Shown here in pieces: positions 1 to 64,000 of a DNA stretch of 64,000 nt. The stretch's first letter is position 1. The number at the start of each line of letters is the position of its first letter. The translations under genes and the position numbers were made by a program. The notes beneath the pieces were generated by a model that saw only the letters and a program-made list of their open reading frames with translations, had not been told where the DNA came from and searched no databases. Source of the DNA: Eledone cirrhosa (lineage: Eukaryota); the NCBI GenBank assembly GCA_964016885.1, contig OZ024744.1:8308001-8372000 (forward strand). Reading direction: 5' to 3'.

Positions 1-750
1 GGATGAAGGATTCTAGAATACCAAAACAACTCTTTTAGGGAGAGTTGGTTAAAGGAAAACGACCGCCACATAAACCAAAAAAGAGGTATAAGGATTCCTT
101 GAAAGCCTCTCTGAGAGACGCTAACATCTCTGCTGATACATGGGAGAATATTGCTGTTGATCGTAATAAATGGAGAAAGACTGTATATGAGGGAAAAGTT
201 GCCTATGAGGCATCTCGAATCGCATACGAGAAAGTAAAGCGGGATGTGAGGAAGGGCATTGCTGTTGCACTTCCAGACGGCGATGGTCCTCCTATGGTGC
301 TGACATGCAGTGTATGTGCAAGACTCTGCCTAAGCAAAGCTGGACTCGAAAGTCATCTTCGCAGTCATAAAGTAAGACCAGTGGTTGACTACCAGGCTGC
401 TGTTGGAGATGTTACTCATCATGCTTGCCAAACATGTGATAGAGAGTGTAAATCAGCAGGAGGGCTCAAACGACATGTAAAAGTACACGAACTCCAACCA
501 CAGCCGACTATTCCCAGTGAATGTTTTGGTTGCCGACTCTGTGCAAGACATTTTAGATCATTGGCTGGGCTAAAAAGCCACATTCGATCGCAGCGCTGTT
601 AGTTGCTATCGTGTGTGTGTGTGTGTGTGTAGATATATATGTATATGTATATTATTATTGTTGTTGTCGTTATTATTATTGTTGTTATTATTATTATTAT
701 TATTATTATTGTTATTAATGTATGTGTGTATGTATATGTGTGTGTGAGTA

Positions 751-848
<98 letters not shown>

Positions 849-935
849 TATATTTCTTTTTTTTTTTATTATTATTTTTTTTTTTATTTCTGCTCGTGCA
901 ATGGCCATACTCGATAACGAGGGGACAGCCATCAT
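1..935 (+). mobile_element. 3' part of an RTE-clade LINE (C-terminus with three C2H2-type zinc fingers plus 3' terminal motif); defective copy
   Basis: Reads MKDSRIPKQLF*GELVKGKRPPHKPKKRYKDSLK (RTE C-terminal motif; TAG at 36-38 where the copy at 12.7-13.3 kb has Tyr), then CSVC..H..H, CQTC..H..H and CRLC..H fingers, stop at 600-602. Terminal motif CGTGCAATGGCCATACTCGATAACGAGGGGACAGCCATCAT at 895-935 lies after a microsatellite block. Confidence 0.85.
610..890. repeat. Compound microsatellite (GT)n/(TTA/TTG)n/(TA)n/poly-T
   Basis: Directly visible; the ORFs called across it are low-complexity artefacts. Confidence 0.95.
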
Positions 936-1013
936 ATATGCATACATATATACATACATATGTACATACATATATACGTGCATACATATATCTATACATG
1001 CATCTCTATCTAT

Positions 1014-1245
1014 CTAAGGCGGGTAAAATTCCCGAGTTCCATGGACGAGTTCTCTCCAGCGGTCTCTGTCCCTCATTATCGCTGCCATATCCTGCATCTC
1101 CAACAGACCAGTGTCTGTCCTTAGGGCATCAACATACGTTAACCTTGGTCTTCCACTTCCAGTGTGTCCATGTAGGGGCTCCCACAGGAGCACTGAGTGC
1201 AATGTCAACTCTGGATGTCGGTGAGCATGTCCAGCTAACCTCAGT
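1014..1245 (-). mobile_element. 3' fragment of a second LINE family (RTE/RTEX-like C-terminus)
   Basis: Minus strand LRLAGHAHRHPELTLHSVLLWEPLHG..GRPRLTYVDAL....RDRDRWRELV resembles the GH..R / GRP..TY.D / DR..W C-terminal LINE motifs. Confidence 0.7.
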
Positions 1246-1453
1246 ATGTGTATGTATATATATATATATGTATATATATATATAGTATATTTTAGTATCG
1301 TGGGAGAGTAGCGGTTTAAAGGGATAAGCGATACATATAGTTAGTTGCCAAAAGCTGGTGCATGTATACTCAATACTTGTGCCTTTGTGCCTACAGCGTT
1401 AAATATCGGAAGCGTTAATATTTAGTGGGCGAGAATATAAGCAGAGCGGTTAC

Positions 1454-1793
1454 AAATGAAAGGATTACAAAGGAGAATACATACTGTTAGAACATGTTTA
1501 ATCAAAAGCACCTACGTACGTTTCGCCCGAAAAGGGCTTCTCAAGGGCATACAAATCTAGAGAATGTTCGGTATAGAACCCAGAAGGGGTTTTAAGAAGA
1601 AAATCACATCGAAGTTCATTCATGATTCAAACAGACATGGTTGTTATTGTCACAGAGCAAGAGGGATAACTCTGACTGGTGTTTGAATAGATTTGTATGC
1701 CCTTGAGAAGCCCTTTTCGGGCGAAACGTACGTAGGTGCTTTTGATTAAACATGTTCTAACAGTATGTATTCTCCTTTGTAATCATTTCATTT
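1454..1793. repeat. ~106 bp inverted repeat (arms 1454-1559 and 1688-1793), probable inverted PLE pseudo-LTR ends
   Basis: Arms are near-perfect reverse complements (one mismatch seen). Each carries a hammerhead-like motif CTTGAGA-A-GCCC..GGGC-GAA-ACGTACGT-A. The right arm ends at (TA)n. Confidence 0.85.
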
Positions 1794-3992
1794 ATATATA
1801 TATATCGACTCCTTTCTCTCCTTCTTCTGCTCCTTCCACCCCTCCCTCCACTTCACCACCTCTATCTCCACCACCCACGTCCACTTCTTAGACATCTCCA
1901 TCGCCATCGACCCCTCCCACCGCTCCCTCATCACCTCCGCCTTCTTCAAACCCACCTCCTCCCACTCCAACCTCGACCTCACATCCTCCCACCCTACACA
2001 CACTAAACACTCCATCCTCTACTCCCAATTCCTCCGGATCCGCCGCCTCTACTCCGAGATGCTGACTTTGAGTCCCAGGCCCTTTCCCTAGTCAGCCATT
2101 TCATCCGGCGAGGTTACCGCCCTCACTCGCGCCCGTGCTGTCCATCGCTCCACCGTCCTCACTCCACGCCACCGCACACCCACCCACCATCTCCCCTTCC
2201 ACGTCACCTACCACCCCACCCCTCCACCGCACCATACTCCGCCTCTTCCGACGCCTCCTGTCCGACCCCTCCACCTCCCACATCTCCCCCTTCCTTCAAA
2301 CGCACACGCAATCTCCCCCCTCCTCGTCAATAGCCCCCCCTCCTGTTTCCTTCCCTGCTCCAGGCCTCGTTGCCACACCTGCCCCCGCATCACCAACACC
2401 ACTACCTTCCAGTGTCCCAACGGCCACTCTCTCTCTGTCCGGCACGCCTCCTCTAACCTAGTCTATGGACTTCGCTGAACGGTGTGCAGCGCAACCTACA
2501 TCGGACAGACTGGACGTCGTCTGGAACACCTCCGGGATATACACCTCAGCGGGAGTTCCCCGATCGCCCGCCACTTTTGCTCCCCTGGACATTCCACCCA
2601 CCACCTCACAGTCTGTGGCCTACTCCAATGCGATGGAACACCCGCCACCCGCCTCACGGTCGAACAACGCACCATCTTCACCCTACAAACTCACACACCC
2701 CCGGCCACAACTCCCCACCTCTATGCCTTTAGCCTTCGAACACATTCCCCACTAACACCACTAACACACTCCTCCTTTTCACTGCCCCACCCCCTTGGCC
2801 CATCCTACAACTAACGATACTAACACCAATACCACACCCCCAGACCTCCCCCAACTAACAATACTAACAACCCCACCCCTCCCCCTAACACGCACACATC
2901 CACCTGAACATATATATACACACTCTACTACCACCACTAACCCTCACCCACACATCCACCCTACAACTAACATCAATAACCTCCCCCCGACCCCACGCAC
3001 ACGAACACACACCATCTCACACACACACCCACACCTATGTACACCACCCACTACACAAACCCAACCTTCGCTAACCCCCACTACACACCCGCTTTCAACC
3101 GTTTCCCCACCACATCTAATACTAACACCCACTAACACCCTCTTTACCACACACACACTCATCCAAACATGTACACATACACCAGTACACTATACTCCCT
3201 CCTCCGACCCCAACACCTCTTCTCTCCCTCTCTCTCTCCCTCTCCCCGCTCCACCTACACCCCTTTACACACACACATCCCACTAACACCTCTACTAATA
3301 TACACCCCATCCCCCCACATCACCACCTTCCCCCACCGCCCCTCACATCCTCTCCTCTGTCCACCATACCTCCGCACACACAGACACATACACAGTCCTC
3401 ACCACACTGACCGTTTCTCCACCTGTCATCCTCCTCTACTGATATCTCTTCACCCTGCCTTGACCCTCTGACCACTTCCTGTTGCGCGCGCACCCCACTT
3501 CCCTCCACTTCCGATCACCACCAACATTGGATTCTACACCACCGATCACAGTTCCAGCTATCCACTCCATAGCATGAAAAATATCCAGCATCCCCTCGCA
3601 CACTCCACGGAACTACCTTAGGAACTTACCCACGAACATACACTCACATTTTTTTTCGTACCACGCCACCTACATCCACACCACGTATAAACACAAACAC
3701 ATACCTGCGTACCCCTACATATACACACTTAGCCTCCGGAATTCCCACGCCCCCTCCCCAACCCCATGACCCCTCTCTTTCCACACGCACGCACACACCG
3801 ACTTACACCCCACCCCACGCACACACCTTTTCCTGAACATGGAACCTCGTTTTCCCTCAACACTCACATTCACATACACACGTACACACACACACACGTA
3901 CATCTACGCACACACACAAACACCACCTTCAGCTTTGCCCTCTTCACCCCGCCACCACCCTTACACGCCTCACACCCTTCCACCACTTGTTC

Positions 3993-4182
3993 ATTTTATT
4001 TTTTATTTTTGTGTTTTTATTTTTATTTTTATTTTATTTTTATTTTTATTTTTATTTTTATTTTTATTTTTATTTTTATTTTTATTTTTATTTTTATTTT
4101 TATTTTTATTTTTATTTTTATTTTTATTTTTATTTTTATTTTTATTTTTATTTTTATTTATTTTTTTATTTTTTTTTATTTT
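3993..4182. repeat. (TTTTTA)n hexamer microsatellite
   Basis: Directly visible. Confidence 0.95.
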
Positions 4183-4262
4183 TCTCCTTCCCCCTTTTTT
4201 CTAAATGTCTTTCCACCCCTCCTCTACACACCCTCGGAACTCTCTTCCTACGCAATTTTCTC

Positions 4263-4290
4263 CTGAAGAAGGGCTTATGCCCGAAACGTC
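4263..4290 (+). ncRNA. Minimal hammerhead-like motif of a PLE pseudo-LTR
   Basis: CTGAAGA-A-GGGC-TTAT-GCCC-GAA-ACGT-C: catalytic core, stem II and palindromic ACGT stem III; stem I is poorly supported. Confidence 0.55.
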
Positions 4291-4403
4291 GTTCCCCACC
4301 CCCACTCTCAAGAGCGTGAACCTAATAAACCTTTATTTGTCTGCCTCTCTGTTTTTGTTTCCGTCCAAGTTTTCACTATATATATATATATATATATATA
4401 CAC

Positions 4404-7400
4404 ATGAAGACTGTAAACTCGTGTTCTAACATTGCCATCGCCCGATTAAATGCTCAAAATGTAAGGCACAAATGTGACTCTTTAAACCAGCCACAGACAT
4501 GACAACTGTAGGCTCCTCTGAGACGTTCCGCTGTTTGGTTCTGACTGTATGTTCTCATATGTCTTTTGAGACCTCCCATGCTAGCACACTCCTTGCCACA
4601 TTCCTTACACCTTTTCAGATCCTAATCTACATGAGGTCTACTGATATTACTGTGTTCGTGTCTAGTCAAACCAGCTTTACTCAGACAGACAAGTATCTTA
4701 TGAAGAGATTGTTGGTGAAACCTCTTCAGTTCCTTGAGGTGTTTTCTGTATTTGACCCACGTTTCACAAGCATAAAGCAGAGAGGAGATGACACAAGCAG
4801 ATACTCTTTTACCTTGATGTTGATAGTGATACCTCAGCCGGACCATAAACGTTCATGCAACCATCCAAAAGCATCATTGGCTTCCTTGGTGTAGTGTACT
4901 CTTTTCCAGGTGCTGGCTGATACATGACAACAGTCTTTTCCAGGTGCTGGCTGATACATCACAACAGACTTTTCCAAGCTTATTGTGAAGCCCAAAGCGC
5001 TGCAAGCTTCAGAAAAAGAATTTATAACATGCTACATGTCACTTTGTGAATGTGCAAAAAGATCGCAGTCATTTGCATATGAAAACTCTCGGATTGTAGA
5101 TGTTAATACCTTTGTGCTTGCACCAAAGTGCCTGATCCATGCGGACAATTTTTCCTGAATGCCATGAGAAACACTATCGTAAAATATAAGGAAAACAGAG
5201 TTGGAGCCGGAATGTCCCCCTGCTTCACTCCATTTTCAACTGATATTGGTTCAGATATTGCTACCACCAATACTGACCGACACTTTCATGTCATCATGAA
5301 AAAGACGCAACATTTTCACAAACTTAGAAGTGCAGTCAAGCCTTTCTAACATTTTCCACAATGCAGTTCGATTGATGGTGTCAAAGACCTGGTAAGGGTC
5401 CATACAATGTCCGATACACTTTTCATGCAGCTGCCGAACAGAAAAGATTCTATCCACTGTTCCTCTTTCGTTTCTGAACCCACACTGTGACTCAGGCAAC
5501 ACATTCAGAGAAACCCCTGAGATCAATCTATCCATCAAAATTCGGCATATGACATTACCAACCACTGAAAGAAGTGATACGCCACGATAATTGCCACATT
5601 TGTCTTTCCTCATCCTTTCCTTTATGGAGAATCACCATCGTTTCAATCTCGTGGGACATTCTCATCTTCCCATACCTTTTAATACGGTCAGTCAGGCGCT
5701 GTGTGAGGTTTTCCCATCCGCATTTCAAAACCTCTGCACTCAGACAATTCATACCAGGAGACTTAACACAGTTCAGCTTAGGCTCAGCAGAAGTCACCTC
5801 TACAAGAAAAGGTACATTAGCCATCTCATGCTTCACTGGTTCAATAGGAATGGGGCAAATGAAATCATCATCAACCTGGGATGGCTGGTTCAAGACCTCA
5901 TCAAAGTGACCTCTCCATCTGTCGAGTATGTCTTTTAGATCACGCAGTAACTGCTTGCCATCTTTTGATCTCAACAGTGTCACTGGTGAGCTGAAAGGAT
6001 AATACACCTCATCTGCTTTGTTGCTCCAACAGGTATTTTGCATTGCCCTGAGTTTCACCTGCACCTCCTTCTTTACCTGTCTGTAACACTTATAATTGTC
6101 ACCAACAGAGTTACCACCTTTAAGAACTGCATCGAGTGTCTTTTGTTTTCTGTCCAGTAGAGCCTTGACATCCCGGTCTTTCTCATCAAGCCAGTCCTTG
6201 TGTTTTCTTGTAACAAACCGAAGGACCTCAGCTGAAGCCTCATAGACCGAACTCCTGAAGTCATTCCAGTTGTTCACACAATCAATGTTTCCATGACTGC
6301 GACGCAGCTCTTCCTTGACACCCTTATCCCTTATATTCAAGTGCCTTGGAATCTTGACACCATTTGTTCTTATTTGAGGTTTGATCACAAAGTTAGCCTT
6401 ATCGCGCACCAGACGATGGTCTGTCCAACGCTCTGCTCCACACAGAACACGTACTTGCTTGATATCCTGCATGTCAAGTTCCTTCACAAGAACATAGTCG
6501 ATCAGATGCCACACCTTCGACACAGGGTACATCCATGTTGTCTGGAACTTATTCTTTTGCTGGAACATTATGCTTGTAATGAACAAATCTAACTCCACAC
6601 ACATCTGTAGCGAGAGAAGACCATTGCTGTTACATTTCCCTATGCCATGTCTGCCGATCACATCCCAAGTCTCATAATCCCTTGCATCGCGTGCGTGGAA
6701 ATCACCAAGTACGACAATTTTGGCTGCTGAAGGAAGCTTTTTGACAAGTTCCTTCAAAAACCTGTAAAAGGTGAGCTTCTACTCTTCATTGGAATTCATC
6801 GTCGGGGCAATTGTAAGGTAACAATTCTACATCAGATGAATTCTCATGATATGAGGCGATGACTAATGCCACTTGGAAACTGGTCAAGTGTCGACACCAA
6901 AGACGTTTTCACAACAAATGCCACACCTGCCTCTCTTTTGCATCTTGCTGTTCTGCCACCCCAGTAAAACGTATAGCCACTTGACATCTCAGTGATATGA
7001 CATTCTTCGAGCGGCCTTGTTTCAGATAAGACAACAATATCCATATTGTATCGCCCCAGATCTTTGGCAACAAGAACTGATCTTCTTTCTGGTCGTCATT
7101 CTGAAGACACCACATCTTATAAGGTCCGGATGTTCCAGCAACCAATATTCATAGGTTTCTTCTTCTTCTTCTTCTTCTTCTTCTTCTTCTTCTTCTTCTT
7201 CTTCTTCTTCTTCTTCTTCTTCTTCTTCTTCTTCTTCTTCTTCTTCTTCTTCTTCTTCTTCTTCTTCTTCTTCTCAGGATGACGACCAGGCACATGCTTT
7301 GATGCCATGGAACACCTGCCGGGCCAGACCCTTTCACCAACAGTTCCAGAGTCACTAATTCTTTTATTACTGAATATATTTGCCTTTTTGGGGTTATGAC

Positions 7401-7700
7401 CAGCCACAATGCAGCAAATTATTTGTTCAAATCGATCAGGCGATGCCTGTGCTTAAAATTTTTAAGTGAAGAAAAGCCTTCCATCGAACTAATCCAACTC
7501 TGTGAGTGTGGAGAGCATGCACCGAAAAGAAGAACTGGTCAACATCATCGGGTGCCCATAACACAGCAGGTGTTTATTCGGAGTTTCCCTTTCTTAGAGA
7601 AGTGTTGCGGCAACAGCTAAGGGGGCATCTGACTGTCAGCGGGCTATCTGTGCGCTTGGACGCCATCCCAGGTATTTATTGTGTCCGCGACCACCTTTAG
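4404..7700 (-). mobile_element. Near full-length but decayed RTE-clade LINE (5'UTR, APE, RT, internally deleted C-terminus)
   Basis: APE motifs MNIGCWNIRTL, DIVVLSETR, GVAFVVK, VVLGDFHAR, HLIDYVLV, WTDHRLV. RT motifs KSPG, NYRGVSLLS, LPESQCGFR, GVKQGDIPAPTLFS, YANDCD (degenerate YADD). C-terminal LLYACETW and AGLKSH remnants. Many frameshifts. Confidence 0.9.
7157..7274. repeat. (TTC/GAA)n, about 39 units, inside the RTE N-terminus
   Basis: Pure trinucleotide run immediately upstream of PMNIGCWNIRTL on the minus strand. Confidence 0.95.
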
Positions 7701-7825
7701 ACACTATTTTTAAAAGACCTAAAATCAATATACAAAATCATACGTACGTAAACAGACAGCAGAGGATATTTAAAATATGAAAGATGAAAGATTTAAGAGA
7801 TTTAAAAGTTAAAATAAAGATTAAT

Positions 7826-9160
7826 GTATATAGATATAATGGTATCTGTAATAAAGAACGCGTAACCAGGGAATACTACACCCGATTAAGAAAGATCTGG
7901 TCATCGGAACTCTCAGCACACAACAAAACAGTGGCTCACAATGTGTTTGCTGTGCCTGTCCTAACGCCAACGTTTGGAATACTCAATTGGACGATAGACG
8001 AAATCCGAGAAGTTGATGTTGAAACTCGACAAATACTGAACAACACCGGAAACTTCCACATCAACAGTGACATAGACCGCCTTTACTTGAAACGTAAGCA
8101 GGGAGGCAGAGGCCTAACATCAGTCCAGACAACATTTGAATGTCGCATCATATCTCTCCGACAACGTCTACGAACCTCAAAGCGTAGGAGCCCGTTTCTC
8201 GAGCAAGTCTATCTGCATGAAACAGATAAGATCATGAGAGTTGGGAAGGAACTCCTTGAGAGATATTCCCTGTGTGATAATCAAAAACTCACACCCAGGG
8301 AAGTTGCCCAGCAGTATCGCAGTGAATCCATGGATGAAAAACTGCATGCCTATCAGCAAAAAATCATGCATGGATATGTTGCCAGGAAGCTCCAGAGTGA
8401 GAGTAATATAGATGAGGAAAGTAGTTTATCTGGGACCAACAACCACTATATTGGCTCCCACTTTGAAGGATACACTTATGCAATCCAAGAACAGGAAACT
8501 AACACGAAATACCTGATTCACAAAAGAGATAGGGATGCAGGTAAAACACCTAGATGTGATAACAAGTGCAGACTCTGCAGAACTAACATCGAGGATATCA
8601 CCCATGTCATCAGCAGCTGTCCAAAGATATCATCGCGGTACTATCTACCTATGAGGCATGATGTGGTGGCCAAAACACTGTACAATGCAGTTCGTAAAAA
8701 AGATAGCCCCGATAATAAACACATTAAAAGCTACAGCAATGTGGAAGACATACATGTACATAATATGAAAGAGTACTGGTGGAATGTTCCAGTAAACACC
8801 CCAATAAAATGCAGGCATAACAGAGCAGATACAGTGATAAGGGACAGGGAAAAGAAGGCATGCACAGTAGTCGAAGTTAGATGCCCCACAGATGGCAATA
8901 TAATATCAAAGATTAGCGAAAAGGAGAATATTTATGCAGAACTGATGAGGAATCTGCAGATACTCCACCCTGATTACACCTTCAGATTTATGCCTGTGAT
9001 TATTGGGGCACTGGGATATGTTAGTAACTGCCTCAATAGAAATCTTGAGAAGCGAGGCTTCACAGACACAGAAAGAACAGAACTAGTTAGGAAATTACAA
9101 GTACAATCCATTAATGGAACAGTCAAAAATATGTAAAACATTCCGAAAATTCGGCATCTA
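7826..9160 (+). mobile_element. 3' fragment of an R4/Dong-like non-LTR retrotransposon (RT thumb, CCHC knuckle, restriction-like endonuclease)
   Basis: ORF 7784-9136: DRLYLKRKQGGRGL, AIQEQE, CRLC...HVISSC...RHDVV, WWNVP..R(A)D..EVRCP..K..K..Y, PVIIGALG. The RPD motif is altered to RAD and the 5' end is truncated. Confidence 0.85.
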
Positions 9161-9399
9161 ATAACTGCATATACACATGTACAGATACAACTTAAAACAT
9201 ACACAACCATGCATACAATAACATCCATATCTGCACACACATGCATGCATGCAGACATAGAGACATATCTACCTAGTTGATGTTGTGTAAATTCCAATGA
9301 GAGTCTTGTGTCTATGTTAGAAACCGACATTCTCGCTATTGGTAAAAATGTGTGAAATTATAAAATCAGAAGAACACAGACCATAGAGGGGATAACTGA

Positions 9400-9850
9400 T
9401 CAAAGAGCCTGGTATGGAGTTCCGACAAGTTTATGACATCCCACCTTGAAGGATATCTCTATGCAATACAGGAACTAGAAATCCCTACCAAATATCTGAT
9501 ACACAAAAGATGAGGGCCCATCAGTCGACGATAAATGTAGAATTAAAAGGTGTTCTGTTGTAGAGATCAGCTGCACATTTGATGTCAACGTTGTAAGAAA
9601 AATACAAGTAAAGGAGGACCTCTACGGACCAATGATGAGGAGATTGCAGATCCAGTATCCGAGATACACCTTCAGCTACATACCCATCATTATTGGAGCT
9701 ACAGGTTATATACTAACCCGCTTGGACCAAAGTATGACTGAACTTGTATTTGCGGACAAAGAGCGCAGCTCCCTAATTCAGAGACTACAAATGGCTACGA
9801 TAGCTGGCACCTTCAAAATTTGTAAAACATTCTTGCGATTCAAGGGATGA
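9400..9850 (+). mobile_element. Internally deleted R4/Dong-like remnant of a related family
   Basis: AIQELEIPTKYLIHKR then CSVVEISC.FD.NVV.K..KEDLY..MMRRLQIQYP..IPIIIGATG, paralogous to the ORF at 7784-9136. Confidence 0.75.
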
Positions 9851-9953
9851 CAATTTCTTTTCTTTTACACCATTGCTACCAGGAAGGTGGCTGGTTACAA
9901 ATATACTCGAAATTAAGAGAAAGAGAAACATACATACATACTTATATACATAC

Positions 9954-10460
9954 ATGATGGCTGCAAACTCTGCTAAGAGTATTAAAATTGCTTGTCAGAT
10001 TTTAGAGTTTGGTACCCTTTTAAGCTACGACCAGCCACACTAACCTGTAACATATCCTGAACAAGCAATGTCTGTGGGAAAAGGCCTTGCACTCGACAAA
10101 TGCCACCCTCTGAGCATCGACAACACTACCCGAAAAGGAGAACTGGTCAACATCATTGGATGCTTCTGAAGCCGCAGGTCTTTTTTTTTTTCAGTGTTTA
10201 CCTCTCCTAGAAAGTGGTTGTGACAACAACTGGAGGGCCGTTCACTCTCCGGTGGGAAGAAAAGTATTATTTTGATGGCCGTTGACAATGCTGAGTTCCT
10301 CTACTTTTCGCCGGGTCTTGTATTTCATCCCGCAGGGTGTCCAAATATCACCCTCTCACCAAGCAAGCTTGGTGGGGTTGTCGGTTTAGTCGCCGACGAC
10401 CCGACCACGAGACAGGTTGTACTGGGTTACATGTTACCAGTAGCACTCAAGAGCGATCTG
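9954..10460 (-). mobile_element. Short non-autonomous RTE-related element (RTE 5'UTR-like body + RTE-like 3' end)
   Basis: Shares CCGAAAAG(A/G)AGAACTGGTCAACATCAT(C/T)GG with the RTE 5'UTR at ~7522-7551; ends on the minus strand in CAGCCATCAT plus a (GTAT)n tail like the RTE 3' ends. Confidence 0.6.
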
Positions 10461-10527
10461 ACATATATATATATACATATAAACATATATACTTACATAT
10501 ATACATATATACATACATACATATATA

Positions 10528-11803
10528 CAGGGGTTGGACAAATTAATGGAAACACGTTAAAATTTCAAACAAATTTATTTTAATATGGGGTAGGACCGCC
10601 TTTGGCAGTAATTACAGCTTGAATTCTACGAGGTATGGACTCGTACAAAGTTTGAATTGTTTCCAAAGGAATGTTTGTCCATTCTTCAGCTAAAACAGTC
10701 TCCAGTTCTTGTAATGGTGATGGTGGGGGATATCGACTCCTTACTTGTTTTTCTAAAATGCACCACAAATGTTCAATAATATTGAGATCTGGGGACTGTG
10801 GTGGTAAGATAAGATGTTCAACTTCACTAGAATGTTCCTCGTGCCATTCAGTAACAACTTTAGCTGTGTGAATTGGTGCATTATCATCCTGAAAGATTGC
10901 GTTTCACTCCGGAAACAGTTCCGCAACCATAGGATGAATTTTATCAGGTAAAATGCTTAAATAGTCTTGACTATTAATTCTGCCACGAAGGGATGCTATT
11001 GGGCCGACGGATTTCCAAAGTATAGCCCCCCCCCCCCCCCCCTTGATCATCACAGATCCTCCTCCATGTTTAACAGTTGGAAGAAGGCAGTCTTTGTCAA
11101 ATGCTTCTTTTGGCTGTCTCCACTCGGCCGGTGGTCGGAAATAAGGTAAAGGATGACTCGTCGGAGAAAATACCATCTTCCACTGCTCTAGGGACCAATT
11201 TTGTAGGTGTTTACTCCACTCTAAATGCTTTGCAACGTTTGGTTTTTAAAGTAGTGGTTTTCTGATTGCAGCCCTCCCGTGAAATCCGGCTTTGTGCAGC
11301 TCCCGGCGAACAGTTTTTGTGGAAACTGGGTTCTCGGGGTGGTCATTAAGCTCTGCAGTAATTTTGGGAGCTGTACTTTTGTGATACTTTCTAACAATTC
11401 GCGTAAGAGTCCGACGGTCCCTATCTGAAAGTTTGGTTTTCTTCCGGAGTTTTGTTTCGACGAGGAGGTTTTTTCCCCTCTTTCTCAAAGGATGTCATTA
11501 CTTTCGAGACAGTACTTCTTGATACACCAAACATTTCGGCTGTTTTAGTTAGGCTAGCGCCTGCCATACGAGCACCAACAATTTGACCTCTTTGATAGTC
11601 CGATAGATCTGTCATTTTAATGAATTTTAATTACCTTTTTCTGATGATATCTGAAAAGAAACAGCAATTTTAACAAAACATATTAAGCAACACAAATAAT
11701 AAATAAAAAACATAAAAATAAACAAGCTTTTGACGGTTTTATAGATATTTCAAAATTATGATGCTATGATGCTAGGTGTTTCCCTTATTGTGTCCAACCA
11801 CTG
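10528..11803 (-). mobile_element. Tc1-family DNA transposon with frameshifted transposase (10580-11615)
   Basis: 28-bp TIRs CAGGGGTTGGACAAATTAATGGAAACAC (10528-10555) and 11776-11803 (24/28 match); TA on the left flank. Protein pieces MTDLSDYQRGQIVG, VFSDESS, TVKHGGGSVM, FQDDNAPIH, SPDLNIIEHLW, SIPRRIQAVITAKGGPTPY. Confidence 0.92.
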
Positions 11804-11849
11804 AACATATATATTCACTTTTATATACGCATATACAATCAAATAGCTA

Positions 11850-12525
11850 TCAAATGACATCAACTTAAGCAGTGTGGGTGCTGTGAACAGATTTGATTTT
11901 AGACATGTAACTTACCGTGTCTCGCACCGAGTTTGCAGGCTTGCAACCATCTCCATATAACGTTATTAGCCTCTCGAAACTAATTATGTATTTTGATATT
12001 CCTTTTTAGGCCGTCAGAAAACTTGTATTTTTTGCCACAGTTTTTGCATATGTATGTTGTATTTCCGTTCATGGCGATTTGGTAATCAGCAGGACCATTA
12101 TAGTCATACTACAAAGATGACTTTTCTTACCAACCTTGCCGAGATAGAATCTGTTACAGATTTCACATGTTAAACCATCAACATCACCAGTTTATTGTGG
12201 TAAATTAACGGCACGTCCCTTTTCTGACATCACTTTCATATTTGTTTATGTTTTACCCAAGATATCTCGAAACCATCTTTCCTTGATAGACCATATTTCA
12301 CCATTTACTTCTATTAAAGTCTTCAGATTCCCTTATTGCAGTATTGATGTTAACTCGTATAAATGACTCTTTAAGGCAGTCCATATATCTCTTCCTGGAC
12401 TTATGAGGTCATTAACCAGCCATACAAAATCCTCTTGGGAATCTGGCTGTCAGTCATGCACACCATGGGACCACTCCATCTGTTTTTCAGAACTAGAGTT
12501 TCGATGCTTAGGTCGTTGGCGACAA
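11850..12525 (-). mobile_element. Highly decayed RTE 3' fragment with zinc-finger remnants
   Basis: SIETLVLK.RWSG..MTDSQIPKRILYG, KRYMDCLKES, TCEICNRFYLGKVGKKSHL, YICKNCGKKYKFSDGLKRNIKIH. Confidence 0.7.
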
Positions 12526-12610
12526 AAACATACATATATATACATACATGCATACATATATAAACACATACATACATGCATGCATACATATGCATCATAT
12601 ATATATATAC

Positions 12611-13428
12611 ATGATGGCTTCCCCCTCGTTATCGAATATGGCCATCACACGATAAAAAGATATTAATAATTAACAGTGCTGCGATCGAACGTGGCTTTTT
12701 AGCCCAGCCAATGATCTAAAATGTCTTGCACAGAGTCGGCAACCAAAACATTCACTGGGAATAGTCGGCTGTGGTTGGAGTTCGTGTACTTTTACATGTC
12801 GTTTGAACCCTCCTGCTGATTTACACTCTCTATCACATGTTTGGCAAGCATGATGAGTAACATCTCCAACAGCAGCCTGGTAGTCAACCACTGGTCTTAC
12901 TTTATGACTGCGAAGATGACTTTCGAGTCCAGCTTTGCTTAGGCAGAGTCTCGCACATACGCTGCATGTCAGCACCATAGGAGGACCCTCGCCGTCTGGA
13001 AGTGCAATGCCCTTCCTCACATCCCGCTTTACTTTCTCGTATGCGATTCGAGATGCCTCAAAGGCAACTTTTCCCTCATATACAGTCTTTCTCCATTTAT
13101 TACGATCAGCAGCAATATTTTCCCATGTATCAGCAGAGATGTTAGCGCCTTTCAGAGAGGCTTTCAAGGAATCCTTATACCTCTTTTTTGGTTTATGTGG
13201 AGGTCGTTTTCCTTTAACCAACTCTCCATAGAAGAGTTGTTTTGGTATTCTAGAATCCTTCATCCTGGCAAGGTCACCACTCCAACGGAGTCGTTGCTTA
13301 AGCACAAGAGTTTCTATACTTTCACACAAGGGCTGGATGTGGTCCCTCCAGTGAACGCCATGGGTCTGTCAGAGACACATCTTATGGAAACGTTCCAACT
13401 GTTTAAGGTGGTGTCGATATGTGACCCA
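12611..13428 (-). mobile_element. 5'-truncated RTE copy, same family as 1-935, in inverted orientation
   Basis: ORF 12670-13329 is nearly identical to 45-602 (includes a 6-bp indel). Upstream WVTYRHHLKQLERFHKMCL. Short 3'UTR ending ..GATGGCCATATTCGATAACGAGGGGGAAGCCATCAT plus (TA/TATG)n. Confidence 0.88.
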
Positions 13429-13489
13429 TATACATACTTACATGGATACATACATAAATCTGCTCCCATACATATATATATATATATAC

Positions 13490-13842
13490 ATGATGGCTGC
13501 CCCCTCGCTATCGAGTATGACCATTGCACGATATACCATTAATAATCATTAATTAATTCTATCGTGCAATGCCTGTGCGTGAAGAATATTATTAACGTGA
13601 GGAAAGACTGTGCACTGAGCCAATCCCACTCTCTGAGCGACAGTAGCTATAACCTAAAAGAAGAAAATATCAACATCATCGGTAACTACTGAGCTGCAGG
13701 TTTTATGTCGGAGTTAACCCAGTTTCCTGAGTTGCCTTCTCCTAGAAGAATGCCCTGACAAGGACTAGGGGTCGTTCACTCCCAGTGGTTTAACTGTTCG
13801 ATTGGGAGTCCAGCCCGACTATTTCTATGTCCCCGCGCATGA
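13490..13842 (-). mobile_element. Bipartite RTE-derived short element (5'UTR segment fused to the 3' terminal motif)
   Basis: 13570-13840 resembles the RTE 5'UTR (AAAAGAAGAA..TCAACATCATCGG; CCTTCTCCTAG). 13490-13531 is the RTE 3' terminal motif followed by (TA)n. No coding sequence lies between them. Confidence 0.65.
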
Positions 13843-13871
13843 ATTAAAAAAAAAACACTCACCTAGTGACA

Positions 13872-13928
13872 CTCATACATACGACACACACGCACGCACG
13901 CACATACACACACATACACACACACACA

Positions 13929-14006
<78 letters not shown>

Positions 14007-14083
14007 CGCACACAACAACACTCATGCATACAAACAAACACACGCCACTCACTTATACACACACACACACACACATATATATA

Positions 14084-14135
<52 letters not shown>
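13872..14135. repeat. (CA)n/(TA)n compound microsatellite
   Basis: Directly visible. Confidence 0.95.
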
Positions 14136-14139
<4 letters not shown>

Positions 14140-14369
14140 ACATTAACAGAGTAAGCTTTAAGCTATACTCTGACTGGCCTCCGTAGACTCAACAAACATT
14201 AGGATATACCTTAGCATAATCCCAGTTTAACGTTTGGGGTGCTAACTATATGTATTTTGCGGAAAGCCAGTTATATTATTTTATATGAGACATAATTAAA
14301 ATATATCTCCCTTTCCAAACCAATGTCTACAATTATAAGTTTTCTACAAGTTGGGAGAATGTGTCCGGG

Positions 14370-17300
14370 TTATGGACACATGTTGGACGGTGTTGTTGTT
14401 GTTGTAGACATTGGTGCCGCTGTTGTTGTTGTTGTTGTAGACATTGGTGCCGCTGTTGTTGTTGTTGTTGTAGACATTGGTGCCGCTGTTGTTGTTGTTG
14501 TTGTAGACATTGGTGCCGCTGTTGTTGTTGTTGTAGACGTTGGTGCCGCTGTTGTTGTTGTTGTTGTAGACATTGGTGCCGCTGTTGTTGTTGTTGTAGA
14601 CATTGGTGCCGCTGTTGTTGTTGTTGTTGGAGACATTGGTGCCGCTGTTGTTGTTGTTGTAGACATTGGTGCCGCTGTTGTTGTTGTTGTTGTAGACATT
14701 GGTGCCGCTGTTGTTGTTGTTGTAGACATTGGCGCCGGTGTTGTTGTTGTTGTTGTAGACATTGGTGCCGCTGTTGTTGTTGTTGTAGACATTGGTGCCG
14801 CTGTTGTTGTTGTTGTAGACATTGGTGCCGCTGTTGTTGTTGTTGTTGGAGACATTGGTGCCGCTGTTGTTGTTGTTGTTGTAGACATTGGTGCCGCTGT
14901 TGTTGTTGTTGTAGACATTGGTGCCGCTGTTGTTGTTGTTGTTGTAGACATTGGTGCCGGTGTTGTTGTTGTTGTTGTAGACATTGGTGCCGCTGTTGTT
15001 GTTGTTGTAGACATTGGTGCCGCTGTTGTTGTTGTTGTAGACATTGGTGCCGCTGTTGTTGTTGTTGTTGTAGACATTGGTGCCGCTGTTGTTGTTGTTG
15101 TTGTAGACATTGGTGCCGCTGTTGTTGTTGTTGTTGTAGACATTGGTGCCGCTGTTGTTGTTGTTGTAGAAATTGGTGCCGCTATTGTTGTTGTTGTTGT
15201 AGACATTGGTGCCGCTGTTGTTGTTGTTGTAGACGTTGGTGCCGCTGTTGTTGTTGTTGTTGTTGTAGACATTGGTGCCGGTGTTGTTGTTGTTGTAGAC
15301 ATTGGTGCCGCTGTTGTTGTTGTTGTAGACATTGGTGCCGCTGTTGTTGTTGTTGTTGTAGACATTGGTGCCGCTGTTGCTGTTGTTGTAGACATTGGTG
15401 CCGGTGTTGTTGTTGTTGTTGTAGACATTGGTGCCGCTGTTGTTGTTGTTGTTGTTGTAGACATTGGTGCCGCTGTTGTTGTTGTTGTTGTAGACATTGG
15501 TGCCGCTGTTGTTGTTGTTGTTGTTGTAGACATTGGTGCCGCTGTTGTTGTTGTTGTTGTAGACATTGGTGCCGCTGTTGTTGTTGTTGTTGTTGTAGAC
15601 ATTGGTGCCGCTGTTGTTGTTGTTGTAGACATTGGTGCCGCTGTTGTTGTTGTTGTAGACATTGGTGCCGCTGTTGTTGTTGTTGTTGTAGACATTGGTG
15701 CCGCTGTTGTTGTTGTTGTAGACATTGGTGCCGGTGTTGTTGTTGTTGTTGTAGACATTGGTGCCGCTGTTGTTGTTGTTGTTGTAGACATTGGTGCCGC
15801 TGTTGTTGTTGTTGTTGTAGACATTGGTGCCGCTGTTGTTGTTGTTGTTGTTGTTGTAGACATTGGTGCCGCTGTTGTTGTTGTTGTTGTAGACATTGGT
15901 GCCGCTGTTGTTGTTGTTGTAGACATTGGTGCCGGTGTTGTTGTTGTTGTTGTAGACATTGGTGCCGCTGTTGTTGTTGTTGTTGTAGACATTGGTGCCG
16001 CTGTTGTTGTTGTTGTTGTAGACATTGGTGCCGCTGTTGTTGTTGTTGTTGTAGACATTGGTGCCGCTGTTGTTGTTGTTGTTGTAGACATTGGTGCCGC
16101 TGTTGTTGTTGTTGTTGTAGACATTGGTGCCGCTGTTGTTGTTGTTGTAGACATTGGTGCCGCTGTTGTTGTTGTTGTTGTAGACATTGGTGCCGCTGTT
16201 GTTGTTGTTGTTGTAGACATTGGTGCCGGTGTTGTTGTTGTTGTTGTAGACATTGGTGCCGCTGTTGTTGTTGTTGTAGACATTGGTGCCGCTGTTGTTG
16301 TTGTTGTTGTAGACATTGGTGCCGCTGTTGTTGTTGTTGTTGTAGACATTGGTGCCGCTGTTGTTGTTGTTGTTGTAGACATTGGTGCCGCTGTTGTTGT
16401 TGTTGTAGACATTGGTGCCGGTGTTGTTGTTGTTGTTGTAGACATTGGTGCCGCTGTTGTTGTTGTTGTTGTAGACATTGGTGCCGCTGTTGTTGTTGTT
16501 GTTGTAGACATTGGTGCCGCTGTTGTTGTTGTTGTAGACATTGGTGCCGCTGTTGTTGTTGTTGTTGTAGACATTGGTGCCGCTGTTGTTGTTGTTGTAG
16601 ACATTGGTGCCGGTGTTGTTGTTGTTGTTGTAGACATTGGTGCCGGTGTTGTTGTTGTTGTTGTAGACATTCGTGCCGCTGTTGTTGTTGTTGTTGTAGA
16701 CATTGGTGCCGCTGTTGTTGTTGTTGTTGTAGACATTGGTGCCGCTGTTGTTGTTGTTGTTGTAGACATTGGTGCCGCTGTTGTTGTTGTTGTAGACATT
16801 GGTGCCGGTGTTGTTGTTGTTGTTGTAGACATTGGTGCCGCTGTTGTTGTTGTTGATGTAGACATTGGTGCCGCTGTTGTTGTTGTTGTTGTAGACATTG
16901 GTGCCGCTGTTGTTGTTGTTGTTGTAGACATTGGTGCCGCTGTTGTTGTTGTTGTAGACATTGGTGCCGCTGTTGTTGTTGTTGTTGTAGACATTGGTGC
17001 CGCTGTTGTTGTTGTTGTTGTAGACATTGGTGCCGGTGTTGTTGTTGTTGTTGTAGACATTGGTGCCGCTGTTGTTGTTGTTGTAGACATTGGTGCCGCT
17101 GTTGTTGTTGTTGTTGTAGACATTGGTGCCGCTGTTGTTGTTGTTGTTGTAGACATTGGTGCCGCTGTTGTTGTTGTTGTTGTAGACATTGGTGCCGCTG
17201 TTGTTGTTGTTGTAGACATTGGTGCCGGTGTTGTTGTTGTTGTTGTAGACATTGGTGCCGCTGTTGTTGTTGTTGTTGTAGACATTGGTGCCGCTGTTGT

Positions 17301-20300
17301 TGTTGTTGTAGACATTGGTGCCGCTGTTGTTGTTGTTGTAGACATTGGTGCCGGTGTTGTTGTTGTTGTTGTAGACATTGGTGCCGGTGTTGTTGTTGTT
17401 GTTGTTGTAGACATTGGTGCCGCTGTTGTTGTTGTTGTTGTAGACATTGGTGCCGGTGTTGTTGTTGTTGTTGTAGACATTGGTGCCGGTGTTGTTGTTG
17501 TTGTTGTAGACATTGGTGCCGCTGTTGTTGCTGTTGTTGTAGACATTGGTGCCGCTGTTGTTGTTGTTGTAGACGTTGGTGCCGCTGTTGTTGTTGTTGT
17601 AGACATTGGTGCCACTGTTGTTGTTGTTGTTGTTGTTGTAGACATTGGTGCCGCTGTTGTTGTTGTTGTAGACATTGGTGCCGCTGTTGTTGTTGTTGTT
17701 GTAGACATTGGTGCCGCTGTTGTTGTTGTTGTTGTAGACATTGGTGCCCGTGTTGTTGTTGTTGTAGATATTGGTGCCGGTGTTGTTGTTGTTGTAGACA
17801 TTGGTGCCGCTGTTGTTGTTGTTGTTGTAGACATTGGTGCCTGTGTTGTTGTTGTTGTAGACATTGGTGCCTGTGTTGTTGTTGTTGTAGACATTGGTGC
17901 CGCTGTTGTTGTTGTTGTAGACATTGGTGCCGCTGTTGTTGTTGTTGTTGTAGACATTGGTGCCTGTGTTGTTGTTGTTGTAGACATTGGTGCCTGTGTT
18001 GTTGTTGTTGTAGACATTGGTGCCGCTGTTGTTGTTGTTGTAGACATTGGTGCCGCTGTTGTTGTTGTTGTAGACATTGGTGCCGGTGTTGTTGTTGTAG
18101 ACATTGGTGCCGCTGTTGTTGTTGTTGTAGACATTGGTGCCGCTGTTGTTGTTGTTGTAGACATTGGTGCCGCTGTTGTTGTTGTTGTAGACATTGGTGC
18201 CGCTGTTGTTGTTGTTGTAGACATTGGTGCCGGTGTTGTTGTTGTTGTAGACATTGGTGCCGCTGTTGTTGTTGTTGTAGACATTGGTGCCGGTGTTGCT
18301 GTTGTAGACATTGGTGCCGCTGTTGTTGTTGTTGTAGACATTGGTGCCGCTGTTGTTGTTGTTGTAGACATTGGTGCCGCTGTTGTTGTTGTTGTAGACA
18401 TTGGTGCCGGTGTTGTTGTTGTTGTAGACATTGGTGCCGCTGTTGTTGTTGTTGTAGACATTGGTGCCGCTGTTGTTGTTGTTGTAGACATTGGTGCCGG
18501 TGTTGTTGTTGTTGTAGACATTGGTGCCGCTGTTGTTGTTGTTGTAGACATTGGTGCCGCTGTTGTTGTTGTTGTAGACATTGGTGCCGCTGTTGTTGTT
18601 GTTGTAGACATTGGTGCCGCTGTTATTGCTGTTGTAGACATTGGTGCCGGTGTTGTTGTTGTTGTAGACATTGGTGCCGCTGTTGTTGTTGTTGTAGATA
18701 TTGGTGCCGCTGTTGCTGTTGTTGTAGACATTGGTGCCGCTGTTGTTGTTGTTGTAGATATTGGTGCCGCTGTTGTTGTTGTTGTTGTAGACATTGGTGC
18801 CGCTGTTGTTGTTGTTGTTGTAGACACTGGTGCCGCTGTTGTTGTTGTTGTAGACATTGGTGCCGCTGTTGTTGTTGTTGTTGTAGACATTGGTGCCGCT
18901 GTTGTTGTTGTTGTAGACATTGGTGCCGGTGTTGTTGCTGTTGTAGACATTGGTGCCGGTGTTGTTGTTGTTGTAGACATTGGTGCCGGTGTTGTTGTTG
19001 TTGTAGACATTGGTGCCGCTGTTGTTGTTGTTGTAGACATTGGTGCCGCTGTTGTTGTTGTTGTAGACATTGGTGCCGGTGTTGTTGTTGTTGTAGACAT
19101 TGGTGCCGCTGTTGTTGTTGTTGTAGACATTGGTGCCGCTGTTGTTGTTGTTGTAGACATTGGTGCCGCTGTTGTTGTTGTTGTAGACATTGGTGCCGCT
19201 GTTGTTGTTGTTGTTGTTGTAGACATTGGTGCCGCTGTTGTTGTTGTAGACATTGGTGCCGCTGTTGTTGTTGTTGTAGACATTGGTGCCGCTGTTGTTG
19301 TTGTTGTTGTTGTAGACATTGGTGCCGCTGTTGTTGTTGTTGTTGTAGACATTGGTGCCGCTGTTGTTGTTGTAGACACTGGTGCCGCTGTTGTTGTTGT
19401 AGACGTTGGTGCCGCTGTTGTTGTTGTTGTAGACATTGGTGCCGCTGTTGTTGTTGTAGACACTGGTGCCGCTGTTGTTGTTGTAGACGTTGGTGCCGTT
19501 GTTGTTGTTGTAGACATTGGTGCCGCTGTTGTTGTTGTTGTTGTAGACATTGGTGCCGCTGTTGTTGTTGTTGTTGTAGACATTGGTGCCGCTGTTGTTG
19601 TTGTTGTAGACATTGGTGCCGCTGTTGTTGTTGTTGTTGTAGACATTGGTGCCGCTGTTGTTGTTGTTGTTGTAGACATTGGTGCCGCTGTTGTTGTTGT
19701 TGTTGTAGACATTGGTGCCGCTGTTGTTGTTGTTGTTGTAGACATTGGTGCCGCTGTTGTTGTTGTTGTTGTAGACATTGGTGCCGCTGTTGTTGTTGTT
19801 GTTGTAGACATTGGTGCCGCTGTTGTTGTTGTTGTTGTAGACATTGGTGCCGCTGTTGTTGTTGTTGTTGTAGACATTGGTGCCGCTGTTGTTGTTGTTG
19901 TAGACATTGGTGCCGGTGTTGTTGTTGTTGTTGTAGACATTGGTGCCGCTGTTGTTGTTGTTGTTGTAGACATTGGTGCCGCTGTTGTTGTTGTTGTTGT
20001 AGACATTGGTGCCGCTGTTGTTGTTGTTGTTGTAGACATTGGTGCCGCTGTTGTTGTTGTTGTAGACATTGGTGCCGCTGTTGTTGTTGTTGTTGTAGAC
20101 ATTGGTGCCGCTGTTGTTGTTGTTGTTGTAGACATTGGTGCCGGTGTTGTTGTTGTTGTTGTAGACATTGGTGCCGCTGTTGTTGTTGTTGTTGTAGACA
20201 TTGGTGCCGCTGTTGTTGTTGTTGTTGTTGTAGACATTGGTGCCGCTGTTGTTGTTGTTGTTGTAGACATTGGTGCCGCTGTTGTTGTTGTTGTTGTAGA

Positions 20301-23300
20301 CATTGGTGCCGCTGTTGTTGTTGTTGTAGACATTGGTGCCGGTGTTGTTGTTGTTGTTGTAGACATTGGTGCCGCTGTTGTTGTTGTTGTTGTAGACATT
20401 GGTGCCGCTGTTGTTGTTGTTGTAGACATTGGTGCCGCTGTTGTTGTTGTTGTAGACATTGGTGCCGGTGTTGTTGTTGTTGTTGTAGACATTGGTGCCG
20501 GTGTTGTTGTTGTTGTTGTTGTAGACATTGGTGCCGCTGTTGTTGTTGTTGTTGTAGACATTGGTGCCGGTGTTGTTGTTGTTGTTGTAGACATTGGTGC
20601 CGGTGTTGTTGTTGTTGTTGTAGACATTGGTGCCGCTGTTGTTGCTGTTGTTGTAGACATTGGTGCCGCTGTTGTTGTTGTTGTAGACGTTGGTGCCGCT
20701 GTTGTTGTTGTTGTAGACATTGGTGCCACTGTTGTTGTTGTTGTTGTTGTTGTAGACATTGGTGCCGCTGTTGTTGTTGTTGTAGACATTGGTGCCGCTG
20801 TTGTTGTTGTTGTTGTAGACATTGGTGCCGCTGTTGTTGTTGTTGTAGACATTGGTGCCGGTGTTGTTGTTGTTGTAGATATTGGTGCCGGTGTTGTTGT
20901 TGTTGTAGACATTGGTGCCGCTGTTGTTGTTGTTGTTGTAGACATTGGTGCCTGTGTTGTTGTTGTTGTAGACATTGGTGCCTGTGTTGTTGTTGTTGTA
21001 GACATTGGTGCCGCTGTTGTTGTTGTTGTAGACATTGGTGCCGCTGTTGTTGTTGTTGTTGTAGACATTGGTGCCTGTGTTGTTGTTGTTGTAGACATTG
21101 GTGCCTGTGTTGTTGTTGTTGTAGACATTGGTGCCGCTGTTGTTGTTGTTGTAGACATTGGTGCCGCTGTTGTTGTTGTTGTAGACATTGGTGCCGGTGT
21201 TGTTGTTGTTGTAGACATTGGTGCCGCTGTTGTTGTTGTTGTAGACATTGGTGCCGCTGTTGTTGTTGTTGTAGACATTGGTGCCGCTGTTGTTGTTGTT
21301 GTAGACATTGGTGCCGCTGTTGTTGTTGTTGTAGACATTGGTGCCGGTGTTGTTGTTGTTGTAGACATTGGTGCCGCTGTTGTTGTTGTTGTAGACATTG
21401 GTGCCGGTGTTGTTGCTGTTGTAGACATTGGTGCCGCTGTTGTTGTTGTTGTAGACATTGGTGCCGCTGTTGTTGTTGTTGTAGACATTGGTGCCGCTGT
21501 TGTTGTTGTTGTAGACATTTGTGCCGGTGTTGTTGTTGTTGTAGACATTGGTGCCGCTGTTGTTGTTGTTGTAGACATTGGTGCCGCTGTTGTTGTTGTT
21601 GTAGACATTGGTGCCGGTGTTGTTGTTGTTGTAGACATTGGTGCCGCTGTTGTTGTTGTTGTAGACATTGGTGCCGCTGTTGTTGTTGTTGTAGACATTG
21701 GTGCCGCTGTTGTTGTTGTTGTAGACATTGGTGCCGCTGTTGTTGCTGTTGTAGACATTGGTGCCGGTGTTGTTGTTGTTGTAGACATTGGTGCCGCTGT
21801 TGTTGTTGTTGTAGATATTGGTGCCGCTGTTGCTGTTGTTGTAGACATTGGTGCCGGTGTTGTTGTTGTTGTTGTAGACATTGGTGCCGGTGTTGTTGTT
21901 GTTGTTGTAGACATTGGTGCCGCTGTTGTTGTTGTTGTTGTAGACATTGGTGCCGGTGTTGTTGTTGTTGTTGTAGACATTGGTGCCGCTGTTGTTGCTG
22001 TTGTTGTAGACATTGGTGCCGGTGTTGTTGTTGTTGTTGTAGACATTGGTGCCGCTGTTGTTGCTGTTGTTGTAGACATTGGTGCCGGTGTTGTTGTTGT
22101 TGTTGTAGACATTGGTGCCGGTGTTGTTGTTGTTGTTGTAGACATTGGTGCCGCTGTTGTTGCTGTTGTTGTAGACATTGGTGCCAGTGTTGTTGTTGTT
22201 GTTGTAGACATTGGTGCCGCTGTTGTTGTTGTTGTTGTTGTTGTAGACATTGGTGCCGCTGTTGTTGTTGTAGACATTGGTGCCGCTGTTGTTGTTGTTG
22301 TAGACATTGGTGTCGGTGTTGTTGTTGTTGTTGTAGACACTGGTGCCGCTGTTGTTGTTGTTGTTGTAGACATTGGTGTCGCTGTTGTTGTTGTTGTTGT
22401 AGACATTGGTGCCGCTGTTGTTGTTGTTGTTGTAGACATTGGTGCCGCTGTTGTTGTTGTTGTTGTAGACATTGGTGCCGCTGTTGTTGTTGTTGTAGAC
22501 ATTGGTGCCGCTGTTGTTGTTGTTGTAGACATTGGTGCCGCTGTTGTTGTTGTTGTTGTAGACATTGGTGCCGCTGTTGTTGTTGTTGTAGACATTGGTG
22601 CCGCTGTTGTTGTTGTTGTAGACATTGGTGCCGCTGTTGTTGTTGTTGTTGTAGACATTGGTGCCGCTGTTGTTGTTGTTGTTGTTGTAGACATTGGTGC
22701 CGCTGTTGTTGTTGTTGTAGACATTGGTGCCGCTGTTGTTGTTGTTGTTGTAGACATTGGTGCCGCTGTTGTTGTTGTTGTAGACATTGGTGCCGCTGTT
22801 GTTGTTGTTGTTGTAGACATTGGTGCCGCTGTTGTTGTTGTTGTAGACATTGGTGCCGCTGTTGTTGTTGTTGTAGACATTGGTGCCGCTGTTGTTGTTG
22901 TTGTTGTTGTAGACATTGGTGCCGCTGTTGTTGTTGTTGTAGACATTGGTGCCGCTGTTGTTGTTGTTGTAGACATTGGTGCCGCTGTTGTTGTTGTTGT
23001 TGTAGACATTGGTGCCGGTGTTGTTGTTGTTGTTGTAGACATTGGTGCCGCTGTTGTTGTTGTTGTTGTAGACATTGGTGCCGCTGTTGTTTTTGTTGTT
23101 GTAGACATTGGTGCCGCTGTTGTTGTTGTTGTTGTTGTTGTAGACATTGGTGCCGCTGTTGTTGTTGTTGTTGTAGACATTGGTGCCGCTGTTGTTGTTG
23201 TTGTAGACATTGGTGCCGGTGTTGTTGTTGTTGTTGTAGACATTGGTGCCGCTGTTGTTGTTGTTGTTGTAGACATTGGTGCCGCTGTTGTTGTTGTTGT

Positions 23301-26300
23301 TGTAGACATTGGTGCCGCTGTTGTTGTTGTTGTTGTAGACATTGGTGCCGCTGTTGTTGTTGTTGTAGACATTGGTGCCGGTGTTGTTGTTGTTGTTGTA
23401 GACATTGGTGCCGCTGTTGTTATTGTTGTTGTAGACATTGGTGCCGGTGTTGTTGTTGTTGTTGTAGACATTGGTGCCGCTGTTGTTGTTGTTGTAGACA
23501 TTGGTGCCGCTGTTGTTGTTGTTGTTGTAGACATTGGTGCCGCTGTTGTTGTTGTTGTTGTAGACATTGGTGCCGCTGTTGTTGTTGTTGTTGTTGTAGA
23601 CATTGGTGCCGCTGTTGTTGTTGTTGTTGTAGACATTGGTGCCGCTGTTGTTGTTGTTGTTGTAGACATTGGTGCCGCTGTTGTTGTTGTTGTAGACATT
23701 GGTGCCGCTGTTGTTGCTGTTGTTGTAGACATTGGTGCCGCTGTTGTTGTTGTTGTAGACATTGGTGCCGTTGTTGTTGTTGTTGTTGTAGACACTGGTG
23801 CCGCTGTTGTTGTTGTTGTAGACATTGGTGCCGCTGTTGTTGTTGTTGTTGTAGACATTGGTGCCGGTGTTGTTGTTGTTGTTGTAGACATTGGTGCCGC
23901 TGTTGTTGTTGTTGTTGTAGACATTGGTGCCGCTGTTGTTGTTGTTGTTGTAGACATTGGTGCCGCTGTTGTTGTTGTTGTAGACATTGGTGCCGCTGTT
24001 GTTGTTGTTGTTGTAGACATTGGTGCCGCTGTTGTTGTTGTTGTAGACATTGGTGCCGGTGTTGTTGTTGTTGTAGACATTGGTGCCGGTGTTGTTGTTG
24101 TTGTTGTTGTAGACATTGGTGCCGCTGTTGTTGTTGTTGTAGACATTGGTGCCGGTGTTGTTGTTGTTGTTGTTGTTGTTGTAGACATTGGTGCCGGTGT
24201 TGTTGTTGTTGTTGTTGTTGTAGACATTGGTGCCGCTGTTGTTGTTGTTGTAGACATTGGTGCCGCTGTTGTTGTTGTTGTTGTAGATATTGGTGCCGGA
24301 GTTGTTGTTGTTGTTGTAGACATTCGTGCCGCTGTTGTTGTTGTTGTAGACATTGGTGCCGCTGTTGTTGTTGTTGTAGACATTGGTGCCACTGTTGTTG
24401 TTGTTGTAGACATTGGTGCCGCTGTTGTTGTTGTTGTAGACATTGGTGCCGGTGATGTTGTTGTAGACATTGGTGCCGCTGTTGTTGTTGTTGTAGACAT
24501 TGGTGCCGCTGTTGTTGTTGTTGTAGATATTGGTGCCGGTGTTGTTGTTGTTGTAGACATTGGTGCCGCTGATGTTGTTGTTGTAGACATTGGTGCCGAT
24601 GTTGTTGTTGTTGTAGACATTGGTGCCTGTGTTGTTGTTGTTGTAGACATTGGTGCCTGTGTTGTTGTTGTTGTAGACATTGGTGCCGCTGTTGTTGTTG
24701 TTGTAGACATTGGTGCCGCTGTTGTTGTTGTTGTAGACATTGGTGCCGGTGTTGTTGTTGTTGTAGACATTGGTGCCGCTGTTGTTGTTGTTGTTGTAGA
24801 CATTGGTGCCGCTGTTGTTGTTGTTGTAGACATTGGTGCCGCTGTTGTTGTTGTTGTTGTAGACATTGGTGCCTGTGTTGTTGTTGTTGTAGACATTGGT
24901 GCCTGTGTTGTTGTTGTTGTAGACATTGGTGCCGCTGTTGTTGTTGTTGTAGACATTGGTGCCGCTGTTGTTGTTGTTGTAGACATTGGTGCCGGTGTTG
25001 TTGTTGTTGTAGACATTGGTGCCGCTGTTGTTGTTGTTGTAGACATTGGTGCCGGTGTTGTTGTTGTTGTAGACATTGGTGCCGCTGTTGTTGTTCTTGT
25101 AGACATTGGTGCCCGTGTTGTTGTTGTAGACATTGGTGCCGCTGTTGTTGTTGTTGTAGACATTGGTACCGCTGTTGTTGTTGTTGTTGTAGACATTAGT
25201 GCCGCTGTTGTTGTTGTTGTAGACATTGGTGCCGGTGTTGTTGTTGTAGACATTGGTGCCGCTGTTGTTGTTGTTGTAGACATTGGTGCCGCTGTTGTTG
25301 TTGTTGTAGACATTGGTGCCGCTGTTGTTGTTGTTGTAGACATTGGTGCCGCTGTTGTTGTTGTTGTTGTAGACATTGGTGCCGGTGTTGTTGTTGTTGT
25401 AGACATTGGTGCCGCTGTTGTTGTTGTTGTAGACATTGGTGCCGCTGTTGTTGTTGTTGTAGACATTGGTGCCGCTGTTGTTGTTGTTGTAGACATTGGT
25501 GCCGCTGTTGTTGTTGTTGTAGACATTGGTGCCGCTGTTGTTGTTGTTGTTGTAGACATTGGTGCCGGTGTTGTTGTTGTTGTAGACATTGGTGCCGCTG
25601 TTGTTGTTGTAGACACTGGTGCCGCTGTTGTTGCTGTTGTTGTAGACATTGGTGCCGCTGTTGTTGTTGTTGTAGACATTGGTGCCGGTGTTGTTGTTGT
25701 TGTTGTAGACATTGGTGCCGCTGCTGTTGTTGTTGTAGACATTGGTGCCGTTGCTGTTGTTGTTGTTGTAGACATTGGTGCCGCTGTTGTTGTTGTTGTT
25801 GTAGACATTGGTGCCGCTGTTGTTGTTGTTGTAGACATTGGTGCCGCTGTTGTTGTTGTTGTAGACATTGGTGCCGGTGTTGTTGTTGTTGTAGACATTG
25901 GTGCCGCTGTTGTTGTTGTTGTAGATATTGGTGCCGCTGTTGTTGTTGTTGTTGTAGACATTGGTGCCGCTGTTGTTGTTGTTGTTGTAGACATTGGTGC
26001 CGCTGTTGTTGTTGTTGTTGTAGACATTGGTGCCGCTGTTGTTGTTGTTGTAGACATTGGTGCCGGTGTTGTTGCTGTTGTAGACATTGGTGCCGCTGTT
26101 GTTGTTGTTGTAGACATTGGTGCCGCTGTTGTTGTTGTTGTAGACATTGGTGCCGCTGTTGTTGTTGTTGTAGACATTGGTGCCGCTGTTGTTGTTGTTG
26201 TAGACATTGGTGCCGGTGTTGTTGTTGTTGTAGACATTGGTGCCGCTGTTGTTGTTGTTGTAGACATTGGTGCCGGTGTTGTTGCTGTTGTAGACATTGG

Positions 26301-29300
26301 TGCCGCTGTTGTTGTTGTTGTAGACATTGGTGCCGCTGTTGTTGTTGTTGTAGACATTGGTGCCGCTGTTGTTGCTGTTGTTGTAGACATTGGTGCCGCT
26401 GTTGTTGTTGTTGTAGATATTGGTGCCGCTGTTGTTGTTGTTGTTGTAGACATTGGTGCCGCTGTTGTTGTTGTTGTTGTAGACATTGGTGCCGCTGTTG
26501 TTGTTGTTGTTGTAGACATTGGTGCCGCTGTTGTTGTTGTTGTAGACATTGGTGCCGGTGTTGTTGCTGTTGTAGACATTGGTGCCGGTGTTGTTGTTGT
26601 TGTAGACATTGGTGCCGCTGTTGTTGTTGTTGTAGACATTGGTGCCGCTGTTGTTGTTGTTGTAGACATTGGTGCCGGTGTTGTTGTTGTTGTAGACATT
26701 GGTGCCGCTGTTGTTGTTGTTGTAGACATTGGTGCCGCTGTTGTTGTTGTTGTAGACATTGGTGCCGGTGTTGTTGTTGTTGTAGACATTGGTGCCGCTG
26801 TTGTTGTTGTTGTAGACATTGGTGCCGCTGTTGTTGTTGTTGTAGACATTGGTGCCGCTGTTGTTGTTGTTGTAGACATTGGTGCCGCTGTTGTTGTTGT
26901 TGTAGACATTGGTGCCGCTGTTGTTGTTGTTGTTGTTGTAGACATTGGTGCCGCTGTTGTTGTTGTAGACATTGGTGCCGCTGTTGTTGTTGTTGTAGAC
27001 ATTGGTGCCGCTGTTGTTGTTGTTGTTGTTGTAGACATTGGTGCCGCTGTTGTTGTTGTTGTTGTAGACATTGGTGCCGCTGTTGTTGTTGTAGACACTG
27101 GTGCCGCTGTTGTTGTTGTAGACGTTGGTGCCGCTGTTGTTGTTGTTGTAGACATTGGTGCCGCTGTTGTTGTTGTAGACACTGGTGCCGCTGTTGTTGT
27201 TGTAGACGTTGGTACCGTTGTTGTTGTTGTAGACATTGGTGCCGCTGTTGTTGTTGTTGTTGTAGACATTGGTGCCGCTGTTGTTGTTGTTGTTGTAGAC
27301 ATTGGTGCCGCTGTTGTTGTTGTTGTAGACATTGGTGCCGCTGTTGTTGTTGTTGTTGTTGTTGTAGACATTGGTGCCGCTGTTGTTGTTGTTGTTGTAG
27401 ACATTGGTGCCGCTGTTGTTGTTGTTGTAGACATTGGTGCCGCTGTTGTTGCTGTTGTTGTAGACATTGGTGCCGCTGTTGTTGTTGTAGACATTGGTGC
27501 CGGTGTTGTTGTTGTTGTTGTAGACACTGGTGCCGCTGTTGTTGTTGTTGTTGTAGACATTGGTGTCGCTGTTGTTGTTGTTGTTGTAGACATTGGTGCC
27601 GCTGTTGTTGTTGTTGTTGTAGACATTGGTGCCGCTGTTGTTGTTGTTGTAGACATTGGTGCCGCTGTTGTTGTTGTTGTAGACATTGGTGCCGCTGTTG
27701 TTGTTGTTGTTGTAGACATTGGTGCCGCTGTTGTTGTTGTTGTTGTAGACATTGGTGCCGCTGTTGTTGTTGTTGTAGACATTGGTGCCGCTGTTGTTGT
27801 TGTTGTTGTAGACATTGGTGCCGCTGTTGTTGTTGTTGTTGTAGACATTGGTGCCGCTGTTGTTGTTGTTGTAGACATTGGTGCCGCTGTTGTTGTTGTT
27901 GTTGTAGACATTGGTGCCGGTGTTGTTGTTGTTGTTGTAGACATTGGTGCCGCTGTTGTTGTTGTTGTAGACATTGGTGCCGCTGTTGTTGTTGTTGTAG
28001 ACATTGGTGCCGCTGTTGTTGTTGTTGTTGTAGACATTGGTGCCGCTGTTGTTGTTGTTGTAGACATTGGTGCCGCTGTTGTTGTTGTTGTAGACATTGG
28101 TGCCGCTGTTGTTGTTGTTGTTGTAGACATTGGTGCCGCTGTTGTTGTTGTTGTAGACATTGGTGCCGCTGTTGTTGTTGTTGTTGTAGACATTGGTGCC
28201 GCTGTTGTTGTTGTTGTAGACATTGGTGCCGCTGTTGTTGTTGTTGTAGACATTGGTGCCGCTGTTGTTGTTGTTGTTGTAGACATTGGTGCCGGTGTTG
28301 TTGTTGTTGTTGTAGACATTGGTGCCGCTGTTGTTGTTGTTGTAGACATTGGTGCCGGTGTTGTTGTTGTTGTTGTAGACATTGGTGCCGCTGTTGTTGT
28401 TGTTGTTGTAGACATTGGTGCCGCTGTTGTTGTTGTTGTTGTAGACATTGGTGCCGCTGTTGTTGTTGTTGTTGTTGTAGACATTGGTGCAGCTGTTGTT
28501 GTTGTTGTTGTAGACATTGGTGTCGCTGTTGTTGTTGTTGTAGACATTGGTGCCGGTGTTGTTGTTGTTGTTGTAGACATTGGTGCCGCTGTTGTTATTG
28601 TTGTTGTAGACATTGGTGCCGGTGTTGTTGTTGTTGTTGTAGACATTGGTGCCGCTGTTGTTGTTGTTGTAGACATTGGTGCCGCTGTTGTTGTTGTTGT
28701 TGTATACATTGGTGCCGCTGTTGTTGTTGTTGTTGTAGACATTGGTGCCGCTGTTGTTGTTGTTGTTGTTGTTGTAGACATTGGTGCCGCTGTTGTTGTT
28801 GTTGTTGTAGACATTGGTGCCGCTGTTGTTGTTGTTGTTGTAGACATTGGTGCCGGTGTTGTTGTTGTTGTTGTAGACATTGGTGCCGCTGTTGTTGTTG
28901 TTGTTGTAGACATTGGTGCCGCTGTTGTTGTTGTTGTTGTAGACATTGGTGCCGCTGTTGTTGTTGTTGTTGTAGACATTGGTGCCGCTGTTGTTGTTGT
29001 TGTTGTAGACATTGGTGCCGCTGTTGTTGTTGTTGTTGTAGACATTGGTGCCGCTGTTGTTGTTGTTGTTGTAGACATTGGTGCCGCTGTTGTTGTTGTT
29101 GTTGTAGACATTGGTGCCGGTGTTGTTGTTGTTGTTGTAGACATTGGTGCCGGTGTTGTTGTTGTTGTTGTAGACATTGGTGCCGGTGTTGTTGTTGTTG
29201 TTGTAGACATTGGTGCCGGTGTTGTTGTTGTTGTTGTAGACATTGGTGCCGCTGTTGTTGTTGTTGTTGTAGACATTGGTGCCGGTGTTGTTGTTGTTGT

Positions 29301-32300
29301 TGTAGACATTGGTGCCGGTGTTGTTGTTGTTGTTGTAGACATTGGTGCCGCTGTTGTTGTTGTTGTTGTAGACATTGGTGCCGGTGTTGTTGTTGTTGTT
29401 GTAGACATTGGTGCCGGTGTTGTTGTTGTTGTTGTAGACATTGGTGCCGCTGTTGTTGTTGTTGTTGTAGACATTGGTGCCGGTTGTTGTTGTTGTTGTT
29501 GTAGACATTGGTGCCGCTGTTGTTGCTGTTGTTGTAGACATTGGTGCCGGTGTTGTTGTTGTTGTTGTAGACATTGGTGCCGCTGTTGTTGCTGTTGTTG
29601 TAGACATTGGTGCCGGTGTTGTTGTTGTTGTTGTAGACATTGGTGCCGGTGTTGTTGTTGTTGTTGTAGACATTGGTGCCGCTGTTGTTGCTGTTGTTGT
29701 AGACATTGGTGCCAGTGTTGTTGTTGTTGTTGTAGACATTGGTGCCGCTGTTGTTGTTGTTGTTGTAGACATTGGTGCCGCTGTTGTTGTTGTTGTTGTA
29801 GACATTGGTGCCGCTGTTGTTGTTGTTGTTGTAGACATTGGTGCCGCTGTTGTTGTTGTTGTAGACATTGGTGCCGGTGTTGTTGTTGTTGTAGACATTG
29901 GTGCCGGTGTTGTTGTTGTTGTTGTTGTTGTAGACATTGGTGCCGCTGTTGTTGTTGTTGTAGACATTGGTGCCGGTGTTGTTGTTGTTGTTGTTGTAGA
30001 CATTGGTGCCGGTGTTGTTGTTGTTGTTGTTGTTGTAGACATTGGTGCCGCTGTTGTTGTTGTTGTAGACATTGGTGCCGCTGTTGTTGTTGTTGTTGTA
30101 GATATTGGTGCCGGAGTTGTTGTTGTTGTTGTAGACATTCGTGCCGCTGTTGTTGTTGTTGTAGACATTGGTGCCGCTGTTGTTGTTGTTGTAGACATTG
30201 GTGCCACTGTTGTTGTTGTTGTAGACATTGGTGCCGGTGTTGTTGTTGTAGACATTGGTGCCGCTGTTGTTGTTGTTGTAGACATTGGTGCCACTGTTGT
30301 TGTTGTTGTAGATATTGGTGCCGGTGTTGTTGTTGTTGTAGACATTGGTGCCGCTGTTGTTGTTGTTGTTGTAGACATTGGTGCCGCTGTTATTGTTGTT
30401 GTTGTTGTAGACATTGGTGCCGCTGATGTTGTTGTTGTAGACATTGGTGCCGGTGTTGTTGTTGTTGTAGACATTGGTGCCGCTGTTGTTGTTGTTGTAG
30501 ACATTGGTGCCGCTGTTGTTGTTGTTGTAAACATTGGTGCCGCTGTTGTTGTTGTTGTAGATATTGGTGCCGGTGTTGTTGTTGTTGTAGACATTGGTGC
30601 CGCTGTTGTTGTTGTTGTAGACATTGGTGCCGCTGATGTTGTTGTTGTAGACATTGGTGCCGGTGTTGTTGTTGTTGTAGACATTGGTGCCGCTGTTGTT
30701 GTTGTTGTAGACATTGGTGCCGGTGTTGTTGTTGTTGTAGACATTGGTGCCGCTGATGTTGTTGTTGTAGACATTGGTGCCGGTGTTGTTGTTGTTGTTG
30801 TAGACATTGGTGCCGCTGATGTTGTTGTTGTAGACATTGGTGCCGGTGTTGTTGTTGTTGTAGACATTGGTGCCGCTGTTGTTGTTGTTGTAGACATTGG
30901 TGCCGCTGTTGTTGTTGTTGTAGATATTGGTGCCGGTGTTGTTGTTGTTGTAGACATTGGTGCCGCTGATGTTGTTGTTGTAGACATTGGTGCCGGTGTT
31001 GTTGTTGTTGTAGACATTGGTGCCGCTGTTGTTGTTGTTGTAGACATTGGTGCCGCTGTTGTTGTTGTTGTAGATATTGGTGCCGGTGTTGTTGTTGTTG
31101 TAGACATTGGTGCCGCTGTTGTTGTTGTTGTAGACATTGGTGCCGCTGATGTTGTTGTTGTAGACATTGGTGCCGGTGTTGTTGTTGTTGTAGACATTGG
31201 TGCCGCTGTTGTTGTTGTTGTAGACATTGGTGCCGCTGATGTTGTTGTTGTAGACATTGGTGCCGCTGATGTTGTTGTTGTAGACATTGGTGCCGCTGTT
31301 GTTGTTGTTGTAGACATTGGTGCCGGTGTTGTTGTTGTAGACATTGGTGCCGCTGTTGTTGTTGTTGTAGACATTGGTGCCGCTGTTGTTGTTGTTGTAG
31401 ATATTGGTGCCGGTGTTGTTGTTGTTGTAGACATTGGTGCCGCTGATGTTGTTGTTGTAGACATTGGTGCCGGTGTTGTTGTTGTTGTAGACATTGGTGC
31501 CGCTGATGTTGTTGTTGTAGACATTGGTGCCGGTGTTGTTGTTGTTGTAGACATTGGTGCCTGTGTTGTTGTTGTTGTAGACATTGGTGCCGCTGTTGTT
31601 GTTGTTGTAGACATTGGTGCCGCTGTTGTTGTTGTTGTAGACATTGGTGCCACTGTTGTTGTTGTTGTAGACATTGGTGCCGCTGTTGTTGTTGTTGTTG
31701 TAGACATTGGTGCCTGTGTTGTTGTTGTTGTAGACATTGGTGCCGCTGTTGTTGTTGTTGTAGACGTTGGTGCCGCTGTTGTTGTTGTTGTTGTAGACAT
31801 TGGTGCCGCTGTTGTTGCTGTTGTTGTAGACATTGGTGCCGGTGTTGTTGTTGTTGTAGACATTTGTGCAGCTGTTGTTGTTGTTGTAGACATTGGTGCC
31901 GCTGTTGTTGTTGTTGTAGACGTTGGTGCCGCTGTTGTTGTTGTTGTAGACATTGGTGCCGCTGTTGTTGTTGTTGTTGTAGACATTGGTGCCGCTGTTG
32001 TTGTTGTTGTAGACATTGGTGCCGCTATTGTTGTTGTTGTTGTAGACATTGGTGCCGCTGTTGTTGTTGTTGTAGACATTGGTGCCGCTGTTGTTGTTGT
32101 TGTTGTAGACATTGGTGCCGCTGTTGTTGTTGTTGTTGTAGACATTGGTGCCGGTGTTGTTGTTGTTGTTGTAGACATTGGTGCCGCTGTTGTTGTTGTT
32201 GTAGACATTGGTGCCGGTGTTGTTGTTGTTGTAGACATTGGTGCCGCTGTTGTTGTTGTTGTTGTAGACATTGGTGCCGCTGTTGTTGTTGTTGTTGTAG

Positions 32301-35300
32301 ACATTGGTGCCTGTGTTGTTGTTGTTGTAGACATTGGTGCCTGTGTTGTTGTTGTTGTAGACATTGGTGCCGCTGTTGTTGTTGTTGTAGACATTGGTGC
32401 CGCTGTTGTTGTTGTTGTAGACATTGGTGCCGGTGTTGTTGTTGTTGTAGACATTGGTGCCGCTGTTGTTGTTGTTGTAGACATTGGTGCCGGTTTTGTT
32501 GTTGTTGTAGACATTGGTGCCGCTGTTGTTGTTGTTGTAGACATTGGTGCCCGTGTTGTTGTTGTAGACATTGGTGCCGCTGTTGTTGTTGTTGTTGTAG
32601 ACATTAGTGCCGCTGTTGTTGTTGTTGTAGACATTGGTGCCGGTGTTGTTGTTGTAGACATTGGTGCCGCTGTTGTTGTTGTTGTAGACATTGGTGCCGC
32701 TGTTGTTGTTGTTGTAGACATTGGTGCCGCTGTTGTTGTTGTTGTAGACATTGGTGCCGGTGTTGTTGTTGTTGTAGACATTGGTGCCGCTGTTGTTGTT
32801 GTTGTAGACATTGGTGCCGCTGTTGTTGTTGTTGTTGTAGACATTGGTGCCGGTGTTGTTGTTGTTGTAGACATTGGTGCCGCTGTTGTTGTTGTTGTAG
32901 ACATTGGTGCCGCTGTTGTTGTTGTTGTAGACATTGGTGCCGCTGTTGTTGTTGTTGTAGACATTGGTGCCGCTGTTGTTGTTGTTGTAGACATTGGTGC
33001 CGCTGTTGTTGTTGTTGTTGTAGACATTGGTGCCGGTGTTGTTGTTGTTGTAGACATTGGTGCCGCTGTTGTTGTTGTAGACACTGGTGCCGCTGTTGTT
33101 GCTGTTGTTGTAGACATTGGTGCCGCTGTTGTTGTTGTTGTAGACATTGGTGCCGCTGTTGTTGTTGTAGACATTGGTGCCGTTGTTGTTGTTGTTGTTG
33201 TAGACATTGGTGCCGCTGTTGTTGTTGTTGTTGTAGACATTGGTGCCGCTGTTGTTGTTGTTGTAGACATTGGTGCCGCTGTTGTTGTTGTTGTAGACAT
33301 TGGTGCCGGTGTTGTTGTTGTTGTAGACATTGGTGCCGCTGTTGTTGTTGTAGACATTGGTGCCGCTGTTGTTGTTGTTGTAGAAATTGGTGCCGGTGTT
33401 GTTGTTGTTGTTGTAGACATTGGTGCCGCTGTTGTTGTTGTTGTAGACGTTGGTGCCGCTGTTGTTGTTGTTGTTGTAGACATTGGTGCCGCTGTTGTTG
33501 CTGTTGTTGTAGACATTGGTGCCGGTGTTGTTGTTGTTGTAGACATTGGTGCCGCTGTTGTTGTTGTTGTAGACATTGGTGCCGGTGTTGTTGTTGTTGT
33601 AGACATTGGTGCCGCTGATGTTGTTGTTGTAGACATTGGTGCCGGTGTTGTTGTTGTTGTTGTAGACATTGGTGCCGCTGATGTTGTTGTTGTAGACATT
33701 GGTGCCGGTGTTGTTGTTGTTGTAGACATTGGTGCCGCTGTTGTTGTTGTTGTAGACATTGGTGCCGCTGTTGTTGTTGTTGTAGATATTGGTGCCGGTG
33801 TTGTTGTTGTTGTAGACATTGGTGCCGCTGATGTTGTTGTTGTAGACATTGGTGCCGGTGTTGTTGTTGTTGTAGACATTGGTGCCGCTGTTGTTGTTGT
33901 TGTAGACATTGGTGCCGCTGTTGTTGTTGTTGTAGATATTGGTGCCGGTGTTGTTGTTGTTGTAGACATTGGTGCCGCTGTTGTTGTTGTTGTAGACATT
34001 GGTGCCGCTGATGTTGTTGTTGTAGACATTGGTGCCGGTGTTGTTGTTGTTGTAGACATTGGTGCCGCTGTTGTTGTTGTTGTAGACATTGGTGCCGCTG
34101 ATGTTGTTGTTGTAGACATTGGTGCCGCTGATGTTGTTGTTGTAGACATTGGTGCCGCTGTTGTTGTTGTTGTAGACATTGGTGCCGGTGTTGTTGTTGT
34201 AGACATTGGTGCCGCTGATGTTGTTGTTGTAGACATTGGTGCCGGTGTTGTTGTTGTTGTAGACATTGGTGCCTGTGTTGTTGTTGTTGTAGACATTGGT
34301 GCCGCTGTTGTTGTTGTTGTAGACATTGGTGCCGCTGTTGTTGTTGTTGTAGACATTGGTGCCACTGTTGTTGTTGTTGTAGACATTGGTGCCGCTGTTG
34401 TTGTTGTTGTTGTAGACATTGGTGCCTGTGTTGTTGTTGTTGTACACATTGGTGCCGCTGTTGTTGTTGTTGTAGACGTTGGTGCCGCTGTTGTTGTTGT
34501 TGTTGTAGACATTGGTGCCGCTGTTGTTGCTGTTGTTGTAGACATTGGTGCCGGTGTTGTTGTTGTTGTAGACATTGGTGCAGCTGTTGTTGTTGTTGTA
34601 GACATTGGTGCCGCTGTTGTTGTTGTTGTAGACGTTGGTGCCGCTGTTGTTGTTGTTGTAGACATTGGTGCCGCTGTTGTTGTTGTTGTTGTTGTAGACA
34701 TTGGTGCCGCTGTTGTTGTTGTTGTAGACATTGGTGCCGCTATTGTTGTTGTTGTTGTAGACATTGGTGCCGCTGTTGTTGTTGTTGTAGACATTGGTGC
34801 CGCTGTTGTTGTTGTTGTTGTAGACATTGGTGCCGCTGTTGTTGTTGTTGTTGTAGACATTGGTGCCGGTGTTGTTGTTGTTGTTGTAGACATTGGTGCC
34901 GCTGTTGTTGTTGTTGTAGACATTGGTGCCGGTGTTGTTGTTGTTGTAGACATTGGTGCCGCTGTTGTTGTTGTTGTTGTAGACATTGGTGCCGCTGTTG
35001 TTGTTGTTGTTGTAGACATTGGTGCCTGTGTTGTTGTTGTTGTAGACATTGGTGCCTGTGTTGTTGTTGTTGTAGACATTGGTGCCGCTGTTGTTGTTGT
35101 TGTAGACATTGGTGCCGCTGTTGTTGTTGTTGTAGACATTGGTGCCGGTGTTGTTGTTGTTGTAGACATTGGTGCCGCTGTTGTTGTTGTTGTAGACATT
35201 GGTGCCGGTTTTGTTGTTGTTGTAGACATTGGTGCCGCTGTTGTTGTTGTTGTAGACATTGGTGCCCGTGTTGTTGTTGTAGACATTGGTGCCGCTGTTG

Positions 35301-38300
35301 TTGTTGTTGTTGTAGACATTAGTGCCGCTGTTGTTGTTGTTGTAGACATTGGTGCCGGTGTTGTTGTTGTAGACATTGGTGCCGCTGTTGTTGTTGTTGT
35401 AGACATTGGTGCCGCTGTTGTTGTTGTTGTAGACATTGGTGCCGCTGTTGTTGTTGTTGTAGACATTGGTGCCGGTGTTGTTGTTGTTGTAGACATTGGT
35501 GCCGCTGTTGTTGTTGTTGTAGACATTGGTGCCGCTGTTGTTGTTGTTGTTGTAGACATTGGTGCCGGTGTTGTTGTTGTTGTAGACATTGGTGCCGCTG
35601 TTGTTGTTGTTGTAGACATTGGTGCCGCTGTTGTTGTTGTTGTAGACATTGGTGCCGCTGTTGTTGTTGTTGTAGACATTGGTGCCGCTGTTGTTGTTGT
35701 TGTAGACATTGGTGCCGCTGTTGTTGTTGTTGTTGTAGACATTGGTGCCGGTGTTGTTGTTGTTGTAGACATTGGTGCCGCTGTTGTTGTTGTAGACACT
35801 GGTGCCGCTGTTGTTGCTGTTGTTGTAGACATTGGTGCCGCTGTTGTTGTTGTTGTAGACATTGGTGCCGCTGTTGTTGTTGTAGACATTGGTGCCGTTG
35901 TTGTTGTTGTTGTTGTAGACATTGGTGCCGCTGTTGTTGTTGTTGTTGTAGACATTGGTGCCGCTGTTGTTGTTGTTGTAGACATTGGTGCCGCTGTTGT
36001 TGTTGTTGTAGACATTGGTGCCGGTGTTGTTGTTGTTGTAGACATTGGTGCCGCTGTTGTTGTTGTTGTAGACATTGGTGCCGCTGTTGTTGTTGTTGTA
36101 GAAATTGGTGCCGGTGTTGTTGTTGTTGTTGTAGACATTGGTGCCGCTGTTGTTGTTGTTGTAGACGTTGGTGCCGCTGTTGTTGTTGTTGTTGTAGACA
36201 TTGGTGCCGCTGTTGTTGCTGTTGTTGTAGACATTGGTGCCGGTGTTGTTGTTGTTGTAGACATTGGTGCCGCTGTTGTTGTTGTTGTAGACATTGGTGC
36301 CGCTGTTGTTGTTGTTGTAGACGTTGGTGCCGCTGTTGTTGTTGTTGTAGACATTGGTGCCGCTGTTGTTGTTGTTGTTGTAGACATTGGTGCCGCTGTT
36401 GTTGTTGTTGTTGTAGACATTGGTGCCGCTGTTGTTGTTGTTGTTGTAGACATTGGTGCCGCTGTTGTTGTTGTTGTTGTAGACATTGGTGCCGCTGTTG
36501 TTGTTGTTGTAGACATTGGTGCCGGTGTTGTTGTTGTTGTTGTAGACATTGGTGCCGCTGTTGTTGTTGTTGTTGTTGTTGTAGACATTGGTGCCGCTGT
36601 TGTTGTTGTTGTTGTAGACATTGCTGCCGCTGTTGTTGTTGTTGTTGTAGACATTGGTGCCGCTGTTGTTGTTGTTGTTGTAGACATTGGTGCCGCTGTT
36701 GTTGTTGTTGTAGACATTGGTGCCGCTGTTGTTGTTGTTGTTGTAGACATTGGTGCCGCTGTTATTGTTGTTGTAGACATTGGTGCCGGTGTTGCTGTTG
36801 TTGTTGTAGACATTGGTGCCGCTGTTGTTGTTGTTGTAGACATTGGTGCCGCTGTTGTTGTTGTTGTTGTAGACATTGGTGCCGCTGTTGTTGTTGTTGT
36901 TGTAGACATTGGTGCCGCTGTTGTTGTTGTTGTTGTTGTTGTAGACATTGGTGCCGCTGTTGTTGTTGTTGTTGTAGACATTGGTGCCGCTGTTGTTGTT
37001 GTTGTTGTAGACATTGGTGCCGCTGTTGTTGTTGTTGTAGACATTGGTGCCGCTGTTGTTGCTGTTGTTGTAGACATTGGTGCCGCTGTTGTTGTTGTTG
37101 TAGACATTGGTGCCGTTGTTGTTGTTGTTGTTGTAGACACTGGTGCCGCTGTTGTTGTTGTTGTAGACATTGGTGCCGCTGTTGTTGTTGTTGTTGTAGA
37201 CATTGGTGCCGGTGTTGTTGTTGTTGTTGTAGACATTGGTGCCGCTGTTGTTGTTGTTGTTGTAGACATTGGTGCCGCTGTTGTTGTTGTTGTTGTAGAC
37301 ATTGGTGCCGCTGTTGTTGTTGTTGTAGACATTGGTGCCGCTGTTGTTGTTGTTGTTGTAGACATTGGTGCCGCTGTTGTTGTTGTTGTAGACATTGGTG
37401 CCGGTGTTGTTGTTGTTGTAGACATTGGTGCCGGTGTTGTTGTTGTTGTTGTTGTAGACATTGGTGCCGCTGTTGTTGTTGTTGTAGACATTGGTGCCGG
37501 TGTTGTTGTTGTTGTTGTTGTTGTAGACATTGGTGCCGGTGTTGTTGTTGTTGTTGTTGTTGTAGACATTGGTGCCGCTGTTGTTGTTGTTGTAGACATT
37601 GGTGCCGCTGTTGTTGTTGTTGTTGTAGATATTGGTGCCGGAGTTGTTGTTGTTGTTGTAGACATTCGTGCCGCTGTTGTTGTTGTTGTAGACATTGGTG
37701 CCGCTGTTGTTGTTGTTGTAGACATTGGTGCCACTGTTGTTGTTGTTGTAGACATTGGTGCCGCTGTTGTTGTTGTTGTAGACATTGGTGCCGGTGATGT
37801 TGTTGTAGACATTGGTGCCGCTGTTGTTGTTGTTGTAGACATTGGTGCCGCTGTTGTTGTTGTTGTAGATATTGGTGCCGGTGTTGTTGTTGTTGTAGAC
37901 ATTGGTGCCGCTGATGTTGTTGTTGTAGACATTGGTGCCGGTGTTGTTGTTGTTGTAGACATTGGTGCCTGTGTTGTTGTTGTTGTAGACATTGGTGCCT
38001 GTGTTGTTGTTGTTGTAGACATTGGTGCCGCTGTTGTTGTTGTTGTAGACATTGGTGCCGCTGTTGTTGTTGTTGTAGACATTGGTGCCGGTGTTGTTGT
38101 TGTTGTAGACATTGGTGCCGCTGTTGTTGTTGTTGTTGTAGACATTGGTGCCGCTGTTGTTGTTGTTGTAGACATTGGTGCCGCTGTTGTTGTTGTTGTT
38201 GTAGACATTGGTGCCTGTGTTGTTGTTGTTGTAGACATTGGTGCCTGTGTTGTTGTTGTTGTAGACATTGGTGCCGCTGTTGTTGTTGTTGTAGACATTG

Positions 38301-41300
38301 GTGCCGCTGTTGTTGTTGTTGTTGTAGACATTGGTGCCGCTGTTGTTGTTGTTGTAGACATTGGTGCCGGTGTTGTTGTTGTTGTAGACATTGGTGCCGC
38401 TGTTGTTGTTGTTGTAGACATTGGTGCCCGTGTTGTTGTTGTAGACATTGGTGCCGCTGTTGTTGTTGTTGTAGACATTGGTACCGCTGTTGTTGTTGTT
38501 GTTGTAGACATTAGTGCCGCTGTTGTTGTTGTTGTAGACATTGGTGCCGGTGTTGTTGTTGTAGACATTGGTGCCGCTGTTGTTGTTGTTGTAGACATTG
38601 GTGCCGCTGTTGTTGTTGTTGTAGACATTGGTGCCGCTGTTGTTGTTGTTGTAGACATTGGTGCCGCTGTTGTTGTTGTTGTTGTAGACATTGGTGCCGG
38701 TGTTGTTGTTGTTGTAGACATTGGTGCCGCTGTTGTTGTTGTTGTAGACATTGGTGCCGCTGTTGTTGTTGTTGTAGACATTGGTGCCGCTGTTGTTGTT
38801 GTTGTAGACATTGGTGCCGCTGTTGTTGTTGTTGTAGACATTGGTGCCGCTGTTGTTGTTGTTGTTGTAGACATTGGTGCCGGTGTTGTTGTTGTTGTAG
38901 ACATTGGTGCCGCTGTTGTTGTTGTAGACACTGGTGCCGCTGTTGTTGCTGTTGTTGTAGACATTGGTGCCGCTGTTGTTGTTGTTGTAGACATTGGTGC
39001 CGGTGTTGTTGTTGTTGTTGTAGACATTGGTGCCGCTGTTGTTGTTGTTGTAGACATTGGTGCCGTTGCTGTTGTTGTTGTTGTAGACATTGGTGCCGCT
39101 GTTGTTGTTGTTGTTGTAGACATTGGTGCCGCTGTTGTTGTTGTTGTAGACATTGGTGCCGCTGTTGTTGTTGTTGTAGACATTGGTGCCGGTGTTGTTG
39201 TTGTTGTAGACATTGGTGCCGCTGTTGTTGTTGTTGTAGATATTGGTGCCGCTGTTGTTGTTGTTGTTGTAGACATTGGTGCCGCTGTTGTTGTTGTTGT
39301 TGTAGACATTGGTGCCGCTGTTGTTGTTGTTGTTGTAGACATTGGTGCCGCTGTTGTTGTTGTTGTAGACATTGGTGCCGGTGTTGTTGCTGTTGTAGAC
39401 ATTGGTGCCGCTGTTGTTGTTGTTGTAGACATTGGTGCCGCTGTTGTTGTTGTTGTAGACATTGGTGCCGCTGTTGTTGTTGTTGTAGACATTGGTGCCG
39501 CTGTTGTTGTTGTTGTAGACATTGGTGCCGGTGTTGTTGTTGTTGTAGACATTGGTGCCGCTGTTGTTGTTGTTGTAGACATTGGTGCCGGTGTTGTTGC
39601 TGTTGTAGACATTGGTGCCGCTGTTGTTGTTGTTGTAGACATTGGTGCCGCTGTTGTTGTTGTTGTAGACATTGGTGCCGCTGTTGTTGTAGACATTGGT
39701 GCCGCTGTTGTTGTTGTTGTAGATATTGGTGCCGCTGTTGTTGTTGTTGTTGTAGACATTGGTGCCGCTGTTGTTGTTGTTGTTGTAGACATTGGTGCCG
39801 CTGTTGTTGTTGTTGTTGTAGACATTGGTGCCGCTGTTGTTGTTGTTGTAGACATTGGTGCCGGTGTTGTTGCTGTTGTAGACATTGGTGCCGCTGTTGT
39901 TGTTGTTGTAGACATTGGTGCCGCTGTTGTTGTAGACATTGGTGCCGCTGTTGTTGTTGTTGTAGATATTGGTGCCGCTGTTGTTGTTGTTGTTGTAGAC
40001 ATTGGTGCCGCTGTTGTTGTTGTTGTTGTAGACATTGGTGCCGCTGTTGTTGTTGTTGTTGTAGACATTGGTGCCGCTGTTGTTGTTGTTGTAGACATTG
40101 GTGCCGCTGTTGTTGTTGTTGTTGTAGACATTGGTGCCGCTGTTGTTGTTGTTGTTGTAGACATTGGTGCCGCTGTTGTTGTTGTTGTAGACATTGGTGC
40201 CGCTGTTGTTGTTGTTGTAGACATTGGTGCCGGTGTTGTTGTTGTTGTAGACATTGGTGCCGCTGTTGTTGTTGTTGTAGACATTGGTGCCGCTGTTGTT
40301 GTTGTTGTAGACATTGGTGCCGGTGTTGTTGTTGTTGTAGACATTGGTGCCGCTGTTGTTGTTGTTGTAGACATTGGTGCCGCTGTTGTTGTTGTTGTAG
40401 ACATTGGTGCCGCTGTTGTTGTTGTTGTAGACATTGGTGCCGCTGTTGTTGTTGTTGTAGACATTGGTGCCGCTGTTGTTGTTGTTGTTGTAGACATTGG
40501 TGCCGCTGATGTTGTTGTTGTAGACATTGGTGCCGGTGTTGTTGTTGTTGTAGACATTGGTGCCGCTGTTGTTGTTGTTGTAGACATTGGTGCCGCTGTT
40601 GTTGTTGTTGTAGATATTGGTGCCGGTGTTGTTGTTGTTGTAGACATTGGTGCCGCTGATGTTGTTGTTGTAGACATTGGTGCCGGTGTTGTTGTTGTTG
40701 TAGACATTGGTGCCGCTGTTGTTGTTGTTGTAGACATTGGTGCCGCTGTTGTTGTTGTTGTAGATATTGGTGCCGGTGTTGTTGTTGTTGTAGACATTGG
40801 TGCCGCTGTTGTTGTTGTTGTAGACATTGGTGCCGCTGATGTTGTTGTTGTAGACATTGGTGCCGGTGTTGTTGTTGTTGTAGACATTGGTGCCGCTGTT
40901 GTTGTTGTTGTAGACATTGGTGCCGCTGATGTTGTTGTTGTAGACATTGGTGCCGCTGATGTTGTTGTTGTAGACATTGGTGCCGCTGTTGTTGTTGTTG
41001 TAGACATTGGTGCCGGTGTTGTTGTTGTAGACATTGGTGCCGCTGATGTTGTTGTTGTAGACATTGGTGCCGGTGTTGTTGTTGTTGTAGACATTGGTGC
41101 CTGTGTTGTTGTTGTTGTAGACATTGGTGCCGCTGTTGTTGTTGTTGTAGACATTGGTGCCGCTGTTGTTGTTGTTGTAGACATTGGTGCCACTGTTGTT
41201 GTTGTTGTAGACATTGGTGCCGCTGTTGTTGTTGTTGTTGTAGACATTGGTGCCTGTGTTGTTGTTGTTGTAGACATTGGTGCCGCTGTTGTTGTTGTTG

Positions 41301-44300
41301 TAGACGTTGGTGCCGCTGTTGTTGTTGTTGTTGTAGACATTGGTGCCGCTGTTGTTGCTGTTGTTGTAGACATTGGTGCCGGTGTTGTTGTTGTTGTAGA
41401 CATTGGTGCAGCTGTTGTTGTTGTTGTAGACATTGGTGCCGCTGTTGTTGTTGTTGTAGACGTTGGTGCCGCTGTTGTTGTTGTTGTAGACATTGGTGCC
41501 GCTGTTGTTGTTGTTGTTGTTGTAGACATTGGTGCCGCTGTTGTTGTTGTTGTAGACATTGGTGCCGCTATTGTTGTTGTTGTTGTAGACATTGGTGCCG
41601 CTGTTGTTGTTGTTGTAGACATTGGTGCCGCTGTTGTTGTTGTTGTTGTAGACATTGGTGCCGCTGTTGTTGTTGTTGTTGTAGACATTGGTGCCGGTGT
41701 TGTTGTTGTTGTTGTAGACATTGGTGCCGCTGTTGTTGTTGTTGTAGACATTGGTGCCGGTGTTGTTGTTGTTGTAGACATTGGTGCCGCTGTTGTTGTT
41801 GTTGTTGTAGACATTGGTGCCGCTGTTGTTGTTGTTGTTGTAGACATTGGTGCCGCTGTTGTTGTTGTAGACACTGGTGCCGCTGTTGTTGCTGTTGTTG
41901 TAGACATTGGTGCCGCTGTTGTTGTTGTTGTAGACATTGGTGCCGCTGTTGTTGTTGTAGACATTGGTGCCGTTGTTGTTGTTGTTGTTGTAGACATTGG
42001 TGCCGCTGTTGTTGTTGTTGTTGTAGACATTGGTGCCGCTGTTGTTGTTGTTGTAGACATTGGTGCCGCTGTTGTTGTTGTTGTAGACATTGGTGCCGGT
42101 GTTGTTGTTGTTGTAGACATTGGTGCCGCTGTTGTTGTTGTAGACATTGGTGCCGCTGTTGTTGTTGTTGTAGAAATTGGTGCCGGTGTTGTTGTTGTTG
42201 TTGTAGACATTGGTGCCGCTGTTGTTGTTGTTGTAGACGTTGGTGCCGCTGTTGTTGTTGTTGTTGTAGACATTGGTGCCGCTGTTGTTGCTGTTGTTGT
42301 AGACATTGGTGCCGGTGTTGTTGTTGTTGTAGACATTGGTGCCGCTGTTGTTGTTGTTGTAGACATTGGTGCCGGTGTTGTTGTTGTTGTAGACATTGGT
42401 GCCGCTGATGTTGTTGTTGTAGACATTGGTGCCGGTGTTGTTGTTGTTGTTGTAGACATTGGTGCCGCTGATGTTGTTGTTGTAGACATTGGTGCCGGTG
42501 TTGTTGTTGTTGTAGACATTGGTGCCGCTGTTGTTGTTGTTGTAGACATTGGTGCCGCTGTTGTTGTTGTTGTAGATATTGGTGCCGGTGTTGTTGTTGT
42601 TGTAGACATTGGTGCCGCTGATGTTGTTGTTGTAGACATTGGTGCCGGTGTTGTTGTTGTTGTAGACATTGGTGCCGCTGTTGTTGTTGTTGTAGACATT
42701 GGTGCCGCTGTTGTTGTTGTTGTAGATATTGGTGCCGGTGTTGTTGTTGTTGTAGACATTGGTGCCGCTGTTGTTGTTGTTGTAGACATTGGTGCCGCTG
42801 ATGTTGTTGTTGTAGACATTGGTGCCGGTGTTGTTGTTGTTGTAGACATTGGTGCCGCTGTTGTTGTTGTTGTAGACATTGGTGCCGCTGATGTTGTTGT
42901 TGTAGACATTGGTGCCGCTGATGTTGTTGTTGTAGACATTGGTGCCGCTGTTGTTGTTGTTGTAGACATTGGTGCCGGTGTTGTTGTTGTAGACATTGGT
43001 GCCGCTGATGTTGTTGTTGTAGACATTGGTGCCGGTGTTGTTGTTGTTGTAGACATTGGTGCCTGTGTTGTTGTTGTTGTAGACATTGGTGCCGCTGTTG
43101 TTGTTGTTGTAGACATTGGTGCCGCTGTTGTTGTTGTTGTAGACATTGGTGCCACTGTTGTTGTTGTTGTAGACATTGGTGCCGCTGTTGTTGTTGTTGT
43201 TGTAGACATTGGTGCCTGTGTTGTTGTTGTTGTAGACATTGGTGCCGCTGTTGTTGTTGTTGTAGACGTTGGTGCCGCTGTTGTTGTTGTTGTTGTAGAC
43301 ATTGGTGCCGCTGTTGTTGCTGTTGTTGTAGACATTGGTGCCGGTGTTGTTGTTGTTGTAGACATTGGTGCAGCTGTTGTTGTTGTTGTAGACATTGGTG
43401 CCGCTGTTGTTGTTGTTGTAGACGTTGGTGCCGCTGTTGTTGTTGTTGTAGACATTGGTGCCGCTGTTGTTGTTGTTGTTGTTGTAGACATTGGTGCCGC
43501 TGTTGTTGTTGTTGTAGACATTGGTGCCGCTATTGTTGTTGTTGTTGTAGACATTGGTGCCGCTGTTGTTGTTGTTGTAGACATTGGTGCCGCTGTTGTT
43601 GTTGTTGTTGTAGACATTGGTGCCGCTGTTGTTGTTGTTGTTGTAGACATTGGTGCCGGTGTTGTTGTTGTTGTTGTAGACATTGGTGCCGCTGTTGTTG
43701 TTGTTGTAGACATTGGTGCCGGTGTTGTTGTTGTTGTAGACATTGGTGCCGCTGTTGTTGTTGTTGTTGTAGACATTGGTGCCGCTGTTGTTGTTGTTGT
43801 TGTAGACATTGGTGCCTGTGTTGTTGTTGTTGTAGACATTGGTGCCTGTGTTGTTGTTGTTGTAGACATTGGTGCCGCTGTTGTTGTTGTTGTAGACATT
43901 GGTGCCGCTGTTGTTGTTGTTGTAGACATTGGTGCCGGTGTTGTTGTTGTTGTAGACATTGGTGCCGCTGTTGTTGTTGTTGTAGACATTGGTGCCGGTT
44001 TTGTTGTTGTTGTAGACATTGGTGCCGCTGTTGTTGTTGTTGTAGACATTGGTGCCCGTGTTGTTGTTGTAGACATTGGTGCCGCTGTTGTTGTTGTTGT
44101 TGTAGACATTAGTGCCGCTGTTGTTGTTGTTGTAGACATTGGTGCCGGTGTTGTTGTTGTAGACATTGGTGCCGCTGTTGTTGTTGTTGTAGACATTGGT
44201 GCCGCTGTTGTTGTTGTTGTAGACATTGGTGCCGCTGTTGTTGTTGTTGTAGACATTGGTGCCGGTGTTGTTGTTGTTGTAGACATTGGTGCCGCTGTTG

Positions 44301-47300
44301 TTGTTGTTGTAGACATTGGTGCCGCTGTTGTTGTTGTTGTTGTAGACATTGGTGCCGGTGTTGTTGTTGTTGTAGACATTGGTGCCGCTGTTGTTGTTGT
44401 TGTAGACATTGGTGCCGCTGTTGTTGTTGTTGTAGACATTGGTGCCGCTGTTGTTGTTGTTGTAGACATTGGTGCCGCTGTTGTTGTTGTTGTAGACATT
44501 GGTGCCGCTGTTGTTGTTGTTGTTGTAGACATTGGTGCCGGTGTTGTTGTTGTTGTAGACATTGGTGCCGCTGTTGTTGTTGTAGACACTGGTGCCGCTG
44601 TTGTTGCTGTTGTTGTAGACATTGGTGCCGCTGTTGTTGTTGTTGTAGACATTGGTGCCGCTGTTGTTGTTGTAGACATTGGTGCCGTTGTTGTTGTTGT
44701 TGTTGTAGACATTGGTGCCGCTGTTGTTGTTGTTGTTGTAGACATTGGTGCCGCTGTTGTTGTTGTTGTAGACATTGGTGCCGCTGTTGTTGTTGTTGTA
44801 GACATTGGTGCCGGTGTTGTTGTTGTTGTAGACATTGGTGCCGCTGTTGTTGTTGTTGTAGACATTGGTGCCGCTGTTGTTGTTGTTGTAGAAATTGGTG
44901 CCGGTGTTGTTGTTGTTGTTGTAGACATTGGTGCCGCTGTTGTTGTTGTTGTAGACGTTGGTGCCGCTGTTGTTGTTGTTGTTGTAGACATTGGTGCCGC
45001 TGTTGTTGCTGTTGTTGTAGACATTGGTGCCGGTGTTGTTGTTGTTGTAGACATTGGTGCCGCTGTTGTTGTTGTTGTAGACATTGGTGCCGCTGTTGTT
45101 GTTGTTGTAGACGTTGGTGCCGCTGTTGTTGTTGTTGTAGACATTGGTGCCGCTGTTGTTGTTGTTGTTGTAGACATTGGTGCCGCTGTTGTTGTTGTTG
45201 TTGTAGACATTGGTGCCGCTGTTGTTGTTGTTGTTGTAGACATTGGTGCCGCTGTTGTTGTTGTTGTTGTAGACATTGGTGCCGCTGTTGTTGTTGTTGT
45301 AGACATTGGTGCCGGTGTTGTTGTTGTTGTTGTAGACATTGGTGCCGCTGTTGTTGTTGTTGTTGTTGTTGTAGACATTGGTGCCGCTGTTGTTGTTGTT
45401 GTTGTAGACATTGGTGCCGCTGTTGTTGTTGTTGTAGACATTGGTGCCGCTGTTGTTGTTGTTGTTGTAGACATTGGTGCCGCTGTTATTGTTGTTGTAG
45501 ACATTGGTGCCGGTGTTGTTGTTGTTGTTGTAGACATTGGTGCCGCTGTTGTTGTTGTTGTAGACATTGGTGCCGCTGTTGTTGTTGTTGTTGTAGACAT
45601 TGGTGCCGCTGTTGTTGTTGTTGTTGTAGACATTGGTGCCGCTGTTGTTGTTGTTGTTGTTGTTGTAGACATTGGTGCCGCTGTTGTTGTTGTTGTTGTA
45701 GACATTGGTGCCGCTGTTGTTGTTGTTGTTGTAGACATTGGTGCCGCTGTTGTTGTTGTTGTAGACATTGGTGCCGCTGTTGTTGCTGTTGTTGTAGACA
45801 TTGGTGCCGCTGTTGTTGTTGTTGTAGACATTGGTGCCGTTGTTGTTGTTGTTGTTGTAGACACTGGTGCCGCTGTTGTTGTTGTTGTAGACATTGGTGC
45901 CGCTGTTGTTGTTGTTGTTGTAGACATTGGTGCCGGTGTTGTTGTTGTTGTTGTAGACATTGGTGCCGCTGTTGTTGTTGTTGTTGTAGACATTGGTGCC
46001 GCTGTTGTTGTTGTTGTTGTAGACATTGGTGCCGCTGTTGTTGTTGTTGTAGACATTGGTGCCGCTGTTGTTGTTGTTGTTGTAGACATTGGTGCCGCTG
46101 TTGTTGTTGTTGTAGACATTGGTGCCGGTGTTGTTGTTGTTGTAGACATTGGTGCCGGTGTTGTTGTTGTTGTTGTTGTAGACATTGGTGCCGCTGTTGT
46201 TGTTGTTGTAGACATTGGTGCCGGTGTTGTTGTTGTTGTTGTTGTTGTAGACATTGGTGCCGGTGTTGTTGTTGTTGTAGACATTGGTGCCGCTGTTGTT
46301 GTTGTTGTTGTAGATATTGGTGCCGGAGTTGTTGTTGTTGTTGTAGACATTCGTGCCGCTGTTGTTGTTGTTGTAGACATTGGTGCCGCTGTTGTTGTTG
46401 TTGTAGACATTGGTGCCACTGTTGTTGTTGTTGTAGACATTGGTGCCGCTGTTGTTGTTGTTGTAGACATTGGTGCCGGTGATGTTGTTGTAGACATTGG
46501 TGCCGCTGTTGTTGTTGTTGTAGACATTGGTGCCGCTGTTGTTGTTGTTGTAGATATTGGTGCCGGTGTTGTTGTTGTTGTAGACATTGGTGCCGCTGAT
46601 GTTGTTGTTGTAGACATTGGTGCCGGTGTTGTTGTTGTTGTAGACATTGGTGCCTGTGTTGTTGTTGTTGTAGACATTGGTGCCTGTGTTGTTGTTGTTG
46701 TAGACATTGGTGCCGCTGTTGTTGTTGTTGTAGACATTGGTGCCGCTGTTGTTGTTGTTGTAGACATTGGTGCCGGTGTTGTTGTTGTTGTAGACATTGG
46801 TGCCGCTGTTGTTGTTGTTGTTGTAGACATTGGTGCCGCTGTTGTTGTTGTTGTAGACATTGGTGCCGCTGTTGTTGTTGTTGTTGTAGACATTGGTGCC
46901 TGTGTTGTTGTTGTTGTAGACATTGGTGCCTGTGTTGTTGTTGTTGTAGACATTGGTGCCGCTGTTGTTGTTGTTGTAGACATTGGTGCCGCTGTTGTTG
47001 TTGTTGTTGTAGACATTGGTGCCGCTGTTGTTGTTGTTGTAGACATTGGTGCCGGTGTTGTTGTTGTTGTAGACATTGGTGCCGCTGTTGTTGTTGTTGT
47101 AGACATTGGTGCCCGTGTTGTTGTTGTAGACATTGGTGCCGCTGTTGTTGTTGTTGTAGACATTGGTACCGCTGTTGTTGTTGTTGTTGTAGACATTAGT
47201 GCCGCTGTTGTTGTTGTTGTAGACATTGGTGCCGGTGTTGTTGTTGTAGACATTGGTGCCGCTGTTGTTGTTGTTGTAGACATTGGTGCCGCTGTTGTTG

Positions 47301-50300
47301 TTGTTGTAGACATTGGTGCCGCTGTTGTTGTTGTTGTAGACATTGGTGCCGCTGTTGTTGTTGTTGTTGTAGACATTGGTGCCGGTGTTGTTGTTGTTGT
47401 AGACATTGGTGCCGCTGTTGTTGTTGTTGTAGACATTGGTGCCGCTGTTGTTGTTGTTGTAGACATTGGTGCCGCTGTTGTTGTTGTTGTAGACATTGGT
47501 GCCGCTGTTGTTGTTGTTGTAGACATTGGTGCCGCTGTTGTTGTTGTTGTTGTAGACATTGGTGCCGGTGTTGTTGTTGTTGTAGACATTGGTGCCGCTG
47601 TTGTTGTTGTAGACACTGGTGCCGCTGTTGTTGCTGTTGTTGTAGACATTGGTGCCGCTGTTGTTGTTGTTGTAGACATTGGTGCCGGTGTTGTTGTTGT
47701 TGTTGTAGACATTGGTGCCGCTGTTGTTGTTGTTGTAGACATTGGTGCCGTTGCTGTTGTTGTTGTTGTAGACATTGGTGCCGCTGTTGTTGTTGTAGAC
47801 ATTGGTGCCGCTGTTGTTGTTGTTGTAGACATTGGTGCCGCTGTTGTTGTTGTTGTAGACATTGGTGCCGGTGTTGTTGTTGTTGTAGACATTGGTGCCG
47901 CTGTTGTTGTTGTTGTAGATATTGGTGCCGCTGTTGTTGTTGTTGTTGTAGACATTGGTGCCGCTGTTGTTGTTGTTGTTGTAGACATTGGTGCCGCTGT
48001 TGTTGTTGTTGTTGTAGACATTGGTGCCGCTGTTGTTGTTGTTGTAGACATTGGTGCCGGTGTTGTTGCTGTTGTAGACATTGGTGCCGCTGTTGTTGTT
48101 GTTGTAGACATTGGTGCCGCTGTTGTTGTTGTTGTAGACATTGGTGCCGCTGTTGTTGTTGTTGTAGACATTGGTGCCGCTGTTGTTGTTGTTGTAGACA
48201 TTGGTGCCGGTGTTGTTGTTGTTGTAGACATTGGTGCCGCTGTTGTTGTTGTTGTAGACATTGGTGCCGGTGTTGTTGCTGTTGTAGACATTGGTGCCGC
48301 TGTTGTTGTTGTTGTAGACATTGGTGCCGCTGTTGTTGTTGTTGTAGACATTGGTGCCGCTGTTGTTGTAGACATTGGTGCCGCTGTTGTTGTTGTTGTA
48401 GATATTGGTGCCGCTGTTGTTGTTGTTGTTGTAGACATTGGTGCCGCTGTTGTTGTTGTTGTTGTAGACATTGGTGCCGCTGTTGTTGTTGTTGTTGTAG
48501 ACATTGGTGCCGCTGTTGTTGTTGTTGTAGACATTGGTGCCGGTGTTGTTGCTGTTGTAGACATTGGTGCCGCTGTTGTTGTTGTTGTAGACATTGGTGC
48601 CGCTGTTGTTGTAGACATTGGTGCCGCTGTTGTTGTTGTTGTAGATATTGGTGCCGCTGTTGTTGTTGTTGTTGTAGACATTGGTGCCGCTGTTGTTGTT
48701 GTTGTTGTAGACATTGGTGCCGCTGTTGTTGTTGTTGTTGTAGACATTGGTGCCGCTGTTGTTGTTGTTGTAGACATTGGTGCCGCTGTTGTTGTTGTTG
48801 TTGTAGACATTGGTGCCGCTGTTGTTGTTGTTGTTGTAGACATTGGTGCCGCTGTTGTTGTTGTTGTAGACATTGGTGCCGCTGTTGTTGTTGTTGTAGA
48901 CATTGGTGCCGGTGTTGTTGTTGTTGTAGACATTGGTGCCGCTGTTGTTGTTGTTGTAGACATTGGTGCCGCTGTTGTTGTTGTTGTAGACATTGGTGCC
49001 GGTGTTGTTGTTGTTGTAGACATTGGTGCCGCTGTTGTTGTTGTTGTAGACATTGGTGCCGCTGTTGTTGTTGTTGTAGACATTGGTGCCGCTGTTGTTG
49101 TTGTTGTAGACATTGGTGCCGCTGTTGTTGTTGTTGTAGACATTGGTGCCGCTGTTGTTGTTGTTGTTGTTGTAGACATTGGTGCCGCTGTTGTTGTTGT
49201 AGACATTGGTGCCGCTGTTGTTGTTGTTGTAGACATTGGTGCCGCTGTTGTTGTTGTTGTTGTTGTAGACATTGGTGCCGCTGTTGTTGTTGTTGTTGTA
49301 GACATTGGTGCCGCTGTTGTTGTTGTAGACACTGGTGCCGCTGTTGTTGTTGTAGACGTTGGTGCCGCTGTTGTTGTTGTTGTAGACATTGGTGCCGCTG
49401 TTGTTGTTGTAGACACTGGTGCCGCTGTTGTTGTTGTAGACGTTGGTGCCGTTGTTGTTGTTGTAGACATTGGTGCCGCTGTTGTTGTTGTTGTTGTAGA
49501 CATTGGTGCCGCTGTTGTTGTTGTTGTAGACATTGGTGCCGCTGTTGTTGTTGTTGTTGTAGACATTGGTGCCGCTGTTGTTGTTGTTGTTGTAGACATT
49601 GGTGCCGCTGTTGTTGTTGTTGTTGTAGACATTGGTGCCGCTGTTGTTGTTGTTGTTGTAGACATTGGTGCCGCTGTTGTTGTTGTTGTTGTTGTTGTAG
49701 ACATTGGTGCCGCTGTTGTTGTTGTTGTTGTAGACATTGGTGCCGCTGTTGTTGTTGTTGTAGACATTGGTGCCGCTGTTGTTGTTGTTGTTGTTGTTGT
49801 AGACATTGGTGCCGCTGTTGTTGTTGTTGTTGTAGACATTGGTGCCGCTGTTGTTGTTGTTGTAGACTTTGGTGCCGCTGTTGTTGCTGTTGTTGTAGAC
49901 ATTGGTGCCGCTGTTGTTGTTGTAGACATTGGTGCCGGTGTTGTTGTTGTTGTTGTAGACACTGGTGCCGCTGTTGTTGTTGTTGTTGTAGACATTGGTG
50001 CCGCTGTTGTTGTTGTTGTAGACATTGGTGCCGGTGTTGTTGTTGTTGTAGACATTGGTGCCGGTGTTGTTGTTGTTGTTGTTGTTGTAGACATTGGTGC
50101 CGCTGTTGTTGTTGTTGTAGACATTGGTGCCGGTGTTGTTGTTGTTGTTGTTGTTGTAGACATTGGTGCCGGTGTTGTTGTTGTTGTTGTTGTTGTAGAC
50201 ATTGGTGCCGCTGTTGTTGTTGTTGTAGACATTGGTGCCGCTGTTGTTGTTGTTGTTGTAGATATTGGTGCCGGAGTTGTTGTTGTTGTTGTAGACATTC

Positions 50301-53017
50301 GTGCCGCTGTTGTTGTTGTTGTAGACATTGGTGCCGCTGTTGTTGTTGTTGTAGACATTGGTGCCACTGTTGTTGTTGTTGTAGACATTGGTGCCGCTGT
50401 TGTTGTTGTTGTAGACATTGGTGCCGGTGTTGTTGTTGTAGACATTGGTGCCGCTGTTGTTGTTGTTGTAGACATTGGTGCCGCTGTTGTTGTTGTTGTA
50501 GATATTGGTGCCGGTGTTGTTGTTGTTGTAGACATTGGTGCCGCTGATGTTGTTGTTGTAGACATTGGTGCCGGTGTTGTTGTTGTTGTAGACATTGGTG
50601 CCTGTGTTGTTGTTGTTGTAGACATTGGTGCCTGTGTTGTTGTTGTTGTAGACATTGGTGCCGCTGTTGTTGTTGTTGTAGACATTGGTGCCGCTGTTGT
50701 TGTTGTTGTAGACATTGGTGCCGGTGTTGTTGTTGTTGTAGACATTGGTGCCGCTGTTGTTGTTGTTGTTGTAGACATTGGTGCCGCTGTTGTTGTTGTT
50801 GTAGACATTGGTGCCGCTGTTGTTGTTGTTGTTGTAGACATTGGTGCCTGTGTTCTTGTTGTTGTAGACATTGGTGCCTGTGTTGTTGTTGTTGTAGACA
50901 TTGGTGCCGCTGTTGTTGTTGTTGTAGACATTGGTGCCGCTGTTGTTGTTGTTGTAGACATTGGTGCCGGTGTTGTTGTTGTTGTAGACATTGGTGCCGC
51001 TGTTGTTGTTGTTGTAGACATTGGTGCCGGTGTTGTTGTTGTTGTAGACATTGGTGCCGCTGTTGTTGTTGTTGTAGACATTGGTGCCCGTGTTGTTGTT
51101 GTAGACATTGGTGCCGCTGTTGTTGTTGTTGTAGACATTGGTACCGCTGTTGTTGTTGTTGTTGTAGACATTAGTGCCGCTGTTGTTGTTGTTGTAGACA
51201 TTGGTGCCGGTGTTGTTGTTGTAGACATTGGTGCCGCTGTTGTTGTTGTTGTAGACATTGGTGCCGCTGTTGTTGTTGTTGTAGACATTGGTGCCGCTGT
51301 TGTTGTTGTTGTAGACATTGGTGCCGCTGTTGTTGTTGTTGTTGTAGACATTGGTGCCGGTGTTGTTGTTGTTGTAGACATTGGTGCCGCTGTTGTTGTT
51401 GTTGTAGACATTGGTGCCGCTGTTGTTGTTGTTGTAGACATTGGTGCCGCTGTTGTTGTTGTTGTAGACATTGGTGCCGCTGTTGTTGTTGTTGTAGACA
51501 TTGGTGCCGCTGTTGTTGTTGTTGTTGTAGACATTGGTGCCGGTGTTGTTGTTGTTGTAGACATTGGTGCCGCTGTTGTTGTTGTAGACACTGGTGCCGC
51601 TGTTGTTGCTGTTGTTGTAGACATTGGTGCCGCTGTTGTTGTTGTTGTAGACTTTGGTGCCGGTGTTGTTGTTGTTGTTGTAGACATTGGTGCCGCTGTT
51701 GTTGTTGTTGTAGACATTGGTGCCGTTGCTGTTGTTGTTGTTGTAGACATTGGTGCCGCTGTTGTTGTTGTTGTTGTAGACATTGGTGCCGCTGTTGTTG
51801 TTGTTGTAGACATTGGTGCCGCTGTTGTTGTTGTTGTAGACATTGGTGCCGGTGTTGTTGTTGTTGTAGACATTGGTGCCGCTGTTGTTGTTGTTGTAGA
51901 TATTGGTGCCGCTGTTGTTGTTGTTGTTGTAGACATTGGTGCCGCTGTTGTTGTTGTTGTTGTAGACATTGGTGCCGCTGTTGTTGTTGTTGTTGTAGAC
52001 ATTGGTGCCGCTGTTGTTGTTGTTGTAGACATTGGTGCCGGTGTTGTTGCTGTTGTAGACATTGGTGCCGCTGTTGTTGTTGTTGTAGACATTGGTGCCG
52101 CTGTTGTTGTTGTTGTAGACATTGGTGCCGCTGTTGTTGTTGTTGTAGACATTGGTGCCGCTGTTGTTGTTGTTGTAGACATTGGTGCCGCTGTTGTTGT
52201 TGTTGTTGTAGACATTGGTGCCGCTGTTGTTGTTGTTGTTGTAGACATTGGTGCCGCTGTTGTTGTTGTTGTAGGCATTGGTGCCGCTGTTGTTGTTGTT
52301 GTAGACATTGGTGCCGCTGTTGTTGTTGTTGTAGACATTGGTGCCGGTGTTGTTGTTGTTGTAGACATTGGTGCCGCTGATGTTGTTGTTGTAGACATTG
52401 GTGCCGCTGTTGTTGTTGTTGTAGACATTGGTGCCGCTGTTGTTGTTGTTGTAGACATTGGTGCCGGTGTTGTTGTTGTTGTAGACATTGGTGCCGCTGT
52501 TGTTGTTGTTGTAGACATTGGTGCCGGTGTTGTTGCTGTTGTAGACATTGGTGCCGCTGTTGTTGTTGTTGTAGACATTGGTGTCGCTGTTGTTGTTGTT
52601 GTAGACATTGGTGCCGCTGTTGTTGCTGTTGTTGTAGACATTGGTGCCGCTGTTGTTGTTGTTGTAGATATTGGTGCCGCTGTTGTTGTTGTTGTTGTAG
52701 ACATTGGTGCCGCTGTTGTTGTTGTTGTTGTAGACATTGGTGCCGCTGTTGTTGTTGTTGTTGTAGACATTGGTGCCGCTGTTGTTGTTGTTGTAGACAT
52801 TGGTGCCGGTGTTGTTGCTGTTGTAGACATTGGTGCCGGTGTTGTTGTTGTTGTAGACATTGGTGCCGCTGTTGTTGTTGTTGTAGACATTGGTGCCGCT
52901 GTTGTTGTTGTTGTAGACATTGGTGCCGGTGTTGTTGTTGTTGTAGACATTGGTGCCGCTGTTGTTGTTGTTGTAGACATTGGTGCCGCTGTTGTTGTTG
53001 TTGTAGACATTGGTGCC
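14370..53017 (-). CDS. Putative giant mucin-like PTS domain (T5-6[A/P]APMS)n ending TTTTTPSNMCP*; 5' end lost in the gap; one 1-bp frameshift at ~29485
   Basis: Codons (ACA)n GCG/CCG GCA CCA ATG TCT are open from 14370-29484 and 29486-53017; Thr/Ser/Pro-rich composition as in mucins. Caveats: no start, signal peptide or flanking exon is visible, and none of these codons can reach a stop by a single substitution, so openness is not proof of coding. Confidence 0.45.
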
Positions 53018-54621
53018 GTGTTGTTGTTGTTGTAGACATTGGTGCCGCTGTTGTTGTTGTTGTAGACATTGGTGCCGCTGTTGTTGTTGTTGTAGACATT
53101 GGTGCCGCTGTTGTTGTTGTTGTAGACATTGGTGCCGCTGTTGTTGTTGTTGTAGACATTGGTGCCGCTGTTGTTGTTGTTGTTGTTGTAGACATTGGTG
53201 CCGCTGTTGTTGTTGTAGACATTGGTGCCGCTGTTGTTGTTGTTGTAGACATTGGTGCCGCTGTTGTTGTTGTTGTTGTTGTAGACATTGGTGCCGCTGT
53301 TGTTGTTGTTGTTGTAGACATTGGTGCCGCTGTTGTTGTTGTAGACACTGGTGCCGCTGTTGTTGTTGTAGACATTGGTGCCGCTGTTGTTGTTGTTGTA
53401 GACATTGGTGCCGCTGTTGTTGTTGTAGACACTGGTGCCGCTGTTGTTGTTGTAGACGTTGGTGCCGTTGTTGTTGTTGTAGACATTGGTGCCGCTGTTG
53501 TTGTTGTTGTTGTAGACATTGGTGCCGCTGTTGTTGTTGTTGTTGTAGACATTGGTGCCGCTGTTGTTGTTGTTGTAGACATTGGTGCCGCTGTTGTTGT
53601 TGTTGTTGTAGACATTGGTGCCGCTGTTGTTGTTGTTGTTGTAGACATTGGTGCCGCTGTTGTTGTTGTTGTTGTAGACATTGGTGCCGCTGTTGTTGTT
53701 GTTGTTGTAGACATTGGTGCCGCTGTTGTTGTTGGTTGTTGTAGACATTGGTGCCGCTGTTGTTGTTGTTGTTGTAGACATTGGTGCCGCTGTTGTTGTT
53801 GTTGTAGACATTGGTGCCGCTGTTGTTGTGTTGTTGTAGACATTGGTGCCGCTGTTGTTGTTGTTGTTGTAGACATTGGTGCCGCTGTTGTTGTTGTTGT
53901 TGTAGACATTGGTGCCGCTGTTGTTGTTGTTGTTGTAGACATTGGTGCCGCTGTTGTTGTTGTAGACATTGGTGCCGCTGTTGTTGTTGTTGTAGACATT
54001 GGTGCCGCTGTTGTTGTTGTTGTTGTAGACATTGGTGCCGCTGTTGTTGTTGTTGTTGTAGACATTGGTGCCGCTGTTGTTGTTGTTGTAGACATTGGTG
54101 CCGCTGTTGTTGTTGTTGTTGTAGACATTGGTGCCGCTGTTGTTGTTGTTGTAGACATTGGTGCCGCTGTTGTTGTTGTTGTTGTAGACATTGGTGCCGC
54201 TGTTGTTGTTGTTGTAGACATTGGTGCCGCTGTTGTTGTTGTTGTAGACATTGGTGCCGCTGTTGTTGTTGTTGTTGTAGACATTGGTGCCGCTGTTGTT
54301 GTTGTTCGTGCAGACATTGGTGCCGCTGTTGTTGTTGTTGTAGACATTGGTGCCGCTGTTGTTGTTGTTGTTGTAGACAATTGGTGCCGGTGTTGTTGTT
54401 GTTTGTGTAGACATTGGTGCCGCTGTTTGTTGTTGTTGTAGACATTGGTGCCGCTGTTGTTGTTGTTGTAGACATTGGTGCCGCTGTTGTTGTGTTTGTT
54501 GTAGACATTGGTGCCGCTGTTGTTGTTGTGTAGACATTGTGCCGCTGTTGTTGTTGATGTAGACATTGGTGCCGCTGTTGTTGTTGTTGTTGAAGACATT
54601 GGTGCCGCTGTGTTGTTTGTT
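14388..54621. repeat. Giant ~40 kb minisatellite array, unit GTAGACATTGGTGCCG[C/G]T(GTT)n, mostly 30 or 33 bp
   Basis: Uninterrupted tandem units from 14388 to the N gap. Length variation is in the GTT count; recurrent point variants define higher-order blocks. Confidence 0.99.
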
Positions 54622-54821
54622 NNNNNNNNNNNNNNNNNNNNNNNNNNNNNNNNNNNNNNNNNNNNNNNNNNNNNNNNNNNNNNNNNNNNNNNNNNNNNNN
54701 NNNNNNNNNNNNNNNNNNNNNNNNNNNNNNNNNNNNNNNNNNNNNNNNNNNNNNNNNNNNNNNNNNNNNNNNNNNNNNNNNNNNNNNNNNNNNNNNNNNN
54801 NNNNNNNNNNNNNNNNNNNNN
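54622..54821. other. Assembly gap (200 N)
   Basis: Fixed-size N run; the true distance and adjacency are unknown. Confidence 0.99.
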
Positions 54822-55711
54822 TTTCTCTCTATCATAAATCTTTTTAATCTCAATTTCATCCTTAATTTATTATTATTATTTTTTTCTCCCCATCAACGAA
54901 CTCATTATTAATACATATGAATTCAATATAAATTTTTCTCAAATCCTATACATAAACTTTTTCTCTTTGCTAATTTTAAGATTCCTACATTTCTCCTTTT
55001 GAATATTCACCCACAATTATTATTTTTTTCTCTCTATCTCCATACATAATCTCCCTTCGTTATTTTTTTTCTCTCTATCTCCATACATAATTTCCCTTCG
55101 TTAATTTTCAAATTCCTTTAATTTATACATTATCTTCCAACGGTTCCCAACCTCTCTATATTAAAACATTATATCTTTTTCTCAGTTATAAAAACTATCT
55201 CTTTCTCTCTATCACCCATCTCTCCCTTTCCACCTTCACTCTCATCTCCTCCCCTTTTTTTCATCCTTTCCACCCCCACCCCTCCCTAAATATAATATAT
55301 TTTTTCCTCGCACATATCCTCCCTTCGTTAATTTTCAAAATTTTTAATTTATACAGTATCTTCCAACGGTTTTCAACCCCTCTATATAAAATATATCTCC
55401 TCTCTGTTATAAAAACTATCTCTTTCTCTCTATCACCCATCTCTCCCTCTCATCTCCTTCCCTTTTCATCCTTTTCTCTCCCCCCCTCTCTAAATAAAAT
55501 ATTTTTCCCAATATCACACATCAATCTAAAACCACTTTTCATATGTTGATTTAAAACTGCACTATCAACAAGTGTTTTTTTAGCCTTCATATCATGTTCT
55601 CCTGTTTTATCTGATGAAAACACAAATATTATTGTTTGATGATGTTTGTTTTTGAAATGCGCATAATAAAATATATTGAACTCCTTTAACCATCTTTTGA
55701 TCTTATATTAT
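54822..55711 (+). repeat. 5' pseudo-LTR (left end cut by the gap)
   Basis: Direct repeat of 58742-59633, offset 3920-3922; contains internal sub-duplications (CCCTTCGTTAATTTTCAAA..TATCTTCCAACGG twice). Confidence 0.9.
55603..55673 (+). ncRNA. Minimal type I hammerhead ribozyme
   Basis: TGTTTTAT-CTGATGA-(stem II)-GAA-ATGCGCAT-A/ATAAAATA: 8-bp stem I including one G-U pair, complete core, palindromic stem III; predicted cut after 55665. Confidence 0.8.
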
Positions 55712-55850
55712 GCATACTCCAGTCCCACAAACTGTAGAGTGCTTCTTATCCGATATCTGCATTGCTTTATTGTACTACAATAAAACTCACCTCCTACATT
55801 TACTTGCTCCTTAACGGTTGAGCGCTTACTCTCATATTGGATACCTTTTG

Positions 55851-58280
55851 ATGGTCCTTCACCTCTTCTTCTACAACATGGATTATTACAACATAACCAA
55901 TTCTACTAAAGACATTCCTATACCTGGTAAATCTGAATTCACCAAACTTCTTATTGAAAAAACTGACTCCTTCGTAAGAAGACTTAGATGGACAGCCTAT
56001 TTCTATGACCAGCGCCTAAAAGGGAACTTTCATACCAAAGAACACAACTTCCTCGATCATCTTTTTAATTCCAGACGAAATCCTCCTTCCAACAAAAATC
56101 TAGCACAATTCGAGGAAGAATTAACTAAAATTATAAAAAATCTTAAATTCAAGAGATACCCTTACAAAGGACAAGAGCACCTTGTAAATCTCAAGAACAC
56201 AATCTCTAACCTAAATTCCTCAAAAAATGTTTTAGTCCACTCTGACAAAACCAATAACCTATATGGTATTTCCAAGGATAATTATAACAACCTTATCCTA
56301 AAGGAACTTAGGAAAAAGTATCGTAAAACCAACCATGAAAATTTAGAATGCATAAACCTTGAAGCCTATGAGATTATGTCAAAACTTGGCATTGAAAAAA
56401 AGACCGAACCATTCCTCCCAAGAACTCCGAGGATAAATCTCAAGGATCACAAAAACAATTTTCGCACTGAACTACCTGTTAGATTAATCGCCCCCTCTAA
56501 ATCTGATCTGGGGGTTGTTAGTAAAGCCATCTTGGATAGGATTATCCCACAGGTTAGTTCTAATTGCTCTTCTTTAAACCTAAATTTATGGTTTGGTACT
56601 TCTGAAGTGATTGGCTGGTTCAACAAATTGGATAATAAAAACAAACTAAAATTTATTCAATTCGATATTGCCAGCTACTATTCCTCCATTTCGCCTTCAC
56701 TTCTCAATAATGCTCTATCTTTCGCACTTAAATATTCTGACATCACCACAGATGAACTTCACATCATCCTCACCGCACGTAAAACCATCCTAGAGTTCAA
56801 CAACGAATATTGGACCAGAGCCGATACCTCTAACAACTTCGACATCACAATGGGAGCATCCGATTCATCCCAATTGACTGATTTAATTGGTATCTTCATT
56901 TTGAACTCTTTGAGTCGGAAAATTCCTCAACTTCGCGGTGGAATTTATCGTGACGATGGACTCTTTACTATCCTAAATTGCAATATAGTTAAACTTAATA
57001 TTATTAAGAACAATATACGTAATCTCTTTAACCAACATAACCTAAAAATTGAATTTGATAATAGTACCAAACTAGCTAATTTCTTGGATGTATCTCTTAA
57101 TCTTGACACTGGCCTATATTACCCTTACCATAAAAACAATGAGAATCTTAATTATGTTAACTTTAAATCTAACCATCCTACCAATATCAAGAATGCTATA
57201 GTTAATAATATTGGAAATAGAATATCTAACATATCTTCTAATAAAAACATCTTTGATGCTAACGCCAATTACTATAATAACGCACTTTCTAAAGCTGGCT
57301 ATCCAGATAAAATCAAATATAATAAAGAAACAAATTCTAGGAAAACTTACAGTAGAATATTTAATCATAACCATTCCAATAATTTTAATAAAAGACCTAG
57401 ATACAAAAACATAATCTGGTATAATGCTCCTTTCTCCATCTCTATTAATAACAATATTCCTAAATTATTTTTTAGTGCCTTAAATAAATGCTTCCCTCCC
57501 TCACATATCTATAGTAAAATATTTAACAAACACACCATTAAATTTTCGTATTCTACATCCTCCAATATTTCCAACATCATTTCTAAACACAACAACAAAA
57601 TATTAAATACTAAATCTCTTCCTTCCAATATTGAATCTCATAATAACAATAATAGTACTCCTGACGTCATTGTAAACCCTAGGCTAACTTCTGTAAACCC
57701 AAATGCAACGTCAAACACAACTTCGCTAAATGTTCATAATCCAACTCTAAATCAAGAAACTATTATTCCTATTATTCCTATCGCAAACAACTTCTCCAAT
57801 CCAATTCCTTCTATAGATAACACTAGATCACTCATTAATAATCTCTCTAATTGCAACTGCCGCATTAAAAATAAATGTCCTCTCAACAACCATTGCCTCG
57901 ATAAAAACTTAATTTATGAATGTAAAATTATAACTAGCACCAACTCCTTCACCTATTTTGGCTCCACTTCCACCTCTTTTAAAGCTCGTCTCTATAATCA
58001 TCATTCATCTTTCAAATACAAACTTAAAAGAACTAACACTGCTCTCTCAGAACTCATATGGTCCTTAAAAGACAAAAACATTAAATATAACATCTTTTGG
58101 AAAAAGATTTCTTCTGCATCCTCGTACTTGAACAGTTCTCTATCTAAAATCTGTAATCTCTGCCTAAATGAAAAATTTACCATTATCTCTAACCTAGAAT
58201 CCATAATAAATAGACGCTCGGATTTGTTTTCCATCTGCCTTCATAAATTCCATAGAACTTTTCACAAAGTATACAGTTAA
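55851..58280 (+). CDS. PLE reverse transcriptase + C-terminal GIY-YIG endonuclease (~800 aa)
   Basis: STKDIPIP..LIEKT..RRLRW, SDKT, FDIASYYSSI, MGASDS, YRDDGL, NFLDV, KSNHP; CNCRIKNKCP (CxCx5C); LIYEC..YFGST..FKARLYNH..CNLCLNEK..INRR. No internal stops. Start uncertain (ATG at 55851 or 55878). Confidence 0.92.
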   Translation: MVLHLFFYNMDYYNITNSTKDIPIPGKSEFTKLLIEKTDSFVRRLRWTAYFYDQRLKGNFHTKEHNFLDHLFNSRRNPPSNKNLAQFEEELTKIIKNLKFKRYPYKGQEHLVNLKNTISNLNSSKNVLVHSDKTNNLYGISKDNYNNLILKELRKKYRKTNHENLECINLEAYEIMSKLGIEKKTEPFLPRTPRINLKDHKNNFRTELPVRLIAPSKSDLGVVSKAILDRIIPQVSSNCSSLNLNLWFGTSEVIGWFNKLDNKNKLKFIQFDIASYYSSISPSLLNNALSFALKYSDITTDELHIILTARKTILEFNNEYWTRADTSNNFDITMGASDSSQLTDLIGIFILNSLSRKIPQLRGGIYRDDGLFTILNCNIVKLNIIKNNIRNLFNQHNLKIEFDNSTKLANFLDVSLNLDTGLYYPYHKNNENLNYVNFKSNHPTNIKNAIVNNIGNRISNISSNKNIFDANANYYNNALSKAGYPDKIKYNKETNSRKTYSRIFNHNHSNNFNKRPRYKNIIWYNAPFSISINNNIPKLFFSALNKCFPPSHIYSKIFNKHTIKFSYSTSSNISNIISKHNNKILNTKSLPSNIESHNNNNSTPDVIVNPRLTSVNPNATSNTTSLNVHNPTLNQETIIPIIPIANNFSNPIPSIDNTRSLINNLSNCNCRIKNKCPLNNHCLDKNLIYECKIITSTNSFTYFGSTSTSFKARLYNHHSSFKYKLKRTNTALSELIWSLKDKNIKYNIFWKKISSASSYLNSSLSKICNLCLNEKFTIISNLESIINRRSDLFSICLHKFHRTFHKVYS

Positions 58281-58477
58281 TATTCAATCCTTTATCAATT
58301 TAGAATCTTTTCTCAAAGGCACATATACATACACCTCTTTAAAATATACCCATCTACCTTACTTTAAAGGGCATTATACACTCTATAGTACTCGTTTATT
58401 CATTTACCTCATCCTATCTTCTCGTAAAACAATAACATTTGTTTTTGACATTTTGAATATTCATCCGCAATCATTAT

Positions 58478-58512
<35 letters not shown>

Positions 58513-58741
58513 CCCTCTATCATAAATCTTTTTAATCTCAATTTCATCCTTAATTTATTATTATATATATTTTTTTTAATATATACTCATATATTCTTTA
58601 AAATATACCCATCTACCTTACTTTAAAGGGCATTATACACTCTATAATACCCGTTTACTCATCACCCTCATTATATCTCTTCGTAAAACAATAACATTTG
58701 TTTTTGACATTTTGAGTATTCATCCGCAATCATTATTATTT

Positions 58742-59625
58742 TTTCTCTCTATCATAAATCTTTTTAATCTCAATTTCATCCTTAATTTATTATTATTATT
58801 TTTTTCTCCCCATCAACGAACTCATTATTAATACATATGAATTCAATATAAATTTTTCTCAAATCCTATACATAAACTTTTTCTCTTTGCTAATTTTAAG
58901 ATTCCTACATTTCTCCTTTTGAATATTCACCCACAATTATTATTTTTTTCTCTCTATCTCCATACATAATCTCCCTTCGTTATTTTTTTTTTCTCTCTAT
59001 CTCCATACATAATTTCCCTTCGTTAATTTTCAAATTCCTTTAATTTATACATTATCTTCCAACGGTTCCCAACCTCTCTATATTAAAACATTATATCTTT
59101 TTCTCAGTTATAAAAACTATCTCTTTCTCTCTATCACCCATCTCTCCCTTTCCACCTTCACTCTCATCTCCTCCCCTTTTTTTCATCCTTTCCACCCCCA
59201 CCCCTCCCTAAATATAATATATTTTTTCCTCGCACATATCCTCCCTTCGTTAATTTTCAAAATTTTTAATTTATACAGTATCTTCCAACGGTTTTCAACC
59301 CCTCTATATAAAATATATCTCCTCTCTGTTATAAAAACTATCTCTTTCTCTCTATCACCCATCTCTCCCTCTCATCTCCTTCCCTTTTCATCCTTTTCTC
59401 TCCCCCCCTCTCTAAATAAAATATTTTTCCCAATATCACACATCAATCTAAAACCACTTTTCATATGTTGATTTAAAACTGCACTATCAACAAGTGTTTT
59501 TTTAGCCTTCATATCATGTTCTCCTGTTTTATCTGATGAAAACACAAATATTATTGTTTGATGATGTTTGTTTTTGAAATGCGCATAATAAAATATATTG
59601 AACTCCTTTAACCATCTTTTGATCT

Positions 59626-59633
<8 letters not shown>
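58742..59633 (+). repeat. 3' pseudo-LTR
   Basis: Near-identical to 54822-55711; preceded by a ~260-bp-period duplication (58337.. vs 58597..). Confidence 0.9.
59525..59595 (+). ncRNA. Minimal type I hammerhead ribozyme (second pLTR copy)
   Basis: Identical to 55603-55673; CTGATGA at 59533. Confidence 0.8.
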
Positions 59634-59683
<50 letters not shown>

Positions 59684-59782
59684 TAAAAGTTAAACAAGGT
59701 TCAATGAATAAATCAAAGAATAAAGTTTTACAATAGATTGGAAGCACTCAACAGAAATGGTTTTCCGGTGTTATTAATATTG

Positions 59783-60070
59783 ATTCAAAATATTAACAAA
59801 AATAGACATTCGTGTGATCAAGTATATATTATTATACATATTTCAGAGGTAGTGTGCTATCTTCAACAGTACGTCCTCATCAGATAAAATAATATGATGC
59901 ATGACATACCCATGACTGAATCTTAACCATCTACTTAGTCAGGTTATGTCATGCATCATCTTATTTTATCTGATGAGGACTTACTGTTGAAGATATCTCA
60001 GTTCCTCTGAAATATGTATAATAAAATATACTTGATCACACGAATGTCTATTTTTGTTAATATTTTGAAT
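59783..60070. repeat. ~126 bp inverted repeat (59783-59908 / 59945-60070) with a hammerhead motif in each arm
   Basis: Arms are reverse complements with a few mismatches. Plus arm: TATTTTAT-CTGATGA...GAA-ATATGTAT-A/ATAAAATA (59962-60028); mirrored copy on the minus strand at ~59823-59891. Confidence 0.85.
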
Positions 60071-60084
60071 TAATATATATATAT

Positions 60085-61240
60085 AAAAGAGTAATATACA
60101 ATAAACAAAAGATAGTTCCTATAGATCATCTCTATTTATTTTATTATATATATTTCTAAGATACAAGGCTTATGTATAACATAATCCAAAGCATCTTCTC
60201 ATCAGACAAAATGCATAGGGGATACAGGATTCTTTTGATATACTGGTGGCCAAACGAGCTGAACAGATCGATGTCAACCAAGCATGTTGGACGTAATGTT
60301 TTTGAAATTATTTAAAATATGACCTAATTAGAGAGGTAAAAAAAATATAGACCGTTAGTCAGTTTATATGTTACTTATATTAGCTTAAAATAGATATTAT
60401 ACTAAAGTAAATATATACATTATACCAAAGAAAACAAATATTCGAGGATGCTAAGGTAATATTGTAACTATATAATGAAGGAGAAAAATTAGGATTACAA
60501 AATTCACAGGTAAATTATCTATATTTATGTATAATTTAAATTGGTATCATATGAGTGGGAAAATATTAACAATTAGTATGGCTTTTTTTATGGAGATAAA
60601 TTAATTAGTTCAAAAGAAATGTAATTACCGTGGCCTAATTATATTTATGTAGGTAATATACCTGGCGCAACTAATATTATAAGAAAAGATGTATGTATTA
60701 AGCCTAGGTAGATGAAAGAGTTATAATAAAAACATATTAGTTTACTTAATTTGTCTATTCGTCTAAATTTTCTATCTAAATATAATGAAATCGTTTAAAA
60801 ATTAAATAAAGAAGCTTTATTTATATAATTCTTTTTTAAGATTAAGTTTAAACTCTATGAAACATATTCGAAAATCTATGAAGAAAAGAACGTTTATTAA
60901 TAATTAAATGTCTATTATAAATGATAATTAGAATTTCTGTGGTACATAGGTCACATGTTTAGATGCGGAAGCGTTTTTATGAAGCAATGCATTAGAAAGT
61001 TTCTGCCAAGAAAGGGAATATTCGATATTATTATTTTTAAGTGACCAAATCATTTCAGTAAGGGCTGTACTAAATCTTTTATCTTCTCTTTTAAACGAGT
61101 GGCAATGGTTTTAGCATCTGTCTTTAAATTTTAAAGAGGTGGCACCAATAGAATTATAGGACTTATCTTTTGTTTTAACTGCGCATTTATAAACTAAATT
61201 ACGATCAAGATAGTGAGAGAAGTAAGAAGTTTCATTCTAT
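60085..61240 (-). mobile_element. Decayed, 5'-truncated PLE related to the intact element (GIY-YIG remnant + 3'UTR + hammerhead)
   Basis: Minus strand LDRNLVYKCAVKT..YNSIGATSLKFKDRC*NH.HSFK..STALTEMIWSLKNNNIEYSLSW..CDLCTTE..IINKRS parallels the C-terminus of 55851-58280. Confidence 0.8.
60138..60212 (-). ncRNA. Minimal type I hammerhead ribozyme of the decayed PLE
   Basis: ATTTTGT-CTGATGA-G-AAGATGC..TTATGT-TAT-ACATAA..GTATCTT-A-GAA-ATATATAT-A/ATAAAAT. Confidence 0.75.
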
Positions 61241-61329
61241 CTTGAAGGAGAGCAAAACATGTTACTGATCTCATGCTTGATACCTAGGTTGAACAGACTA
61301 AAGAAATTGTTGGAATTAATGCTTTTAAG

Positions 61330-62005
61330 CATATAAAATTAATGGCAAAAAGCAAAAGGGCAAGAGCAATTAGCATCAAAGTGGGAGCAGAAACCTCTGC
61401 ATGGCAAATATGTGGCCCGTAGCAAACAAGCTGATGTTGACCAAAAGCTCACCCATCAGTGGCTACGTAGTTCAGAGCCAAAGGCGGAGAGTGAAGGCTT
61501 CATCTTAGCTGCCCAAGATCAAAGCTTATTGACTCGTAATTACCAGGCCAATGTGATGAGAAACAGAATAAACCCAAAGTACCGATTCTGCAATGCTGGG
61601 GTTGAAACAGTGGATCACTTAGTCTCTGGATGTAAAGTTTTAGCACCAGTAGAATACAAATATAGACATAATAGAGTTGGCCAATATCCATACTGGGTAA
61701 TATGTCGGCATTACAAAATCAAAGCTGAAGACAAGTGGTACAATCATCACCCTGAGCCTGTAACTGAAGGAGAAACAGTAACAATTCTCTGGGACTTTCC
61801 TGTACATACTGACAGGACCATAAAAGCAAATAGACCTGACATCATTGTAAAAGATCAACATAACAAGGTCTGTTTGTTGATAGATATGAGCATCCCATGT
61901 GATCACAATATCGCGGCAAGAGAATTTGACAAGTTACGAAAATATAAAGATCTGCTTATTGAAATTGAGAAAATGTGGCACCTCAAGGCTGTTACAATAC
62001 CTTGG
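61330..62005 (+). mobile_element. R4/Dong-like RLE non-LTR retrotransposon 3' fragment
   Basis: WEQKPLHGKY, ESEGFILAAQDQSLLTRNY, (Y)RFC..ETVDHLVSGC..RHNRV, LWDFPVHTD..NRPDII..IDMSIP..KLRKY. Confidence 0.88.
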
Positions 62006-62704
62006 ATATCTTTTATTTATATATATGTATGTGAATGTGTGTATATGTATGTGTATGGATGTGTATATATATGTGTATGGGCATGTATTTATATATGTGT
62101 GTGTGTGTGTGCATGTATATATATTTAATATATATATAAATGTGTATGTTTGCAAGTGGATGTGTTTGTATATATATATATGTGTATATATATATACATA
62201 TATATATATATATGTCGGTAGATATATTAATTCTTTATAATTATCTCCAAATTATTTGTTGAGCAAAATTTGCCAAATTACTACTGTGACTGGTAGTAGT
62301 AGCTAGGCTCTGTCTTAATTGCACCCCCACTCCAAGCTGGTTAACCTCAGTGTCACGTGATTGATTCTTTTGAATTTGCCACTTGACCAAGAAGGCAGTG
62401 AATTTTTCAATGGCTTGGAATCTAGCCCCGCTCGCTTTTTTCCATCCACTGAATTATTTTTATATAAGTTCCCAGTGTCCCCGCATTGCCTGGAAACTTA
62501 GCTGAGAATAGACTCCCTGATGACGTAAGGCTTCTCTATAGTTATTACGTAACTATATTTATCCCCTTACAGAAACTAATTAGTTGGAGTGAAATTAATG
62601 TTCTGCATTCCCCTGCATAGAACCACAAAGTTACTAAGACAAAACATATATATCTGCTAGCATAGGTATGCATCTGTATACATATGTCGGTAGATATATT
62701 AATT

Positions 62705-62778
<74 letters not shown>

Positions 62779-62809
62779 GCGTGTGTGTGTGTGTGTGTGT
62801 ATATATATA

Positions 62810-64000
62810 CAGAAGTCAGAGTTGAGCTGTCAAAGTCTCTTGAGTCCATGGGATGTGAAAGCACGTGGGAATCATTGAAGAAAGCCGTCTGTGATGTCAA
62901 TGCTGGGGTTTTAGGTCATACCAATAGAAAGCATAAAGACTAGTTTGATGAAAATGATGCAGTGATCCAGTCCTTGCTTGAAAGGAGACAAAAGGTGCTG
63001 CCATCATTATTTTGTGAGACATGTTCTGACAAGAGTGACCGGACCTTCAAGCAGATCAAGGCACGTGTGCAACATCAATTGAGAGCCATGCAGGACACCT
63101 GGTGGAGAAAAATTGTGATGAAATCCAGAAAGCCCCAGATAGACATGATACAAAGGTCTTATACAATCTGCTGAGGGAGGTTTATGGTCCAACTGGTCCA
63201 CAAATATAACCACTTCGCTCCAAGGACGGCAAGGAATTGCTCAGAGATCCGAAGGAAATCCTGATCAGGTGGCCTGACCACTTTTATGAGCATCAGAAAT
63301 TGATGATGAGTTCATCCGATCGATTCCATCCAGACCTACAAAGCTGGCAATGGCTGATCCTCCTTCATTTGATGAGGTGGCGAAGGCCATTGCCAAATTA
63401 AACAGCGGCAAGTCACCTGGAATGGATGGACTGAGTTCCGAGATCTTCAAGTGGGCTGGTGATAAATTCTTAAACCACCTCACTGATCTCTTTGTGAATG
63501 TTTGGAATGAAGAAGCTGTACCGCAGGACTGGAAAGATGCATTGATGGTGGTACTTTACAAAGGAAAGGGAGCCAAAGATGATTGTTGCAATTACAGAGG
63601 TATTTCACTGCTATCTGCGGTTGGGAAGATCTTGTGCAGGATTTTGTTGGACAAGACTGATACAGTAGATTGCTTTTGAGGTACTTCCAGAGTCCCAATG
63701 TGGCTTTAGGAATGGTAGAGGCACTGTTGATATGATCTTCTCGGCCAAACAACTTCAAGAGAAATGCATTGAGAATCGCATGGACTTATACCAAGTTTTT
63801 GTCGATCTGACCAAGGCATTTGACACCGTTAATCGGAAGCCTTTGTGGGTCATTTTGGAGAGATTGTGCTGTCCTGAAAAGTTTGTGAACATTCTGAAAC
63901 TCTTACACGATGAAATGCAAGCATGGGTAAACATCGGAGGTAAACTGTCTGAGCTAATCTCGGTTGAAAATGGTGTCAAGGTGATATATCCGCACCAACT
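62810..64000 (+). mobile_element. Decayed RTE LINE fragment (linker + RT N-half), running off the window
   Basis: RKHKD*FDEND, KSPGMDG, VPQDWKDA, NYRGISLLS, LPESQCGFR, VFVDLTKAFDTVNR, ENGVK; stops and frameshifts; related to 4404-7700. Confidence 0.88.

Follow-up and report, generated by a model that had tools for sequence, protein, structure and literature searches.

The window, meaning the whole 64,000-nt stretch analysed here, was taken from Eledone cirrhosa (assembly GCA_964016885.1, contig OZ024744.1, positions 8,308,001 to 8,372,000 of the forward strand); coordinates without a contig name refer to it. It contains a satellite array whose edge adjoins a fragment of a dispersed repeat, designated family A, in which lie an inverted copy of the array core and a short hairpin. 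The features at this junction were as follows.

13532-14005, minus strand: downstream part of composite repeat B, continuing the B copy that hosts the array
14075-14135, no strand assigned: (TA)n tract anchoring the family-A fragment, located using TRF
14136-14374, minus strand: family-A fragment of 239 nt, the 3' part of the element, cut inside loop II
14179-14187, no strand assigned: second private mutation cluster, differing from 14 of 14 family-A copies
14317-14318, minus strand: predicted hammerhead scissile bond of family A, by hammerhead numbering in 12 of 14 copies
14319-14332, plus strand: 14-nt inverted array core, replacing the GAAA core and helix III of family A
14343-14349, plus strand: TCTACAA, native to family A, one arm of the element's own loop-II stem
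14359-14373, plus strand: hairpin arm 1 and loop with the minus-strand TAA, native to family A
14375-14381, plus strand: hairpin arm 2, seven new bases at the truncation point, reverse complement of 14359-14365
14381-14390, plus strand: putative clipped, array-like filler joining the fold-back to the first unit
14391-54621, no strand assigned: satellite array up to an assembly gap, 1,289 parsed units of 27-39 nt that include an (AAC)n run of variable length

The 27-nt unit pattern had 5,633 exact matches in the genome, 812 of them in the window. By a rare unit variant, the remainder of the array was assigned to the 70-kb contig C1661 and to an oppositely oriented block at C28:9.07-9.28 Mb; in the sampled stretches the array sequence runs up to a gap. 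These stretches and the window array share up to 55 identical units in a row (5-9 after shuffling), the shared runs exceeding the shuffled control in 7 of 9 stretches, and from the stretches the whole array was estimated at about 300 kb in the assembly. Units of non-triplet length were rare (7 of 1,289) and were located at 29480-29513 and 53016-54571, six of them in the noisy last 1.6 kb. The gaps at 54622-54821 and at C28:9,284,738 both border on this array, which has opposite orientations at the two places; probably the intervening contig is flipped, and the gap is the likely place of C1661.

The array start motif proved to be part of a second dispersed repeat, family B (592 matches), each copy of which holds about 1.5 proto-units. 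These include both the CCGGCAC and the CAGCGGCA variants, and the exact 14-mer core was found in none of 20 B copies. Of 20 B copies fetched, 18 gave a same-sense BLAST match to the segment at 13532-14005 at 81-90%, located 440-800 nt downstream of the array-start motif. The precursor units thus lie inside repeat B, and two B sides bracket the array, given a flipped contig between the gaps. Most simply, this arrangement would reflect expansion of the proto-units of a single diverged B copy and, in the scaffold, a flipped contig between the gaps. Since the array would on this reading have grown from family-B proto-units, seeding by the family-A flank is not supported, and the edge studied here is probably the natural downstream end of the array. 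Expansion of an internal tandem segment of a dispersed repeat into a long one-locus array resembles Tetris/TIR-220 as presented in the consulted part of PMC4079207, from which the present case differs in its unit (27-39 nt with an (AAC)n run) and in its host, an unclassified composite in place of an established foldback transposon. Family B itself is a multi-kilobase composite of several microsatellites and other repeats (copies L092-L111; L041:5600-6900), and one copy lies about 4 kb to the left of the window.

At C28:9,059,800-9,284,737 three tandem copies of a LINE, its flank and the array lie about 59-61 kb apart. The first two arrays of the C28:9.07-9.28 Mb block join a 5'-clipped L1/Tx1-like ORF1 by 5-nt microhomology, and neither of these LINE-joined ends has a hairpin or an inverted core. 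A junction of the window type was sought at the other array ends and none was found. ORF2 of the LINE (1,149 aa) has reverse transcriptase, endonuclease and zf-RVT matches. The array as N-terminus of the LINE ORF1 was rejected, the native ORF1 starting about 36 codons upstream of the join and having no array.

The flank had been described in the first-pass annotation as otherwise unique, a description that does not hold: 14140-14374 belongs to a dispersed family at 90-93% identity. A search of 14140-14395 against the species' own 3.0-Gb genome gave 39 other places at that identity among the 40 candidates scored out of 2,249, all of which stop matching at about 14374. An 18-nt anchor pattern taken from the family had 108 exact genome matches. 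The family-A monomer is 730 bp and non-coding, with no ORF of 130 aa within it, and in 4 of 4 loci, which were chosen for paired hits, it is followed head-to-tail by a partial copy. TA-rich tracts are the start point of most other copies as well, and among 100 anchor matches listed (of 108) nine are truncated within 62 nt of the anchor, all into (TA)n. The minus strand was taken as the sense of the element, which makes the window fragment its 3' part.

Much of what had been pointed out at this edge is ordinary family-A sequence. The further TCTACAA is located at 14343-14349 as reported, and it is native in 14 of 14 aligned copies and paired within the element in 3 of 3 folds; its likeness to the array core is incidental. 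Hairpin arm 1 is native in 12 of 14 aligned copies, and the loop GGTTATG, with its TAA, in all 14.

Two parts of the fragment are private to the window. The first is the 14-mer at 14319-14332, which is, as had been noted, the exact reverse complement of 14402-14415, over a match length of exactly 14 bp. The window has 1,172 forward copies of the array core and, in reverse, this one alone; it is also the sole reverse-complement array match in the roughly 23.5 kb of non-array window. Of 20,000 shuffled flanks, 3 contained the reverse complement of one of the 129 common array 14-mers, and the reversed (not complemented) control was empty; the match is therefore beyond chance, as had been argued. 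Compared with family A, 14319-14332 shows four substitutions and a 2-nt gap, all of which give the array core. The exact native 21-mer occupies the replacement site in 12 of 14 aligned copies and is one base off in the other two. No reverse-complement array match was found in these 14 copies, even at 10 nt, and the 14-mer itself was seen at that site in none of them and in none of the 100 anchor matches listed (of 108).

The second private part is hairpin arm 2. The perfect 8-bp stem 14359-14366/14374-14381 with its 7-nt loop is present as described, and folding of 14300-14430 gave z = -2.9 on the minus strand and -2.7 on the plus strand. Family A reads on as TAGAAG where the window has the seven new bases, and arm 2 was found in 0 of 14 aligned copies and 0 of 100 anchor matches listed (of 108); counted by eye, 98 of these 100 continue natively and two end at the anchor. 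Seven bases complementary to a site within about 25 nt are expected by chance in approximately 0.15% of cases (25/4^7). A 25-mer spanning the replacement and a 22-mer spanning the junction each occurred once in 3.0 Gb, and a genome search for a family-A subfamily with the window's private letters found none. Because the other copies have neither the 14-mer nor arm 2, the 14-mer is a private replacement copied from the array, in support of the earlier suggestion that it is the scar of a template switch. The copying ran from array to flank, since the core is absent from family A (0/14 aligned, 0/100 listed); the exact 14-mer is found in 1,172 array units and in 0 of 20 B copies.

The fragment has other changes. 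The cluster at 14179-14187 is unique in the genome with one mismatch allowed, and the best donor for it in the array or the element is only 6-7 nt; five further isolated private substitutions occur in the 239 nt. These substitutions and the cluster without a template indicate that the fragment is not a very recent copy.

These observations are probably best accounted for by a family-A fragment that acquired its private 14-mer and arm 2 through polymerase template switching, after the satellite already existed. First, a small number of AAC-rich proto-units in one copy of composite repeat B would have expanded to the array of about 300 kb. A family-A fragment anchored in the (TA)n of B would then have been joined to the array, either at its insertion or by a later deletion; a free 3' end may have folded back on 14359-14366, copied 7 nt and joined a clipped unit, in a snap-back, SD-MMEJ-like reaction. 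The 14-mer would stem from that event or a later one, in which a polymerase switched away from its template at the 10-bp palindrome of the element, took roughly 13 nt from an array unit in reverse and resumed in register (four-point type 1-4-3-2/3-2-1-4).

For the hairpin, SD-MMEJ as set out in the consulted part of PMC5728401 involves a motif of at least 4 bp lying at most 30 bp from the join, with a primer and a microhomology of at least 1 bp each. Here the motif is 8 bp and 15 bp from the join, and the primer (G14374/C14366) and the microhomology (T14381, common with the array-like filler) are each at the minimum of 1 nt. As in the snap-back form of that reaction, the insert is the reverse complement of sequence no more than 30 bp away and creates a new short hairpin; it departs from the cases excerpted from that source in its 1-nt primer and microhomology and in that the break may be the 5' end of a retroelement. 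Seven nucleotides of the filler match a unit variant that the window array has at two places only (14625, 14844). Family A's native continuation and the array unit share TGTAGA.

For the 14-mer, a single reverse-complement fragment explains all differences from the 14 family-A copies at the replacement site, which is the pattern sought in template-switch clusters using fragments of 14 bp or more (PMC5453318, in part). The type 1-4-3-2/3-2-1-4 makes up 31% of 794 human-chimp events of at least 14 bp in the same portion of that study, and template switches can create perfect stems in one step according to an excerpt of PMC8794818. Like the four-point switches described in the section of PMC5453318 drawn on here, the present case has substitutions and indels arising from one 14-bp reverse-complement copy that makes an inverted repeat; it differs from them in being polarised by paralogous repeat copies and not by an outgroup genome. 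With a satellite as donor, the particular unit that was copied cannot be told apart from the others.

Some points fit template switching less well. Microhomology at the switch points amounts to no more than 1-2 nt. At 42-55 nt from the break, the 14-mer is beyond the 30-bp range of SD-MMEJ, which calls for two events or a multi-step one. The cluster at 14179-14187, being without a template, gives this family-A copy another change that is left unexplained. The end of a Helitron or Helentron, which is marked by a hairpin and subterminal repeats, was considered and dropped, arm 2 being private and family A continuing past it. The feature is real, a known kind of mutational scar and likely without function, and both scars left non-coding DNA that is probably neutral. 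Its importance on this reading is small: two known types of mutational scar are seen cleanly at a satellite edge, polarised by paralogues.

The position of the 14-mer within the element bears on an alternative origin. The minus strand of family A has a type I hammerhead-like motif in 12 of 14 copies, in the order CUGAUGA, 8-bp helix II, 76-nt loop II, GAAA, 2-bp helix III and 4-bp helix I, with helix III closed by a palindromic loop; the register of helices I and III was read by eye. CUGAUGA, a helix II of 8/8 bp and the GAAA/helix III half were spanned in these 12 copies, 10 of them exact. The base of helix II is U.U, not G-C, helix II formed in 1 of 3 minimum free energy folds, and an Rfam scan (cmscan) of five family-A loci listed no hammerhead family, returning only below-threshold miRNA and snoRNA matches, mostly on simple repeats. 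An axolotl hammerhead with the same 2-bp helix III and U.U helix II base is described as self-cleaving in the consulted part of PMC7229834.

Judged by analogy, family A resembles a Penelope pLTR or a non-LTR retrozyme and is a candidate long-monomer retrozyme. Shared with those elements are its non-coding monomer-plus-partial tandems, truncation at one end, location in (TA)n, a putative type I motif with a 2-bp helix III, the palindromic loop and a long helix II (sources, each in part: PMC4209133, PMC7229834, PMC8557442 and bioRxiv 10.64898/2026.07.22.740005). Its monomer is 730 bp, against 150-450 bp for metazoan retrozymes in the portion of PMC7229834 used, and unlike them it has a structured 76-nt loop II and no Rfam hammerhead match; in the window copy, also unlike them, both halves of the hammerhead core are lost. 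The 14-mer destroys what remained of the hammerhead-like motif in this copy.

An autonomous Penelope-like partner for family A was sought in 18 loci and not found; short PLE-like fragments lie near family-A copies in three of the 18, two of these overlapping. In the window itself an 821-aa ORF with YRDD (55815-58280, plus strand) has no Pfam match and is flanked by long direct repeats at about 54820-55700 and 58740-59630; its YRDD and C-terminal region presumably represent a Penelope reverse transcriptase and a GIY-YIG domain. No relation of this region to family A was detected by BLAST. A minimal hammerhead-like motif with a helix II of at least 4 bp is also present at 4263-4300 (plus strand), ending a C-rich degenerate element.

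On this basis the 14-mer might instead be a scar of insertion: the reverse transcriptase of the element would have run off at the hammerhead cut, copied array DNA of the target site in reverse, and re-engaged the 5' cleavage product at helix II before dropping off and snapping back at 14374. The replacement covers exactly the stretch from the GAAA core through helix III and starts 2 nt from the predicted cut, two of the nine family-A truncations (100 matches listed of 108) end exactly at that cut, and the axolotl ribozyme with the same 2-bp helix III and U.U base self-cleaves. Against these stand several points. The native replacement site is also a 10-bp palindrome and a weak quasi-palindrome of the array core, which by itself favours a replication switch; two of nine is not a tested enrichment, and all nine truncation ends use TA microhomology; cleavage of the motif is predicted only, the autonomous partner is not established, and the example is single. 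We regard such a jump as unlikely, though it is the best placed of the alternatives to template switching. A template jump at a hammerhead cut was absent from those titles and abstract openings that our literature search listed. If true, the 14-mer would be a genomic fossil of ribozyme cleavage during retrotransposition that overwrote the catalytic core, and the hammerheads of Penelope-type or retrozyme RNAs would be cut during their use as insertion templates, a point that the consulted part of PMC8557442 leaves open.

That the 14-mer or the junction was made in silico, by assembly or polishing, is rather less probable still. The window form was absent from sequencing runs X1-X3 and X8, which covered at most a quarter of the stretch's words, rare paths being lost from contigs and X8 being RAD-seq. 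Contigs and reads of these runs carry the family letters at 14321-14331 and continue in family sequence past 14374; they support the polarity, with the family form as native, and leave the window junction unconfirmed rather than refuted. Also in favour of an artefact, indel noise marks the end of the array at a gap, next to a contig that appears to be flipped. The junction, however, is 40 kb from the noisy end, and only one of the seven non-triplet units falls outside the last 1.6 kb. Mis-polishing by family reads would bring back the family form and not array sequence; a fold-back chimera would leave a long inversion and not a 13-nt patch followed by the original register. Family B, moreover, is collinear across the whole array.

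The earlier suggestion of a functional 3' element concerned a giant Thr-rich (mucin-like) frame, whose termination, readthrough or stability the element would control by pairing with array units. The frame is closed, as stated, by a minus-strand TAA at 14370-14372, and readthrough would add the 32 codons given before the next stop. It stays open, in register, between 14373 and about 29513; the 1,282 triplet-length units have no stops in the Thr and Asn frames and 18 in the Gln frame, and the fold z is about -3. None of 90 single substitutions of the commonest unit makes a stop in the Thr frame, compared with two in the Asn and seven in the Gln frame, and the plus-strand Val frame (0 of 90) is equally stop-proof. 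The Thr frame is thus stop-proof by composition, and that it stays open does not argue for a gene. Family A supplies the stop and the loop in unmodified form, and the pairing occurs at one place only. The array starts inside family B (592 matches), in which the Thr frame already closes after some 1.5 units, so that both frame ends lie in dispersed repeats and not in unique gene context. Two other array segments end in LINE sequence with neither hairpin nor inverted core, and a single frame would be about 100,000 codons. A functional element is accordingly most improbable, and the readings as a 3'UTR, readthrough or priming element were not sustained. The case is a warning that an array edge comes to have a stop-free frame and a strong fold without selection.

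That the inverted 14-mer seeded the array, as the first copy of its unit, agrees with its exact match to the commonest core and is hardly credible otherwise, being largely refuted by a family A without the 14-mer and by a family B that already has proto-units of both variants and supplies the array start at the other end.

Other inverted repeats were observed in the material. Positions 1-604 and 12668-13265 form an inverted pair, 96.5% identical, and represent a retroelement 3' end encoding C2H2 zinc fingers. In repeat DNA, a 109-bp inverted repeat at 98% is found at 1451-1559/1688-1796, and a perfect 258-bp palindrome at L033:5938-6195.
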